From positions 10,180 to 74,179 of IMG/VR virus record IMGVR_UViG_3300017964_000010: DNA of 64,000 nucleotides; one strand, given 5' to 3'. The stretch comes from a virus. A program made the position numbers and the translations under genes. Of the stretch, positions 1 through 64,000 are shown piece by piece; position 1 is the first letter of the stretch, and every line of letters starts with the position of its first letter. The notes below the pieces were generated by a model that had not been told where the DNA came from, made no database searches, and saw nothing but the letters and a program-made list of their open reading frames with translations.

Positions 1-3000
1 CACCATTTGATACTGTTAGATTTTCACCAAACCCTAAACCGCCAGATGAAGCAGATATGTTATGGCCAAATGCCATTGGATCATCAGTACCTGTTGATCC
101 ATCTGTAGTATTACTGTAACCAAATGCGTAGCCAGTTCCGAGAGTTGTTGTATTGCCGCCACCATAAGCATAGCCGCCATTTGCTACAGTATTTCCTACA
201 CCATAAGCATAACCATTATCTACAGAAGTGTTTCCGTACCCAAATAAGAAACCATTTCTAGTAATAATATTATTAGTACCAAATATATAACTTGTTCCAC
301 TCGGACCTGTAGAACCGGTATTACCACTACCATAAATATTAACTTGTCCGTTATTGGTATTTAAATGCCCAAATATATTAACACCGGAATTGTTGGAGTT
401 ACTATTACCATAAATTCTAACAGTACCTCGGGTATTGACTGCATTGGAAGGTGAATTATTAGTATTACCCCATCCAAAAACAGAAACACCGGCCCAGTAA
501 CCATTATGTCCGCTGTTATTTCTACCTACAAAAAGACCATTGTAGTTATTACTTCTATTATTATCACCAACAATTACTAAGCCACCATAATAACCGTTTC
601 CATTATTACTACCGCCTATAAGTATACTTCTTGGTCCCGCATTATTACTTGCACCAATAGCAACACCGCCACCGTATGCAGCTGCAGTATTACCAGAACC
701 AATAGCAACACCGCCCCAGTTGGTAGAATTGCTTCTACCTATACTGGTACCACTTTGGGTTGCATCTGATGTTGTACCAATTGAAACACCACTTAGATTA
801 GATGATACTGATGAACCAATTGATTTACCACTATTAGATGAAGTATTACTAACACCAATTGAAACACCGCTAGTGTTTGCAGTCAAAGATGTACCAATTG
901 CAACACCACCATTTGATGAAGATGCTACTGTACCTATAGAAGTTGAACTATAGGAAGTTGCTGATCTACCAATTGAAACACCACTTAGGTTAGATGGTGA
1001 TAATCTACCAATTGAAACACCACTATTACTTGCACGTTGATCAAGTCCTATAGAAACTGATGCAGTGGTTGTTGTTGAAGATACATCTTTACCAATTGAA
1101 ACACCGCTATTACTGGTTATTGATTTACCAATTGCAACAGCATTTGCAAAGTTGTTATTTACAATATTTTCACCAATTGAAACCGACCCTGCAAAGTTCT
1201 GGTTGTGGTATATGTTAGCACCAATACCAACACCATCTTGAGATGGGTTATCAATCGTATTACCAATTGCAACAGCATTAGTTCTAGGTAATATTGCATT
1301 TCCGGCTTTTACATCATAACCAAGGGCTAAAGAATAATCTGTAGCTAATGTATTATAACCTATACCAACCGATGCTCTTCCAACTTCAGTATCATCCCAA
1401 GTTACGGTTGTTCCATCTACTGCACCAACTCTAAATGCTCCCCTTTGGGGTATCCACATCATCCGAGCACCGGCATTAGTTCCATATCTAGGATTAATTG
1501 TAAAATCTGGAATTACATTTGGTGTTGTTATAGCAACTCCAGCACTATCCCAATCACCATGATAGAAAATTGCATTACCACTCTTTACAAAGAATTTAGT
1601 ATCACTATCACCAAGGACCATATCCTGTGGTTCACCAATAACAACTGCACCACCAGCATCATAATATATTTGTTGATTACCGACAGCATCATTATTATAA
1701 CTCCAAACACTTTGAAGTCTATTACCGATATAATTTGAATCAACAATTCTTTCTATATTTGAATCAAAAGATAAACCACCAGGACCATAATACATTGTAA
1801 CATTTGAATCAAAGGTAAATGATCCGACTGTTGCATTAACTGAAACGGGACCTGTAAAACTAGTTGAACTTGAAATTAGATTATTAGCCGTTAGAGTATC
1901 AACTGTGGTATGATATCCATTATTAACAGTTACATTACCATTAAATGTTGCTGGGCCAAGTAGTGAAAGAGAAGTTGTTACTTTAGGTGATTTATCATCA
2001 ATTCTAAATATATCATTTAGTGCTACTGAAGTTGCATCATCTGTAAATGATACAGTATTTGCATCAATAATACTAAATGTGCCACCATATCCAGATTTTG
2101 GATTTTGTAAAGAGTCTAGGAGACCTCCTGCACTATAAACGGTGTTAATATTAAGATTATCACCATTTATATCAAGACCCGTAAATGTAATTGTAGTAGG
2201 AAGTGTTCTAAGATTTACATTTAAAGATAGATCAGCCGAATCAACAGCATCTTCATAAACTCTAAAGGAATTTGGATTTGCAAAGAAGTAATCGGAAGAT
2301 GAAAGAACCTGTGAATCACCTAAACTATCAATTCTATATACTTCGACAAATCTCTGTTCTGGAGGTGTTGGAAAATAGAAAGCTTCAAATTCAGAATCAG
2401 TATTTACATTAAGAGCTGCTATCAAAGCTCCTTGACTTAATGTATTTAAATTATTAGATAATAATGAAGAAGTTATCTGGAAGAAATAATCGCTATCAAC
2501 TGTAACTTGTGTTCCAGAAATATTAACTGGACCGCCGGTTACTGTTAGTCCGCTATCAAATCTTCCAACACCAGCAACGTGAAATTTAGTTACTGGCTGA
2601 TCTGTTCCAATACCAACATTTACATTTCTAACATTTGGATAAGTGCCAAAGAATAGTGTGTTATCTCTCCTTTGCCATTCAGAACTATCATTAGCTGCAG
2701 AAAGAATATATGAACTATCAACAATTGATTTTATATAAGCTTCATCAATAAACGATGCAAGTGTAGCTGCATTTAAAACAACTCTTGAACTAACATAAGC
2801 ATTATCTATTATTGATGCAAGATAATCTTCTGTCGGCCATTGTCTAACTTGACCTAGACTATTTCTTATGCTTATAGGGCTATTGCCGGCATTGTCGTCC
2901 AAGTAATCATTAGCATCTTCAATAAGAATTGGTGCTTTACCTATATTTCTTACAGACAGAGCTAAAGTATGATCTGCTAATAAAGTAGGTGTTAATTCAG

Positions 3001-6000
3001 AAGGTTGAAGACCACCTAGTAATGATTTTACACTACCTGAAGGTTTATAGTAAAGAGCATCTGGATGTGCTTGCCAGAATGCATCATTAGAAACTCTTGC
3101 TTGGACATAATCAGTATCCAAGAAATCTATCATTGTAGGTATTACTAAGTTGCCTGGACGGATAACGTGACTATCAAATGATAGACCACCAATAGTAATA
3201 GCACTTCCGCCTAATGTAAATGCTCCTCCAACGGTAATACCTTGTGAATCAAATCTAAAGTTTTTGTTACCAGCTGTACTTGTAAAGGCTAAATCACCAC
3301 TAAATGTAACACCTTGTGAATCAACTCTTAAGTTTGTACCATCACCTCCGACAAAAAGATCACCAAGGACATTTAAATTCGGACTAAGAACTCTTGGTGG
3401 TGTATATGGCACAGAAAGAACATCACCAGCATCACCAAAATCAAATCCATCAATTATTGTTATATTACTATCAATCAGACCTCCTGATATAACTGGAGGA
3501 CCACCATGAGAATCTCTGCGAAGAGCAAACTGGAATGAATCAATTGGATCAGCAAAGTAGAAAATTGTATCTAAATTATTTCCTGCATTTGTTGTTAATT
3601 CGGTTAAAGGAATATTAGAAAGTTGTATGGCTTTGGTTAAATCTGGATCAAAAGTACGAACAGGATGACCTGTGTTTTTAACATATAATTCGTGATCATA
3701 AGGTACTTTAATTCTTACTGCATTAGTAATAGCACCAATAGTATGATCAAACTGAATTGAATCAATTCCTGTGCCTATTATAGATCCAGTTCCAAATCCT
3801 GGTCCGACTGATGTAGTACTACCAAACCCAAGATAATCTTGAATTGTTTTTGGTCCAAAGTATATCGTTGCTCCGCTATCAACTCTTATTGAACCAGCGA
3901 CATCAAGAGCATAATCAGCATTATTTTTACCTATTGCAACTTTAGTATTGTCGAGAGAACTATCATTAGCTGCAGAAGTATTTAATATAATATGATCAGA
4001 TTTATTATTAGCTGTTACATTTCTACCAATTATAAATGTATTTGTAGTATTACCTTTTATAAGGTTATCTTCACCAAGTATAAAGTTATTAGAACCAGTA
4101 GCTATACTATCAAGAATATTATTCGTACCTATAAATGTAGTGTAACTTCCTTTCAAACTTGTGAATGATAAATCACCGCCGCGGCTAATATTATTTTCAT
4201 TACCAATAGCTGTACTATAAAGACCAGATACGGCGTTATTTCTTCCTAATGCAATAGATCCAAAACCTAGTTTTTCATTTGATAATTGATTATCAAAATC
4301 CGAGAATCTACCAACTCTAAATAATTCTAATTTTGGCTGATATGTTAAAAGATTAACATCACCGGCAATAAATGGAATTGAATCCATTAGTTGTGCATCT
4401 GTAACGGTAAATGTGCCGTCTGTAATACCACTTACAGCAAAACCTTCTTGTGCTAAAATATCAAGATCATAAGTAGCAATTTTATTAATTCCAAGAGGTT
4501 TAGGAACATTTGTAGAATCTACAACGGCATATCTAACAGCTTCACCTTCATCTACAAATGGTGTTGTACTTTGATAGACACCAGGAGCCCCTTCTTGCAA
4601 AAGTTCTCCTGCTAATATGATATTGCCTTTTACATAAAGGTTTCCGTCATAATTATTAAATTTATCACCAGAATCACCAATAATTACGTTACCATAATTA
4701 ATAGCTAAAATTCTTTCTGAGTGAACATTCATAGGAACATTAGATAGGTTGATACCTATGGCATTATCTGCACTAGAATCTATTCTAATATTTCTACCAA
4801 TACCAGTAGCATTATCACCATGTATTCTAATGTCCGTACCAAGTGCTACACCAAGATTTGCATCTATAAAGTTATTATCTCCAAATGCATAGGAAGGTGA
4901 ACCTTTTAATATATTTGCGCTGCCTACAGCATAAGCACCACCACCAGTTATGGTATTATAGGTACCTATTGCATAAGAACCAGAGGCAGCTGTTGCACTT
5001 GCAGTTGTTCCAATAGTATTATTGTAACCGAATACACCAGCTAAATTACCATTTACATTATTTTCAGTACCAATACCTATGACACTAGTACCATATAAAT
5101 GATTTTCTTTACCAATACCAATTGCAAATTGTGTACTACCAATAGGGACAGATGAATCGACTGTAACATCAGTACCTATTAATATAGTACCCGTATTATT
5201 TGCCCTAGTTTTAGTTCTTCTGCCTAAAGCTATAGAATAATCCGCTTCAGCTTCTGTTAAAGAACCTATAGCTAGTGATGCTAAACCTTTTGCTCTAGTT
5301 GCTTCACCAAATGCGGTAGAAAATAATCCAATATTACCTTGAATATAATCTCCAGAGGGCCCACCTCTAAAGTAGCCGCCTCTTGTAGCACCTTTTGATG
5401 TAATATATGTAAATCTTGATCCATTACTATCATCCATATAAGAAGCCATTGGACCAGCAAGAGTATTGAGAGCATAAACAATACCTGTAGAATCAATTTG
5501 GCCTCTTACAGATATATCTCCAATAACGTCCAATTTATATTTTGGAGTATCCGTTCCAATTGCAACTCTACCATAAGATTGTAAAGATATTGCATATGGA
5601 TCAGTAATATCAGATAAAGGAATATTATAAGCAGCATCTGCAGTTGGTTCATTTTTTATAAAAATACCACCACCGGTAAAGATAGAACCATCTTTATAAA
5701 TATTTCCAGTGAAGTTTATAGAACCGTCTTTTCTTACTTCAAAAAGTGTACTATCATAACGAGCTAAAACTTCAATAACATTAAATGAGTCAGAGTTCGG
5801 AGCATTTTTTGCTAGTGAAGATTTAAAGATATTTTCATGTGCAGTAGATACCAATTTAGCAGAATCAGTAAATATTTCTAAACCATAAAAGTCTCTTGGT
5901 GCAGAAATATTAGACGGTAGTGTCCAAGTTGATGGAGCATAATATGTGCCAAACTGTGCAGTTGTAAATCTACCTAATTGAATATCGCCGGTAGCAATAA

Positions 6001-8158
6001 TTTTACCGGTATTATCATCAACATTAAATCTATAGTATCCTGAATCATATAATTTTTGAAAGGATGTTGCAAAACCGTCATTAGTGATAATACTACTAAC
6101 ATGATTACCGTATTTAAGACCTTCGGTAAATCCAATTGAATCATTATCACCTGAAGTTAAAATATAACCTGGATATAAAGATGTTAGTTTTACATCTCTT
6201 GCAACCAAGTCTTTTTCTACAGTAACTTGACCATTACTAAGATCAAAACTTAAAGAAGAATCAGAAGTTAAAGTGCCGTTATTATCTATTATTGCAACTG
6301 TATTTGGTTTAAAATTACCAAATGCACCAGTTAATTTGCCAGTAATATGTAAATTACCTATGGTTGCAGAGTCAATAGTAATTGCTGCTATTTTTGCTGA
6401 ATCTGCATAAAAGTGTTTAAAATTTCCTGAATCAATTCTAAGTACACTTATATCTGCTGAATCTGCATCTAAATATGGAGTAATAATTCCAGATCCAGAA
6501 ACAGTTAAATTGCCAGATCTTAAAACATTAATATCAGCAGAATCTATATTAGCATAATTAGATGTTAACTTATTTGTAGTAATACTATCTGCCTGTATTC
6601 CAGAAAGATAAATATTTCTCCATCTCTGATCTGAACTACCAATATCAAATGCAAGGCTTGTATTAGGTATTAAGTGAGAATTAATATCACCACTAAAAAC
6701 TATATTATCTTCGTTGCTGTCACCAAGATAAATATTACCGCCTGTTGCTGATTTTATTGTAGCATTACCGGATACGGTAAGGTCTCCACCTACGGAAAGA
6801 TTGCCTTTTATATGAGCACTATCTACAGTAAGACCACTAATTCTTGCTAAATTGATGTCTGCTGAATCAATATCTGCATACTCTATACCAGCGCTATCTA
6901 TGGTTGCTCTTGTAATATCAGCATAAATAGAAGTAAGATCCGTTATAATACCACTATCTGCATATATTGCAGGAACATCTATATCTTTATTAAATACCCA
7001 TCTATCAGGTGTAGCTTCATAAGTTATTTTAGCGTTGGCTGCAAATACTGTAATACCGGCACCATCTGCTTGACTTGAATCTTGAGCAGAGTCTGCAAGA
7101 ACAATATTTTTATCATTAACGGTAACTGTAGTTGAGTTTACTATTGTCTCAGTACCATCAACCTGTAAATCGCCTTTAATAATAACTTTACCAGTATTAT
7201 CTCCTACAGCAGCAGGATCTATAACAAAGATTTGAGGCCCATTTATTTGACCAGTGATATTTAAAATATCAATTTGTGCAGAATCAATATAAGCATGTTT
7301 AATATCTGCTGAATCAATATAAGCTGTAATAATTCTTGTTAAATCTACATCAGAAGAATCTATATCTGCATAATTGATTCTAGCAAGAGTAATATCAGCT
7401 GAATCAATGTCTGTATGATCTATATCTGCATATCTAATATAAGCAGAATCAATTTCCGCATTGGTAATTCTAGCAAGAGTAATATCTGCTGAATCAATAA
7501 TTGCGTGTAAAATATCTGCACTATCAATATAAGCAGTAATAATATCTGCCATAATAATATCTGCTGAATCAATATAAGCATGACCAATATCTGCAGAATC
7601 AGCATAAAGAGCAGTAAATCTATTTCCTAGTTTACCAATATATCTTGCACCAACAATAAATATTTCATTTCCATCAAGCCCGGCTGGAAGATTATCACCA
7701 ATAAAGTTAAGTACACCAGATTGATAATCAAAGAAAAATTCATCATTATTACCAGAACCAGCAGCAAATATTCTAGTCCCAGAAGTTTGTGGATCCGTTG
7801 TACCAGAAGGTGCAATATAAACTTTTACAGCATAAGTGGAACCAAATTGCGGAGGAATCCAATTAGTTAAATTTGTTTTCCAAGTTCTATTAGGGGTTGC
7901 AGTAGTATCTTTTACTGCTTCTATTGAAGAAGATCCATTTCCGCTATCATCATAAATTTCAATAATGCCAATACTTAAACTAGGTAGTATATTAGGTATT
8001 TGATAAGCATCAGTCCATAAATTATTTCCGTCCAAAAGTAAAGGACTTGCAATTGCTTCGTTTGTAGCAGTTTTAATTGAATTGATATCTGTCTTTGTTG
8101 CTCCGTAACCAAGCTTTTTCCAAAGAAAGTCTATCTTTTGATTGTCACTTATTGACAT
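1..8158 (-). CDS. Giant tail fibre/adhesin-like virion protein (>2719 aa, 3' end outside window)
   Basis: ATG at 8158 (MSISDNQKIDFLWKKLGYGATKTD...). Spot translations at ~7440, ~3850 and 1-80 are in the same frame. Its absence from the ORF track fits having no stop in the window. It has IDSAD-type 5-residue repeats, GIGT-type fibre motifs and YadA-head-like GVSIG/AIG repeats. Confidence 0.85.
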   Translation of the reverse strand, partial: MSISDNQKIDFLWKKLGYGATKTDINSIKTATNEAIASPLLLDGNNLWTDAYQIPNILPSLSIGIIEIYDDSGNGSSSIEAVKDTTATPNRTWKTNLTNWIPPQFGSTYAVKVYIAPSGTTDPQTSGTRIFAAGSGNNDEFFFDYQSGVLNFIGDNLPAGLDGNEIFIVGARYIGKLGNRFTALYADSADIGHAYIDSADIIMADIITAYIDSADILHAIIDSADITLARITNAEIDSAYIRYADIDHTDIDSADITLARINYADIDSSDVDLTRIITAYIDSADIKHAYIDSAQIDILNITGQINGPQIFVIDPAAVGDNTGKVIIKGDLQVDGTETIVNSTTVTVNDKNIVLADSAQDSSQADGAGITVFAANAKITYEATPDRWVFNKDIDVPAIYADSGIITDLTSIYADITRATIDSAGIEYADIDSADINLARISGLTVDSAHIKGNLSVGGDLTVSGNATIKSATGGNIYLGDSNEDNIVFSGDINSHLIPNTSLAFDIGSSDQRWRNIYLSGIQADSITTNKLTSNYANIDSADINVLRSGNLTVSGSGIITPYLDADSADISVLRIDSGNFKHFYADSAKIAAITIDSATIGNLHITGKLTGAFGNFKPNTVAIIDNNGTLTSDSSLSFDLSNGQVTVEKDLVARDVKLTSLYPGYILTSGDNDSIGFTEGLKYGNHVSSIITNDGFATSFQKLYDSGYYRFNVDDNTGKIIATGDIQLGRFTTAQFGTYYAPSTWTLPSNISAPRDFYGLEIFTDSAKLVSTAHENIFKSSLAKNAPNSDSFNVIEVLARYDSTLFEVRKDGSINFTGNIYKDGSIFTGGGIFIKNEPTADAAYNIPLSDITDPYAISLQSYGRVAIGTDTPKYKLDVIGDISVRGQIDSTGIVYALNTLAGPMASYMDDSNGSRFTYITSKGATRGGYFRGGPSGDYIQGNIGLFSTAFGEATRAKGLASLAIGSLTEAEADYSIALGRRTKTRANNTGTILIGTDVTVDSSVPIGSTQFAIGIGKENHLYGTSVIGIGTENNVNGNLAGVFGYNNTIGTTASATAASGSYAIGTYNTITGGGAYAVGSANILKGSPSYAFGDNNFIDANLGVALGTDIRIHGDNATGIGRNIRIDSSADNAIGINLSNVPMNVHSERILAINYGNVIIGDSGDKFNNYDGNLYVKGNIILAGELLQEGAPGVYQSTTPFVDEGEAVRYAVVDSTNVPKPLGINKIATYDLDILAQEGFAVSGITDGTFTVTDAQLMDSIPFIAGDVNLLTYQPKLELFRVGRFSDFDNQLSNEKLGFGSIALGRNNAVSGLYSTAIGNENNISRGGDLSFTSLKGSYTTFIGTNNILDSIATGSNNFILGEDNLIKGNTTNTFIIGRNVTANNKSDHIILNTSAANDSSLDNTKVAIGKNNADYALDVAGSIRVDSGATIYFGPKTIQDYLGFGSTTSVGPGFGTGSIIGTGIDSIQFDHTIGAITNAVRIKVPYDHELYVKNTGHPVRTFDPDLTKAIQLSNIPLTELTTNAGNNLDTIFYFADPIDSFQFALRRDSHGGPPVISGGLIDSNITIIDGFDFGDAGDVLSVPYTPPRVLSPNLNVLGDLFVGGDGTNLRVDSQGVTFSGDLAFTSTAGNKNFRFDSQGITVGGAFTLGGSAITIGGLSFDSHVIRPGNLVIPTMIDFLDTDYVQARVSNDAFWQAHPDALYYKPSGSVKSLLGGLQPSELTPTLLADHTLALSVRNIGKAPILIEDANDYLDDNAGNSPISIRNSLGQVRQWPTEDYLASIIDNAYVSSRVVLNAATLASFIDEAYIKSIVDSSYILSAANDSSEWQRRDNTLFFGTYPNVRNVNVGIGTDQPVTKFHVAGVGRFDSGLTVTGGPVNISGTQVTVDSDYFFQITSSLLSNNLNTLSQGALIAALNVNTDSEFEAFYFPTPPEQRFVEVYRIDSLGDSQVLSSSDYFFANPNSFRVYEDAVDSADLSLNVNLRTLPTTITFTGLDINGDNLNINTVYSAGGLLDSLQNPKSGYGGTFSIIDANTVSFTDDATSVALNDIFRIDDKSPKVTTSLSLLGPATFNGNVTVNNGYHTTVDTLTANNLISSSTSFTGPVSVNATVGSFTFDSNVTMYYGPGGLSFDSNIERIVDSNYIGNRLQSVWSYNNDAVGNQQIYYDAGGAVVIGEPQDMVLGDSDTKFFVKSGNAIFYHGDWDSAGVAITTPNVIPDFTINPRYGTNAGARMMWIPQRGAFRVGAVDGTTVTWDDTEVGRASVGIGYNTLATDYSLALGYDVKAGNAILPRTNAVAIGNTIDNPSQDGVGIGANIYHNQNFAGSVSIGENIVNNNFANAVAIGKSITSNSGVSIGKDVSSTTTTASVSIGLDQRASNSGVSIGRLSPSNLSGVSIGRSATSYSSTSIGTVASSSNGGVAIGTSLTANTSGVSIGVSNTSSNSGKSIGSSVSSNLSGVSIGTTSDATQSGTSIGRSNSTNWGGVAIGSGNTAAAYGGGVAIGASNNAGPRSILIGGSNNGNGYYGGLVIVGDNNRSNNYNGLFVGRNNSGHNGYWAGVSVFGWGNTNNSPSNAVNTRGTVRIYGNSNSNNSGVNIFGHLNTNNGQVNIYGSGNTGSTGPSGTSYIFGTNNIITRNGFLFGYGNTSVDNGYAYGVGNTVANGGYAYGGGNTTTLGTGYAFGYSNTTDGSTGTDDPMAFGHNISASSGGLGFGENLTVSNG
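680..1270 (-). repeat. ~39-nt (13-aa) tandem coding repeats, S-G-V-S-I-G type
   Basis: Plus-strand accaattgaaacacc(a/g)ct or close variants at ~776, 815, 854, 893, 932, 968, 1007, 1091. Confidence 0.8.
6360..7620 (-). repeat. Pentapeptide-like (I/A)DSAD repeat region
   Basis: About 21 Asp-Ser motifs in ~415 codons, e.g. YADSADIGHAYIDSADIIMADIITAYIDSADILHAIIDSADITLARI. Confidence 0.8.
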
Positions 8159-8167
8159 ATTCGATCC

Positions 8168-11100
8168 TTATGAAATACTCAAAGCTGTTATTGACTGATT
8201 AGTAGACAGAGCAATTCTAACTAACCCTACATTTCCAGTAGCGTTTGTTAAATTTTCTTCACCGAGTGTCATTAAATAAGATCCGCTTAAAGCAGTATTT
8301 GCAATTATTCTATCATTACCTGTTTTAGCACAACCATTACTTCCATTACCACCATTGGAAATATTAGCACCAGGAACACCACCATCATTTGCTTGGATAG
8401 AACAGTCTAACCACCCATTTATAGTACTTGTATTATCTATTGTAGATCCCGGTGCAGCTATAAAAATTCCTTCAACTCCTGTTGTACTTGTTATATTAAT
8501 ATTAAAGTTTGCTACAACTGTCCTTCTAAATGCAAATGTAAAATACTGAATTCCCGTGTCCCCAGATCTATTAGGTCCTGCCGGTAAATATGAACCGTTA
8601 CTATAATCAGTTAAATTATGTTCTATTACTCCATAATTTACTGTAGCTTCTTGTGTGCCTTCTACTCCCGGATCTGCTGTTTCAGTATAAACATTATTAG
8701 TATAAAAATTAGTTGAACTTGTATAACTAGGAGTATTTATAACTTCAGAATTGAAGTCAAAAATGCGTACTCCATCATCATCAAATCCAAATCCTAGATT
8801 ATCGTCTACTTCAATAGCTATTTCACTAATAGGTGTTTGATCAGCATTATGTACTAATATATTTTCCGATAGTTCATGATATGAACCCCAACCATTTGGG
8901 TTTCTTGCTCTTACTTTTAGTTTTTGCATTGCTCTAGCTGAAGTAGTGCTTGTTATAATAACCGACATACTACCTAAAGCATAAGGAGAAGGAATACCAG
9001 TATTTGCAATTGGTATACCATTTGATAAAAATGTTGAAACACCATCTATTTGATCATACCTATAATTCTGATCTGAAATTACATTTCCTGTTCCTTCTAA
9101 ACGTGTTGCAGAAGAAACTTGAAAAGGACTATTTGTTTGTTGATAAGTTTGGCCAATAAAATCTGAAATATTTAAACCAGAAACATTTAAAGTTGCTCCT
9201 GTTGTATAATGTGGAACTCCACTTATGTATTTGTAAGTTCCAGATACATTTTCTGAAATTGTTCCAGTAGTTAAAGATGGTGTAGTATTATTATTATCTT
9301 TAACAAAATATACAGTATTTGTAGAACCAGTTTGAGAATGAGAAATGCTATAACTATTTAAACCAACAGGCAATAATGTTACATTTTTAGAAATCTTTGC
9401 TTTAAATCCCTGATATAAATTTGGATGATAAATGCTAGTATCAAAGGAAGTTGGTGCACCTGTTGCATCAAATAAATTATAATCTACATTATCTGAAACA
9501 ATTAAGCTATTATAAGTTCCGTTCTGATTTGCTGATGTAAATGTAACCGAACCATCTATTGAATTATTAATATTAGAAACTAAAACTCCAGAATTTCCAC
9601 TATAAGCAATACCAGAAGATGTGACTGATGTTTCTACATTTCCAGAAGATTGTGTAACTCTATCAACATCTTGACTAGAAGTTGGTCCTCCACCAGTAGT
9701 ATTATCTGTAAATCCTACAGCAAGTTTAGGACTGTCGCCTATACTATTATTAAATGATATAGTTTTTGTATTTAAACCTTGAGGTGCCGAAATATTAGGA
9801 TTATAAACTTTTAATTCAGTTGTACCAGATTCTGGTATTAAAGTTGGATCGGCGGTAGTATGTGTTACTATAGTAAGAGTTAGTGTATCTTTTCCTGTTC
9901 CAGTATTGCTCCCGACTGGCCAAGTATGAACTAATCTTATTCCAGAAGCACCACCAGCACCAGTATTATCTAAGATATTATCTATAGGTGTGCCGTCTCC
10001 CCAGTCCATGGTATATTCTACAGTCGCTGGTCCATTTTTATCTGCTACATTTGTATTTGTTGATAAATTTGAAAGCCATAAATTTTGACCTTCAATAACA
10101 TATAAATCATTACCTGTTAGTACAGGTGAAGAAATATCTTCTAGCCTATGAAGAGTAAATTGAGCAACAGGATCGGGAGTATATATTGTAATATAATCAA
10201 CATTCGTTCTAAATGCTTCACTTCCAGTTCCAACACCATCTGTATGCCAAGCCCTAACTTTTACACTAGCCGGACTAGATAAAGGATCTAAATATTGATG
10301 AGTTGGGTTTACTGCTGTTACTGCTGAATCAATAGTACCATCACCCCAATCAATATCGTATCTATTTGGTGTACCATCATTATCTATAGTAAGTGTTGCT
10401 ATAAAACCTGCACCTGCTGCAGTAGGAGATGCAGTAAAAGTAAGATCCCTACAAAAAGCATTATTTCTTACATTATTAATTGCTTCATTTAAACCATCAA
10501 GAACATCTGTTACTCTATCACTATCAACAAAGTGCATATAAGCACCATCTTTCCAGAGCCCATCTAAAGGTATACCAGCTTTAACATTATCTGTATATGT
10601 TTTTGTAACAAGAGACTGTGAACTATCTGGAATATAATCTACAGATGCTACTAATTGTCCAGAATCTGTAATTGATAATCTTTTTGTGCCCGCAGTATAA
10701 AATTGTAATGTATCATTATCTGTGCCAGGAGAAAGTTCTGCAATAATATATGTATCTTGATCTACATCTTTTACACCGCCAAGACCACTCCATACATTTC
10801 CGTCGTATCCTTCAAATGAAGTATCTTCGGTATTAAATCTTATTGATCCAATTACATCATCTGGTCTTTCAGATGTGGTACCTGTTGGAATAACAAGTTC
10901 ATTATTAATTCTGAGATAATCAAGATCCCGACTATCTCCAGTTAATAAAAGTTTTAAAGATTGATTAATACCAGCGGAATCTGGCACTAAAGAAGTTATA
11001 AATTCTCCACCAATTTTTGCAATTCGTGGTGCAGTACCTGATGAATCAATTGGATTACCGACACCAATAAAAAGCGCTCTTGAAGAATCTAAAGAAGAAT

Positions 11101-11179
11101 AAGCCAATTCACCGGTTTTAAGCGAACTAGGAATAGCTTGCGTAGATGATCTTTTTATTCTTATTATACTGAAAGCCAT
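8168..11179 (-). CDS. Virion structural/tail-fibre-associated protein with PKD-like domains
   Basis: 1003 aa. N-terminal IRIKRSS...L.TGELAY fibre-type motif, GSIRFNT..FEGY.G..W motif, two DWGDGT PKD signatures. Late promoter upstream. Confidence 0.7.
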   Translation of the reverse strand: MAFSIIRIKRSSTQAIPSSLKTGELAYSSLDSSRALFIGVGNPIDSSGTAPRIAKIGGEFITSLVPDSAGINQSLKLLLTGDSRDLDYLRINNELVIPTGTTSERPDDVIGSIRFNTEDTSFEGYDGNVWSGLGGVKDVDQDTYIIAELSPGTDNDTLQFYTAGTKRLSITDSGQLVASVDYIPDSSQSLVTKTYTDNVKAGIPLDGLWKDGAYMHFVDSDRVTDVLDGLNEAINNVRNNAFCRDLTFTASPTAAGAGFIATLTIDNDGTPNRYDIDWGDGTIDSAVTAVNPTHQYLDPLSSPASVKVRAWHTDGVGTGSEAFRTNVDYITIYTPDPVAQFTLHRLEDISSPVLTGNDLYVIEGQNLWLSNLSTNTNVADKNGPATVEYTMDWGDGTPIDNILDNTGAGGASGIRLVHTWPVGSNTGTGKDTLTLTIVTHTTADPTLIPESGTTELKVYNPNISAPQGLNTKTISFNNSIGDSPKLAVGFTDNTTGGGPTSSQDVDRVTQSSGNVETSVTSSGIAYSGNSGVLVSNINNSIDGSVTFTSANQNGTYNSLIVSDNVDYNLFDATGAPTSFDTSIYHPNLYQGFKAKISKNVTLLPVGLNSYSISHSQTGSTNTVYFVKDNNNTTPSLTTGTISENVSGTYKYISGVPHYTTGATLNVSGLNISDFIGQTYQQTNSPFQVSSATRLEGTGNVISDQNYRYDQIDGVSTFLSNGIPIANTGIPSPYALGSMSVIITSTTSARAMQKLKVRARNPNGWGSYHELSENILVHNADQTPISEIAIEVDDNLGFGFDDDGVRIFDFNSEVINTPSYTSSTNFYTNNVYTETADPGVEGTQEATVNYGVIEHNLTDYSNGSYLPAGPNRSGDTGIQYFTFAFRRTVVANFNINITSTTGVEGIFIAAPGSTIDNTSTINGWLDCSIQANDGGVPGANISNGGNGSNGCAKTGNDRIIANTALSGSYLMTLGEENLTNATGNVGLVRIALSTNQSITALSIS

Positions 11180-11215
11180 ACTGGGTCAAACCTTAATAAA
11201 TCTTGAATTATATAC

Positions 11216-11223
11216 TATTTATA
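11216..11223 (-). promoter_or_regulatory. T4-type late promoter TATAAATA
   Basis: Exact TATAAATA on the minus strand, intergenic, upstream of 11179. Confidence 0.8.
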
Positions 11224-11229
11224 TACTTT

Positions 11230-11475
11230 TTAAAAGGTATCACCCCCATCTAGTTCTTGGCTTATATATTTTTGTTCAGCGGCATCAAAAACTAATACAT
11301 GTCCTTCTGCAAGACCTAAAAGAGTTGGATCATCTGTATTTGTTTCATCCACATCTACATCAACAATATCTCTTAATCTAGCACGAAGTTGAACCCGTTT
11401 TGTTGTAAAAACGGGTGTTCCTACAGTAATTTTTTTTACAACTGTTTTATTTGATACTAACTTTATACTAGACAT
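11230..11475 (-). CDS. Small virion-associated hypothetical protein
   Basis: 81 aa. L.D..DVD...G.VLV motif and C-terminal LDGG.F seen in phage fibre proteins. Confidence 0.6.
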   Translation of the reverse strand: MSSIKLVSNKTVVKKITVGTPVFTTKRVQLRARLRDIVDVDVDETNTDDPTLLGLAEGHVLVFDAAEQKYISQELDGGDTF

Positions 11476-11484
11476 TATTTACCT

Positions 11485-11871
11485 CTAAGTTACGGATGGA
11501 GTAACCTGTATATTACCCTCTAATATTCTTTCAACTATTGTAGCTTGTTCTGCAGAATCATATCTTGATATTTCAACATCATAAACATATCTACCCGGTT
11601 TTAAAGCATTTGTCTGTTCATTAGTTAAAGATAAATGTATAACATAATCTAAATTATCCGGATCAACCGTAGTTGCAAAAAATGATATAGCATCAGAATC
11701 TTTAGTATTATAAGTTTTTTTTAATTTTGCATTCACATTATATAATGGAACAAAGGTAGCAGTTTCATCTTGAGTATTTAATTGTTTAGGAGATCCGTCT
11801 GGATTATATAAATCCAGCCTAATAGTTACATCCGAACCTTTATCAATTGTTAAATCTTCGTATTGTGCCAT
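11485..11871 (-). CDS. BppU-like fibre-attachment/baseplate domain protein
   Basis: 128 aa. MAQY.DLTIDKGSD...LSLT..QT..L..GRYVYDVEI...RILEG.I.VTPSVT pattern. Confidence 0.65.
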   Translation of the reverse strand: MAQYEDLTIDKGSDVTIRLDLYNPDGSPKQLNTQDETATFVPLYNVNAKLKKTYNTKDSDAISFFATTVDPDNLDYVIHLSLTNEQTNALKPGRYVYDVEISRYDSAEQATIVERILEGNIQVTPSVT

Positions 11872-11882
11872 TTTCTTTCTCG

Positions 11883-13397
11883 TTATAAAATTTCTATATC
11901 CGTAATATATAAGTTTGCACCGGCTGCTTTACCACCAGAATAATCAAAAGTTCCACATAAAAATGCAAAACTATAAGTTGCATCATTTTGTACCTGTACT
12001 GTTACTGTTTGCCATCCACTATCGCCGCCTACAGAATTTTGAGTTTCATTTAATAATGTTTGTTGATAGTGGTTTCCCGGAGACGTGTCCCAAGATTGTA
12101 ACCAAGCAAAAACATCATATGCATCGCCACCACCAACTGCTCTCCACTTAAAGCGAACTGAATTACTTGTTGTTAAAGGAATCCAAGATAAGCTTGTTAA
12201 TAATGGACCATGAACAACATCGTAGCCATTTTGTGTCGTTCCTGAGTTATACAGTCTCATACAATAATAACCTAGTTGAGTGCTGCCTCCTTGTACGGTA
12301 TCTGTAGGACTTTTAAACTCAAAATTATAAACGGCGCCAGAAGCAAAATCTCCAAGATCACCTTGGCTAGTTCCGCTACTACCCGAAGGTGTCGGTGTAG
12401 GATCGATCGGCATATTAATACCTTTATCCGTAAATCCTGATCTACGCCAATATATTGTACTACCCGTGTGTGATGGAGAAGTACTTTTTCCTAAATTTTT
12501 ATTTGATCTATGTACATCCCAGCCTAATAGTTGTGATATAGGTTGACTATTATATGTACTTGAATATAATGTAGTATTTTGAAAATTAGGATTTATAAAA
12601 CCTATACTCGTATCTAAAAGAGTAAATGGTGTTGTCACTAAATCGCCGCCGTCAGAATCTAATCCAGGAAATCTTATTCTTAAATCTATATTACCTTCAG
12701 CTTTATTATCGGCAGCAAAAGAACAACGAAGATTTAAAACAGGTGTTAAATAATTTAAAACATTAAATTCTGTTGAATTTAATTCCCAACCAGGTCGTGA
12801 TCCTTGTGTAAAAGCAGAACCAGCCCCTCCTATTTGTACGCCGTCTAAGTTAAGAAAATCTGAACTATCAAAATTGGGATCTGGGCCATATGCTGGTTCA
12901 ATTACATAATATATACCTCTCCATGGATCATAACCAGCTGGCCAATTGCCTCCAGTATCAGTACTTACAGTTTTTACAACAGTACCCAATGATCTTCGTA
13001 CATCATTAGTTGTACCGTTTTCTACTCTATAGGTTGCATCAAATTGCAAAGTAACATCATTAAAAAAACCTGTATTCGGGGGCTCTGCAACATGACTTAC
13101 AGTAAAACCGGTTGTTCTTGTTTGAAAATCTCTTATACTTATTTCAGTTCCACGATTTTTTGCACCAATAGTTCTCCTACTATTTGATGTAGATGTTCCA
13201 ATTCTTCCGTTTGGATCTTCTGGTACATTAAGCCAAGCACTAAAGAAATTATCTTGTTCAGGAACATATATTCCGCCTCTATATAAATCTGCAAAAGATA
13301 AAGGCTGGTTATTACCAACATTAAATGCTGACCTAAGATCATCAAAAGAAAATTCAGTTCCTAAGCTTCTTGGAAATAAATTTCGGTTATAACTCAT
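11883..13397 (-). CDS. Putative tail fibre tip/receptor-binding protein
   Basis: 504 aa, beta-rich, jelly-roll-like C-terminus. Overlaps the stop of the S74 fibre gene. Confidence 0.55.
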   Translation of the reverse strand: MSYNRNLFPRSLGTEFSFDDLRSAFNVGNNQPLSFADLYRGGIYVPEQDNFFSAWLNVPEDPNGRIGTSTSNSRRTIGAKNRGTEISIRDFQTRTTGFTVSHVAEPPNTGFFNDVTLQFDATYRVENGTTNDVRRSLGTVVKTVSTDTGGNWPAGYDPWRGIYYVIEPAYGPDPNFDSSDFLNLDGVQIGGAGSAFTQGSRPGWELNSTEFNVLNYLTPVLNLRCSFAADNKAEGNIDLRIRFPGLDSDGGDLVTTPFTLLDTSIGFINPNFQNTTLYSSTYNSQPISQLLGWDVHRSNKNLGKSTSPSHTGSTIYWRRSGFTDKGINMPIDPTPTPSGSSGTSQGDLGDFASGAVYNFEFKSPTDTVQGGSTQLGYYCMRLYNSGTTQNGYDVVHGPLLTSLSWIPLTTSNSVRFKWRAVGGGDAYDVFAWLQSWDTSPGNHYQQTLLNETQNSVGGDSGWQTVTVQVQNDATYSFAFLCGTFDYSGGKAAGANLYITDIEIL

Positions 13398-14428
13398 GCT
13401 ACTTTATCTTTATTTTTTAATTCTTCTATTTCAGCTTTTAATTCTTTTACGGCTTCTACAAGTAAACCTATCATATTAGCATAATGTAAAGCTTTATTTC
13501 CTTGAGGTGTTTCATATACTGCTTCCGGTAAAACTTTTTCAACTTCTTGAGCAATAAGACCTGGTAATCTAATATCACTACCTATATAATTAAATGTATA
13601 TCCGTTTAATTCCATCACTTTATCAACAGGATTGTTAATAAGTTCTAAATTTTCTTTAAGAGATATATCGGAAAAACTAGCAAAACCTGTTATATTTCCA
13701 GAAACATATAATTCACCCGTAATATAATAATCTCCAAGCATATTGGAATCGCCAAACTTAGAAATAAATGAAGTATTACCTCTAGTTTCAACATAAGACG
13801 AATCAATAATAGTTGTTAAATCTACTGCAGTTACAGAAGCTCCGTGGCCATATGTATCAAATGTAATACTTTGTAAAACATTAGTCCCAGAATTTATAGA
13901 ATTTGTTAAACCTCCGGCAGTTGGATGAGAAATATAAACTGGACCACTACCTGGAGTAATTAAACCCCCACCACTTAATCCAACACCAGCAAAGACACCT
14001 GCAGATTCTAAGAATATTGTGCCACCATTAGACTCTACCATAGATAAAATGTGTCCAGCATTATCAATTGTAATATTACGAATAATATTTGAATTACCAG
14101 AATTATTTATTGAAGTTGCAGAACTTATTGCGTGATTAAGAGAAATTGTATCATTTGCACTATCAAATATGCCTCCGCTTAAACTATCAAAGCCTATACT
14201 TGCATTAATTGTATAAGGAAAATGTAAATTATTATTGGAACTAATTGCACTATCAAGCTGTTGAACAGTAACAAAAGTATTACCTCCGGATAATACATAA
14301 CCAACAAAGTCCATAACATTAACACGAGAAGAAGCTTGAGGCTTACCGCCTACATTAGAAATAACAAGATAATCTCCCGAATCTATGTCGGCTTGTTGAA
14401 TTGGTGTTAAATCTAATATTCTTACCAT
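13394..14428 (-). CDS. Tail fibre with C-terminal peptidase S74 intramolecular chaperone
   Basis: FSDISLKENL...LNGYTF...GLIAQEVEKVLPEAV...Y..MIGLLVEAVKELKAEIEEL. Confidence 0.85.
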   Translation of the reverse strand: MVRILDLTPIQQADIDSGDYLVISNVGGKPQASSRVNVMDFVGYVLSGGNTFVTVQQLDSAISSNNNLHFPYTINASIGFDSLSGGIFDSANDTISLNHAISSATSINNSGNSNIIRNITIDNAGHILSMVESNGGTIFLESAGVFAGVGLSGGGLITPGSGPVYISHPTAGGLTNSINSGTNVLQSITFDTYGHGASVTAVDLTTIIDSSYVETRGNTSFISKFGDSNMLGDYYITGELYVSGNITGFASFSDISLKENLELINNPVDKVMELNGYTFNYIGSDIRLPGLIAQEVEKVLPEAVYETPQGNKALHYANMIGLLVEAVKELKAEIEELKNKDKVA

Positions 14429-14445
14429 TTTTTTTTCTTTCTATA

Positions 14446-15675
14446 TTATAATTGGGTCATTGTGCCTGTTGTATCAATATCTTCGTTTGCATCAGTTCCG
14501 TACCAAAATAATGATACATTTACTGACCATTTAGTTCCACTGGCAATAAAATGGTTGCCGCCGGTTCTTCGAGTTGGAGCTGCTACTCCATTATTGCCTA
14601 TTGGTACTAATACATCATTATTAGAAACATCATAAGCAACCGCAACTCCTTCATTTTTGCCATAAGGATCATTATTTGATGTTCCTATATATATTACATC
14701 ACCAACTGAATAACCACCATCGGCACTAGTACATATTATTTTTAATTGTATATCATCGGGTCTTCTTGATATTCCTGTAGGAAAATTACTGGCGTTCCAT
14801 CTATATGTTGCAGAATTAGCAGGTACTGCTATAGTGACATCTTGTCTATAAACCTTTGTTGCTGCTACTGAAGAAAGATCTGCTGGTTCAAAAGTAAAGT
14901 TTCCGGTTCCGTTATTATAAGTTAAAGAACCGCCGCCACTAGCAGCATTTGTAATTACAGCTAAATCTGTTAAAGCTATTCCGCCGCTGTCTGGATCAAC
15001 TCTTGCGTTAATATATGCAGAATCAATTAAATTAAGTGTTATTGCTTGAGCTGTTGCTGAATCAATTCCTGCCGGCGAAATATTATTATTAATATTATTA
15101 ATAATATTATTCATATTAACTCTAAATTGACCAGTAGCGGTATTATAATCAAGTGAACTGTCACCAGGGTAAGTTCCTATTGCAGCATAAACTCTCTGAT
15201 TAGTATAATAAAGATTTGAACTACCTTCTTGTAAATCATCTGTTGTATTTTGTAAAAATTCTTTATCAAAGTAGCCTACTGGCATTCTAGCAGAATCTAA
15301 AACACCCGTAATTATCATACAAGCATCTAATCCGGGAATTAACTGTGCATTAAACACACCAGTTCCGACTTTACTTGCATCTAAAGTAGGAATATCAGAA
15401 TCTCTAATGGTATTCGAAGAAAATGTAAAAACGCCTGTTGCCGGACTATAAGATAAACTAGAATGTGGAGCATTATTACTTGCGTTTAGTGATACACTAT
15501 TACGAATAAATGATTGAGTTGTTCTACTATTAACTTCATTTAAAGCCTGAACAAGATCAGTAGTTACCGGAGTAGTTAAATTATCCGGATCTCCAACATT
15601 ACTTGAGATAAGATTTGTTTTTTGTCTAAAGGTCTCAAACGTGTCTGTCAAATTAACTGTAGGTTTTCTGGCCAT
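14446..15675 (-). CDS. Tail fibre-like protein, paralog of 17621..18769
   Basis: Shared N-terminus (MAR..V.L....E..RQKTNL) and 18-aa repeats. Confidence 0.7.
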   Translation of the reverse strand: MARKPTVNLTDTFETFRQKTNLISSNVGDPDNLTTPVTTDLVQALNEVNSRTTQSFIRNSVSLNASNNAPHSSLSYSPATGVFTFSSNTIRDSDIPTLDASKVGTGVFNAQLIPGLDACMIITGVLDSARMPVGYFDKEFLQNTTDDLQEGSSNLYYTNQRVYAAIGTYPGDSSLDYNTATGQFRVNMNNIINNINNNISPAGIDSATAQAITLNLIDSAYINARVDPDSGGIALTDLAVITNAASGGGSLTYNNGTGNFTFEPADLSSVAATKVYRQDVTIAVPANSATYRWNASNFPTGISRRPDDIQLKIICTSADGGYSVGDVIYIGTSNNDPYGKNEGVAVAYDVSNNDVLVPIGNNGVAAPTRRTGGNHFIASGTKWSVNVSLFWYGTDANEDIDTTGTMTQL

Positions 15676-15707
15676 TTTTATACCATCTCTAAAATTTTAA
15701 TTAATAC

Positions 15708-15715
15708 TATTTATA
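15708..15715 (-). promoter_or_regulatory. T4-type late promoter TATAAATA
   Basis: Exact match, intergenic, upstream of 15675. Confidence 0.8.
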
Positions 15716-15733
15716 ACAAATTATTTAGATTTA

Positions 15734-17611
15734 TTAGAAAAAGAGTACTGCAACTGCACCAGATGATCCAGAACCAGAAGATGTAGAAGATGCGCCTCCA
15801 CCGCCGCCAAAATTACCACCATTTGAACCGGTTCCTCCACCATGACCGCACAGCACTTTACCATTTGATCTTACTAAATGTGTTGATGTACCATATTGTG
15901 ATAAAATTAAATTTACTTCAGTTCCAGTAAGAGAACCATTAGGACCTCCCGCAGGACCGCCCGAACTTTGAACTCCCGCGGCTGCACCTGCTGCATCACC
16001 ACCATTTATATTATAATCACCGCCTGATGCACCACCACCATTAGGCCCGATTTGTACAACATTTCCACCAATTCCACCACCGCCGTAAACCGGAGAACTT
16101 AAAGATCCGCCCGTAACTGTAGTATTACCTCCATTTGCTCCTGCAGCATTACTACTACCAACGCCTCCTGCACCAACATTAAAGTTAAATGTTTCTCCTG
16201 GCAAAACCTGAGTTATTCTTATTGCAACACCCCCACCTCCGCCGCCAAAACTTTGAGAACCGACACCGCCTGCTGCTCCTCCACCAATAGAAACAAAAGC
16301 AACATTTCTTGCTGAATTAATTGACCATGTTTGATTTGCAGCATAAACAGATACTGAAGTAGGTGCCGTCGAAAATAAACCAGTGTTAATGTCAAATGTA
16401 GGTAAAGGATCTGATGTTAATCCTATAACACCATTTAAAATAACATCATCTCTTATAGCAGTCCATGCATTATATAAATCATTAAAGTATTGTACAATAT
16501 TTTCATCTTCATTTAATTGTGTCGGATCTAAGTTATTTTCATCAGTAACTATTGATGGTATAGTAGGATCTATATTTGTTCTATATTGGGGCCCCATATA
16601 TGCTACTTGTGTTTCATCATATACCGTACCATCTTCTCTTGTAGCAAGCACTCTTAATTTTCTTATATTTGTATATTTATTTGCCTCGGTTAAAAATACA
16701 TCAAATATTTTGTCACCATCTATTTTATATCCTAATCCTAAATGATTATCACCCCTTATAGAATTAACTAGATCTTGTTCATTAAATACTGGACCAGTGC
16801 CAGGAAGAGAAGATGGTGTTTCTTCTTTTAATATAATACCGCCTGATACACCATTACCGCCGTTATTACCGCCTCCTGCCGCCCCGGTTCCACCAGAGCC
16901 TATTTGGGTAATTACCATATAAATTGTTTGACCCGAATATGCAGATAAATCTAAATCCGTTTCTACTTTTTCTCCAGCACTTCCGCCCTTACCGCCATTA
17001 CCGGATTCATCATATCGATCTGGTAAATCTCCTCCTCCACCGCCGCCGCCGGCTCCTATACCTGTAGCATCAGTACCACTACTTGATTCTCTTGCAACAC
17101 CACCAGTTCCTATTGTACCATAATTTGGATCAGAAGATACAACACTTCCTCCTACAGTAGCCGGTTTTGGTCCACTATTACTAAAAGAAACAGCACAGCT
17201 TGCACCACCTTCACCGCCTGCTAAATCATAAGCTTTTATAAGAGTGCCGGTTGGCGATCCTGCTCTAAATTCAAATATAGTATTAGTACCATTACCACCT
17301 TTTCTATCACCCGTAGGACCACCACCAGGACCGCCATTTTCTCTACCATGGCCTCCGCCACCACCACCGGCAACAGCTATAAAAGAAACACTATTTCTTA
17401 CACCTAAAATAACAGTATCTGGTGATGTTATAGTTGCAGAACCACCAAATGCAGCTGCCACTTTAGGATCACTCTGTACTTCTGGTCCATCATCTCCGGA
17501 CCAAACTATTTCAGCAATTATTCTATCGTGAAAAATTTCTTTAAATTTTCTAACAATAGGAAGTACTTCTACTTCATCATTTAAATTTCCTATTACATTT
17601 CCAGCTACCAT
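15734..17611 (-). CDS. Glycine-rich tail fibre/adhesin protein (two Gly-rich domains)
   Basis: Two VAGGGGGG/IGGGAAGG...GGxGxSG.V.. modules resembling gp38-like polyglycine domains. Confidence 0.7.
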   Translation of the reverse strand: MVAGNVIGNLNDEVEVLPIVRKFKEIFHDRIIAEIVWSGDDGPEVQSDPKVAAAFGGSATITSPDTVILGVRNSVSFIAVAGGGGGGHGRENGGPGGGPTGDRKGGNGTNTIFEFRAGSPTGTLIKAYDLAGGEGGASCAVSFSNSGPKPATVGGSVVSSDPNYGTIGTGGVARESSSGTDATGIGAGGGGGGGDLPDRYDESGNGGKGGSAGEKVETDLDLSAYSGQTIYMVITQIGSGGTGAAGGGNNGGNGVSGGIILKEETPSSLPGTGPVFNEQDLVNSIRGDNHLGLGYKIDGDKIFDVFLTEANKYTNIRKLRVLATREDGTVYDETQVAYMGPQYRTNIDPTIPSIVTDENNLDPTQLNEDENIVQYFNDLYNAWTAIRDDVILNGVIGLTSDPLPTFDINTGLFSTAPTSVSVYAANQTWSINSARNVAFVSIGGGAAGGVGSQSFGGGGGGVAIRITQVLPGETFNFNVGAGGVGSSNAAGANGGNTTVTGGSLSSPVYGGGGIGGNVVQIGPNGGGASGGDYNINGGDAAGAAAGVQSSGGPAGGPNGSLTGTEVNLILSQYGTSTHLVRSNGKVLCGHGGGTGSNGGNFGGGGGASSTSSGSGSSGAVAVLFF

Positions 17612-17620
17612 ATTGTACTC

Positions 17621-18769
17621 CTACACTTTAAGTACACACTCAACTAATTTTTCTTCTTGATTTTTATTTGTTTCAAGAGCAATACCAACAATTGCTGTGG
17701 TTTTTAGTGTAGTACAAATACCGTCTTTTAGAGCAAAGACTGCTTGACCTTTATTAACGGGCCCTTCTACCCTTACTGGAACACGACCCTTTAGTCCAAC
17801 ATACTGCCCTTCAGCTTCACTATTCATCATAAGAGCTGGTTTTGTAGAAATTACACCAATACAATAATCGGACATTGTTGCTTCTCTAACTTCATAATCT
17901 TTACTATCTGAAACAGCAACTGCGGTTCCAGGAATTAATTCTTCACGTGTTGTATATTTTTCTGCAAGGTCAGCATACAGTGAAGAGGTTGCAACACCAT
18001 CAAAAGTAGTAGCATACATAGTAGCAAATCTATTTGTATCCTCTCCTATATCATAGGTATTATTACTTGCAGATAGAACATGATCATTAATTGTAAGATT
18101 AGATGACATTGTTACGCCACCTGTAAATGTTTTATTACCACTTATTGTTTGTAAATTAGTAAGAAGAACTGGTCCGTGTGGATTTGAACCATAAAGAGTT
18201 GTTGGAAAACCAAATCCCAGAGAATCTAATTCAATAGGATGATCAATTGGTATTGGTGGTATACAAGGTAATCTGTTTATCTCGCCTTTAATTTTTGAAC
18301 CGCGTGTATCTGGAATATGATTTGAATCTATAATACCAGATGTAATAATACTACCAGGCAAATTTGGAACATGTGCAACGCCCAACTGATCTGAAGTAAT
18401 TTTAGTTGCAGATATATTGGGTATTCTTGCTGGATCAAATGTACCAGATGTTATTTTTCCTGCCGGGAGAGAAGGAACCAAGCTTGGTGTAAGAGGATTT
18501 GTTACAAAAGTAAATTCTCCATTAGCACTATTATAAGATAATTGTGCAAGAGAATTTGGCCCAGAAGTAGTTAAAGAAATAAGCTGTGCTATTTCAGCCG
18601 AATCTAAAAATTTATTATCTAAGTAATTAATAGCTGAAACAATACTTACATCATCAGGAGCTGGCACTTGAAGATTGTCTAAATCTCCAAGATATTCTCC
18701 TGTTAAGTTTGTTTTCTGTCTCCACGCTTCAATAGAGTTACTTAGGTCTACATATACTTGCCTTGCCAT
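17621..18769 (-). CDS. Tail fibre with C-terminal autocleaving chaperone (peptidase G2-like)
   Basis: YADLAEKY...PGT.V...IGVISTKPA.LMN...VGLKGRVPVRV.GPV.KG. Confidence 0.75.
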   Translation of the reverse strand: MARQVYVDLSNSIEAWRQKTNLTGEYLGDLDNLQVPAPDDVSIVSAINYLDNKFLDSAEIAQLISLTTSGPNSLAQLSYNSANGEFTFVTNPLTPSLVPSLPAGKITSGTFDPARIPNISATKITSDQLGVAHVPNLPGSIITSGIIDSNHIPDTRGSKIKGEINRLPCIPPIPIDHPIELDSLGFGFPTTLYGSNPHGPVLLTNLQTISGNKTFTGGVTMSSNLTINDHVLSASNNTYDIGEDTNRFATMYATTFDGVATSSLYADLAEKYTTREELIPGTAVAVSDSKDYEVREATMSDYCIGVISTKPALMMNSEAEGQYVGLKGRVPVRVEGPVNKGQAVFALKDGICTTLKTTAIVGIALETNKNQEEKLVECVLKV

Positions 18770-18987
18770 TAATCACCTATTTTATTTAAAAGAGTTGAAA
18801 GTAATTCTTTTATTTCTGTAACATCGTCTTTTAATTTTTCCAATTCTTGCTTTTCTCTTTTTTTCTTTTTTAATGCTTGTCTTGATTTAATAATTGTTTC
18901 ATCATCACTTATTACAATTGCTCCAGACTCTAAATCTCTTTTATATCCTGGAAAATTATCTACCATTGCATATTTATGATTTTTCAA
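18769..18987 (-). CDS. Small coiled-coil hypothetical protein
   Basis: 72 aa. RD..SGAI and LK.DV.EIK.LL pattern typical of T4-like phages after the VrlC-like gene. Confidence 0.65.
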   Translation of the reverse strand: MKNHKYAMVDNFPGYKRDLESGAIVISDDETIIKSRQALKKKKREKQELEKLKDDVTEIKELLSTLLNKIGD

Positions 18988-18988
18988 T

Positions 18989-21900
18989 TTAATCTCCTAA
19001 TGCAATTACTCTAAGATCACGTATTACAGGTACCTTAGTCTGATTTCCTGATCTCATAACAATTTTCAATTGAAACTGTGTAAATTCTTCACTAGAACCA
19101 TCAGATTTACCAACTAAGTAACGATATTCTCTAAAGATAAGAGGATCATCATCGGAACCAATTGCTTTTTCTGGTTCAACTTTAATAAATGGTATACCTT
19201 CTATTGAAGCTTCGCTGGTTACTCTATAATACATATCAATAAATGTATCTGATGGTCTATTAGCTCCCATAAGAATTTTTAATCCAACTGATGATGCTGT
19301 TAATCTTACCGGTTTTGTTATATGTTTAGCAATAGAAGGACCGTCTTCCCTTGTTTCTCCAAATAGTGGATCATAGTATGCCGTTCTGTTACTGGTGCCC
19401 ATAATAGCATTTACTGTATCACTATCTAATGAGTGAGACCATTCAATAGGCTTATTCTGAGTTGTACTTTGTGTATTACTTGGATTATCAATAAGATTTG
19501 TAGTAAGGGTTGCCGAGTTTCTTTGTAAGTCGATAACAGGACTTACATAAACATTACTTGATCTTATTTCAGCTTCTAAAACTAAAGATGTTGCAAGCTT
19601 AGAAGGTGGAGAAACTCTATGCATTGTTCTCATAATATTATCTTGATTAGGAGAAACCAACGTAGATACAGTATCAAGTATATCAACACTTCCTAAAATA
19701 TTTGGAGTATTATCCGCATATGATTTACCAGTAGACATTTTAACCTGATAATCTATTCTAGTTTTTGGTGGTTCAATTGCTTGAACAGCTGGCCAAATAA
19801 TATTATAATTATATGCTTGTTCAACAGATACGTTATTACCACCAGTTATTGATCTAAAATATAAATTTGGTTTTGTAAGACTAGATGGTGCTGAAAATAC
19901 AAATCCAGTAGGATCAACTTCAGTTAAAGTAAATGGTGTATTATTTAAGTCACTATCTATTGGTGTTCCAGTGATTCCACTTAAATTAATAGTGTCTCCT
20001 ACATATAAACCGTGTAATGGTGATCTAACGTAAACATCACTATAATTTGAACTATCTCTAAAGAAAAATTCTATAGGATCTGAAGCTAAGATTCTTTTTG
20101 GTACCGGAACATTTTTAAAGACGGCTTTCGTTGTTTTATCTACATGGAATTCAGCTTTATATAATGTAAATTTAAGATCAGTTTTAAAATCTGGTTCCCA
20201 AGTTCTACTATTCTGCGATTTAAAGAAAGAGCCAAGATATGGCTGAGTATTAATTTTTTCTGTTGTAGATCCTAATTTAAACTCGCCCATTGTTGAAATA
20301 TATGTTTCATATGCATCACTATTTGAAATAACTACAATAGCATATTCTGTAGCTGGTTTTAAATATACTGGTTCTCTAAATACTGCTTTTGTTTCTGCTG
20401 AAGCATCTGAAGAAACAACTACATCTGATGCCGGAATAGTAACAATCGAACCCGGTAGTGCAACATCTGAAGATGGAACACCATTTACTGTTGGTCTAAT
20501 TTGAATAGAAACCGGAAAAGCTTGATCGCTCGTATCTTTTTTTGAAAAGAATAGTCCGACTTCTGTTAAGAAAACACCAGTTCCTTCGGTAACTAAAAAT
20601 GATTGTGCAATAGGATCTTGATAACCAAGCACACATTTTATTACTCCTGCGGTATCTTGAACAATTCCTGTTGCAGTTTCAATTGTGTCATCAATTAAAT
20701 CTCCAGTAGCAGTAGCCACACCGCCCATAGCAGATGTTATTCCTCCAATGAGATCTCCTTGGAAAACCTCTCCTATACCATCAGCAATACCTCCAGCAAC
20801 AGTTTGTAAAGCACCAAGGAAGTCTATACCACCACCTTTTGATCTAACATTTATTGTTTCCGTCTTAGTTGTAGACTCTCCGACAATATGAAGCATTCTT
20901 GTAGATAAAACATCTTCTTGTCTTGTAGTAAGTGTTCCAGTAGAACTAAAAATTGCCTGAGCAGCACATGATGCATTTTGCTTTTTAAACTCTGTAATAT
21001 CTAATAGAGTAAATTCTAAATCTCCAGTTCTAAAATTACCGTTAGCACGGGTGCTTGATGATGGTATAAAGAAACTGCCTTGAATTTTACCCGAACCGTC
21101 GGTATAAAGTTTTGTTTTTCCGCCTAAATTGCTCGGATATTCCGTTGCTGATTTATATAAATTGCTTACTTCAGTTTGTTTTGTAGTGTTAACACCAGTA
21201 AATTGATCTTGTCTTACCCAATCTGCAATAGATCTGCCGTCAAAATAAGCAAATACTTGTGTATTAGGAGCTAAACCTTCGGCTTGGAAACTCACAATCT
21301 TTGATCTCATAAAAGGTAAAAATGCAACATCAACGACCCGATCATCAATTATTTCTCTAATAGTTTCTGAAGCAACAACTCTATTTACAACAGTTTCTGT
21401 TGTAACATCAGTTCCTCTAGTAGTTTTTTTGTTCCAGAACCAACCTTTTGTTTCTTTCCAATCTCTTCTTGATATTTCATTAGTAACTGAAGCTTCAGCT
21501 CCGACATCAAGACCATCAATATCAGTGCCGCCCCAATTCCATTCATGGGCTCCCCATTGAAGTGCCAAATCAGTATTAAGCAGAGTTCCGCCGGGAATAA
21601 TTTTTTCTGGAAGATAATCTGTTTCATACCAATCATCTGATGCAGGAGAAAGAGTTAATGATCCATTATAAAATAAATTTAAATAAGGATTAACATTTAT
21701 TGTAGAGGAAGCAACGTCTTGAACAATATAAGGTGTTGTAGTATATGTTGTATATACATTATCGCCTTTCATAATTGTATTTGTAGAAGCATTTGAATCG
21801 TAATAAAAACCAATATTATTTGTAATTGCTCTGGGTCTTAACGCTTTATTTCTAGGATCTATTGCAGCAGAATAATCAGGATGTGTAATATCGGAATAAT

Positions 21901-24547
21901 ATTGATTTTCAAAATTATCTGCCATAAGCCCAGATTTAGTTCTGTTTCTATTATCAGAATCTAAAACATCAATATTAGCAGTATCCATTTCTAATAAAGT
22001 GAGAGATGTTACCTCGGTAAGATCATCAATCTTTTTTTCAATCTTTGCTATATCTCTCATAGTATAACGTTTATTGTCAAGCATAGTGAATTGCAAATCT
22101 TTAGGACCGAAAGTTCCTGGATTCATTCTAACTCTATAAAGTTCCATAGCATCTGGAGGAGTAGGCGGGAATTTAGGTGTTAAACTAGGTCTACCTTGAA
22201 TATATTTAAATTCACCTTCTTGTGTTAATAATACTTTATCATATCTTGCTTCATATAAATTTACGTCTGCTATAATAGTAGAACCATTTCTTGGTAAAAT
22301 AAAAACTTCAGCATCTGATGTTGAAAATGTTCCGCTACTACCTTTTGATGATCTAAAATCCAAATAATTTTTAAGATCAATATATTGACCATTTGCTAAT
22401 TTATAATTTGGTATATCTTGATAATTTATACTAGAATATGAACTTGGTCCAAAAAAGTCTCCAGAACCATGTTCAAAATAAGTAAACTCTACATATAATG
22501 TTATACTTGTGTTATTAAAATTACCTGTTATTGTTCTACCAGATTTTATTCTAATAGAACCTTTAGCATATAAATTATCTCTTTGTCCACCATCAACAAT
22601 AAATTTATCAGTAACAAGATTACCGTTTTTTGATTGAACTCTAATTTCTTCTACACTAATAACATCAGTAAAAGGTAAAGAAGCTGTGCCTACACTAGGA
22701 TTAAATGTTACTAAAGCTGATGTAGAAATCTTTGTTTTAGATGCAACCGTTGCTTGTTGTTTAAATGTATATGCATATACTTCATAGGTATCGCCAGCAA
22801 CAACACCATTATCTACAAGAGGATCTCCTGTTGAACCCTTTAAACCAGAAATAGTTATACTTGAAAATCCTACTGAACCATAGCTAGGAGTTTGACCAAG
22901 CGTTACTCCGCCAGCATCTGCAATAACCCATCCATTAGTATCAGTAAAAATTTCACCTGCTGGAGCATTTATAGTGATAGTTCCTGCACCATTTGCAATA
23001 GATGCTGTAGCTGTATATCTTCTTGCAAGAGTCATGGAAACATCTGAAACTGAACTTGGTCTCTCGCCTGGTATCTTAAAGAATAGCTCATTTGCTTCTG
23101 ATTCAAAAATAGACACTTTATTATTATTTCTAACAAGAATCATTTCTTGTCTATCACAATTACATAAAGAAACTTCAACACCAATTGATTTTGCATCTCT
23201 ATTAAACTGTTTACCTGGATTCATATTAATGTCAAATATATATACTTTATATGTACCCGAACCAGGTTCACCACGATCTATACCCCTTACTCTTAAAGTT
23301 CCTATAGTATCGGGTGCTGTGCTACTAAAAGTAGGAGATACATCAGTATCACTAATTGTAAGTAATTCAAATACGTTTACGTTTGGTATACCATAAAAAC
23401 CTTCTTTTACAAGAATATAGTTTCCATAGTTACCAGAAATACCTTGATTTTCTTGAGTTACCGTAGTAGTTGATCTAGGTACACTTAACGAACTTGCAGA
23501 AGATTTATTTATTCTGTAACCATTTACATAAGCCGTACCACTACTTACAGATAAATTAAGTTTAGAATTATCAGTACTATGATCTTCCCAAGAAATTCTA
23601 AAAGGTTTTACTGTATAATTACCAGACTCTTCCCTGGTACGTACAGCCATAATATCATTTATTTTATTATATTGTTCATATCCAGTAACCGCTTCTGATA
23701 ATACACCATGTTCAATTTTAGCATAATAAATAAATGTTTCACCGGGCTGAATGGTATTTTTATTTACAAGTTCAAGTTTAATTGTATATCTGTCGGCACC
23801 AGGAGCAGTATAATTAGGCAATTCCCCCTGATTATCATATAAAGTATCATCATCATCGGCTGTAGTTATCACTTGGGTAAGTTTAAAACCAATGGTAGCA
23901 GTTGGGTTTGAAAAATACTTTGCTACAATTAAATCTTGCCTAGGAACATAAACAAAATGACCTTCTGCAAAAAATGTTGCTGGTCCAGCAGAAACTCTAA
24001 ATCCATAACCAGTTGCCGGATCTGCTGTAGTATTTGTAGTTTGAGCAACTAATACCAAAGACCCATCTTTTTCAAGTAATTCTTCTCCAGGTCTTATTGA
24101 AGCCGGAGTTGTTCCGGATGTGCCATTTAATGTATCAAGATATTGTACATATATTGTAGCCGGATCATTTACGGTAGCTTCAATGATTTCAATTATTTTT
24201 ACTGAAATGCCAGATAGCTGCCCAACAAAAACTTTATCTTTAAAATTAGATATATTAGCAGGAAGAGCAACACCAGGAGTTACTACATCTGTAGGATCAG
24301 TATTTAGTTTAACATATCTATAACGAGTATTGGCAGTAACTGAAGCTGCTTCAAGTGAAGCCCCCTCTTTAAAAAGATTTGTACCAAGCCTTTTTATTTC
24401 TTCTTGAATAATCGATTGAAGCTGATTTAATTCTCTGCTCTGAAGGGCTTTACCACTTTTAAATAATACTTTATGATATCCCTTATCAGGATCAAAGTCA
24501 TCTCTATAAATCTGATTTTCTAAATTTTTAGTGTAATTAATAGACAT
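18989..24547 (-). CDS. DUF4815/VrlC-like large virion structural protein
   Basis: Y.DDFD..K.YHKVLFK.G.ALQ.RELNQLQSI, RT.EESGNY, DPIAQSF and terminal IRDLRVIAL motifs. Start taken as the ATG overlapping the gp8 stop. Confidence 0.85.
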   Translation of the reverse strand: MSINYTKNLENQIYRDDFDPDKGYHKVLFKSGKALQSRELNQLQSIIQEEIKRLGTNLFKEGASLEAASVTANTRYRYVKLNTDPTDVVTPGVALPANISNFKDKVFVGQLSGISVKIIEIIEATVNDPATIYVQYLDTLNGTSGTTPASIRPGEELLEKDGSLVLVAQTTNTTADPATGYGFRVSAGPATFFAEGHFVYVPRQDLIVAKYFSNPTATIGFKLTQVITTADDDDTLYDNQGELPNYTAPGADRYTIKLELVNKNTIQPGETFIYYAKIEHGVLSEAVTGYEQYNKINDIMAVRTREESGNYTVKPFRISWEDHSTDNSKLNLSVSSGTAYVNGYRINKSSASSLSVPRSTTTVTQENQGISGNYGNYILVKEGFYGIPNVNVFELLTISDTDVSPTFSSTAPDTIGTLRVRGIDRGEPGSGTYKVYIFDINMNPGKQFNRDAKSIGVEVSLCNCDRQEMILVRNNNKVSIFESEANELFFKIPGERPSSVSDVSMTLARRYTATASIANGAGTITINAPAGEIFTDTNGWVIADAGGVTLGQTPSYGSVGFSSITISGLKGSTGDPLVDNGVVAGDTYEVYAYTFKQQATVASKTKISTSALVTFNPSVGTASLPFTDVISVEEIRVQSKNGNLVTDKFIVDGGQRDNLYAKGSIRIKSGRTITGNFNNTSITLYVEFTYFEHGSGDFFGPSSYSSINYQDIPNYKLANGQYIDLKNYLDFRSSKGSSGTFSTSDAEVFILPRNGSTIIADVNLYEARYDKVLLTQEGEFKYIQGRPSLTPKFPPTPPDAMELYRVRMNPGTFGPKDLQFTMLDNKRYTMRDIAKIEKKIDDLTEVTSLTLLEMDTANIDVLDSDNRNRTKSGLMADNFENQYYSDITHPDYSAAIDPRNKALRPRAITNNIGFYYDSNASTNTIMKGDNVYTTYTTTPYIVQDVASSTINVNPYLNLFYNGSLTLSPASDDWYETDYLPEKIIPGGTLLNTDLALQWGAHEWNWGGTDIDGLDVGAEASVTNEISRRDWKETKGWFWNKKTTRGTDVTTETVVNRVVASETIREIIDDRVVDVAFLPFMRSKIVSFQAEGLAPNTQVFAYFDGRSIADWVRQDQFTGVNTTKQTEVSNLYKSATEYPSNLGGKTKLYTDGSGKIQGSFFIPSSSTRANGNFRTGDLEFTLLDITEFKKQNASCAAQAIFSSTGTLTTRQEDVLSTRMLHIVGESTTKTETINVRSKGGGIDFLGALQTVAGGIADGIGEVFQGDLIGGITSAMGGVATATGDLIDDTIETATGIVQDTAGVIKCVLGYQDPIAQSFLVTEGTGVFLTEVGLFFSKKDTSDQAFPVSIQIRPTVNGVPSSDVALPGSIVTIPASDVVVSSDASAETKAVFREPVYLKPATEYAIVVISNSDAYETYISTMGEFKLGSTTEKINTQPYLGSFFKSQNSRTWEPDFKTDLKFTLYKAEFHVDKTTKAVFKNVPVPKRILASDPIEFFFRDSSNYSDVYVRSPLHGLYVGDTINLSGITGTPIDSDLNNTPFTLTEVDPTGFVFSAPSSLTKPNLYFRSITGGNNVSVEQAYNYNIIWPAVQAIEPPKTRIDYQVKMSTGKSYADNTPNILGSVDILDTVSTLVSPNQDNIMRTMHRVSPPSKLATSLVLEAEIRSSNVYVSPVIDLQRNSATLTTNLIDNPSNTQSTTQNKPIEWSHSLDSDTVNAIMGTSNRTAYYDPLFGETREDGPSIAKHITKPVRLTASSVGLKILMGANRPSDTFIDMYYRVTSEASIEGIPFIKVEPEKAIGSDDDPLIFREYRYLVGKSDGSSEEFTQFQLKIVMRSGNQTKVPVIRDLRVIALGD

Positions 24548-25911
24548 TAGCACTCATCCAATTGAATAACTATTTTAATATCTTCTGTTTGATTTGCAAC
24601 TCTAGTAACTGCAGACCTATTATCTATATACAATACTTCACCTGTAAATGGATCAACTTCTGATCTTATTAACGGATTACCTATGGTTCCTTGACCTGGA
24701 CCGGTTAATTCTGTTATAGTTTCACTTGCAATAAAAGGTGCATAACCAGTAGAATCATTTTGATGATATAACAATATGTTTTGGTTCGTTTGATCAACAT
24801 AAGCTCTAGCACCACTTGTAGCACCAATAATAATTTCATCTGTTGAAAATGCAATAGGATTTGTTGAAAGAGTCATCGATTGTAATGCATTACCAGTAAG
24901 ACTTGTCCATTGGGAACCTTGTGCAGAATCTTTAATTCCTCTAATAATACCAATCTGTCTATAATCTTGATTTATAAGCCAATCTGATGTATTTCCGTCA
25001 ACTCTTACTCCAATCATCATAGAACCACATTTAAGATCAGAAGATGCATCTCCACCAATACCCAATCCGCTTGACATAATAGCTCTTACTTCACCGTTTG
25101 TCCCATCCTGATCTGTAAGTGTAATTTGAGCACCTCTTAATCCATGAACATAATTTAAAGTTGTTCCTGAAGAATCTGGATTATATTCTGCTTTAATAAT
25201 TGAACCCGTACCGGAATCTAAAGTAAAATTGACAAGTGATGGATAATTAACACCATTAATATTTACTGAAGGATTGCTGTAATTTGATCCGCCTGCTATT
25301 ACTTCAAAGGAAGTAATCATTCCTGGCTTTGCAGTTTGTTGTATTTCATATTGCTTAATTTCATTACCTGTAGAATTTGAATCTACAGATAAAATTCTAT
25401 TAATAGGCATATGATCATTAGTCATAAATAAAGTAGCATCTAGTGCACTAATAGTATAGAGAAATTTCCAAACATAACCATCTGAAGTTTCAAACGGGTC
25501 ATTATTAGCTCCTGTAGGTTCTACTATCGAAGGTACTGCAGAACCAATTGAATCTGTTCCTTGTCTTAAACAAATATAAACATCATTATTATTATTTGCA
25601 GTATAAAAATATTCTGAACTATAATCTGTTAAATCTTTTTTATCATCATATGCAACGTATGTAGATCCTGTTTTCCAGGATTTACGAGGAACAACTAAAG
25701 AAGCTGCCGCTACTCTATGAATAGATTGCAAACCATTCCTAAAATCATTTTGGATTCTAATATTGTCTTTTGCAACAGGAGCAGAATCTAAAGCATTCCA
25801 TGGATTGGATCGAGACACACCAATATAATAGTTTTCTGTAGTATTATTAATACTACGAATAGTCCCAATCATGAGTTCTTTTTTAAAGTTTTGTGTTACA
25901 ACTGTTGACAT
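24547..25911 (-). CDS. gp8: Baseplate wedge protein gp8-like
   Basis: VYICL, DGYVWKFLYTI, DYRQIGII and GEVLYIDNR..V.R...Q.EDIKIVI motifs. Confidence 0.85.
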   Translation of the reverse strand: MSTVVTQNFKKELMIGTIRSINNTTENYYIGVSRSNPWNALDSAPVAKDNIRIQNDFRNGLQSIHRVAAASLVVPRKSWKTGSTYVAYDDKKDLTDYSSEYFYTANNNNDVYICLRQGTDSIGSAVPSIVEPTGANNDPFETSDGYVWKFLYTISALDATLFMTNDHMPINRILSVDSNSTGNEIKQYEIQQTAKPGMITSFEVIAGGSNYSNPSVNINGVNYPSLVNFTLDSGTGSIIKAEYNPDSSGTTLNYVHGLRGAQITLTDQDGTNGEVRAIMSSGLGIGGDASSDLKCGSMMIGVRVDGNTSDWLINQDYRQIGIIRGIKDSAQGSQWTSLTGNALQSMTLSTNPIAFSTDEIIIGATSGARAYVDQTNQNILLYHQNDSTGYAPFIASETITELTGPGQGTIGNPLIRSEVDPFTGEVLYIDNRSAVTRVANQTEDIKIVIQLDEC

Positions 25912-25921
25912 ACTCTACCTA

Positions 25922-27469
25922 TTAAATTATTGCGTCCTTTAAATATAACAGATTCTTGTTTCTTAATTCTTGAATAGTTACATTTTTCATATTCTGGTTA
26001 TCACCATAATTAAAACTATTTATATTGAAAACAGCATTAGAATCGTACTTAATCCACTCATATATACTATTAAATTTATGTGAAAGATTAAATTTAACAG
26101 TAATATTTCCTGGACCATCCTTTTTAAGATTTATATCTAATATTCCATTAGAATCAAGTATATTATCAATCCTTAATACTGGTGCTGTAGTAGATACAAA
26201 TGATGTTGCATGATTAGCAGCATCTAAACTATCTCCTATACAAAAATAATCACCACCAAAAGAATCACCAAGACCAGGTAATGCAATTTCAAGATTTGTG
26301 GAAGAATAATCACCTTGCAAATACATTCTTGAAATATATGTCTTACTATCGCCTCTTGTAATTTGAGCAAGAGTTTTATTTAATTCTTGTGGCACATTAA
26401 TTTGTATTAAAGATGAAGTTAATGTTGGAGTTTCTGTTCCTAGAGTTTTTATTGTTGCTGGAGATGCTTCAAATATACTATAGCGTTCACCATCGACTTC
26501 TGTAAGACCAGGTTGATAATTACTATCTTCAGTTCTAAGTGTTGGAGATAAATTTATGGCTGCAAGATTTATTTCTTTATTACTATAAATTCCACCATTG
26601 GCGGAACTTTGAATAGAAAACCCAGGACCTTCAAGTGCTCTTCCATAACTGTCTTCAATAAACCATCCTTCACTATCAGTATAATCTAATACATTTCGGT
26701 ATCCAAATCTTCTTGTATTTAATCCGCAAGTGTATTCTTTAAATCCATCCATCACAAGAATATCAATATTACCCATATCGACTTTACTGATAACACGAGT
26801 TTCTACCGACATTCTTGGAATTGAGCTGTCTGTTTCAATTCTTAAATTTAAAGGTGTTGCATCAGAAAGAACACCAACGGGTTTATATTTTGGATTTGTA
26901 TATAACTGTGCATCCGCATGTAAATAAAAACCTGCAGGGTGCACAAACTTTTTATATAATTGTTCCCATTGCTTTAAAGGTACCGAAGTTTTTACTAAAT
27001 GTGATAATACTTGATGTAATCTACCGTCTTGAATTTTCTTTGGCGAATTAGGTCCAAGTATTGATAAAGGATCGTCTAATAAAAATATTTTTTCTTTTGG
27101 GTATTCTATCTCTACATACGTATCGAAAAAGCCACGGAAAAACCCTTCTGCAGAATAAAGAGAACCTTTTACTCTGAAAAACTTTGCAAGATTTTTTAAT
27201 ATTTCACGAGGATTAGAAATAAATTGAGAAGATAAACTAAGACCAATTTCTGCAAAAAGAGAATCAAGATATTTTAAATCCGTTTTTCCAATATCTCTTA
27301 TTTCATATAAATCTTTTATTGTATTTCCAAAATTTCCATCAGAATCTAAAGCGTCATAATATGATTCCAAAAATTCTACAAGATTTGGATAATCAGTAAC
27401 AAAATATTCCGGGAGAACATCCCTTACATAATCTGCTCTAAGTGATATATTATTTCTATCTTCAGACAT
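25922..27469 (-). CDS. Baseplate wedge protein (gp7-like N-terminus)
   Basis: LPEYF..DYP.LV.FL..YY, F.VKGS..S...FF and HPAG motifs. Lies between gp6 and gp8. Confidence 0.7.
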   Translation of the reverse strand: MSEDRNNISLRADYVRDVLPEYFVTDYPNLVEFLESYYDALDSDGNFGNTIKDLYEIRDIGKTDLKYLDSLFAEIGLSLSSQFISNPREILKNLAKFFRVKGSLYSAEGFFRGFFDTYVEIEYPKEKIFLLDDPLSILGPNSPKKIQDGRLHQVLSHLVKTSVPLKQWEQLYKKFVHPAGFYLHADAQLYTNPKYKPVGVLSDATPLNLRIETDSSIPRMSVETRVISKVDMGNIDILVMDGFKEYTCGLNTRRFGYRNVLDYTDSEGWFIEDSYGRALEGPGFSIQSSANGGIYSNKEINLAAINLSPTLRTEDSNYQPGLTEVDGERYSIFEASPATIKTLGTETPTLTSSLIQINVPQELNKTLAQITRGDSKTYISRMYLQGDYSSTNLEIALPGLGDSFGGDYFCIGDSLDAANHATSFVSTTAPVLRIDNILDSNGILDINLKKDGPGNITVKFNLSHKFNSIYEWIKYDSNAVFNINSFNYGDNQNMKNVTIQELRNKNLLYLKDAII

Positions 27470-27473
27470 TATA

Positions 27474-29315
27474 TTACAGTGCTACCTTGGTATCTTGTTC
27501 ATTTTTTATTGGTTGCATTACTAGTTTTGAAGTGTCTAATCTTAATACATAATTTCTAAGAGGTTTGATCATGCTTTGATCAATAGGTGTTGAAGTGAAA
27601 GATATATACGATTTACCACTTAAATTAGAAACCGGATTAAAACCATAAAGAGTTACACTACCCTTTTCATAATCATAATTACCTATATCTTCTTCAATAA
27701 TAGTTCCGTTACTTGAAATAACTTGTAATATATTAGAGTTTAATTTATTTTTAACTCTACAACTAATAGCATCATCACCATATGTAAATAAAGATGATTC
27801 TATACTATAATCCTCTGCTTCAGCAGGAATTAACATCACTGGAAAATATATATTGTAATTGTTGGCAGATCCTAAAGTCACATTAACTCTCTGTTGAATT
27901 TTAATATCCATTTTAGCAGAAAGTATGGCTCTGTTTATATCACTTACTTCTGTCAGAATTTCTGATCTACTAAATGATTTATTAAATGCATTTAAATTTG
28001 TTGAAAAATAATCCTTTAAAAAATTATAAATTGCAGTTTGAATTCCAGATCCCGTAACGTTTGTTAAACTTGGATCAAAATTAAAATTTCCAGTTATTTC
28101 TAAATAAGTTTCTTCTGGGTTAATAAATTTATTAGAAATTGACATAACAGAAAGCTGATCGGTAAAATTATTTTTTATACTATCTTCAGTTGATGTTTTT
28201 ACCGTATCTGATGTACCGTCTTGATACTGAAGACTAATATACACTTTACCGTAATCAATAGGTATATTATCTTCACCTCCCCATACCACTACATCTTTTA
28301 TAACAGGAAAATTTGAAAGAATCATTGCTCTATAATCAGCTGCTGTTACTAGTCTTTTTTGAGTAGCAAATTGTAGAGGTGCTAACTTACGAATTGATTC
28401 TATACTTTCTTTTTCATAGCCCTCTGTTGAAGGAATTTGAGATTGAACTTGAACGGAATAATTAATTCCATCATAAGTAAAAAAATCTTTACTTTTAAAT
28501 CCGCTACAGCCGTTTGCAGAAGTACCGCTGGAAGAAAAATATCTTACAACAACTTTACTTCCTATTGCCGGAGATTTACCAAAACTTTTTCCATCACCAA
28601 AATTAATTTCATAATATCCATTTGGTGCTTCTTTTATATCAAAGAAAGTAGTAGTTGAATCAACCTTAAGTGCGGTATCTAAGAAATAATAAGAAGTATA
28701 TTTTGTAGATGTAGGTGAATCATAAACATCAACTGTTATTTTTCCCGTGTCAAGAGTTTCATCTGGAATTACATATATCTGATTTTCTGGTGTATCATCA
28801 ACAATAAATGTTTTTGTTTTATATTTTCCTTGAAAAATCTTTATCTGATTATTGTTATCATCGTCAACAAACTCATATAATCCTGAACCATTATCTGTTG
28901 CGGTATAATTTTTATCTGTTATAAATGTAAAAGTATCATTTTCATTTTCAGCAGTAAAATTCCAACCCGAAGTTAGCGTTATACTTGTAGGTCTATTAAC
29001 CACACCCGATAAATTTACATATACACTTATAGCAGAAGAGGATGGTGTTCTTGATCTTGGTCTATAACCTAGAAGTTCTGCATGAGACACTACAGAAGAA
29101 CGTAATTGTGCTGTATTTAAAAATGCTTCGTTAGTAGCAAAATTTGCAGTTAAACCATTAAAGTGTGTATTATATGCTAAAACATCTAATATATTTGAAA
29201 GACCTGAAGCTTCAAAATCATAATCAGAAAATTCTGGTTGTTGAGCAAAATAAGTTTTTAAACTATTTCTTATATTGCCAAAATCTAAAGCCGTTGATGT
29301 AATATTTGTTGCCAT
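27474..29315 (-). CDS. gp6: Baseplate wedge protein gp6
   Basis: LDF..I...LK, DYDFEASGLS.ILDVLAYNTH, FGDG..GK and Q.RLVTAADY motifs. Confidence 0.92.
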   Translation of the reverse strand: MATNITSTALDFGNIRNSLKTYFAQQPEFSDYDFEASGLSNILDVLAYNTHFNGLTANFATNEAFLNTAQLRSSVVSHAELLGYRPRSRTPSSSAISVYVNLSGVVNRPTSITLTSGWNFTAENENDTFTFITDKNYTATDNGSGLYEFVDDDNNNQIKIFQGKYKTKTFIVDDTPENQIYVIPDETLDTGKITVDVYDSPTSTKYTSYYFLDTALKVDSTTTFFDIKEAPNGYYEINFGDGKSFGKSPAIGSKVVVRYFSSSGTSANGCSGFKSKDFFTYDGINYSVQVQSQIPSTEGYEKESIESIRKLAPLQFATQKRLVTAADYRAMILSNFPVIKDVVVWGGEDNIPIDYGKVYISLQYQDGTSDTVKTSTEDSIKNNFTDQLSVMSISNKFINPEETYLEITGNFNFDPSLTNVTGSGIQTAIYNFLKDYFSTNLNAFNKSFSRSEILTEVSDINRAILSAKMDIKIQQRVNVTLGSANNYNIYFPVMLIPAEAEDYSIESSLFTYGDDAISCRVKNKLNSNILQVISSNGTIIEEDIGNYDYEKGSVTLYGFNPVSNLSGKSYISFTSTPIDQSMIKPLRNYVLRLDTSKLVMQPIKNEQDTKVAL

Positions 29316-29761
29316 TATCTCAACCTCGAAATTTCTGTTTCTAAAGTAATTATTTCATTTGTATTTAATATACGAAAAGTAATTGATATATCAAGAGAAT
29401 TTGCATAGTCAACAAGCGAACATGATATATCGATTACTTCAGCTCTTGGTTCATAATTTTCAATAGCAAGTTTTATTCTTTGTTTTGTTTCAAATTCTGT
29501 AAATGGGTCTCCAAGTTCAAAAAGCATATCTCTAATATTAGCACCAAAAAAAGGAATAAAAGGTTTTTCATAGTGATTAGTAAGAATTAAATTCTTTACT
29601 GCCTGTTTTACCGCATTTGCGTCCGTTTTTTTAAATATATCACCATTTCTTCTTTTTTTAAATGATAAGTCAATATCAGAATAGTTACCCTTTCCAAGAG
29701 CCGTTATTTGTACTCCTGTATCTAGTTTTCTATCTTCAATTGATAATGATCTTGTTGGCAT
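29315..29761 (-). CDS. gp25: Baseplate wedge protein gp25
   Basis: YSDIDLSF, AVKQAVKNLILTN.YEKPF.P.FG, I.NYEPRA. Confidence 0.92.
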   Translation of the reverse strand: MPTRSLSIEDRKLDTGVQITALGKGNYSDIDLSFKKRRNGDIFKKTDANAVKQAVKNLILTNHYEKPFIPFFGANIRDMLFELGDPFTEFETKQRIKLAIENYEPRAEVIDISCSLVDYANSLDISITFRILNTNEIITLETEISRLR

Positions 29762-29784
29762 GTTTTTCTCTTATTTTATTGTAT

Positions 29785-29792
29785 TATTTATA
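29785..29792 (-). promoter_or_regulatory. T4-type late promoter TATAAATA
   Basis: Exact match upstream of gp25. Confidence 0.8.
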
Positions 29793-29798
29793 ATGGTT

Positions 29799-31814
29799 TT
29801 ACGTGCTTAATATTTCAACCAAATCTGTTGCTGTTTGAACGGTCCCATTATAAACAGTTTCAACACTTCTATTAAAGTACGCTGTATAATTTTCTGGCAT
29901 TGATGGCATATTTACCACCATTTGAGAATTTAAAGAGCCGTTAGGGTTGTAATTATCATAATATAAACTTATTTTTTCATAATCACTATTATCTTTTAGA
30001 TATACTGCAAAGTCAAATATTTTATCATTTGCTATATTACCTGTAGTAGAATCATAGATTTCATAAGCTACAGATCTTCCGTTTTCGGCTAATTTTTTAG
30101 GAGAACCGTCTGATAAAGTTTCTTTAGGTCCTTTCTTATAAAGACCCTCTGCAACTACTAAATCATATCCTTCAAATTTTTTCAATTGATTAAAGGTATT
30201 AATTATATTTGCTTGTGGGTATAAATTTCTTGCTATAATTTTTCTTTCTTCTGAACTTTTTGTATGATCAAAATTTACTGGATCTTTATCTGATGCCACA
30301 AATTTAGAAATAGGAACACCTTTTGCAAGATGTGTTTGCATTGTAATATCTCTTTGATTATTAGGGTCAAAGTTTTGATCAACAGCAATTGTTCTTTCTA
30401 CTCCACGTGAAGAAGATTCCCTTAAAGTAAACTTTTTAGTCGCTGCTTGTAATTGTCTATTTCCTATTTCTTCTACACCGGATCTTGCGGTCTGAGACAT
30501 ACTTTTTATACGTCCTGTACTTCCGGGTGCAAGTGATGCATAAGCCGGATTTAAAACACCATTTGCAATTTGACTTTCTACAAATTTTTCATTTTTAAGA
30601 TTATTTGGTTCTTTTAATTTTGATCTTATTTGTCCAGTATTCAATTTTTTATCTGTTATACCATCAGAGTTTTTGGTTTGATCAATACCGTCATTAATTG
30701 CAGAATCTCTATCAATTCTTACTTGTCTTATTCCTTGATCGCAGTCAGAACAATGGGAATCTAATATATCTTTTGTTGGTTTATATTTTTTCCCTTGTGC
30801 CACAGGATCTTCTATACTATGGGCTGTAGTATTTACACTTCCACCATGTGAAGCACCAAGTGCTGCGGTCCCAGCTTTTACTGCCCCTTTTGCTGTACCA
30901 TTTAAATCTCCATGAAATACTTTTGCTTTCATAGTTTTCTTTGCTTCTACTTCACTTGCATGTAGTGTTCTATCAACATAACTATTCTGAGCAAACATTG
31001 TTATATTATCACCACCAATAGTACCTTCATCTCCAAAGACTGATAGATTATTGGCTGCAACATTAACGTCAACAGATGTCATATTCATCTGAGTTTCAGA
31101 AGTTATAAATGTATCACCACTGTGGGCATATTCTGCAACACCGTCAACTTCATTAAAATATGTGCCTTTAGTATGAGAACTAAAACCATTTAAACAAACA
31201 TTGGAAACTTTTTGTAAAACAGTAGATGATCTTGTTTTTTGTATAACTTCGTTAAACGCTCCAACAATATGTTTACGATAATTTCTTACTACATTTAAGA
31301 TATGATTACCGCCAACTTTTACATTATAATCACCTTTTACATCTAAGTTATAATCACCATGAACTGTAAGATTTAAATTTCCATAATAAACAATTTCTCC
31401 GTTACCGCCAACTTTAAGAATCCTTTCTTGACGACAGAACTCTGCTTTCTTTCCTGTATTGCTTATAAAAATACTACCATCTGGAGAAATTTCAATTCCG
31501 TGACCATCTTTATGTTTTATAAGTATTCTTTCGCCGCCGGGAGTATCATTAACTTCAATTACATGACCAGAAGTAGATTCACTAACTTGATTTAATGGGT
31601 ATATTGCTTTAGGATGATTTCTAGGATTATCTTTTAGTTTAAAAACTTTTTTTCCTCTGGCTGCTTTATTTACTGATGGTTCTCCAGCATATTCTTTTTT
31701 AGGATACTTACCTTCAGGATCGGCAAATCCATCAGAGGGCACTCCTTCGTTTACAACCTGAGATTTCCCTTGATAAGCAATTCTATCTTGTACTGTATCA
31801 TTTTCTGTAGTCAT
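29799..31814 (-). CDS. gp5: gp5 C-terminal portion (spike beta-helix) with extra C-terminal domain
   Basis: DP.G.YP, YP.NQV.ES.SGHVIE.NDTPG.ERI...H and V.GDYNL.V.G repeats. No OB-fold or T4 lysozyme domain. Confidence 0.8.
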   Translation of the reverse strand: MTTENDTVQDRIAYQGKSQVVNEGVPSDGFADPEGKYPKKEYAGEPSVNKAARGKKVFKLKDNPRNHPKAIYPLNQVSESTSGHVIEVNDTPGGERILIKHKDGHGIEISPDGSIFISNTGKKAEFCRQERILKVGGNGEIVYYGNLNLTVHGDYNLDVKGDYNVKVGGNHILNVVRNYRKHIVGAFNEVIQKTRSSTVLQKVSNVCLNGFSSHTKGTYFNEVDGVAEYAHSGDTFITSETQMNMTSVDVNVAANNLSVFGDEGTIGGDNITMFAQNSYVDRTLHASEVEAKKTMKAKVFHGDLNGTAKGAVKAGTAALGASHGGSVNTTAHSIEDPVAQGKKYKPTKDILDSHCSDCDQGIRQVRIDRDSAINDGIDQTKNSDGITDKKLNTGQIRSKLKEPNNLKNEKFVESQIANGVLNPAYASLAPGSTGRIKSMSQTARSGVEEIGNRQLQAATKKFTLRESSSRGVERTIAVDQNFDPNNQRDITMQTHLAKGVPISKFVASDKDPVNFDHTKSSEERKIIARNLYPQANIINTFNQLKKFEGYDLVVAEGLYKKGPKETLSDGSPKKLAENGRSVAYEIYDSTTGNIANDKIFDFAVYLKDNSDYEKISLYYDNYNPNGSLNSQMVVNMPSMPENYTAYFNRSVETVYNGTVQTATDLVEILST

Positions 31815-31824
31815 GATTTATCCT

Positions 31825-33369
31825 TTACGAGGGCGTTGCTTTTGAGTTATTTGCTCCTACCAACTGTGCAGGAGATAATGGTGGTGCTGAACCACTTGAA
31901 GATTTATTTGTTTTATTAAATTTTGAAAGAATATATTGTTTCATACTAATTCCAGGATCAACTTTTGTTGGATCTGTTTCATTATGACCCCAAACTTGTC
32001 CGCCAGGCCAGACAACATAAAATGCTCTAAGAAACTGATTTAAACTATTCCATTGACTTGAAGTAATAGATTCTGCACTTATAAAATTATTCGGAGTAGG
32101 ATTATTACTATTACAGTTATATCCTCCTATCATAGAAATCCCTATACTATACTTATTATGTCCATTTGCTTTTGCATGAGCACCCATCATATTTAAAGGT
32201 CGCCCTCTTTGAATAGAACCGTCCTTTTTTATAATATAATGATATGATATACCTCTACCAAAACCTCTATCTATAGCAATATTATGACACTCTTCAGAAC
32301 CAACATTTCCCTGATTGTTAAAGTGTGCAGACCAGTGTACAACTACTTCTGTTATTTCTCTACTAGCACCTCTAAAATCAGCAATTAATTCTTCAAAACT
32401 ATCTACAAATTTAAATTCATATGGATATGATCCACCTTTAGTGATTCTAGTATTTTCAGGATAATTCTGTTCATTAGAATTTAATCTTTCTACCTTAACT
32501 GTTGGAGGAAGTAGTTTTGAAAATTCGTCTGTAGATGATGGAACTCCACTAACTACATTTGATAATGAAGGATCTATTTTATAAACATCTTTAAAAATTT
32601 TATCACGTTCAGTAGCAGATAAATTACTACCGCTAAGAGCATTTTCTACTATCTGTGCAGCTTTTTCTTTATTTCCTAATAGTATTTCTTGTAATACACT
32701 TTTTAAAACATTTTCTTTTAATAAGCCTCTTGTAATAGTAGTTAATTCATTTCTTAATACATCTGTTCCTAATAGTAACAAATTATTTAATAAGCCGCCT
32801 TCAAAATTATTAATTGATCCCAATTTTGATAATAGTTGAGAAAAAAGTGCATTTCCAAATAAATTATTATTACCTTGAGTTTTTTTAATATTTTGAACAA
32901 CTTCTCCTGTAGGTTCTGTAGTAAAATTGTTCATTAAAGATTGACTAGGTTCATTTCCCGTAATAGATTGAATATTATTAAATATGGAAAGAGGTGTTGA
33001 AGCAATAACGTGAGATTTTAGTTTACCGGAAACAGGAGACTTTCCTGTTATTGCTTCTAATGGTCTAACATTTGTTGGAGTGGTTTCAAAATCACTATTA
33101 AATCCTTGTATTGGATTTTTTAATCTTACCGGACCAACATCTTCTATATTATCTGGATCAGATTTGTCATTTAGTGTTACTAAAGATTCTATATTACCTA
33201 CATTCGAGTTTGCATTTTTTGCTACAACACCATTTCTAACAGAAGAGATTATATTTGCAGCACTTTTTATATCTTGTGTTACATCATCAATATTAGTCTG
33301 TTTTTTAAGACTATTAAGAATGTTATTAAAACCGTCTTTATCTATTGAATTTTTTAAAAAAGATGACAT
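31825..33369 (-). CDS. Protein with C-terminal N-acetylmuramoyl-L-alanine amidase (Amidase_2/T7 lysozyme-like)
   Basis: EVVVHWS, YHYII.KDGSIQRGRP....GAHA, SIGISMIGG, GHNE....K.DPG. Confidence 0.85.
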   Translation of the reverse strand: MSSFLKNSIDKDGFNNILNSLKKQTNIDDVTQDIKSAANIISSVRNGVVAKNANSNVGNIESLVTLNDKSDPDNIEDVGPVRLKNPIQGFNSDFETTPTNVRPLEAITGKSPVSGKLKSHVIASTPLSIFNNIQSITGNEPSQSLMNNFTTEPTGEVVQNIKKTQGNNNLFGNALFSQLLSKLGSINNFEGGLLNNLLLLGTDVLRNELTTITRGLLKENVLKSVLQEILLGNKEKAAQIVENALSGSNLSATERDKIFKDVYKIDPSLSNVVSGVPSSTDEFSKLLPPTVKVERLNSNEQNYPENTRITKGGSYPYEFKFVDSFEELIADFRGASREITEVVVHWSAHFNNQGNVGSEECHNIAIDRGFGRGISYHYIIKKDGSIQRGRPLNMMGAHAKANGHNKYSIGISMIGGYNCNSNNPTPNNFISAESITSSQWNSLNQFLRAFYVVWPGGQVWGHNETDPTKVDPGISMKQYILSKFNKTNKSSSGSAPPLSPAQLVGANNSKATPS

Positions 33370-33386
33370 AAATTAAACTCCATAAA

Positions 33387-34256
33387 TTAACCATATGTTT
33401 CAAAAACTTTTTGTGCATAATTATATCTTTTTTGAAAAGTACCTGGCTGTGGTCTTTCAAATAACTCTTCAAAAATTCTTGTCGATTCTGAAACACTACC
33501 TGCACCTGTTAATTCTCCGTAACCTAAATATGGTTTTGTTTCCAATTCGTGCATTAAAAAATTTAATTGGCCTTCAAGAGACGAATACTCTACACCGTTT
33601 TTACTTGAAAAATCTTTTAACTCATCATATCTACTACCTCTCCATTGTGCTAATCCATATGCAGGCTTACCAAGATCATTTGGATTTAAAGTATCTGGTT
33701 CTAACCCAGATTCAGCATAAAGATTGCCTATAACTCCAGCAGCTTGTTCATCTGTGAGACCTTCACCTTTTAAGTAATTAAATATTTTTTCAGCATTGGA
33801 ACCACCTTTTAAATTTGATGTATCAATTTCTCTGCCTTCTTCATCTTTACCATCTTCAACATCGGTATCTTGATCTTTATCATCTGCCGGAGTGTCTCCA
33901 CTTCCACCACTATTATTTTTATTTGTATTTCTTTCAATATGATGAATAGGACCTATAATTATTGGCAATTGAGAACTAAAACCGTCCATAAAAAATCCAA
34001 AAACTTGAGCACCATTTTGAATTTGAGGCATTTTTCCTATACCAGATATTCCGCCTTCGGTTGATGGTAGTACAACTTGGGCCCAAGGTAAATCATTAAC
34101 ACTTGTCTGACCCCCGTTATGTATCCCTCTTATACGTACCTTTAATCTACCTAACTTAAGAGGATCTTTATTATCTACAATAATGCCAATAAACCATCTA
34201 AAATGGTCACCATAATAATCTTCCTGTAAAGTTTTTAATTCATTAACTGTTTTCAT
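33387..34256 (-). CDS. gp5 N-terminal OB-fold fused to Phage_lysozyme2-like domain
   Basis: WFIG.IVD.KDPLKLGR.KVRI.GIH, LPWA and VFGFFMDG, then AAGVIGNL.AES, GLAQW.G.R, FERP. Confidence 0.85.
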   Translation of the reverse strand: MKTVNELKTLQEDYYGDHFRWFIGIIVDNKDPLKLGRLKVRIRGIHNGGQTSVNDLPWAQVVLPSTEGGISGIGKMPQIQNGAQVFGFFMDGFSSQLPIIIGPIHHIERNTNKNNSGGSGDTPADDKDQDTDVEDGKDEEGREIDTSNLKGGSNAEKIFNYLKGEGLTDEQAAGVIGNLYAESGLEPDTLNPNDLGKPAYGLAQWRGSRYDELKDFSSKNGVEYSSLEGQLNFLMHELETKPYLGYGELTGAGSVSESTRIFEELFERPQPGTFQKRYNYAQKVFETYG

Positions 34257-35605
34257 GCTGTTAAGGTACCATTTGTTGTAGGTTTATATCCTAATTTAGC
34301 ACAAGAAATTACAGAGTTATAAACATTCTCTTGAAATACATGTCTGGTTGCATATATCATATATGTACCACTTTTTTTCTTATCTAAATTATTATTAGGA
34401 TCAGATTGTGATGTATCTGATATATTAGCATTAAATGCTATATTAATTAAATTTCCAATAGATTTATTTACTCCGTTCTGTAAAAAGTTTCTACCGGGCA
34501 CTGATATATCTATAGATGATTTATGTAAGAAGTGTCTAAGAGACTTTGTTTTTGCTTTAAACATATGCGATGAAACACCAGATGCTTCATAATAATTTAA
34601 AGAGCCGTCTTCAAAAGTTAGTGTTGGTGTTATTTGTGTTATCTCGCTTGTATCATAATCGTGCATTGGTCCGCCGGGAAATTGTGTTACTCCATCATAT
34701 ATCGGTCTCTGTTGTGCTGGCGGATAAGGAATACTGGAAAATATTTCTTGTGCATTAATTCTTGCAGTATAAGGTTTATTTTTAATTGTATCTAAAAATG
34801 TATAAGTTGAACCAGTTAACCCTTTTCTTGCCATCATTAACTGATCTTCAAGATTAGAATATTTAAAATCACGAATTGCATAATACTGTCTAGGATCTAG
34901 TGTTTCAAATCCAGAACCTATTGGTTGTGAAAAAGTATATGCATAGGTATTATTATTTAAAGGTGTTGCATTTAAAATTGTTTCTAAATCCATAAGTCTA
35001 AGATTATCATCACATATTGTTGAAAATAAAAAATATGGTAATCCTGATGTTGTAGATGCTCTATCTTTAATCCAATTAGCTGCACCAATAGGAGTCATGT
35101 TTGGCACTACTACTTTAATACTACCATCTACATTTTCATTTCCAGCCATTAGAACAGATCTTCCTAAATTTTCACTTATGATGCTACTAATTATTGAACT
35201 TGGTGTTCCACTATAAGCTTTTTGAACACGAATCATTCTCGAATAATAGCCAATATCTTCTATTAAAGCAATAGAATCAAGTTCTGTATTATCATTTGTT
35301 TTTACAGCTCTTAAAACTTCTGTTATTATAAATTTTTTTGTAATCGAAAATTCGTCTCCATCTAGCGAAGTTGAAATTTCAATTGTAACTAATTCTGTAC
35401 CAGAAATTTCTGCTGTTTCTAATATTCTTGATGTATCAGCAAATACAATTTGTGCAGTTAAATACGGTTTATCTACATGTTCGTAAATATTAACTTCATT
35501 GATAACAGAGTTTATTATAAAACTTGCATTGAGTTCTTGTTTTTCTATTTCAATTTTTCTGATAATAAACTCTGCATTGAGTTCTTGATTTGATTTTTCA
35601 TTCAT
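34253..35605 (-). CDS. Putative baseplate hub protein (gp27-like)
   Basis: 450 aa between gp53 and gp5. IYE....PYL and SG.Y.I...RH.F motifs. Confidence 0.6.
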   Translation of the reverse strand: MNEKSNQELNAEFIIRKIEIEKQELNASFIINSVINEVNIYEHVDKPYLTAQIVFADTSRILETAEISGTELVTIEISTSLDGDEFSITKKFIITEVLRAVKTNDNTELDSIALIEDIGYYSRMIRVQKAYSGTPSSIISSIISENLGRSVLMAGNENVDGSIKVVVPNMTPIGAANWIKDRASTTSGLPYFLFSTICDDNLRLMDLETILNATPLNNNTYAYTFSQPIGSGFETLDPRQYYAIRDFKYSNLEDQLMMARKGLTGSTYTFLDTIKNKPYTARINAQEIFSSIPYPPAQQRPIYDGVTQFPGGPMHDYDTSEITQITPTLTFEDGSLNYYEASGVSSHMFKAKTKSLRHFLHKSSIDISVPGRNFLQNGVNKSIGNLINIAFNANISDTSQSDPNNNLDKKKSGTYMIYATRHVFQENVYNSVISCAKLGYKPTTNGTLTA

Positions 35606-36345
35606 TATCTATTCTCTCGAAGAGTCTTTTTATAAGAAGAAAATACAGATGATACAATTTCGGGTTTAAATATTTTTATCTTTTTGTTTATATCATTCTG
35701 TTCTTTATAATGATCAAGATTGGTTACTGCTGTTAAATTAGAACCCGGACCAATAGTAGGATCAATATCAACAATGCCTTCAGTATCTTTATAGTGTCTA
35801 ACTGCATTATATTCAACGGTAGATGAGTGAACAGTAATAAATTTACCAGATTGTAGTCCGACAAGCTTTACCATTTCTCCATCAATGTAATTTAAAGAAC
35901 CTGGAACGGTAAAGGTCCCTATATTTGAATTAGTCTTGATTACTCTTGTCACAATTTCTTCTTGGTTTGAATCATTTCTGGTAGTAGTAACCAAATCGCC
36001 TACTCGAAATTTATCATAAAAATAATCTCTTGTTGTAATAGTTGTATTAGTGTATTTCTTTTTTACATATGCTTCTAAACTTTTAAGAGATCTTGGCCAA
36101 CCACTTTCTTTTAATTTATCATTAAGTAAAAAGAAAGTCCAGTAATAATCTGTAGTACCGTATAACATTTGAGAAACCTGATCTGGTCTTTCACCATCGT
36201 ATAAATTATAAAAAGTATATGCAGTTGTATTGTCTTTAAGTTTGTCAATTATATCAATATACAAAGACAAATTTTGAATAATATTGTAATCTTTTTCATT
36301 GCCAAATTTATAATTTACTGTTGGAAATCCTGAAAAAAAAGTCAT
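35605..36345 (-). CDS. gp53: Baseplate wedge protein gp53
   Basis: FF..FP.V.Y, DGERPDQVS..LYG..DYYW.F.LLN, WP. Confidence 0.88.
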   Translation of the reverse strand: MTFFSGFPTVNYKFGNEKDYNIIQNLSLYIDIIDKLKDNTTAYTFYNLYDGERPDQVSQMLYGTTDYYWTFFLLNDKLKESGWPRSLKSLEAYVKKKYTNTTITTRDYFYDKFRVGDLVTTTRNDSNQEEIVTRVIKTNSNIGTFTVPGSLNYIDGEMVKLVGLQSGKFITVHSSTVEYNAVRHYKDTEGIVDIDPTIGPGSNLTAVTNLDHYKEQNDINKKIKIFKPEIVSSVFSSYKKTLRENR

Positions 36346-36348
36346 ATC

Positions 36349-37434
36349 TTATCTTGCCCCTGCTTCTCTACCAGTGTAACCATCATAATAAGGATTGTCT
36401 GCTCCACCATATCTATCTGCCTTTGCTGACATTCCTGCCATTGCATCAGATTTATTTAAAGTAAATTCTTCAGCAAACGATACTGTAATATTTGTCTCAT
36501 TAAATTTACCGTCTTTATAAAAACCACCAGTAGTATTATATGAAGCTGAAAAAGATCTGAGATACATATGTTTAAAACTTAAATTAGGATTTGTTTCAGA
36601 TAAGTCTATATAAGTTCCTGTTCCTGTAGGATTTCCATTTACATCTAAATTAGGTTGAAAATACATCAATTTTATTTCAAATAAATTTGGAAACTTATAA
36701 CCAGCGTCTATGGTAGAACCTCCAGTACCCTCTAACTTAATAACCTCGGGATAAAGATTTGTTCTAAAAAATGATACAATATTTTGAATAGCAACTTGTT
36801 CTGATTGACTTGTTGGAACCATTTTAAAGTCAAAAGAAAACTCACGTATATTAACTGCTCTAAAAATCATTCTAGTATTAGGATTAGGTGTTACTCTTAA
36901 AGACCCTCTTACAGCATCTGTTCCAGGACCAGGCAATCCAGCTGCAAGTCTGCTGGCTGCAAGAGATGCTCCAGGACCACTTAAATTTCCTTTTATTGTA
37001 TCAACAATACTACCAACACCTTCTTGAAGGGCACCGCCGAGTGAATTTAGTATTCCCGAACCAGCATCCATCCCTCTTGAAATACCTTCACCAAGAATAC
37101 CAAGATTAGCGGCTTCAATACTAACACCATCTTGAATAGTAACTGGTGTCGGCATGTATAAAGCAACAGATTCATTACCTCTTGAGGAAGTAGCACCAGA
37201 TATTGCAGAATTAGTAAAATCTGAAAATGTATTACTTAAAGCATTTTCGAGTTCACCAAATAGGCCGTCACTTGATGCTTGAGTTTCATTATTACTTGTA
37301 CTAACTCTAGCCGAATAAGTGGGCCCGTGCTTAATAATCGGAGTAAACTTTATATAAGCTTTATATTTGTCTGCATTATCTATAGGAAATATATGTGTTA
37401 TTCCCGCACCACCCATATTTGTATAATCTACCAT
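36349..37434 (-). CDS. gp48: Baseplate tail-tube cap gp48
   Basis: ALYMP, NPN...IF.....REFSFDFKM.P.S..E...I..IV.FF, P..F.I. Confidence 0.82.
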   Translation of the reverse strand: MVDYTNMGGAGITHIFPIDNADKYKAYIKFTPIIKHGPTYSARVSTSNNETQASSDGLFGELENALSNTFSDFTNSAISGATSSRGNESVALYMPTPVTIQDGVSIEAANLGILGEGISRGMDAGSGILNSLGGALQEGVGSIVDTIKGNLSGPGASLAASRLAAGLPGPGTDAVRGSLRVTPNPNTRMIFRAVNIREFSFDFKMVPTSQSEQVAIQNIVSFFRTNLYPEVIKLEGTGGSTIDAGYKFPNLFEIKLMYFQPNLDVNGNPTGTGTYIDLSETNPNLSFKHMYLRSFSASYNTTGGFYKDGKFNETNITVSFAEEFTLNKSDAMAGMSAKADRYGGADNPYYDGYTGREAGAR

Positions 37435-37445
37435 TCAAAGTCCTT

Positions 37446-37476
37446 AATAAATAGAATTATCCTATTCTTATTTATA
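37446..37476. promoter_or_regulatory. Face-to-face late promoters between the divergent gp48 and gp4 genes
   Basis: Minus-strand TATAAATA at 37469-37476 (exact) and plus-strand AATAAATA at 37446-37453 (one mismatch). Confidence 0.65.
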
Positions 37477-37495
37477 TAATTTAACTGAAAGTACT

Positions 37496-37990
37496 ATGAA
37501 AACATACCAAGGAAAATATAAAGTAAAACATAGATCAAAATATCGTGGCGATGCAGATAATGTAATTTATAGATCAATGTGGGAAAGATATTGTTTTAAA
37601 TGGTGTGACGACAATCCTTCCGTAAAAACTTGGGCATCTGAAGAAGTCGTTATACCTTATTTTTATGAAGTCGATAAAAAATATCATAGATATTTTGTCG
37701 ATTTAAAAATAACATTTAATAATGGTAAAACTATTATTGTAGAAATAAAACCAGATAGTCAAACTACTCCACCCAAATTTTCAGGAAGAAAAACAAAAAA
37801 GTATATTGCTGAAGGCATGACATATGTTAAAAATATGAATAAGTGGAAAGCTGCTAAAAACTTTGCTGATGATCGAAATTGGGAATTTCAAATATGGACA
37901 GAAAAAACTTTACAAAGTATGGGTATAATGCCAAAACAGTCAACAATGAAGAGTCTTCCAAAGATGAAAAAAATTAAAAAATCATTATAA
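37496..37990 (+). CDS. gp4: Head completion nuclease gp4 (TnsA-like)
   Basis: KY.GD..NVIYRS.WE, W.SEE..IPY, HRYF.D, EIKP, N..KW.AA. Confidence 0.9.
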   Translation: MKTYQGKYKVKHRSKYRGDADNVIYRSMWERYCFKWCDDNPSVKTWASEEVVIPYFYEVDKKYHRYFVDLKITFNNGKTIIVEIKPDSQTTPPKFSGRKTKKYIAEGMTYVKNMNKWKAAKNFADDRNWEFQIWTEKTLQSMGIMPKQSTMKSLPKMKKIKKSL

Positions 37991-37993
37991 ATA
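37986..37993 (+). promoter_or_regulatory. T4-type late promoter TATAAATA, 5 nt before the gp2 ATG
   Basis: Exact match overlapping the gp4 stop codon. Confidence 0.75.
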
Positions 37994-37998
37994 CTACA

Positions 37999-38598
37999 AT
38001 GGCAAGTATATTTCAGAATCTTGAGATCGAAGCGTTTAGAGCCGGTATTAACCCTCGGACAAAAGAATCAAGGGATTGGTTTAGAAAAAGAATTGGTGCA
38101 CTACGTGGAGGAGCTTTACGTAGAATTAATAGGAATCAACTATTAAAAGATGATGAACTAACCTTAGAAAATAGAGCTATTATAGGCAATATGTATATGT
38201 TTTTCTACGATCCAAAACATAAAGATACATTACCATATTATGATAGTTTTCCTTTAGTAATACCAATTGGTCCAGCTGAAAAGGGATTTTTAGGATTAAA
38301 TTTACATTATTTGCCTCCAGTATTAAGAGCAAAATTACTTGACGGACTTATGGATACAACAAACAATAATAGATTTGATGAATCAACTAAATTTAATATA
38401 AAATATAGACAATTAAAGAGTGCTTCTAATTTAAGATATTTTAAACCATGTGTTAAACACTATTTAAATTCTAATGTAAGAAGTAGATTTGCAAAGGTTG
38501 AATCACCCGAATGGGAAATAGCAACATTTCTTCCAACTGCATCTTGGAATAAAGCAAGTGGTTCTGCAGTATATAGAGCATCAAGGGAAATGATATAA
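37999..38598 (+). CDS. gp2: DNA end protector protein gp2
   Basis: G.MY.F.YDPKHK.TLPYYD.FPL, GLNLHYLPP..R, PC.K.YL. Confidence 0.9.
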   Translation: MASIFQNLEIEAFRAGINPRTKESRDWFRKRIGALRGGALRRINRNQLLKDDELTLENRAIIGNMYMFFYDPKHKDTLPYYDSFPLVIPIGPAEKGFLGLNLHYLPPVLRAKLLDGLMDTTNNNRFDESTKFNIKYRQLKSASNLRYFKPCVKHYLNSNVRSRFAKVESPEWEIATFLPTASWNKASGSAVYRASREMI

Positions 38599-39167
38599 TG
38601 GATATAAAATCTTTTAAAGCGTCCTTTGAAAAAAAAGGCTTGGCAAGAAATAATCTTTTTAAAGTTGCTTTTCCTACATTTACAGCACTTCCAGATATTA
38701 CGGCTGAACAGTTAAATTTTATGTGTAAAAATGTTAATTTACCTGGTAGAAGTATGAGTGTAAATGAAAGAGTAATAGGTATACCTAAGGCAGAAAAAGT
38801 AGTAAATGGTTTCTTAATTGACGATATTCAGATGACCTTTATGATGACTAATTCATATGAAGCTAAAAGATATTTTGATTACTGGACTGGTTTAACTATG
38901 GATTTTAATACATACGAATTGAAATATAAATATGGAACAACTCCTGGGACTGGTTTTACTTCTGGTTATACGCGTGGTGTTAATATATCACAATTTAATC
39001 AAAGAAATCAAATCATATATGAATGCGTACTTATTGATGCATTTCCTACTTTAGTTAATGCTATAGAATTTACAAACGAACAAGGAGGGTTAACAGAATT
39101 AACTGTTCAACTTTCTTATAATAACTGGAAAGGAAAATACTTCGCTAACGAAGAAGCCCCTGTATAA
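38598..39167 (+). CDS. Tail tube-like protein (gp19/gp54 family)
   Basis: GLAR.N.F.V, C..VNLPG, F..W, L.DAFP, TVQLSY..W. Confidence 0.75.
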   Translation: MDIKSFKASFEKKGLARNNLFKVAFPTFTALPDITAEQLNFMCKNVNLPGRSMSVNERVIGIPKAEKVVNGFLIDDIQMTFMMTNSYEAKRYFDYWTGLTMDFNTYELKYKYGTTPGTGFTSGYTRGVNISQFNQRNQIIYECVLIDAFPTLVNAIEFTNEQGGLTELTVQLSYNNWKGKYFANEEAPV

Positions 39168-39189
39168 TAAATGAAATGAGGATGAAAAA

Positions 39190-39897
39190 ATGGCGCTGCC
39201 AAAGTTAAATGATAAACCAAAATATGAATTAACAATACCTTCTTTACAAGAAAAAGTAAGATATAGACCTTATTTGGTAAAAGAAGAAAAAGTATTAATG
39301 ATGGCTCTTGAATCACAAGATAAGGCCTCTGCATTACATGCTGTAGTTGATACAATTACTTCTTGTATAGATGCAGAGATTGATAAAAGCAAACTTACAT
39401 TATTTGATATCGAATATATGTTTATTATAATTAGATCAAAATCGGTAGGTGAAGTAAGTGATTTAGGACTTAAATGTTCATCATGTGAAAAAGTAAACGA
39501 TGTTTCTGTGAAACTTGATGATATTGAAATTAAAAAAGATAAAGAAGTAAGTAAGGAAATACAATTAGATGAAAATATTTCTTTAACTATGAAATATCCT
39601 AATTTTAATGATGTACTAAAATTTGAAGATAATGAATTAACTGATACAGAAAGAACATTTATGCTTATTGGTAAATGTATGGAATCAATTGAAACTGAAG
39701 AAGAAAATATTTTATTAAAAGATGTATCAGATAAAGAAATAGACGATTTTATAGAATCTTTAAACTCTCAGCAATTTGCTAAAGTAAGAGAATATGTAGA
39801 AAATATGCCAAGAGTTGAAAAAGAAGTAAAATTTATTTGTGGTGGTTGTGAAAAAGAAAATAAAATAATACTGAGTGGTATAGATGATTTTTTTTAG
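39190..39897 (+). CDS. gp26: Baseplate hub assembly protein gp26
   Basis: MALPK...YELTIPS...YRP.LVKEEK.L, FDIEY.F..IRSKSVGE, two CxxC motifs, ends G..DFF. Confidence 0.88.
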   Translation: MALPKLNDKPKYELTIPSLQEKVRYRPYLVKEEKVLMMALESQDKASALHAVVDTITSCIDAEIDKSKLTLFDIEYMFIIIRSKSVGEVSDLGLKCSSCEKVNDVSVKLDDIEIKKDKEVSKEIQLDENISLTMKYPNFNDVLKFEDNELTDTERTFMLIGKCMESIETEEENILLKDVSDKEIDDFIESLNSQQFAKVREYVENMPRVEKEVKFICGGCEKENKIILSGIDDFF

Positions 39898-40076
39898 TGG
39901 CTCTTTCTCATGATAACTTAGTAAATTATTATAAAACTAATTTTTTACTAATGCAAGAACATAAATATTCTTTGACCGAGATTGAGAATATGTTACCATG
40001 GGAAAGAGAAATTTATATTGCTATGCTTATTGATTATATTGAAAAAGAAAACGAAAGAATAAAAAATCAAGGATAG
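39897..40076 (+). CDS. gp51: Short gp51-like baseplate hub assembly domain (59 aa, -1 frame relative to gp26; not in ORF track)
   Basis: Hand translation VALSHDNLVNYYKTNFLLMQEHKYSLTEIENMLPWEREIYIAMLIDYIEKENERIKNQG. Confidence 0.85.
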   Translation: MALSHDNLVNYYKTNFLLMQEHKYSLTEIENMLPWEREIYIAMLIDYIEKENERIKNQG

Positions 40077-40082
40077 GATCCT

Positions 40083-42023
40083 ATGGCTACATTAACTGAA
40101 GTTGTGAGACAATTAGAAGAATCTAATAAGCAGTCTGACAAAAGACATGAAGAAATCAAAATCGAACTAAAAAAAGGCATAAGTGATGTAGCTAAATCCA
40201 TAAGTGGTATTAAGAGTGCTGGACTCAAGATACCAGGTTTAACAGCTCTTACAAATGCTATTATTGATAATCCTATTACAAGAACACTAGGTGCCTTTAA
40301 AGATTCAATAGTAAATGTTATAACAGCACCGTTTAAATTAATAGCTAATGCAGTATCAACTATTAAAAATGCCATTATAGGTATAGTATCTGGTGTTGGT
40401 AAAATGGTTAAAGATGTTATTACTGCACCAATTTCTGCCGCTTTTGGGCTTATTAAAAGTATATTTTCAACCAACTTTGAAAAAGAAAATAATAAATTAC
40501 TTGATAAAATTTTAATTCAAATGGTGTTTTTAAATGATCAGATGAAATCATACTTTGATTATTTAAAGTTACAAAAACTTGATAATTTACAACAGTCATC
40601 TGATGATACTAATATTCCCAATAATCAAGATCCTGCCGTACCGCAACAACAGTCAAATAGAGGTATGGGGCTGATACCAGCATTTAATTTAGCAGGGGTA
40701 GGCAGGTTACTTGCTGGTTTGGGTCTTGCAATAACAGCAGAGTTTCTAGGTTTAGACAAATACATAAAAGCATTATTTGTTACGGATACTTGGAAATCAT
40801 TAAGATCAATACCAAAAAGAATAGTCAACACGATTGGTTCAGTATTTAAATCTTTAGACAATTTGGTAAATAATCAATTCACAAAAGTAGGAAAAAGTAT
40901 AGCTAAAACTTTTAGAAGCATTACTGCTGGTATTATGATGTTTACTTCTACTTTAGATTTTTCAAGAATTGCAGCTTTCTTTGAACCAATCACTAATGTA
41001 TTCAAAAATATTGGATCAGTACTATCAAAAGTTACAGCACCTATCACAGCAACAGGAAAAGCCGTGGCTCAAGGTGGATCCATACTAAGAAGTGTATTTG
41101 GTGCTGTTGGTAAATTCTTTGGAACAATTGGAAAAATTTTCAGTGGTATTACGTCAATATTTAAACCGGTATTATCAGCAGCTAAAATATTTTCAAGAGC
41201 TACATTTTTACTTCCATTAATTACGTTATTTGATTTTGTCAGAGGTGCAATTACAGGTTTTACTGAAGCTGAAGGCGGAATTATATCAAAATTATTTGGT
41301 GCTCTTGAAGGCGGAATAAAAGGAATTGTAACGGGCATACTTGAAGGTGTAGACGTATTAAAAGATATTGTTACATTTGTTCCAAGAAAAGTTCTCGAGT
41401 ACCTAGGCTTTGGAGAAATAGCACAGAAAATTAAAGACTTTTCTTTAGCGGATTCATTCAACGGTGTATATGACGGAGCTAAAAACTTTATAAAGAACTT
41501 TGGTGAAAACTTTGGAAATTTAATTTCTGGAGCAGGTTCATTTATTAAAGCTACCTTTAAATCTGCAATAACAGATAGAATTAAAAATACATTTGAAAGT
41601 TTAGCAACAGTATTTTTAAACTTTAAAGATAAGCTGATAACATCATTATCCAAAGTAGGATTTAGTCTACCGACTCTCAAAATACCAATCCCCAGTTGGT
41701 TAGGTGGTGGAGAGTTTACTGTATTAGAAGGTACGAGAGTTAGTCTAGTAAGTCAAGAAAAAGCTGGAGCTGCAGCTCAAAGAATTGAAAACAGAAATGC
41801 TGAGTTAATTCAAAGAAGAAATGAAAGAGAAAGAGAAACTAATGCAATGCTCGAAAGGGCACAAAATCAACTAGCAAGTACGGTTGAGGCAAGAGAAGCT
41901 AATAGAACAGTTGCTATGGTAAATAACACAGACGCCCGATCTGTACAGAATAATACTACCGTACTTAATCAGGCGTCTATGCCGATATCAGTTGATGGTT
42001 TTGATAGAATGGCTCCTATCTAG
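40083..42023 (+). CDS. Tape-measure-like protein (gp29 position)
   Basis: 646 aa, helical and amphipathic with periodic F/I/G/K. Directly after gp26/gp51. Confidence 0.65.
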   Translation: MATLTEVVRQLEESNKQSDKRHEEIKIELKKGISDVAKSISGIKSAGLKIPGLTALTNAIIDNPITRTLGAFKDSIVNVITAPFKLIANAVSTIKNAIIGIVSGVGKMVKDVITAPISAAFGLIKSIFSTNFEKENNKLLDKILIQMVFLNDQMKSYFDYLKLQKLDNLQQSSDDTNIPNNQDPAVPQQQSNRGMGLIPAFNLAGVGRLLAGLGLAITAEFLGLDKYIKALFVTDTWKSLRSIPKRIVNTIGSVFKSLDNLVNNQFTKVGKSIAKTFRSITAGIMMFTSTLDFSRIAAFFEPITNVFKNIGSVLSKVTAPITATGKAVAQGGSILRSVFGAVGKFFGTIGKIFSGITSIFKPVLSAAKIFSRATFLLPLITLFDFVRGAITGFTEAEGGIISKLFGALEGGIKGIVTGILEGVDVLKDIVTFVPRKVLEYLGFGEIAQKIKDFSLADSFNGVYDGAKNFIKNFGENFGNLISGAGSFIKATFKSAITDRIKNTFESLATVFLNFKDKLITSLSKVGFSLPTLKIPIPSWLGGGEFTVLEGTRVSLVSQEKAGAAAQRIENRNAELIQRRNERERETNAMLERAQNQLASTVEAREANRTVAMVNNTDARSVQNNTTVLNQASMPISVDGFDRMAPI

Positions 42024-42931
42024 TCTTCATTTACAAGATTTGCAAAGTGAGTCATGATATCGTCATCTTCTTCCGAAGCTGAAGCCATTTCTGCAGTTTC
42101 CATCCGAACAGGTTCTGCTTCTCTCATTTTAGGAGCCGGTTGCGGTTCTCCTAGAGATTCCTCTTGTTTCATTGTAGGTGCTCCAACAGAAGCCTGTTCT
42201 CCGAGAACAGCCATCAGTTTAGCTTGTAGTTCATCATATGTTTTATAATTTTTAGGATCTGTAAATTCACGCAGATCATGAAGTTTATTATAAATTTCTT
42301 CCAGATATGTATCATCAGAAGATAATTCACTCTGGCCAGAAAATTCAGATTTATCGTAGTTACGATAACCTTCTACATCACGAATTTTAAGCTTAAAGTC
42401 GGCACCTTGCCAAAAATCAAATGGATTAATTGGTTCTTCATCTTGAAAATCTGGTTGCATTGCATCCATTAGTTTATCAAAGATTTTCTTCCCATATTGA
42501 AAAATGAATACTTTACCTTCATTGCTTGGATTACCCGGATCTGAAAGAACTAAAATATTCGAAACATAATGCAACCGCCGCTTTTGTTTACGAGCAATTT
42601 CTTTATCCGATTCAATACCAGAGTTCCAGAGTTTACTATTTAATTCCCCCACTGGATCATTTTGACCAATCGAAGTAAGTGAACGTTCAATATACCAACG
42701 ACCCGTTGGTCCCTTAAACCCATGATCCCAATAGCGGTTCCATGGTAAATCTGATCCTTCTGATGCTGGGAGAAAGCGGATAACTGCATAACCATTATTA
42801 GATTTATCTACAGTTGGTTTCCAGATACGATCATCTACATAATTATTAGATTGAGTTGTATTAGTAGCTTCTGCTGCTTTTACAAGTTGATCGATTGCGT
42901 TACGATTACGTTTTAGATTTGCGAATGACAT
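42020..42931 (-). CDS. gp32: Single-stranded DNA-binding protein gp32
   Basis: DDR.WKP..DKS.NGYAVIRFLPA, YGKKIFDK, NPFDFW.GADFKLKI, NYDKSEF, acidic tail. Confidence 0.95.
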   Translation of the reverse strand: MSFANLKRNRNAIDQLVKAAEATNTTQSNNYVDDRIWKPTVDKSNNGYAVIRFLPASEGSDLPWNRYWDHGFKGPTGRWYIERSLTSIGQNDPVGELNSKLWNSGIESDKEIARKQKRRLHYVSNILVLSDPGNPSNEGKVFIFQYGKKIFDKLMDAMQPDFQDEEPINPFDFWQGADFKLKIRDVEGYRNYDKSEFSGQSELSSDDTYLEEIYNKLHDLREFTDPKNYKTYDELQAKLMAVLGEQASVGAPTMKQEESLGEPQPAPKMREAEPVRMETAEMASASEEDDDIMTHFANLVNED

Positions 42932-42976
42932 ATATTTTTTTCCTTATACTGAAATATGTTTTTGTATTACTGTAAT

Positions 42977-43005
42977 ATTATACTACATCTTTATGACATA
43001 GTAAA
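42977..43005 (-). promoter_or_regulatory. Sigma70/T4-early-like promoter
   Basis: TTTACT-17-TATAAT upstream of gp32. Confidence 0.7.
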
Positions 43006-43011
43006 TAGTAT

Positions 43012-43248
43012 TTATTCAAAAAGAAGTTCATTTTGCTTCGGTAGAAAATTTAATTTCATTGCTTCAGCTTCGATTTTCTCTTTGATAAGAGGTGAGATAT
43101 ACTTTTTAACATCTTGTGGATCTATATTAGTAATCTCACATGCTTCAACTACGGCATCAATATACCCTAGTTTCTTTGATAGAACCTGTTCTTCAATAAG
43201 TTTTGTAAACTTTGAACGGTTCATAAAATTATTTTTATCTTCTATCAT
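43012..43248 (-). CDS. gp33: Late transcription coactivator gp33
   Basis: F...IE..V......YIDAV...C....ID...V...IS..IKEKIE.EA..LNFL. Confidence 0.88.
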   Translation of the reverse strand: MIEDKNNFMNRSKFTKLIEEQVLSKKLGYIDAVVEACEITNIDPQDVKKYISPLIKEKIEAEAMKLNFLPKQNELLFE

Positions 43249-44348
43249 CTATCAAGAGCCCTTAATATGATTGTGTCCTTATTAACCCTTCCGTTTGCAT
43301 TTCCGGGTTTTGTAGTAAGTTTGCCCCACTCTTTATTAATTTGATTAGGGGTCTTTTTAAGAACCAGAGGTAAAAATTCATCTGGTTTTCTTAATCTAAT
43401 ATTTCGTGATATATCTTCATCAATTCCTTTAATTGTAGTACCACTCACTTCAAAGCCTTGTGATAATCTACAGACTAACTCTGTAATAACTCTTGACTTT
43501 ACATTAAACAAATATATTCTACTTGCTCCTACAATTGAAGTAGGATTAATAGAAACCAGCTTATGTTCTTTTGACTCTTTAAGATAAGTTAATCTTGTAA
43601 CTTGTTTATCTGCAGTTTTAACTTTAGGTGTTCGAGTTTTTCTTTGTGCTTTCTTTGAAGCCATATATCTTTCTGCATCAACAATAATATCTTCCAAGAA
43701 TTTCATATATGATTTTTTTTCTCTTGCAGACATATGATTATATGCTTCAACAAGATCACTAGGTTTATCATTAATTAATTCTTGCATTTCTTTTAGTTGA
43801 GGAAGATAATAATCATAAACCGCTTTTGCAGTATTATTTGGAGCATCTATCTTTTTTAATTCATCATAAACAGATAAGTCTGAAACCTCTGGAAAAGCAT
43901 CTACTTTTTCTTCTATTTCTCCAATAAAATCAGAAGTACGTTCCTTTACAATATCGGCAATAGTTTTTTTAGGTGTTTCTTCTTCTACTTCTTCTTTTTG
44001 CTCTGCTTTTATTTTACCTTTTTCTACAATCTCTGCAATTCTTTTTCTAATAACTTCTTCTCCATTCCAATATTCTGGAAATGGATTACCTAGATTTTTC
44101 CATGCAATTGTTGCAGATAGATAAGGAACTGAAGTAAATGCCCATTCTGGTGCTTTTAGTGCAAGTTGAATATCTACTTTTTTTAGATTTTTTCTAATAT
44201 AGGCTTTTATAACTTGGGATAATTCTTTTTTATCAACTTCCAAACGAAGATAATCATTAAAGTGTCTAAAGTCGTTTGTAGGAGCTGCAGCAATACCCGT
44301 ACGTGCTCTACGAGAATATACTTTTTTAGTTTTTGCTCTTTTAGCCAT
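43245..44348 (-). CDS. Hypothetical protein (367 aa)
   Basis: Long ORF with SD and upstream promoter. No function recognised. Confidence 0.7.
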   Translation of the reverse strand: MAKRAKTKKVYSRRARTGIAAAPTNDFRHFNDYLRLEVDKKELSQVIKAYIRKNLKKVDIQLALKAPEWAFTSVPYLSATIAWKNLGNPFPEYWNGEEVIRKRIAEIVEKGKIKAEQKEEVEEETPKKTIADIVKERTSDFIGEIEEKVDAFPEVSDLSVYDELKKIDAPNNTAKAVYDYYLPQLKEMQELINDKPSDLVEAYNHMSAREKKSYMKFLEDIIVDAERYMASKKAQRKTRTPKVKTADKQVTRLTYLKESKEHKLVSINPTSIVGASRIYLFNVKSRVITELVCRLSQGFEVSGTTIKGIDEDISRNIRLRKPDEFLPLVLKKTPNQINKEWGKLTTKPGNANGRVNKDTIILRALDR

Positions 44349-44376
44349 GGTATAGAATCTCCTCTATGATAATATT

Positions 44377-44405
44377 ATTATATCATAGTTATAAGGCTCT
44401 GTAAA
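44377..44405 (-). promoter_or_regulatory. Sigma70/T4-early-like promoter
   Basis: (G)TTTACA-17-TATAAT. Confidence 0.8.
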
Positions 44406-44414
44406 CCTTTAAAT

Positions 44415-44624
44415 TTAAAATTCTTCGTTAAGTTTTATGAGTTCTATTTCTCCGTCACGATCTCGTCTGTGTTTTAGATACCCCTCGTGACACAAATATA
44501 ACATTGTTTGTTCTATCAATTCGTCATCTCTTTGTTTACGATTATCACGACCGATAGAATAGGAACAATAAAATATTGCAAAAATACCAAGTGCTAAAAT
44601 AATAAGTGGATCTATACCAAACAT
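44415..44624 (-). CDS. Small membrane-anchored hypothetical protein
   Basis: N-terminal hydrophobic helix, operon context. Confidence 0.65.
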   Translation of the reverse strand: MFGIDPLIILALGIFAIFYCSYSIGRDNRKQRDDELIEQTMLYLCHEGYLKHRRDRDGEIELIKLNEEF

Positions 44625-44625
44625 A

Positions 44626-44871
44626 TTACTTCCTTTTCTGTTTTAAAGAACTTTCCGTGACGTAAACACCTTCACTGTATTTCATTGAAGCAAGTATCTC
44701 ATTAAACATAAAAGGAGATAATGCTATTACATCGTATCTGCCAGATTTATCATTAAATTGTCTTATATAAACATTATTATCAGTCATAATAAGTTGAACA
44801 TCTTCTTCGCGTTCATCATTATCTACGATAGTAATTAATGTATGATCAAATTCATTTTCTATGCTAAACAT
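44626..44871 (-). CDS. Hypothetical protein
   Basis: 81 aa, translationally coupled to neighbours. Confidence 0.65.
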   Translation of the reverse strand: MFSIENEFDHTLITIVDNDEREEDVQLIMTDNNVYIRQFNDKSGRYDVIALSPFMFNEILASMKYSEGVYVTESSLKQKRK

Positions 44872-45248
44872 TATCTTCGCATACTTGCTGCATCAATGGC
44901 CGCTTGTTTATTATCTTTACGAACGGGCATAAGATTAGATTTATGTGTTACTACAATACCTGCTATTTCATCGCCAGTATATTTCATAGTTTCTTTTCTT
45001 GGTGCTATGCCATCAATCCTATCACTAGTAGGACAATTATTTGAGCTAGGGCTAGAAAGATCAGGAAAATCCACTGTCGTAACATTACCACGCTTTGCCT
45101 TTTTCTTTGCCAGCTGATCGGGGTGCACACCCATCTTTTTTAGAAATTCATCATGTTCTTGAATTGTGCTTTTCCAACCAGGCTTCTTTTTCATTTTACG
45201 CTTCTTAGTATTTAAAGAAGTCATTCCTCGTACTAAATGCATAGTCAT
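44871..45248 (-). CDS. Basic hypothetical protein
   Basis: 125 aa. YTG..I.GI...HKSN..PV......A..MRR motif typical of T4-like phages. Confidence 0.7.
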   Translation of the reverse strand: MTMHLVRGMTSLNTKKRKMKKKPGWKSTIQEHDEFLKKMGVHPDQLAKKKAKRGNVTTVDFPDLSSPSSNNCPTSDRIDGIAPRKETMKYTGDEIAGIVVTHKSNLMPVRKDNKQAAIDAASMRR

Positions 45249-45260
45249 ACTAATTTACTC

Positions 45261-45827
45261 TCATACTGTTTCATCAACAATTCTGATATAAGTTTGGTCT
45301 TTTTCATTCTTTTTCATAAAATGATAAAATAGACCATTATCTTTTGCAACTTTTTCTATTTCTTTAGGTCCTTTCCAACTATCAGACTTTGATTCTGTTT
45401 CAAAAGAAATCTGTTCGTTTTCACTATTATATCTTCTAATACATATATCAAAATCCATTTTATAATAATCTTTACGTTCTGTAAAGTTTCCAGTTAATTT
45501 ATCTATATAATAACCTATAAAAAATACCTTATCTTTATGTGTAGTTCTGTTTGTTACATATATTCTGTAAAAAGAATTATTATCGTAAAGACTGTCAATA
45601 TCAACACCAAAACGATTATTGTTTTCTGAATATAGGCTATCATTTAATGGATGCAAATTAGTAATAATATTTCTAAATGTAGAAATGTTTGATGTACCGA
45701 CAGTAGTTGAAATTACATTGCCTCTTAGAGCAAACAACAATTCATTAATGTTTGCTCTATGTTCATAAGGCAAAATTTGTAATCTATTTGAAAATCTTTC
45801 AAACTGATCAACTAACTTTCCAGCCAT
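45261..45827 (-). CDS. Hypothetical protein
   Basis: 188 aa, AAGGAG SD, GATAAATA late-like box at 45847-45854. Confidence 0.65.
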   Translation of the reverse strand: MAGKLVDQFERFSNRLQILPYEHRANINELLFALRGNVISTTVGTSNISTFRNIITNLHPLNDSLYSENNNRFGVDIDSLYDNNSFYRIYVTNRTTHKDKVFFIGYYIDKLTGNFTERKDYYKMDFDICIRRYNSENEQISFETESKSDSWKGPKEIEKVAKDNGLFYHFMKKNEKDQTYIRIVDETV

Positions 45828-45849
45828 CTATTAACTCCTTTTATAGTAT

Positions 45850-46116
45850 TTATCTACAAGCAAAGCTAATTACACTATCTACACGAAAAGAGCGCCAACC
45901 TTTTGCATTTACATCCCACACAGGAAGAACTTCTTCATTAATTGATCTTACTTTTTTCTGAGAAAGTGGATCATCTTTTTTTGCAGGAGGAATTACAGTT
46001 GGCTGTAAAGTACACGTCATATCGCGTTCTTCACCATTTGTTTTTTTAAAAATTACACGACACTCTCCTTGCTGGAGTTTTGTCATCATATATTCACGTG
46101 TTATTTCTTCAGTCAT
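45850..46116 (-). CDS. WYL_2/SH3-like fold protein
   Basis: F.K.NGE.R.M.CTL...VWD....GWRSFR.D. Start moved to MTEEI, which has an SD. Confidence 0.7.
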   Translation of the reverse strand: MTEEITREYMMTKLQQGECRVIFKKTNGEERDMTCTLQPTVIPPAKKDDPLSQKKVRSINEEVLPVWDVNAKGWRSFRVDSVISFACR

Positions 46117-46133
46117 ATTTTTTTCCTTTTCAA

Positions 46134-46274
46134 TTATTCGTCTAATAAATCCAAATAACAATAACCAAATTTTGAACGAGACTCGTGTGAGTCAAGATCA
46201 AGTTTACATTTTTCCATTCTTCGTAGGACTGCATTGGTAGGTCTACCGTTTCGGTCTACTTTAACTGCCCACAT
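46134..46274 (-). CDS. 46-aa hypothetical protein (not in ORF track)
   Basis: AAGGAG SD. MWAVKVDRNGRPTNAVLRRMEKCKLDLDSHESRSKFGYCYLDLLDE. Directly after an early promoter. Confidence 0.65.
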   Translation of the reverse strand: MWAVKVDRNGRPTNAVLRRMEKCKLDLDSHESRSKFGYCYLDLLDE

Positions 46275-46305
46275 ATTTTTCTCCTTATGTATTACCGATT
46301 CTTAT

Positions 46306-46334
46306 ATAATATACCATATAACATTAAAAGTAAA
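46306..46334 (-). promoter_or_regulatory. Sigma70/T4-early-like promoter
   Basis: TTTACT-17-TATTAT followed by AGAATCGG. Confidence 0.65.
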
Positions 46335-46342
46335 TAGCCAAT

Positions 46343-47002
46343 TTAGCTAATTTCATATTTTTTTCTAGCATCTAAAAATGCAGGAAGATAATCGTGAGTG
46401 TTTATTTTAAAAACCTGAGGTTCAGCATTATCTACAGTAATAAGAATAACACCTTGTTTAACAGGTACATTTGTTCTTTCATAAAAAGCAGCTGCATAAA
46501 AAGCAGCTTGAATAAAATAATTTGTAATCCATTCTTTTCTTTTTGTTTTACGTGATGTTTTAAAATCTATAATAGATAATTGTCCATCAAACTCTGCAAT
46601 GCAATCTACTTGTCCAGCAGTTCTTAGAATATCACTATACAAAAATTCTTCTTGAAACCAAATATTGTTTAATCTTTCATCTATAATACTTTTAATTTGA
46701 TTAAAAGCAAATAAGTTATGAGGCATTACATTATCTTTCCATTCGGGTATATTATCAAGATAATCTTCTGCTAGTTTATGTACAGCAGTTCCTCTAATAG
46801 TCGCTCTACGAGAAATTCTATCGGCTTCTTCTTCTCCAACTTTTTTTCTCCAATCTAGGATAGCTTCCTTACTTAAAGCACCTAAAACTGTAGTAATCGA
46901 TGGATAAGCATTACCTTCTGGTGTAAAATATTTACGACCAGCTTCTGTAGTTTTTCTTTCTATCTTAGGTAAAACTATTCCATGATTTACGTGTTTAAAC
47001 AA
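46343..47002 (-). CDS. PD-(D/E)XK exonuclease
   Basis: YPSITTVL, RGT.VH...E.YL, AGQVDCIA, IIDFKTS, Q..FYA. Probable TTG start at 47002 after GAGG. Confidence 0.85.
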   Translation of the reverse strand: MFKHVNHGIVLPKIERKTTEAGRKYFTPEGNAYPSITTVLGALSKEAILDWRKKVGEEEADRISRRATIRGTAVHKLAEDYLDNIPEWKDNVMPHNLFAFNQIKSIIDERLNNIWFQEEFLYSDILRTAGQVDCIAEFDGQLSIIDFKTSRKTKRKEWITNYFIQAAFYAAAFYERTNVPVKQGVILITVDNAEPQVFKINTHDYLPAFLDARKKYEIS

Positions 47003-47240
47003 GATATTCCTCGTGTTCGTTTTCCCACATATTGATACAATTACGAATACCAAGAGCAAGAGTTTGATTATAGTCCATCATTTCTTCCCACTCATCTATA
47101 ACTTCATATATCTGTTCTTGAGTAAGTTCAATGATTTCAACACCAAAATGATTTTGAATTAATTCTTCTGCCCATTCTGTTACATAATTTTCTATCCAGT
47201 CAAGCATCTTGTGTGCTTTATATATTTTAAACTTATTCAT
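46995..47240 (-). CDS. Acidic hypothetical protein
   Basis: 81 aa, overlaps both neighbours. Confidence 0.6.
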   Translation of the reverse strand: MNKFKIYKAHKMLDWIENYVTEWAEELIQNHFGVEIIELTQEQIYEVIDEWEEMMDYNQTLALGIRNCINMWENEHEEYLV

Positions 47241-47574
47241 CTATTAGATTACTCCAAGTTTTAAGTTTATTTCTTTTAGAACTACTTCTTGCATAAATTT
47301 CTTTCCAATCAAGAATACCATGTTCACACATTAAATCAATCATACAATAAACATCTCCAACTTCTTCAAGAAGTTTATTTCTTTGATCATTTTCTATATC
47401 CGATATTTTTTCATACTTACGGACAATCTTACTACACCTTTGTGTAAGTTCACCACATTCTTCAGCAGTAATAATCATTAACTGCTGAAGTTTGTTGATG
47501 GGACTAGTAGGATTAGAATTGCTTTGTCCAAGATATTCTTCATAATCCTCTAAATCGTAAAACATTCCAGTCAT
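47233..47574 (-). CDS. MazG-like NTP pyrophosphohydrolase
   Basis: AEECGEL...LLEEVGDV (ExxE...ExxD). Confidence 0.8.
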   Translation of the reverse strand: MTGMFYDLEDYEEYLGQSNSNPTSPINKLQQLMIITAEECGELTQRCSKIVRKYEKISDIENDQRNKLLEEVGDVYCMIDLMCEHGILDWKEIYARSSSKRNKLKTWSNLIDE

Positions 47575-47771
47575 AAAAATTGTACCTCCACTACTTCTTT
47601 TTCTTTCATCAAAGTAACGACCCTAGCTTTGCTATGCTTACCCCTTACGTGAACTTCAAACCATTCCCTGGCTTCCGTTTCAGTCTCGCAAACTACTGCA
47701 ACCCACTCAGGCAATTCACTCTTGACTGCTTGGCACATAGTGCTGAATTGTGTTGTTACCGTCCAAGTCAT
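47571..47771 (-). CDS. Hypothetical protein
   Basis: 66 aa, ATGA overlaps at both ends. Confidence 0.6.
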   Translation of the reverse strand: MTWTVTTQFSTMCQAVKSELPEWVAVVCETETEAREWFEVHVRGKHSKARVVTLMKEKEVVEVQFL

Positions 47772-47902
47772 TTGTTAAGCATCCTCATACAAGTTAAAAC
47801 CGAGTTTTCTTCTAGGCAGTCGCTCCACACATAGTAAGTATAGTAGCCAAAGCCTGTGAAAAATACTAGTGAGCAAGCAATAATAATCAAGTTTTTAGTC
47901 AT
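47768..47902 (-). CDS. 44-aa membrane microprotein (not in ORF track)
   Basis: AAGGAG SD. MTKNLIIIACSLVFFTGFGYYTYYVWSDCLEENSVLTCMRMLNK. ATGA overlap with the next gene. Confidence 0.7.
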   Translation of the reverse strand: MTKNLIIIACSLVFFTGFGYYTYYVWSDCLEENSVLTCMRMLNK

Positions 47903-47908
47903 TTTTAA

Positions 47909-48100
47909 ACTCCTTTCAGCATACGCCTGAGCTAGTATCTCCAATCTCTCCGCACGGCCTTATTGACATTGCCGCTCTAGTTTGATTGAAACTAACATCC
48001 ATGGTTTTCACGTCACCGATATTTCGCGGGCGAATATATTCACCAGAGATAGTGCTTTTAGCTGATCAACGCCTCCACACAGACGTATGCTGAAAAGAGT
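47909..48100 (-). ncRNA. 192-nt structured RNA (family not established; manA-motif-like size and context)
   Basis: 21-bp closing stem 48080-48100/47909-47929 with two G-U pairs that work only on the minus strand, plus nested stems. GC-richer than the flanks and non-coding. Confidence 0.8.
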
Positions 48101-48108
48101 CTTTAAAC

Positions 48109-48411
48109 TCAATCCCATTCATTATCATACCTTATTGTTTCAAACATTGTTTCTCCATAGTGTTCTTTTGCATATTTGGACCCATCAGTCCAATAATTTG
48201 GATTTTCACCATCTTTTATATTTAAGATAGTAAGAGGATCCTTACGGTTCTTACGTGCTTTTAACATAACGGAACGAGCTTTTTTACCTTTCTCTTTAAT
48301 CTCATTCATTTTAATTTGACGAGCACGGTCGGCTTTCTTTTCTGCTTTACGTCTTTCTGCAATCTCTTTGATGAGAGTAAGACGTTCGGTTTGTGTTTTA
48401 GCTATAGTCAT
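48109..48411 (-). CDS. Basic hypothetical protein
   Basis: Start moved to MTIAK (48411), downstream of the promoter at 48439-48467. Confidence 0.65.
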   Translation of the reverse strand: MTIAKTQTERLTLIKEIAERRKAEKKADRARQIKMNEIKEKGKKARSVMLKARKNRKDPLTILNIKDGENPNYWTDGSKYAKEHYGETMFETIRYDNEWD

Positions 48412-48438
48412 AATCCATCCGATTCTTTTTACACTACC

Positions 48439-48477
48439 AATATAGTATAATTTTAGGGGCTTGTAAACCCCTAAAAT
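48439..48477 (-). promoter_or_regulatory. Early-like promoter with a 10-bp inverted repeat around the -35 box
   Basis: GTTTACA-17-TATATT. attttagggg (48450-48459) and cccctaaaat (48468-48477). Confidence 0.75.
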
Positions 48478-48483
48478 CAATTT

Positions 48484-49263
48484 TTAAGAGAAAAAATCAT
48501 CTATAATATTAAAGGCATCTTCAATACTAAGTTGACTATTAATTCCATATGTTTCACGATTCCCAGTTTTTTCAATATCTTTATCCATTATATCATAATG
48601 GCTTAAAAATTCGAATATCTGTTCTTTGCGATATGCAATCTTATCTTTCTCTTGAGCTTGTATTTGAAATCTAAAATGTTTTATGTTTCCATCGGATGCA
48701 ACCAAAATATTTGGTTGTAATTGTTCACGAGTGGAAAAACTAAGCCAAGTCATTTCAGATTTAATTTCTACAACTGTAAGCCGTCCTTTTAGTTTTTCAT
48801 AGTTTTCTATATACCATTCAGGTAAAGCTTCAAAATTATCCTTCTGTGATGAAGTATAAACATTGAAAAGTTCGGAAAATTTAGCCATTTTAAAACACTC
48901 CTTATAGTGGCCAGACACACTGTTATCCGATGGTGTGTACGATGAAATAAGATATGATTCAAGAAGAAATGATTGAGCATCTTTTTTTCTATCAAAATCA
49001 AATCTTTCAAGATTTTTAGCTATAATATAAAGATCATTTATATCATAGTCCTTTTCTTTAATGTGCTGTATTGCACGATTACGATTACCTTTACCTATAT
49101 ATTGCCATTTGCCATCTTTTAAATAGCCGTAGACATATTGGCCTAAAGTTTGCCAAAAATCCATAGGTGCGCTATTCAGAAACGGTGCAAACTTAACATT
49201 TTTTCTTGGCAGAACCTCTACAGCACCTGGAAGTCCAAAAAAAGCACTCATCACTATCCCCAA
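48484..49263 (-). CDS. GIY-YIG-like (LEM-3-type) nuclease
   Basis: YVYGY...YIGKG...R..QH, LES.LI, N.VSGH. Confidence 0.65.
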   Translation of the reverse strand: MGIVMSAFFGLPGAVEVLPRKNVKFAPFLNSAPMDFWQTLGQYVYGYLKDGKWQYIGKGNRNRAIQHIKEKDYDINDLYIIAKNLERFDFDRKKDAQSFLLESYLISSYTPSDNSVSGHYKECFKMAKFSELFNVYTSSQKDNFEALPEWYIENYEKLKGRLTVVEIKSEMTWLSFSTREQLQPNILVASDGNIKHFRFQIQAQEKDKIAYRKEQIFEFLSHYDIMDKDIEKTGNRETYGINSQLSIEDAFNIIDDFFS

Positions 49264-49496
49264 TCTTTTCTGTCTTGTTCATTATCATAACCATATTCAT
49301 AGGCTTCAATTTCACCAATAGTCATGCTATCTCTTTCTATTCTTTCAGAAGTAATAGAAGCACCAACATAATAATGAGGATCAAAACCGCGGCCGTAATA
49401 ACGATCTGCACTACCACGATCCTGAGGAGAACCGTGCCGTGGAAGCTTATCTGTTACAATTTTATCGTCCATATAAGGATTAGCTACTTTTTGCAT
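49254..49496 (-). CDS. Hypothetical protein
   Basis: RHGSP.DRGSAD.YYGR...PH motif common in phage early genes. Confidence 0.7.
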   Translation of the reverse strand: MQKVANPYMDDKIVTDKLPRHGSPQDRGSADRYYGRGFDPHYYVGASITSERIERDSMTIGEIEAYEYGYDNEQDRKDWG

Positions 49497-49683
49497 TTAC
49501 AAGTACTCCTAAAACTTTGGATAATCTTTGTGATTCATATTCAAGTTTCATTTCATCTTCAGCGGCATTCCTACGGTCCAACCACTTAAGCGTAATTTGA
49601 TCCCATACTGTATGAAAAGAAGCAGTACCATTGGCTTGCTCCAATGTATCGAGATCATCAATAAATTCAAGAAGATCATTCAT
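49480..49683 (-). CDS. Hypothetical protein
   Basis: GGAG SD, first gene after an early promoter. Confidence 0.65.
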   Translation of the reverse strand: MNDLLEFIDDLDTLEQANGTASFHTVWDQITLKWLDRRNAAEDEMKLEYESQRLSKVLGVLVNAKSS

Positions 49684-49713
49684 TTTAGTTTCTCCGATTC
49701 TCTTTATATTAAC

Positions 49714-49752
49714 AATATAATATATTTTAAATCGAATGTAAACCCCTAAAAT
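49714..49752 (-). promoter_or_regulatory. Sigma70/T4-early-like promoter
   Basis: GTTTACA-17-TATATT. 16 nt (tgtaaacccctaaaat) identical to 48462-48477. Confidence 0.75.
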
Positions 49753-49760
49753 GCATTTTT

Positions 49761-50204
49761 TTAATAAAAACGAGAAATTAAAGTATTCTTATTTCTATAC
49801 AAATTGTATTCATAATTATCAGTTTTTTCATTTTCTTTAAGCCAGAAAGCACCGTTACTTAAGTGAAACTTTTTAGCCATTTCGGTTTTAGGACTCATGG
49901 TTACTAATCTATCAATATTATTATTTTTTAATACTAGATCCCTAAGTGCTAAAACTATTTTTCTACCAGCACCTTTTGCACTGCTCCAAACTGTATAGGC
50001 GACAAGTATGTCGCCATCTACATCTTTAAATTGTTCAAGTTCTTCTTCTGTTGTTGGTATATCATTGCAATAACACGTACATATTACTGCAGATAAATCA
50101 TCTAATACATAAACTTGCTTACCAACATCCAGCTTATTAACGTGCGGACGAACTGGATCATTATTGAGAACATCCAGTTCGTCCATTTCTATAAGTCTTA
50201 TCAT
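49761..50204 (-). CDS. GNAT-fold-like hypothetical protein
   Basis: YTVWS..KGAGR.I, T.SPKT.MA.KFHL.NGA. Confidence 0.55.
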   Translation of the reverse strand: MIRLIEMDELDVLNNDPVRPHVNKLDVGKQVYVLDDLSAVICTCYCNDIPTTEEELEQFKDVDGDILVAYTVWSSAKGAGRKIVLALRDLVLKNNNIDRLVTMSPKTEMAKKFHLSNGAFWLKENEKTDNYEYNLYRNKNTLISRFY

Positions 50205-50206
50205 TA

Positions 50207-50368
50207 CTAGCCTTTGCGTGCTACTGATTCTAGTTCATATTTTTTTACAACTACGTTCCATTTTTCTTGATTCTCTACTGATTTTATTCTTTTATCTTTT
50301 TGTAGAGAAAGATTTTTATTTCTATTTTTCTTTTTGTTACGTGAATCGTATCGACTGAACTTAGCCAT
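50207..50368 (-). CDS. 53-aa basic protein (not in ORF track)
   Basis: GAGG SD. MAKFSRYDSRNKKKNRNKNLSLQKDKRIKSVENQEKWNVVVKKYELESVARKG. Confidence 0.65.
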   Translation of the reverse strand: MAKFSRYDSRNKKKNRNKNLSLQKDKRIKSVENQEKWNVVVKKYELESVARKG

Positions 50369-50369
50369 T

Positions 50370-51254
50370 TTAGTCCTCTAGTAATTTTCCAAAAGTTGCA
50401 GGACCAGCTACTCCATCTGGAGTTAAACCATTAGCAGCTTGCCACTCTTTAAGTGCTCTTTCTGTGCCTGGGCCAAATACACCATCAGCACCAATACCGA
50501 GCGCTTCTTGCATAATCTTTACTCCCTCTCCACGAGAGCCTTTCCGTAGTACACCAATATCATCAATGATGTCTTCAATATCATCGTCATCATTATCGGC
50601 TACCATATCCGCAGACATACCTAATACTTCCATAGCATTAATGTATCTTTTTTGTCTATCTTCAAGCCCGATATTACCACCATTAATTTTCTTGGTCATT
50701 TTTACTACATCATCGGTATCTGCAATATTATTTAAATTATTTGCATCCCAGAACCAGCATGCGGATTCTACTGCTCCTTTTTCTGTTGCAACATATTCTG
50801 CTGCTTCTTCTGCAGTCATATCAACAGTTTTACCAAATCGTGTATAATTTTCACGACCAGTAAGTTGTTTTAGTCCGCGTCCTCTAAATAACCAACCATC
50901 ACCTTCATTTACATTGCCCATTTTATATTTACGGAATTCGTCCATATAAACATAATTTGCAATCATTTCGGGTTGTCTATGATATTCATCTGCATCTCTT
51001 TTTGGTGCATCACCAAAATAGCGACCGAATACAGCACGTAGTGCTTTTGCGGAATAGTTTAAGTTTTCTTCAAGTTTTTTAAAGTTACCACTTTCATGAG
51101 CACATTGACTTAAAAAGTGTGCAACTCTTCGTTCGGTCGTGATACCATACTTTGGTAAAATATCACATAAAGCTTCATACCAATCTCCTACTTTATTATT
51201 ACCAGGAATAATTTTAGCAAGATGGTCTTCAGTAAAGTCAAAATCAAATGGCAT
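50370..51254 (-). CDS. Glycoside hydrolase family 19 endolysin with C-terminal peptidoglycan-binding domain
   Basis: AHFLSQCAHESG, FRGRGLKQLTGRENY, INGG.IGLEDR and ADGVFGPGTE.A.K.WQ..NGL.PDGVAGP.T. Confidence 0.9.
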   Translation of the reverse strand: MPFDFDFTEDHLAKIIPGNNKVGDWYEALCDILPKYGITTERRVAHFLSQCAHESGNFKKLEENLNYSAKALRAVFGRYFGDAPKRDADEYHRQPEMIANYVYMDEFRKYKMGNVNEGDGWLFRGRGLKQLTGRENYTRFGKTVDMTAEEAAEYVATEKGAVESACWFWDANNLNNIADTDDVVKMTKKINGGNIGLEDRQKRYINAMEVLGMSADMVADNDDDDIEDIIDDIGVLRKGSRGEGVKIMQEALGIGADGVFGPGTERALKEWQAANGLTPDGVAGPATFGKLLED

Positions 51255-51495
51255 TTTCTCCATAGCCTCCTATTGTGTTTTCTATTTCTTTTACAAAATT
51301 TTCATAAGTTCCAATTATATTATTATACCAAATTATTTGTGGCACAGTTTTTGCTCCTGGAAACTTTTCCACCATTTCTTCAAGATATTCAAGATGTGCT
51401 ATATTTTTATATTCATAATCTAATTGATAATCATTACATAACTGTTTTGCTTTTTCACAAAATGTACAATTAGTTTTACCGTAAATGATTACCAT
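51244..51495 (-). CDS. Glutaredoxin
   Basis: CTFC active site, TVPQI, IG.Y. Start at the ATG overlapping the upstream stop. Confidence 0.9.
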   Translation of the reverse strand: MVIIYGKTNCTFCEKAKQLCNDYQLDYEYKNIAHLEYLEEMVEKFPGAKTVPQIIWYNNIIGTYENFVKEIENTIGGYGENAI

Positions 51496-51656
51496 TATTC
51501 TGCTTTCCATATTTCCCATAAACCATATAATATGGCAAGACCAGCAGCAATCTTTGCAAGTGGAGCAAGAAATAGTACAAGAAATCCTAGTACTATAAGT
51601 GCCAATCCTGATAGTGTACTTCTTTCACCAATTCTTTGTTTTATCCAATTTAACAT
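51495..51656 (-). CDS. 53-aa two-TM membrane protein, holin candidate (not in ORF track)
   Basis: MLNWIKQRIGERSTLSGLALIVLGFLVLFLAPLAKIAAGLAILYGLWEIWKAE, GAGG SD. Confidence 0.7.
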   Translation of the reverse strand: MLNWIKQRIGERSTLSGLALIVLGFLVLFLAPLAKIAAGLAILYGLWEIWKAE

Positions 51657-51672
51657 AAATTTTCCTCTTTAG

Positions 51673-52359
51673 TTATGATATGTTTAACATTTCTTTAGTC
51701 ATTATATAATCTCTTACAAGATCTGATCTAACAATATCTTCCCAACCAAAATTAATAACTCTAAAAAATCTCATCTGTTCCACAATACTTATAAACTTTA
51801 TAATCCCGTCTTTATCATCATTATATTTAAAATCCGATTGTAAATAATCTCCACAAAAAATAATTTTACAATCATTTCCGACACGAGTAATAACAGAATC
51901 TAATTCATGAAAATTCAAGTTTTGCATTTCATCAACTACTATAATAGTTTGGTCAAATGTTGCTCCACGAATATAAGAAGTTGTTTCAAATATAAGTTTA
52001 TTACCAGTTACTAATTTTCCATATGCTCCTCTATAACCAAATATTTCATCACAAATATTTTTATAAGGTGCTTTATAGGGGTCTTCCTTTTCTTCTTTAG
52101 ATCCAGGAAGATGTCCTGCATCTCTTGTAGGAACCATTGACCTCATAATCATAATTTGTCTGTACATATCAGGTTTATTTAACATTTCTTTAAAAGCATT
52201 ATATAAAGCTATAAATGTTTTACCTGTTCCCGCACTACCAGTTAATATTAAATTGTGACCTTTATTCCAAAAATCAAAGGCTTTCTTTTGATTATCTGTA
52301 ATAGGATCAATTTTTTCAAGTTCATCAAAAGAAACTGTTAATGAATTATTTTTTTTCAT
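51673..52359 (-). CDS. phoH: PhoH-family ATPase
   Basis: GSAGTGKT Walker A, G.LPG, YIRG.TF, VDEMQN, TRVG...K.IFCGD..Q.D, DIVRS. Confidence 0.92.
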   Translation of the reverse strand: MKKNNSLTVSFDELEKIDPITDNQKKAFDFWNKGHNLILTGSAGTGKTFIALYNAFKEMLNKPDMYRQIMIMRSMVPTRDAGHLPGSKEEKEDPYKAPYKNICDEIFGYRGAYGKLVTGNKLIFETTSYIRGATFDQTIIVVDEMQNLNFHELDSVITRVGNDCKIIFCGDYLQSDFKYNDDKDGIIKFISIVEQMRFFRVINFGWEDIVRSDLVRDYIMTKEMLNIS

Positions 52360-52589
52360 GTTTTTATTGTGTTATCTTTCCCAGAACCAGATTTTACTTT
52401 ATTTAAAATATCTTTAAATCCATCTGGCACTTTTGAATTTAAGCTTCCTACACTAGAAACAATTTTTGGTGCAGATAGAACTTGAATTACGTTAGGCATT
52501 TCATTTAGAATGGCTTGAAGTTCATCCCAAGTACACACAACATCCCAAGTGTGATTATCTTTAATGTTTTTCAGAGTATAACTTGGCAT
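52356..52589 (-). CDS. Small conserved protein upstream of phoH
   Basis: MPSYTLK...K.PDGFKD.L..VK pattern. Start moved to 52589. Confidence 0.6.
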   Translation of the reverse strand: MPSYTLKNIKDNHTWDVVCTWDELQAILNEMPNVIQVLSAPKIVSSVGSLNSKVPDGFKDILNKVKSGSGKDNTIKT

Positions 52590-52791
52590 TATTTTTCCAC
52601 CATTTCCAATTATCATCTATTTCATATCTATACATTGTTTTCCAGCTTTTTGATAACGGCGACCAAATCTGTATTAATTTATTTTTCTTTACTTGGGTTT
52701 GACAAAGACGCATTTTCATACCTTTACCCCATTCTATTTTTTCCAAAACATCTATATCAAGCTGCAACATTAAACCACTCCGGTATATCAC
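52561..52791 (-). CDS. Hypothetical protein (start uncertain)
   Basis: Fills the operon gap, Trp-rich. Confidence 0.5.
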   Translation of the reverse strand: MIYRSGLMLQLDIDVLEKIEWGKGMKMRLCQTQVKKNKLIQIWSPLSKSWKTMYRYEIDDNWKWWKNNAKLYSEKH

Positions 52792-53320
52792 GTTTTGTCC
52801 AAGCCATTTTAAAACGATCTTGTTTAGTTTGATAATATTCTTGATAAGAACGTACAGGATCTCCTATATGTATGCATTGAGGTTCGTGTTGCATTGCAAG
52901 AGCAAAAGGTGTGAGTCCTTTATTATAATTTAGATTTTTTGGTGGAACAGACAAAATTTCTTCAAGCAGAATTTGTGTGTTGTGAACTTTATCATAGCGA
53001 TATTGATATTCTACACAAAGTCCAATAAAATGTTCATAGTGCCAAGCATAGTTACCTATAGATTGCATAGTCCATACTGTACAAGGATGATTATGATGAA
53101 CTGCTTTGTATAAAGTATTTTCCATATTTGCATCCGGATGAACCCAGTAATTTATCATTCTTTTTCCAGACTTTGAAAGACGTTTTTCTATATAGCCATC
53201 CAACATTCTATGAGCAGTAGATAGCATTTGAGCCGATTCTACTATCATTTTAACTACGTGTTTATCACACTGTAATTGTGCAGATTTGATAGGATTACTA
53301 TCAAGTACAAAAATATTCAT
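52757..53320 (-). CDS. Pyrimidine-dimer DNA glycosylase (DenV-like) family protein
   Basis: MNIF.LD..P...AQ..CDKHVVKMI.ESAQMLST.H, H.NHPCT.W, Y..RY.K.H. Confidence 0.8.
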   Translation of the reverse strand: MNIFVLDSNPIKSAQLQCDKHVVKMIVESAQMLSTAHRMLDGYIEKRLSKSGKRMINYWVHPDANMENTLYKAVHHNHPCTVWTMQSIGNYAWHYEHFIGLCVEYQYRYDKVHNTQILLEEILSVPPKNLNYNKGLTPFALAMQHEPQCIHIGDPVRSYQEYYQTKQDRFKMAWTKRDIPEWFNVAA

Positions 53321-53347
53321 TGGTTACTCCAAATAAGTTATGTAACT

Positions 53348-53376
53348 ATAATACTATATTTTAAGAGATTTGTAAA
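53348..53376 (-). promoter_or_regulatory. Sigma70/T4-early-like promoter
   Basis: GTTTACA-17-TATTAT. The -35 box is part of the inverted repeat tgtaaac-N6-gtttaca (53371-53390). Confidence 0.7.
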
Positions 53377-53398
53377 CCGTTAAGTTTACAATTAAGTA

Positions 53399-53563
53399 TT
53401 ATGCCGCCACCTCCATTACCGATAATATGTGTTTATCTAAAAACTTTTTCTTTGCTTCAATTTTTTTCACCAATTCTGTTTCCCCTTCTTCAATTAACTG
53501 GTCTGTAAATGTATTTAATTCTTCAGAATCTTTAATTAGTCTTTGTAATTGATGATCGGACAT
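53399..53563 (-). CDS. Small helical hypothetical protein
   Basis: Start moved to MSDHQ (AAGGAG SD). Confidence 0.6.
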   Translation of the reverse strand: MSDHQLQRLIKDSEELNTFTDQLIEEGETELVKKIEAKKKFLDKHILSVMEVAA

Positions 53564-53578
53564 TATTATCTCCTTTAG

Positions 53579-53618
53579 AAAAGTGAAAGCTGGCAATCCC
53601 TTGGAAAGGAAGCCAGCT
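53579..53618 (-). terminator. Intrinsic terminator
   Basis: RNA AGCUGGC-UUCCUU-UCC-AAGGGA-UU-GCCAGCU followed by UUCACUUUU. Confidence 0.65.
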
Positions 53619-53649
53619 ACAAAGTTTTTAGATTGATTATTATTCATTA

Positions 53650-54069
53650 TTAACCTTTTTGTATTAAACCCGGATAAGCCTCCTGTACTACTGTTTTTGA
53701 TATACCTTTTATGGATTTTTTACTAACCATGTTTATTACAACCTTAGCGTCTAATGGGTGAATTGATTCTAATAGCCTAATATAAATATTTTCCCGTTTA
53801 GCTTTTAAAACACCTCTGGAATCGGGAGTGTCGACAATATATCTAAATTGTGTATTTTGTCTTAATAGATTTGAAGGTGTACTTTCTTCTTTATTAGGAG
53901 TATAAGGCGGTTCTCCTTTTGGAACCAACCATTGAACAGCATCATCATATGTACCCCTAAGAACATCTTTTAATGCCCAAGATTCGTTTGCTCTCAGATA
54001 TTCAATTTTTTCGGCTTTAGTTCTTTTTTTACCAGCTTCTTCAATAACTTCATAAATTAGTTTTGCCAT
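53650..54069 (-). CDS. Conserved T4-like protein downstream of RNase H (DUF6433-like)
   Basis: P.G.PPY.PN and KRE..YI.LLES.HP.DA motifs. Confidence 0.7.
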   Translation of the reverse strand: MAKLIYEVIEEAGKKRTKAEKIEYLRANESWALKDVLRGTYDDAVQWLVPKGEPPYTPNKEESTPSNLLRQNTQFRYIVDTPDSRGVLKAKRENIYIRLLESIHPLDAKVVINMVSKKSIKGISKTVVQEAYPGLIQKG

Positions 54070-54070
54070 T

Positions 54071-54922
54071 CTAAATAAACTCCTGTACATTCTCTAGCAA
54101 TAACTTACATCTTTTTTCAACAAGAAAAGGAAAAACTTTACCTTTATTTTTATATTGGTCTTGTTCAATAAAAGTATTTATAATTTCTTGTTTTATATTT
54201 TCGGGACATTCTGAACTTTCTGTTAAATCAATCATCTTTTTATTTCGAAGATAGTTTCTATAAACATCTTCTCCAAGAGATTTGGGATCTTCAAGTAAGG
54301 CTTCTTTCTTTTTCTTTGAAAGAACATTTTGTCGGCGGCCTTCTACTAAACATTTATCATCAGATAGAACATTAGGTACACCATCTCCACCATCACCTTT
54401 TAGAATATGTTCTGCAAGATAAAGTCTAGGATTAGATTCGTCTATAAATTTCTTAGTAATGTTAGAATATTGTCTTACATTATTATATTTTTGTAATTGA
54501 CGAAAATCCTTATCTGCAGATACAATCATAACATCTTCATGATTACCAAATTCTTGTGTCCACTTTACTAGTTCTGCTATAGCATCATCTGCTTCACAGC
54601 CCCATTGATGTATTACTTTATATGGAAAGTTTTCTTTTAGCTCATCTCTTACCATACCAATAATACGAAAAGCTTCATCCCAATCAATTTTGGATTCTTC
54701 TCTACTTTTAGTGCGATTGTTTTTATATTCTGGATAAACTTCTTTACGCCAATTGCCACCACCATCAGCAACAATAACTATTTCACCATATTTGTCTTTA
54801 AACTTACTTCTATACATTCGTATAGAGTTTAAAATCATATGCCGAATTAGATTTTCATCTACACCAGCATGACCCATTACAATAGGAGCAATGGAAACAC
54901 CAGAGTAATCAATAATAATCAT
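54071..54922 (-). CDS. rnh: T4-type RNase H (5'-3' exonuclease)
   Basis: WRK..YP.YK..R, EADD.IA, IVSADKDF.QLQ, GD.GDGVPN. Confidence 0.92.
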   Translation of the reverse strand: MIIIDYSGVSIAPIVMGHAGVDENLIRHMILNSIRMYRSKFKDKYGEIVIVADGGGNWRKEVYPEYKNNRTKSREESKIDWDEAFRIIGMVRDELKENFPYKVIHQWGCEADDAIAELVKWTQEFGNHEDVMIVSADKDFRQLQKYNNVRQYSNITKKFIDESNPRLYLAEHILKGDGGDGVPNVLSDDKCLVEGRRQNVLSKKKKEALLEDPKSLGEDVYRNYLRNKKMIDLTESSECPENIKQEIINTFIEQDQYKNKGKVFPFLVEKRCKLLLENVQEFI

Positions 54923-54948
54923 AATATATTCCTTTTATAACTAAAAAC

Positions 54949-54977
54949 ATTCTATAACATATATTGGTTAAAGTAAA
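54949..54977 (-). promoter_or_regulatory. Sigma70/T4-early-like promoter
   Basis: GTTTACT-17-TAGAAT upstream of rnh. Confidence 0.7.
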
Positions 54978-55312
54978 CTAATCAAAAGAATAACTACAAG
55001 AAGTATTAGTATTATAGGTAATCCAAATATGATAAACATACCTATCCAAAAGTTTCTTCTTTGTTTTTTGGGCGGTAATGATCTGTTCCAATATATGAAT
55101 TTTTTTATGTAGTATTTTACACCATCCACAATAAATTCAAAGAAAAAGTGACGAAGTAACCGAACTATAATAAGTACAGGAGAATATATGACTTCAAAAA
55201 CAACAAGAAAACAATCAACACATATGTCAACCATACTGTCAACAGTCCATAAATCTCGCCACTTTTTTCTAAACTTAGCTAGTTTTCTTTTTGTTTTCCA
55301 TTTCAGCTTCAT
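54968..55312 (-). CDS. Membrane protein
   Basis: Basic N-terminus and hydrophobic segments. Confidence 0.55.
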   Translation of the reverse strand: MKLKWKTKRKLAKFRKKWRDLWTVDSMVDICVDCFLVVFEVIYSPVLIIVRLLRHFFFEFIVDGVKYYIKKFIYWNRSLPPKKQRRNFWIGMFIIFGLPIILILLVVILLISLL

Positions 55313-55757
55313 CTACTTCTTGCTGTGATACAACACCTTCGCTGATAAGTCTTTGTCTATTTTTCATGTGCTGAGCTTGAACTTCTTCTTTTGATCCACC
55401 AAAGTAAGGAACACAGTGACCTTCTTCAATCATAATCTCTGTAACCAAACGACCATCTGCTGCTCTGAAATCCCCTAAGATACGACCAAACTTACCTTTC
55501 ATATCTTCGCCATCTTTATCTTCGGTTGTGATCAGTTTAGCGTCTTTTTCTAATAATTGGTATAGTCTATTTTTTGCAGCTAAGCCAAATAATTTTTCTA
55601 CTTTATCTGATGTTCTTGATTCAGGAGTATCAATACCCATGATTCTCACTCTTTCGTCTTTAAGTTGAATTTTAAATCCTAGATCAATATCTACATCAAC
55701 TGTATCACCATCAACTACTCTAACAATATGTACATCATACTCGTTCTGATTGGTCAT
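55275..55757 (-). CDS. Thermonuclease (SNase-like) family protein
   Basis: RVVDGDTVDVDIDLGF, RI.GIDTPESRT, GKFGRILG. Confidence 0.88.
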   Translation of the reverse strand: MTNQNEYDVHIVRVVDGDTVDVDIDLGFKIQLKDERVRIMGIDTPESRTSDKVEKLFGLAAKNRLYQLLEKDAKLITTEDKDGEDMKGKFGRILGDFRAADGRLVTEIMIEEGHCVPYFGGSKEEVQAQHMKNRQRLISEGVVSQQEVDEAEMENKKKTS

Positions 55758-56187
55758 GGGTATCTCCTCGTGTTATTATCCCTTTGACGTGTTTAGAATG
55801 AATTTTTCCTCCAATAAATTCATTATAATACTCATCACTAAATAATACTTCACGATCAATTTGCTCTTTCATTTCAAAGTAAGTCATCTCACCTTTACTT
55901 TTGCATAATCGGAGAATTTCCCTTTTAAATCTTTCTGTACCATGAGTTTCAACCAAAAGTTTTACTTCATCATTTGACCCATGATATTCTCTCCAGTCAG
56001 ATTCTTTTTTAACTACTCTTTTACGTGATTTTCCTTTTAAAGGTTTTAATCTTTTTGTTGACCAAAAAGTTTTTTTACCTATATATTTTTTATTATTATG
56101 TAAATCTGTTATACAATAAACAAATCCAACTAAAGATTCAAAATCAAAATTCTCTGGATCAAATTCTTTATCATTAAAATACCACAA
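55735..56187 (-). CDS. GIY-YIG endonuclease
   Basis: GFVYCIT...KKYIGKK, W..Y.GS, F.REIL, YYN. Confidence 0.8.
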   Translation of the reverse strand: MWYFNDKEFDPENFDFESLVGFVYCITDLHNNKKYIGKKTFWSTKRLKPLKGKSRKRVVKKESDWREYHGSNDEVKLLVETHGTERFKREILRLCKSKGEMTYFEMKEQIDREVLFSDEYYNEFIGGKIHSKHVKGIITRGDTHDQSERV

Positions 56188-56262
56188 TTAATTTACTTTC
56201 TATAAATTAAGTTAGTCTAACTCTAACGGTTCCGCCATTATCATAATATGCTTTACCTTTAT

Positions 56263-56296
56263 AAAAAAAATAGCCTTATATAAAGATATAAAGCTA
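56263..56296 (-). terminator. Intrinsic terminator after the nrd operon
   Basis: UAGCUUUAUAU-CUUU-AUAUAAGGCUA followed by U8. Confidence 0.7.
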
Positions 56297-56302
56297 TTTA
56301 TA
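56295..56302 (-). promoter_or_regulatory. T4-type late promoter abutting the terminator
   Basis: Exact TATAAATA. Confidence 0.65.
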
Positions 56303-56330
56303 TATTATTTTATTATTTTTAATTTATCAA

Positions 56331-56477
56331 TTAATCCGAATCATCTTCTTCATCTAAGAAATTTGCAGGAGTAACATGACCACATATGGGACAAAACTCT
56401 GGTTCTGGAGAAGAATTTTCTACTGTTACCTGAGACTGCTCGTCACAGATTTCACACTCAATGTAATAATATTTCAT
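56331..56477 (-). CDS. 48-aa zinc-ribbon/rubredoxin-like protein (not in ORF track)
   Basis: MKYYYIECEICDEQSQVTVENSSPEPEFCPICGHVTPANFLDEEDDSD, two CxxC motifs. Confidence 0.75.
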   Translation of the reverse strand: MKYYYIECEICDEQSQVTVENSSPEPEFCPICGHVTPANFLDEEDDSD

Positions 56478-56483
56478 TTAGTT

Positions 56484-58139
56484 TTAACCCTCACATGATG
56501 CACAGTTCATGATGTCACGAACCAGTTCTTGTGCTGGATTAGCACTGCGTTGATAGTAAAAAGTTTTAACTCCTAATTTCCAACCTTCAATAAGCAAAGC
56601 ATTTACATCTTTAGCTGGTACATCTGGATGAATTAGAATATTTAAACTCTGGGACTGATCTATATACTTTTGTCTTGCAGCTGCCTGTTGTACAATAGAA
56701 AGTGGAGTAATTTCACTAAATGTTTTAAATACATCTTTTTCATTTTGTGTTAAAAATTCAAGATGTTGTACTGAACCCCCACGCTTTAGAATATCTACCC
56801 ACGTTTCTTCGTTATCTCTACCGTGTTCTTCTAAACATTTTTTTAGATATGGATTACGATATGTAAACTTACCTTTTGCTAAATCTTTTGTAAAATAATT
56901 AGAAGCAAGTGGCTCAATAGATGGTGATACTTGACCGAGAATAAAAGATGAAGAAGTTGTTGGAGCAACGGCCGTTCTTGTTAGATTTCTTTGTCCTGTA
57001 CCTAACATACCTTCTGGTTCACCATATTCAATTGCTAATTCTTTAGATGCCTCTAATGAACGATCATCAATAAATTTACTAATCTTAGCTGTAAGTAAAT
57101 GTGCATCAAATGATTCAAATGCAATCATTTTAGATTGAAGATAAGAATGCCATCCTAGTTGTCCTAAACCAAGTGCTCTCCATCTATAAGCAAAGTTATA
57201 TGCAGATTGCATAAATTTAATATCTTTTGTTTTTTCACAATATTCTTCCATAACTGCATCAAGAAACCAGATCATAGTTTCTACTGCATCTGTTTCCATC
57301 CACTCGTCTGCCATAAGTAAATTCATAGATGCTAGATTACAAACAAAGGATTCATCTTGAGACGAAGGTAGACAAATTTCGGAACAAAGATTTGAGGCCC
57401 AAATTGTAATATCTTTATCTCTTAAAACTCTTGGTTTATTTTTATTTACTGTATCTTTAAAAAATAGATATGGATATCCGGACTCTCTCCGCTTCCTTAG
57501 AACTCTTGCCCATATTGTTCTTTTATCAGCATCTCCATCAATCATAGATTGCATCCATTCATCGCCGATACAAACACCTAATGACATATTAATAATAGAA
57601 GATCCTTCTTCACGAGCATCAAGGAACTCCATAATATCTGGAGACTCAATATCAAGATATGCTGCAAATGAACCCCTACGAACATTTCCTTGTGCTACAA
57701 CATCAACGGTGGTTTCCGTTAAGTTCATAAAGTGAACTGGTCCGTCTGCTGTACCTCCACTTTTAATAGGAGCACCACGATGTCTTAAACTGCCATAATA
57801 TCCAGAAGTACCTGCTCCCATTTTTGTTTGCATACCAACTTCTGCGGTTTTTAAAAGTATAGACTCCATATTATCTTCAATATAAACACCATTACAAGAT
57901 ATTGGTAAACCTTTTTTAGTACCGAAGTTTGACCATACTGGTGAAGATAAAGAATAATAACCTTTACTCATATAATCATAAAATTTATCAGCAAAGCCTT
58001 CTTTATCTAAAATTTTCTCTGCGGTCCATGCAATAATTCTTACACGTTCTTCAACCGTCATATTTCCGTCTATATAACCTCTACTTAAAAAAGTACGAGA
58101 GTCGTCGTTTGCCCATTCAAATCCCATATTGTTCTCCAT
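56484..58139 (-). CDS. nrdA: Class I ribonucleotide reductase alpha, short form without ATP cone
   Basis: SSPVWSN, ISC, SNLCSEI, APT.SSS, K.FYY, C-terminal CASCEG. 551 aa. Confidence 0.93.
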   Translation of the reverse strand: MENNMGFEWANDDSRTFLSRGYIDGNMTVEERVRIIAWTAEKILDKEGFADKFYDYMSKGYYSLSSPVWSNFGTKKGLPISCNGVYIEDNMESILLKTAEVGMQTKMGAGTSGYYGSLRHRGAPIKSGGTADGPVHFMNLTETTVDVVAQGNVRRGSFAAYLDIESPDIMEFLDAREEGSSIINMSLGVCIGDEWMQSMIDGDADKRTIWARVLRKRRESGYPYLFFKDTVNKNKPRVLRDKDITIWASNLCSEICLPSSQDESFVCNLASMNLLMADEWMETDAVETMIWFLDAVMEEYCEKTKDIKFMQSAYNFAYRWRALGLGQLGWHSYLQSKMIAFESFDAHLLTAKISKFIDDRSLEASKELAIEYGEPEGMLGTGQRNLTRTAVAPTTSSSFILGQVSPSIEPLASNYFTKDLAKGKFTYRNPYLKKCLEEHGRDNEETWVDILKRGGSVQHLEFLTQNEKDVFKTFSEITPLSIVQQAAARQKYIDQSQSLNILIHPDVPAKDVNALLIEGWKLGVKTFYYQRSANPAQELVRDIMNCASCEG

Positions 58140-59116
58140 TAAAATAAATCATCTGCAGATATGCCGCGACCTTTTGCATATTCAACAGGACGTTTTTGGA
58201 AAAAATCAGTCATATTTGTACCATATAATTCTTCATCAAACCAAAAAGTTTCATTAATATAATCTTGGTTATATATTATTTCACTATTATCAAATCCTAT
58301 CTGTTCTAAAGAATCTGCCATTCTTTTTGCAATGAAAGATTTAAGAATTGGTGCACTTAATCCCTTTACTTCATAATCTCCCATAATCCAATCAATTACT
58401 TTACTTTCTGCTTTTAATGCATCAATGCACTCCTCTTTTACTCTTGCTTCTAATTCTTCATCAAATAGTTCTGGATATTCTTCACGTAGAGTATTAATTA
58501 ATTTAATACCAACTTGAGCATGTAACATTTCTTCATTACGTGTATATTGTACTTGTTGTGCACAATCTTTCATTACTGCTTTATTTCTATTCATATGCAT
58601 AATTATATAAAATTGACTAAACAAACTTACATTTTCTACAAATAAAGTAAACAGCATAATTGAATAGATATATTGTTTTTTATCATCAACATAAACTTTA
58701 TTATTATATTTACGAAGATAATCAACACGTTTTTTAATAACTTCTACATTTAAATTTTCTTCAAATACGTGAGTTAAATGTAATACATCAAGAATCTTTT
58801 CATAAGCCATATTATGAATTACTTCAGAATTTGCCATAGCAAAACCTAAGTCTTTGATAGATGGATGTGGCAAATTATTACCAACTTCTGCCCAAAAAGA
58901 TTTAACTGCTATTTCAATTTGCCCAATAGCCGACATAGTTCTTACTACTATTTCTTGTTCTTGTGGAGTTAAATCTGTTTTAAATTGTGAATAATCAGAT
59001 CTAAAATTAAATTCTTCTGGGGTCCAAAATCCTTTCCAAATTGCTTCAATAAAATCTTTAGTCCAAGGATAAAGGTCTGGTTTTCTGGCTATTTGTTCTT
59101 GAAATAACATTGGCAT
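58139..59116 (-). CDS. nrdB: Class I ribonucleotide reductase beta (class Id-like ligands)
   Basis: FW.PEE, QIEIAVK (E68/K72), EVIH..AY (E98/H101/Y105), VENVSLFSQF, EEMLH, DFFQKRPVEY. Confidence 0.93.
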   Translation of the reverse strand: MPMLFQEQIARKPDLYPWTKDFIEAIWKGFWTPEEFNFRSDYSQFKTDLTPQEQEIVVRTMSAIGQIEIAVKSFWAEVGNNLPHPSIKDLGFAMANSEVIHNMAYEKILDVLHLTHVFEENLNVEVIKKRVDYLRKYNNKVYVDDKKQYIYSIMLFTLFVENVSLFSQFYIIMHMNRNKAVMKDCAQQVQYTRNEEMLHAQVGIKLINTLREEYPELFDEELEARVKEECIDALKAESKVIDWIMGDYEVKGLSAPILKSFIAKRMADSLEQIGFDNSEIIYNQDYINETFWFDEELYGTNMTDFFQKRPVEYAKGRGISADDLF

Positions 59117-59214
59117 CTTTCTTTTTATAGCACGAAAAATACTATACCATAACTAATTAAAATTATGGTATTGTAATAAAGTGCAGTTGTATGTATTGTT
59201 TAGTTGTTGGTACT

Positions 59215-59243
59215 ATTATATAGTATTACAAGGTTTTTGTAAA
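59215..59243 (-). promoter_or_regulatory. Sigma70/T4-early-like promoter for nrdB-nrdA
   Basis: TTTACA-17-TATAAT. Confidence 0.8.
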
Positions 59244-59297
59244 TATCTATATGAGCTATTTTTTTCAAAAAAATTACTAAATATTGTTATTTTTTTA

Positions 59298-59326
59298 TTT
59301 ACATCTATTAAAAAAAATATTATAAT
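59298..59326 (+). promoter_or_regulatory. Plus-strand sigma70-like promoter facing the 3' end of the LamG gene
   Basis: TTTACA-17-TATAAT with AT-rich upstream sequence. Confidence 0.55.
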
Positions 59327-59356
59327 AAAAGAGTACTTGGTTGAGAATAGGGAATA

Positions 59357-62011
59357 CTATCCTTTAAGTGGTTCTGTTGGTGGTGTAAAGTTTGCGGTGT
59401 ATCTTGCTAGACCACTGGTAAATCTAGCGTCTTGAATATATCCCTGATAAAACCCGTCTTGGGCCCCACTTGCTCCAGACTTACTTGAACCTATTTGGAG
59501 TGGGTCATTTGAAGAATAAGGAGCAGTTGAGCTGGCTTGAGTTTGTACCACTGTGCCATCTACAAATAACCTGTAGTTGCTACCATCCCAAGTTAATGCA
59601 ATATGGTGCCATGTATTTGTATTAATAGTGCCACCTGACAATGCAGAAATATTGTTTGTGGTTCCATCATAACTTGCATATAACATCAGAGATGTTCCGT
59701 CAATGCGAAGTATAAATGATTTCTGGCCATTACTGTTGTTCCATACACTAAAAACATCATCTGCGCTGGCACCCGTTCCTGCTGTGACTGGTTGGTAAAT
59801 CCAAGCTTCAGCAGTAAATGAATTACCAAAACTTACTACACTAGATGTTATATAATCGCCCGTCCCATCAAAATACATTGACTTAGTATCCGCAAACTTA
59901 ACCTGAGTTGTTGAACCAGTAGTATTACCAACCAGCTTTAGGTTAGCGTTTTGAGACTTATCTATGATGGAAGCATCTGTTCCGTTAAGAAGAAAATCAG
60001 TGTTTGTTATGGTAGATAGTGGTGCTGTTGGTGGAGTAAAATCTGTAGTATATACCCGCGATTTAGTAATACGAAGATCTTGTATATTGCCATTTGCGTA
60101 GCCACCATTTCCAGAAACAGTGCCGACCCATCTTCCAATATTTAAAGTAAAATTTGGATTAGAATTGCCGTAATTAAATGTAGTAGCATAGTAGAGACCG
60201 TTTATACCCCACCTAGTCTCAGTTTTTACTAATTTTCCGTTCACATACACTTTTAATTCTTGACCAGAAACATTAAGAGTTACAGCAACATGATTCCATG
60301 TGTTTGCTGTAACTACATTAGGATCCGTTGTAATTTTAAAAGACTGACCATCTACTCCATTTGCTATCTGATATATTATAGCACCATCACCGCTTAGAGA
60401 TGTTATGAATGTAACACCATAACCGTTGTTTACTGTGTTTGTATTAGTGGATATTATCTCCATACGAGATGCTGTGCTTGTAGGATAAAACCATGCTTCT
60501 ACTGTATAATCTGTAGAACCATCATTTAAAAATTTCCAATTAGCCTGACTTCCTGCCGTTAAATAATCTCCAGTTCCATCGAAATATACAGAACCTCCGT
60601 AATCTACTACTGAGTATTCTAAGTTGTCGTATGGGCTGAATGGTTTTGTTGAGGTGTTGCCGTTTATTGTGATCGTGTGACCGTTAGAGGAACCGTCTGC
60701 TATGTATGGAAGGTGGCAGGTAAGTAGAGAAGTAGAATATCCTGTTCCTGAGACATCAGTAAGGCGTTCGGTAGGTGGAGTGAATGCTGATGTGTAAAGA
60801 GCAGTACCATTAACTATCCGGCAATCAGATATATAACCGCCAAAGTAATTTGTTCCAGTACTTACCTGCGCACCAACCGTTAAAGATAACGTGCTATCAA
60901 AATTTGTTGTGCATGAAGCAGATGCTACTTGAGAACCATCGACATATAATTTTAAAGTACCACTCTCTCTAGTAGCAACTATATGGTGCCAAAAGCCTAC
61001 TTTAATAGTAGAAGAACTTGGATCTTGAGCAATAACACCGTCGGCCACAGTCCAGAAAGCTATAGAGTTGCCAGTATCTCTATAGTACAATTGGAAGCTT
61101 CCATTATTTCCAGAAGTATATCTTTCAAAAATTATTCTATTACCTGATGTACTATCCATACGAACCCAAGCTTCTAAAGTAAAGTCGCCTGTACCTAAAT
61201 CTAGCGAAGCATCGTCAGGAACACTTAAATAATCCCCAGACCCATCAAAGTAAGTGCTATATCCACCATGACGATAGGGACTAAACGTACCAGCATGAGC
61301 ATCACCGTTTACGGCAATAGCGTGGTTGTTAGTGGATGAGTCGGTAATGTCATTATTATCACCTGTATCAGTTGCTGTTGCTAGTAAAGTTGTATATTTG
61401 CTATTTTGTATTGTGGTGATAAAAATAAGAGTAAAGCTTGATACACTAGGAAGAATATTAATACCGTCTGATGCTCTAAATGTAATTGATCCAGTTAAAG
61501 TTACACCTTCTCCTACTTCGGTAACAGTTTTAGGTGTAATTGTAAAGACAGATGAGTCTTGACTGATAGTAGACATGCTATCCATTGAACCAGATGTAAC
61601 ATAAGAATATGATATGGGAAGACCTTCTGGATCTGAAGCGGCTAATGTGATAACGGTAGCATCCTGTGGACTGTCAGCATCTAATGCATAAGATGCAGCG
61701 GGTTGCCCTCCAGAGTCCCACGTAGGTGTGGTGTTAATCAAAGCAATCCTGTACCAGCCCGTTCCATTCCAGATGTAAAGATTACTTCCTACCAATCTTT
61801 GATCACCGACAGTATTACCTGATGCCGACAAGGAGTTTGTATCAGAAACTTGTTCAATTGTAGAAACATCATCACCCAAAGCTGCTGCTTCTATCTTACC
61901 GGTATTAGAAACCGATTGAGAAAAAGTTTCAATCTTAGGAGGTAATGATGTTTCTACTATATCACCTGAAGTATTAAGAAGTTTACCTAGCTGTTGCCCT
62001 CTTGATGGCAT
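59357..62011 (-). CDS. Virion protein with three LamG/concanavalin A-like domains
   Basis: Three YFDG.GDY...FT.EAW...W.H.A....G...YV.G...G.I.D.R...YT..FTPPT units. Late promoter upstream of the operon. Confidence 0.85.
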   Translation of the reverse strand: MPSRGQQLGKLLNTSGDIVETSLPPKIETFSQSVSNTGKIEAAALGDDVSTIEQVSDTNSLSASGNTVGDQRLVGSNLYIWNGTGWYRIALINTTPTWDSGGQPAASYALDADSPQDATVITLAASDPEGLPISYSYVTSGSMDSMSTISQDSSVFTITPKTVTEVGEGVTLTGSITFRASDGINILPSVSSFTLIFITTIQNSKYTTLLATATDTGDNNDITDSSTNNHAIAVNGDAHAGTFSPYRHGGYSTYFDGSGDYLSVPDDASLDLGTGDFTLEAWVRMDSTSGNRIIFERYTSGNNGSFQLYYRDTGNSIAFWTVADGVIAQDPSSSTIKVGFWHHIVATRESGTLKLYVDGSQVASASCTTNFDSTLSLTVGAQVSTGTNYFGGYISDCRIVNGTALYTSAFTPPTERLTDVSGTGYSTSLLTCHLPYIADGSSNGHTITINGNTSTKPFSPYDNLEYSVVDYGGSVYFDGTGDYLTAGSQANWKFLNDGSTDYTVEAWFYPTSTASRMEIISTNTNTVNNGYGVTFITSLSGDGAIIYQIANGVDGQSFKITTDPNVVTANTWNHVAVTLNVSGQELKVYVNGKLVKTETRWGINGLYYATTFNYGNSNPNFTLNIGRWVGTVSGNGGYANGNIQDLRITKSRVYTTDFTPPTAPLSTITNTDFLLNGTDASIIDKSQNANLKLVGNTTGSTTQVKFADTKSMYFDGTGDYITSSVVSFGNSFTAEAWIYQPVTAGTGASADDVFSVWNNSNGQKSFILRIDGTSLMLYASYDGTTNNISALSGGTINTNTWHHIALTWDGSNYRLFVDGTVVQTQASSTAPYSSNDPLQIGSSKSGASGAQDGFYQGYIQDARFTSGLARYTANFTPPTEPLKG

Positions 62012-62014
62012 ATT

Positions 62015-62365
62015 TTATTTTCCTTTTGTATAAGCCTGTGCTCCAAAGAATGCTGCAACCAAAGCAGAAATAGCTACAAAGTATGTAGGAGCAATATCGC
62101 TTAATAGATTGGCGGCTGTCTCCAATCCAAAGTATCCTGTTATAATAATACCTACTGGATATAAAAGCATTCCCCAAAGTGCAAACCAGGCCATCTTACG
62201 AATCTGGTCTTCCTTTGCATCTTCGTTTCTTCTCATTTCAATAGTATGTTCAAATTCTGCTATTTCTTTTGCTCTTGCCATTTCTTCATCTGTTATAATA
62301 CCGTCACCATCTACATCAAGTGCTGCATACTTGGAATCGGGTGTGAGTGTCTTTGCTGCTGCCAT
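62015..62365 (-). CDS. EF-hand-containing two-TM membrane protein (holin-like)
   Basis: DVDGDGIITDEE EF-hand loop and two hydrophobic helices ending AAFFG. Confidence 0.7.
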   Translation of the reverse strand: MAAAKTLTPDSKYAALDVDGDGIITDEEMARAKEIAEFEHTIEMRRNEDAKEDQIRKMAWFALWGMLLYPVGIIITGYFGLETAANLLSDIAPTYFVAISALVAAFFGAQAYTKGK

Positions 62366-62407
62366 GTTAAATCCTCTCTGTTAGCAGGACATAACAAAAA
62401 ACATTAT

Positions 62408-62614
62408 TTATTCTGTAGCGGCTTCTTCAGCTACTTTTTCATTTTCAGTAGTTTCTTTATTTTTTTCTATAAAAGTTTCGATAATATTATTAAGTTTATC
62501 GTGTACCACTCCAACAGCACTTAAATCTTGTGCTTTAAATACTCCTCCTCGAGTTGCTGCATCAATGATTGATCTCATTACAGCCAAATCTTGGATTGTA
62601 AGTTCATTATTCAT
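62408..62614 (-). CDS. Small hypothetical protein
   Basis: L...DL.....IID.A..GG.FKA.DL..VG motif, GGAG SD. Confidence 0.7.
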   Translation of the reverse strand: MNNELTIQDLAVMRSIIDAATRGGVFKAQDLSAVGVVHDKLNNIIETFIEKNKETTENEKVAEEAATE

Positions 62615-62644
62615 TTCATTCTCCGTTAGTAAAAATTGTAATAT

Positions 62645-62652
62645 TATTTATA
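62645..62652 (-). promoter_or_regulatory. T4-type late promoter TATAAATA
   Basis: Exact match, intergenic. Confidence 0.8.
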
Positions 62653-62665
62653 TAGTCTATCTATA

Positions 62666-64000
62666 TTAACCTTTAAGTGGTTTTGTTGGCGGTGTAAAGT
62701 CTGCGGTGTATCTTGCTAGGCCTTTGGTGAAGCGGAAGTCTTGAATGTAACCTTTAAATGCTCCACCTGTGCTATTTGAAATATTGCCCCCTATGTATCC
62801 CGTGCGAGAAGAAATACTACCAGAATAGGTTTGAGTGCCTATTCGTATTCCGTCTATATACATACTAACAGTGGAACCCGACCTTACAACGGCTACATGA
62901 TACCACTGACCTGTTGAACTTGTGCTGCTGGGAACAATAAAATTACTTCCAACTCTACAACTAAACTTATCTACATCGGTCGAAGTATCATAAGAAAGCA
63001 CTATCCTATTACCAACCGTAGCATCCCAAACAGAGGTAAAACAAATTGGAAATGATTGTATTTGGCTTTCGGGGTAAATAAACGCCTCAAATGTAAAATC
63101 TCCGCTCAGCGTAGGCACTGTGTATGCTATTTCATCTGCATTTCCATCAAAATACATTGACTTAGTATCCGCAAACTTAACCTGAGTCGTTGAACCAGTA
63201 GTGTTTCCGACAAGCTGTAGATTACTGGTTTGTGATTTATCAATAATAGAAGCGTCTGTTCCGCTAAGTAGTAAACCAGTACCACTAGTTGCTGTTAGCG
63301 GTACTGTTGGTGGTGTAAAGTTTGCGGTATATAAAGCAGTTCCCTTTACAGTTTTTAAATCGGATATATACCCTTGCCCATAATTTGGTGTTATTCTGTA
63401 TCCAACCGTAATAGTATGTTGTCCAAAGCCGTAACTGGTAAGAGCTGTATCGGTTGTGGAGGCTTCTTCTACGCCATTGACATATATTCTTACTGATGTT
63501 GAATCTCTAACTAAAACGACATGATTCCACTGATTTTTAGGAGCAACATTTGAACTTGTAACTATGGAGCCTCCTCCAGCATGTCTAGCAAAACTAACTG
63601 AACCGTTAGTGGCTTGAATGCCAAAGAATGCTCGGCTCGTATCTGTTGTTGTTAGAACAGGAGCGTTTTGCCAAATACTAAAGTAATCCGTTCCTGTATT
63701 ATAGACCCATGCTTCAATAGTAAAATCTCCAGTACCAAAATCTAATGCGGCATCATTGGTAATAGTTAATAAATCCCCAGTCCCATCAAAATAAACAGAC
63801 CCGCCGTGATCAGTAGCTGAGTATTCATTGTAATAATCGTAAGGGCCGAATGGTTTTGTTGAAGTATTACCGTTTACTGTGATTGCATGAGCGTTGGAAG
63901 AACCATCTTTAAAGTATGGAAGGTGGCAGGTAAGAAGTTTGGTGTTTGTTACGGCAGTCAGTGGTATAGTTGGGCCACCTGATGCTGGTGTTATCGCTGA
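62666..64000 (-). CDS. Second multi-LamG protein (5' end outside window), paralog of 59357..62011
   Basis: The frame stays open past the ORF-track start (63157) to the window edge: ...LLTCHLPYFKDGSSN...GGSVYFDGTGD...FTIEAWVY...YTANFTPPT...GTDASIIDKSQ...TQVKFADTKSMYFDG... Confidence 0.88.
   Translation of the reverse strand, partial: SAITPASGGPTIPLTAVTNTKLLTCHLPYFKDGSSNAHAITVNGNTSTKPFGPYDYYNEYSATDHGGSVYFDGTGDLLTITNDAALDFGTGDFTIEAWVYNTGTDYFSIWQNAPVLTTTDTSRAFFGIQATNGSVSFARHAGGGSIVTSSNVAPKNQWNHVVLVRDSTSVRIYVNGVEEASTTDTALTSYGFGQHTITVGYRITPNYGQGYISDLKTVKGTALYTANFTPPTVPLTATSGTGLLLSGTDASIIDKSQTSNLQLVGNTTGSTTQVKFADTKSMYFDGNADEIAYTVPTLSGDFTFEAFIYPESQIQSFPICFTSVWDATVGNRIVLSYDTSTDVDKFSCRVGSNFIVPSSTSSTGQWYHVAVVRSGSTVSMYIDGIRIGTQTYSGSISSRTGYIGGNISNSTGGAFKGYIQDFRFTKGLARYTADFTPPTKPLKG

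Follow-up and report, generated by a model that had tools for sequence, protein, structure and literature searches.

Comparative sequence analysis points to a four-arm non-coding RNA of uncultured ocean phages whose closing stem doubles as a ribosome-binding site

The minus strand of the viral DNA studied here (referred to as the window, meaning the whole stretch of 64,000 nucleotides that was analysed) was found, on comparative sequence evidence, to contain the gene for a folded non-coding RNA of approximately 194 bases, belonging to uncultured ocean phages. The explanation considered probable, with moderate confidence, is that of a structured non-coding RNA of large uncultured marine myoviruses that acts in trans as a homodimer joined through the loop of its arm P2, and whose closing stem P1 doubles at its base as the ribosome-binding site of a 44-aa open reading frame (ORF). 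The features on which the analysis is based are as follows.

47908..48101, minus strand: the whole non-coding RNA element, 194 nt, with a four-arm fold closed by P1 (model R1, covariation, and first row of alignment A3)
48081..48101, minus strand: 5′ arm of P1, GACUCUUUUCAGCAUACGUCU, including the anti-SD CUCUUU (columns 2–22 of A3 pair with columns 218–238)
47908..47928, minus strand: 3′ arm of P1, AGGCGUAUGCUGAAAGGAGUU, including the Shine–Dalgarno sequence (SD) AAGGAG at 47915–47910 (pairing and covariation)
48052..48080, minus strand: P2 hairpin, with the palindrome UGAUCA in the apical loop at 48068–48063 (helices 2 and 3 of the covariation model)
47997..48050, minus strand: P3 arm, AUCUCUGG/CCAUGGAU (covariation in A3)
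48005..48042, minus strand: P3 module at the tip of P3 (pattern matches in viral contigs and variant comparison)
47931..47996, minus strand: P4, a long irregular hairpin with the 12-nt loop AAUGUCAAUAAG at 47970–47959 (helices 7–9 of the covariation model)
47768..47902, minus strand: 44-aa ORF with a hydrophobic stretch, ATG at 47902, SD inside P1 (ORF translation)
48109..48411, minus strand: basic 100-aa ORF upstream of the element, ATG at 48411 (76–78% identity in many contigs, with the element behind it)
48439..48467, minus strand: promoter-like TTTACA-17-TATATT (consensus match only)

On the minus strand, the element runs from 48101 to 47908 and fills the gap between the 100-aa ORF and the 44-aa ORF; at 194 nt, it is marginally longer than the 192 nt given in the preliminary description of this region. 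Model R1 recognised it with a score of 142.6 bits (E = 1.3e-33) as the sole copy in its own 74-kb contig. The closing helix of 21 bp that had been described for the minus-strand RNA was confirmed, with 48101–48081 pairing with 47928–47908 (22 bp if G48080-C47929 is counted), and three G-U pairs were identified within it (G48101.U47908, U48096.G47913, and U48083.G47926). The proposed location of the SD of the 44-aa ORF in the 3′ arm of this helix was also correct: AAGGAG occupies positions 47915–47910 and lies 7 nt 5′ of the ATG at 47902. The duplex energy of P1 amounted to −32.6 kcal/mol, and the unpaired probability of the SD AAAGGAGU was below 0.005 in the full fold. Folding of the region as a whole yielded −72.3 kcal/mol, compared with −51.4 kcal/mol for shuffled sequences (z = −4.5), and none of 200 shuffles folded as well.

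To place the element within a family, relatives of the MazG-like gene located downstream were considered, for which 80 viral loci were fetched; in several of these, a homologue of the element was located directly before the MazG-like gene, without the 44-aa or the 66-aa ORF in between. The P4 loop pattern matched 84 viral contigs, and the P3 core pattern matched 33–34. Alignment A3 comprises 55 distinct full-length elements ranging between 138 and 223 nt; the set was gathered with the P4 loop pattern and is, therefore, P4-selected. Five large viral contigs (98–275 kb, four of them estimated to be 77–91% complete) were searched as a whole, and each contained one copy.

Covariation, which the preliminary description had proposed as one of several checks, was strong for the four-arm structure. 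Among the 61 modelled pairs, 97.5% of the cells in A3 are paired, compared with 38–47% when the partners are slid by 1–3 columns, with two-sided changes in 26 pairs; in 500 column shuffles, none of the five measures applied was reached. The covariation score of the supported arms was 0.233 versus 0.129 for shuffled alignments and was reached by 0 of 500 shuffles. In P1, 10 of the 21 pairs change on both sides, 97.9% of the cells pair, and the helix measures 20–21 bp in all members, a deletion of one nucleotide hitting both arms together (columns 16/224). The helix of the window shares this length and the conserved top CGUCYG/GGGCG. At columns 20/220, all members have a U.G pair, which would turn into a mismatch on the opposite strand, indicating that the RNA is read from the minus strand of the window.

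Within the inner arms, all five aligned pairs of P3 change on both sides, and helices 7–9 of P4 pair in 99.5–100% of the cells, compensation being evident at columns 158/203, 159/202, and 165/195. P4 ends in GCGGC-AAYGUCAAUAAG-GCCGU, the loop of which is invariant except for the Y position in the P4-selected set. A hairpin previously noted as CGGC-(12)-GCCG corresponds to this GCGGC/GCCGU helix, which is invariant across the family and is present with its 12-nt loop at 47975–47954 of the window. Other inner pairings of the preliminary description, namely AGCUA/UAGCU, UAUCUC/GAGAUA, GGUGAA/UUCGCC, and UAGUUU/AAACUA, as well as a pseudoknot between GGCGUUG and CAAUGUC, can be drawn in the window and showed no covariation across the 55 relatives. 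Taken jointly, these pairings and the pseudoknot achieved a covariation score of 0.088 versus 0.087 for shuffled alignments, a value reached by 190 of 500 shuffles. Moreover, seven sequences have C-G as the competing P4 pair, and in these the local UAGUUU/AAACUA hairpin is disrupted.

P2 has conserved flanks (GUGYRGAGR ... CUNAAAGCAC) around a variable apex, for which GGCC, GAUC/UGAUCA, CCGG, CCGGCCGG, CCGUACGG, GUAC, and one UCGG, self-complementary via wobble pairs, were found. The central tetranucleotide (A3 columns 36–39) is self-complementary in all 55 sequences: columns 36/39 pair in 55 of 55, and so do the adjacent columns 37/38, for which four pair types were detected (GC in 25, AU in 17, CG in 9, and UA in 4 sequences). 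Since adjacent bases are unable to pair within one molecule, pairing between two copies best explains the constraint on P2, and its covariation argues for a symmetric kissing-loop homodimer. The chance of a 4-nt palindrome in G+C-rich loops is 0.05–0.7 per loop class, and the sequences are related to each other; chance palindromes being fairly likely under these conditions, the weight of the argument rests on the covariation of columns 37/38. The same reasoning, with the same palindromes, had been applied to L9.3 of OLE and L21a of GOLLD, for which kissing loops were seen by cryo-EM (bioRxiv 10.1101/2024.12.08.627333).

Terminal inverted repeats, differing intergenic slots in related phages, and loop palindromes that coincide with common restriction/methylation sites (GATC, GGCC, CCGG, and GTAC) could also be explained at the level of DNA, either by a MITE-like insertion with 21-bp terminal inverted repeats or by palindromes involved in protein binding or replication. 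Repeats recognised by transposases conserve sequence and not pairing, whereas the arms of the element vary by compensation and retain G-U pairs, the invariant U.G among them. In addition, the element was present as a single copy in every contig searched whole. As the word of the palindrome changes and only its self-complementarity is kept, an explanation at the DNA level is regarded as very improbable.

The P3 arm turned out to be the modular part of the RNA. It is missing in the forms of 138–140 nt, consists of a plain AUCUC-tetraloop-GAGAU hairpin in those of 150–154 nt, and is lengthened by a 45-nt module in those of 189–196 nt, to which the element of the window belongs; forms of 217 and 223 nt carry other P3 inserts (L140 and L143 representing the 223-nt type). 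In the window, the closing helix of P3 pairs 48050–48043 with 48004–47997 and contains the mismatch C48046.U48001. The module, measuring approximately 45 nt including its closing stem, features two UGAAA-type pentamers around the inner helix CGCCYG × CRGUGWCG, with the consensus CUGG-UGAAUAUAYCGCCCG-UGAAAUAY-CGGUGWCG-UGAAAA-CCAG. In total, 19 distinct variants were collected. Covariation was seen in their closing stems (UGG/CCA, GCG/CGU, ACG/CGU, and others) and at a single pair of the inner helix, which is either U-A or C-G; the unpaired stretches hardly vary. The copy in the window deviates from the otherwise invariant loop in one base, featuring C48026 where the 18 other variants have U, in addition to the mismatch in the P3 stem. 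Folded alone, the P3 module is ill-defined, with z values between −0.3 and −3.0.

The module was also identified in an RNA of approximately 400 nt that has a TTGACA-17-TATATT promoter and a terminator of its own (L094, L109, and L083), and in larger RNAs adjoining tRNA or tmRNA genes (L092, L090, and L112). No match to Rfam 15 was obtained for the larger module-bearing RNAs, including that of L094. Its occurrence in unrelated larger RNAs suggests that the module is a reusable, previously undescribed RNA building block. One of its conserved UGAAA pentamers is located in the apical loop (CGAAA in the window) and the other in the 3′ strand of an internal loop. In T-box stem I, RNase P, and the L1 stalk, the tRNA elbow is bound by two T-loops, pentanucleotides of the U-N-N-R-A type, that interlock (PMC4810234). 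The pentamers of the P3 module resemble T-loops, and the tRNA-rich neighbourhoods of the element make a T-loop idea attractive, but a bulged 6-bp helix lies between the two pentamers, an arrangement unlike that of the known examples. No match to the T-box or RNase P models of Rfam was detected in the region 47500–48500 at E ≤ 10.

The genomic surroundings of the element were compared across 65 distinct contexts, in which it was followed by various ORFs, tRNAs, promoters, terminators, or a second element (the latter being smaller than the first in L087 and L125). In 30 of the 65 contexts, the 3′ arm of P1 contains AGGAG, each time with an ATG 5–8 nt after the helix, and AGGAG occurs in the arm only where an ATG follows. 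The genes served by the in-stem SD differ, comprising the 44-aa ORF, the 66-aa ORF, the MazG-like gene, that of the MRTVHYVG protein, and others. At least seven contexts (L119, L131, L149, L163, L142, L164, and L161) feature a downstream ORF with its own SD past the helix. In contexts lacking a following ORF, including those with a tRNA, the 3′ arm contains AAUAG or AGUAG instead, with matching changes on the 5′ side; at columns 6/234, 27 sequences have A-U and 23 have C-G. This compensation by the 5′ arm, both with and without an SD, indicates that the stem is constant and that the SD is written in when needed. A tRNA starts 3–6 nt after P1 in eight contexts, several of which possess a consensus promoter just upstream of the element; with only 8 of 65 contexts showing it, tRNA placement is not defining for the family. 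The 44-aa gene is located upstream of the element in L113/L007-type contigs and downstream of it in the window, meaning that the element changes its slot among related phages. Stop codons of the detected long upstream ORFs usually end −7 to +2 nt from P1, and that of the 100-aa ORF in the window ends 7 nt before it.

Previously, the element had been considered to be either cis-regulatory or a processed non-coding RNA. The latter, or a stand-alone RNA, is supported by the conserved, compensated fold, by the unrelated contexts, and by the single copy in the five large contigs, all of which speak for an RNA that would function in its own right. Of the former, a secondary, local effect stands, as the SD is buried in P1; a dedicated regulatory role does not, as the contexts vary. 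In a dedicated leader, the RNA would sense a ligand, temperature, or a protein, and P1 would gate the 44-aa ORF and the genes coupled to it. The burial of the SD in a helix of −32.6 kcal/mol, the recurrence of this arrangement in 30 of 65 contexts, and the highly conserved loops and junctions, which resemble aptamers, would agree with such a leader. Its downstream genes, however, are unrelated, a tRNA being present in eight contexts and a promoter or terminator directly behind the element in others, and the same downstream gene is found elsewhere with its own SD outside the helix. Furthermore, P1 is kept by compensation where the SD is absent, and neither a conserved alternative (anti-P1) structure nor an Rfam riboswitch match was seen. 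Across the contexts compared, the element is not a dedicated leader, and this reading is considered unlikely.

Somewhat tentatively, the element may instead be proposed to represent a processing or insulator cassette, in which an RNase III-type cut in P1 would excise the element, expose the SD, and set the termini of neighbouring mRNAs and tRNA precursors; the inner arms would only hold register or stabilise the products. RNase III is known to excise rRNAs from long flanking stems and to cut intercistronic hairpins of T7. P1 is held at 20–21 bp, corresponding to about two duplex turns, with the 1-nt deletion matched on both arms, and the element is tightly packed between cistrons, the upstream stop often abutting P1; it also occurs at the heads of tRNA operons. 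The near-invariant P4 loop, the conserved junctions, and the covarying P2 palindrome nevertheless exceed the needs of a cleavage signal, and where the element heads a tRNA operon, both ends would already be fixed by a promoter and RNase P. The probability assigned to this cassette as the whole explanation is accordingly low. Cleavage of this kind would be compatible with the favoured explanation as a maturation step.

According to the favoured explanation of a trans-acting RNA dimer, the element would be a self-contained domain that may precede the genes of a tRNA operon, lie between early ORFs, or close a transcript. Two RNAs would dock by the symmetric P2 kissing loop, and the dimer would present two near-invariant P4 loops, and for the form found in the window also two P3 modules, to a partner. 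The latter may be part of the translation or tRNA apparatus of the host or the phage, as suggested by the genomic company of the RNA. In tRNA-operon contexts, a discrete RNA would be set free by a promoter together with RNase P; an element located between ORFs may stay embedded or be cut out, and the fixed two-turn length of P1 would fit a double-strand-specific nuclease. The lower part of P1 would serve as the ribosome-binding site of the 44-aa ORF, which would be masked in the folded RNA until the base of P1 opens. Opening could be brought about by a ribosome terminating on the upstream ORF, given that P1 puts the stop beside the downstream start, or by a nuclease cut in the 21-bp helix. With its 7-nt gap between stop and P1, a terminating ribosome would reach only the first 2–3 bp in the window, so that coupling is expected to be weak or uncertain here. 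In constrained folds mimicking unwinding by the ribosome, the freed SD re-paired elsewhere.

A more far-reaching version would regard the RNA of approximately 190 nt as the smallest self-assembling phage RNA so far, forming a P2 homodimer whose P4 loops and double T-loop-like module capture tRNAs or ribosomes, with P1 joining stop and start so that ribosomes cross the 190-nt insert. We consider this version doubtful.

Concerning the neighbouring genes, the 44-aa ORF represents a real gene, homologues with 41–62% identity being present in other contigs, and its predicted product is probably a single-pass membrane microprotein. As had been stated before, it heads a run that includes MazG-like and exonuclease genes, here found to consist of overlapping ORFs (44 aa, 66 aa, MazG-like, 81 aa, and PD-(D/E)XK exonuclease). 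Among the neighbours, Pfam and PHROGs searches recognised just two proteins, the MazG-like pyrophosphohydrolase and the PD-(D/E)XK exonuclease, and assigned no family to the 100-aa, 44-aa, 66-aa, and MRTVHYVG proteins. ARAGORN predicted no tRNA in the window. The closest relatives among cultured phages are distant, with a baseplate protein that is no more than 41% identical along part of its sequence.

No terminator-like site was found on the minus strand between the promoter-like site and the element, which would thus sit inside an early polycistronic transcript. A small upstream hairpin followed by a U-run, which shares GACUC, was evaluated as a conserved switch or terminator and rejected, having been found in one gene context only. 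In metatranscriptome data, low-depth contigs cover the 44-aa and 66-aa ORFs nearly identically, with DNA carry-over being possible; contig ends located at 47913–47915 may have arisen where assembly broke off in a repeated family. RNA libraries likewise contain relatives of the element and of the larger RNA bearing the module, and DNA carry-over is again possible there.

To determine whether the RNA belongs to a known family, Rfam 15 was searched with cmscan. The whole window yielded no matches at the gathering score, the region 47500–48500 at E ≤ 10 yielded only chance matches to unrelated families, and for 14 related loci, only tRNAs and tmRNAs near the relatives were matched, never the element itself. 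Membership in manA, wcaG, GOLLD, ROOL, OLE, 6S, T-box, RNase P, or pRNA was rejected on the basis of these searches. This includes the manA motif, with which the preliminary description had compared the element and to which no match was obtained at the gathering score or at E ≤ 10; manA (RF01745) is likewise structured, found in marine phages, and similar in size, but its neighbour genes differ. By blastn, neither the window region nor another family member matched any of 50,697 phage records, and the RNA, being found in no cultured phage, offers no experimental handle. A pattern scan of 185,579 prokaryote species genomes (one each) returned five matches to a 21-mer, none of which was a true member by R1. 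The four-arm RNA family is outside Rfam 15 and may be among the anonymous candidates of the CSBJ 2023 catalogue of structured RNAs from viruses (PMC10690425). New here are the SD in the stem with its compensation, the changes of slot, the modular build of P3, and its portable 45-nt module.

Among known systems, GOLLD (RF01998), ROOL (RF03087), and OLE (RF01071) are likewise structured RNAs without a known job, GOLLD and ROOL being phage or prophage RNAs often located beside tRNA genes. All three form symmetric kissing loops with covarying palindromes (GGCC, GAUC, and AGCU), and the same signal was detected in P2. With approximately 580–800 nt, they are considerably longer than the four-arm RNA (138–223 nt), and in view of the missing Rfam match, this is a resemblance and not membership; in contrast to them, the four-arm RNA is often placed between ORFs, with a closing stem carrying an SD. 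According to recent work, GOLLD and ROOL assemble into RNA-only particles. For the four-arm RNA, in which one self-complementary loop was found, a dimer would be expected and not a cage. Its length would permit routine structure work, it is abundant among viral contigs from the ocean, and each large contig searched contained it once. Its short length and abundance, together with loop covariation resembling that of GOLLD and OLE, suggest that it could become a tractable model for self-associating phage RNAs.

A small structured phage RNA that forms multimers is the pRNA of phi29, whose intermolecular loop–loop pairs covary among relatives. The pRNA (RF00044) employs two different loops and forms a ring at the portal, whereas the four-arm RNA has one palindromic loop and is predicted to form a homodimer; the latter does not match the pRNA model and is associated with early genes and tRNA operons, not with packaging genes. 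The small stable RNAs rnaC and rnaD of T4 (species 1 and 2), whose function is not known, are co-transcribed with phage tRNAs. Kinship with them was rejected by R1 score and fold: applied unfiltered to T4 positions 69000–75000, R1 scored rnaC and rnaD at no more than 2.9 bits, and rnaC has a tRNA-like T arm and lacks the 21-bp closing helix and the P4 loop.

RNA thermometers and the coat–replicase pairing of MS2 likewise place a ribosome-binding site in a helix, with the other strand beside the upstream stop. Unlike in such SD-sequestering leaders, P1 closes an autonomous domain of 150 nt that is also present without a downstream ORF, the SD being an add-on. In this way, an RNA gene appears to have found room among protein genes with their expression left intact: a ribosome-binding site has been written into the base of its stem, and the pairing is kept.

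The P3 module, a hairpin tip of about 45 nt containing two UGAAA-type pentamers, was found to be common to the window element and to the following larger RNAs, each of which likewise carries the 45-nt module at the tip of a hairpin.

L094:3712-4112, minus strand, RNA of about 400 nt with the P3 module
L109:607-1037, minus strand, RNA of about 400 nt with the P3 module
L083, start of the reverse complement, minus strand, RNA of about 400 nt with the P3 module
L092:14215-14590, plus strand, RNA of about 400 nt with the P3 module

No match was obtained in Rfam for these larger RNAs, among which further blocks, namely GACGUAGCCUGCGCGUCG..AAGGUCGGGC and GGGGAAAGCC, are shared. The RNAs of L094 and L109 feature a promoter (TTGACA-17-TATATT) and an intrinsic terminator of their own, and the latter RNA additionally contains the 12-nt palindrome AAUCCGCGGAUU. 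Within the window, position 48026 (minus strand), at which the apical loop of the module (UGAAAUAY) begins, is C versus U in 18 other module variants, and the P3 stem harbors a C.U mismatch at 48046/48001 (minus strand). Both deviations may reflect drift of the module in the window's phage.

Second elements recognized by R1, the covariance model of the four-arm family, were located in tandem directly 3' of a full element in two related contigs.

L087:420-530, minus strand, second element, 49 bits
L125:5901-5994, minus strand, second element, 33 bits

Since both retained P1 and the palindromic P2, while their shorter and different interior is devoid of the P4 loop, they suggest that P1 and P2 together define a broader superfamily.

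A small hairpin precedes the element.

Window 48097-48110, minus strand, hairpin GAGU-UUAAAG-ACUC followed by UUUU

Its 3' half overlaps the start of P1. Relatives sharing the same upstream gene possess a stronger form (GAGUC-UAAA-GACUC), and the hairpin is missing in relatives with other gene contexts. The hairpin may compete weakly with the base of P1, or it may just mark where the upstream cistron ends.

The conserved 100-aa protein encoded immediately 5' of the element (window 48109-48411, minus strand), for which neither Pfam nor PHROG provided a family, has a very basic, K/R-rich N-terminal half; its position and charge alone make this protein a candidate for binding the RNA. The 44-aa hydrophobic ORF is also conserved (window 47768-47902, minus strand; L113:5302-5379; L007:2751-2828). 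It lies downstream of the RNA in the window's phage and upstream in some phages (L113, L007); therefore, one of the two, RNA or gene, must have changed place.

Phage-encoded tmRNA genes were detected a few hundred bases at most from the element or the P3 module.

L084:9451-9796, permuted tmRNA gene, alphaproteobacterial type
L112:4022-4332, permuted tmRNA gene, alphaproteobacterial type

These genes hint at alphaproteobacterial hosts.

The structural region of the phage contains two very long ORFs.

Window 2-8158, minus strand, ORF of more than 2719 aa
Window 18989-24553, minus strand, ORF of 1854 aa

By estimate, the contig covers 33% of the phage genome, whose size would be about 220 kb.
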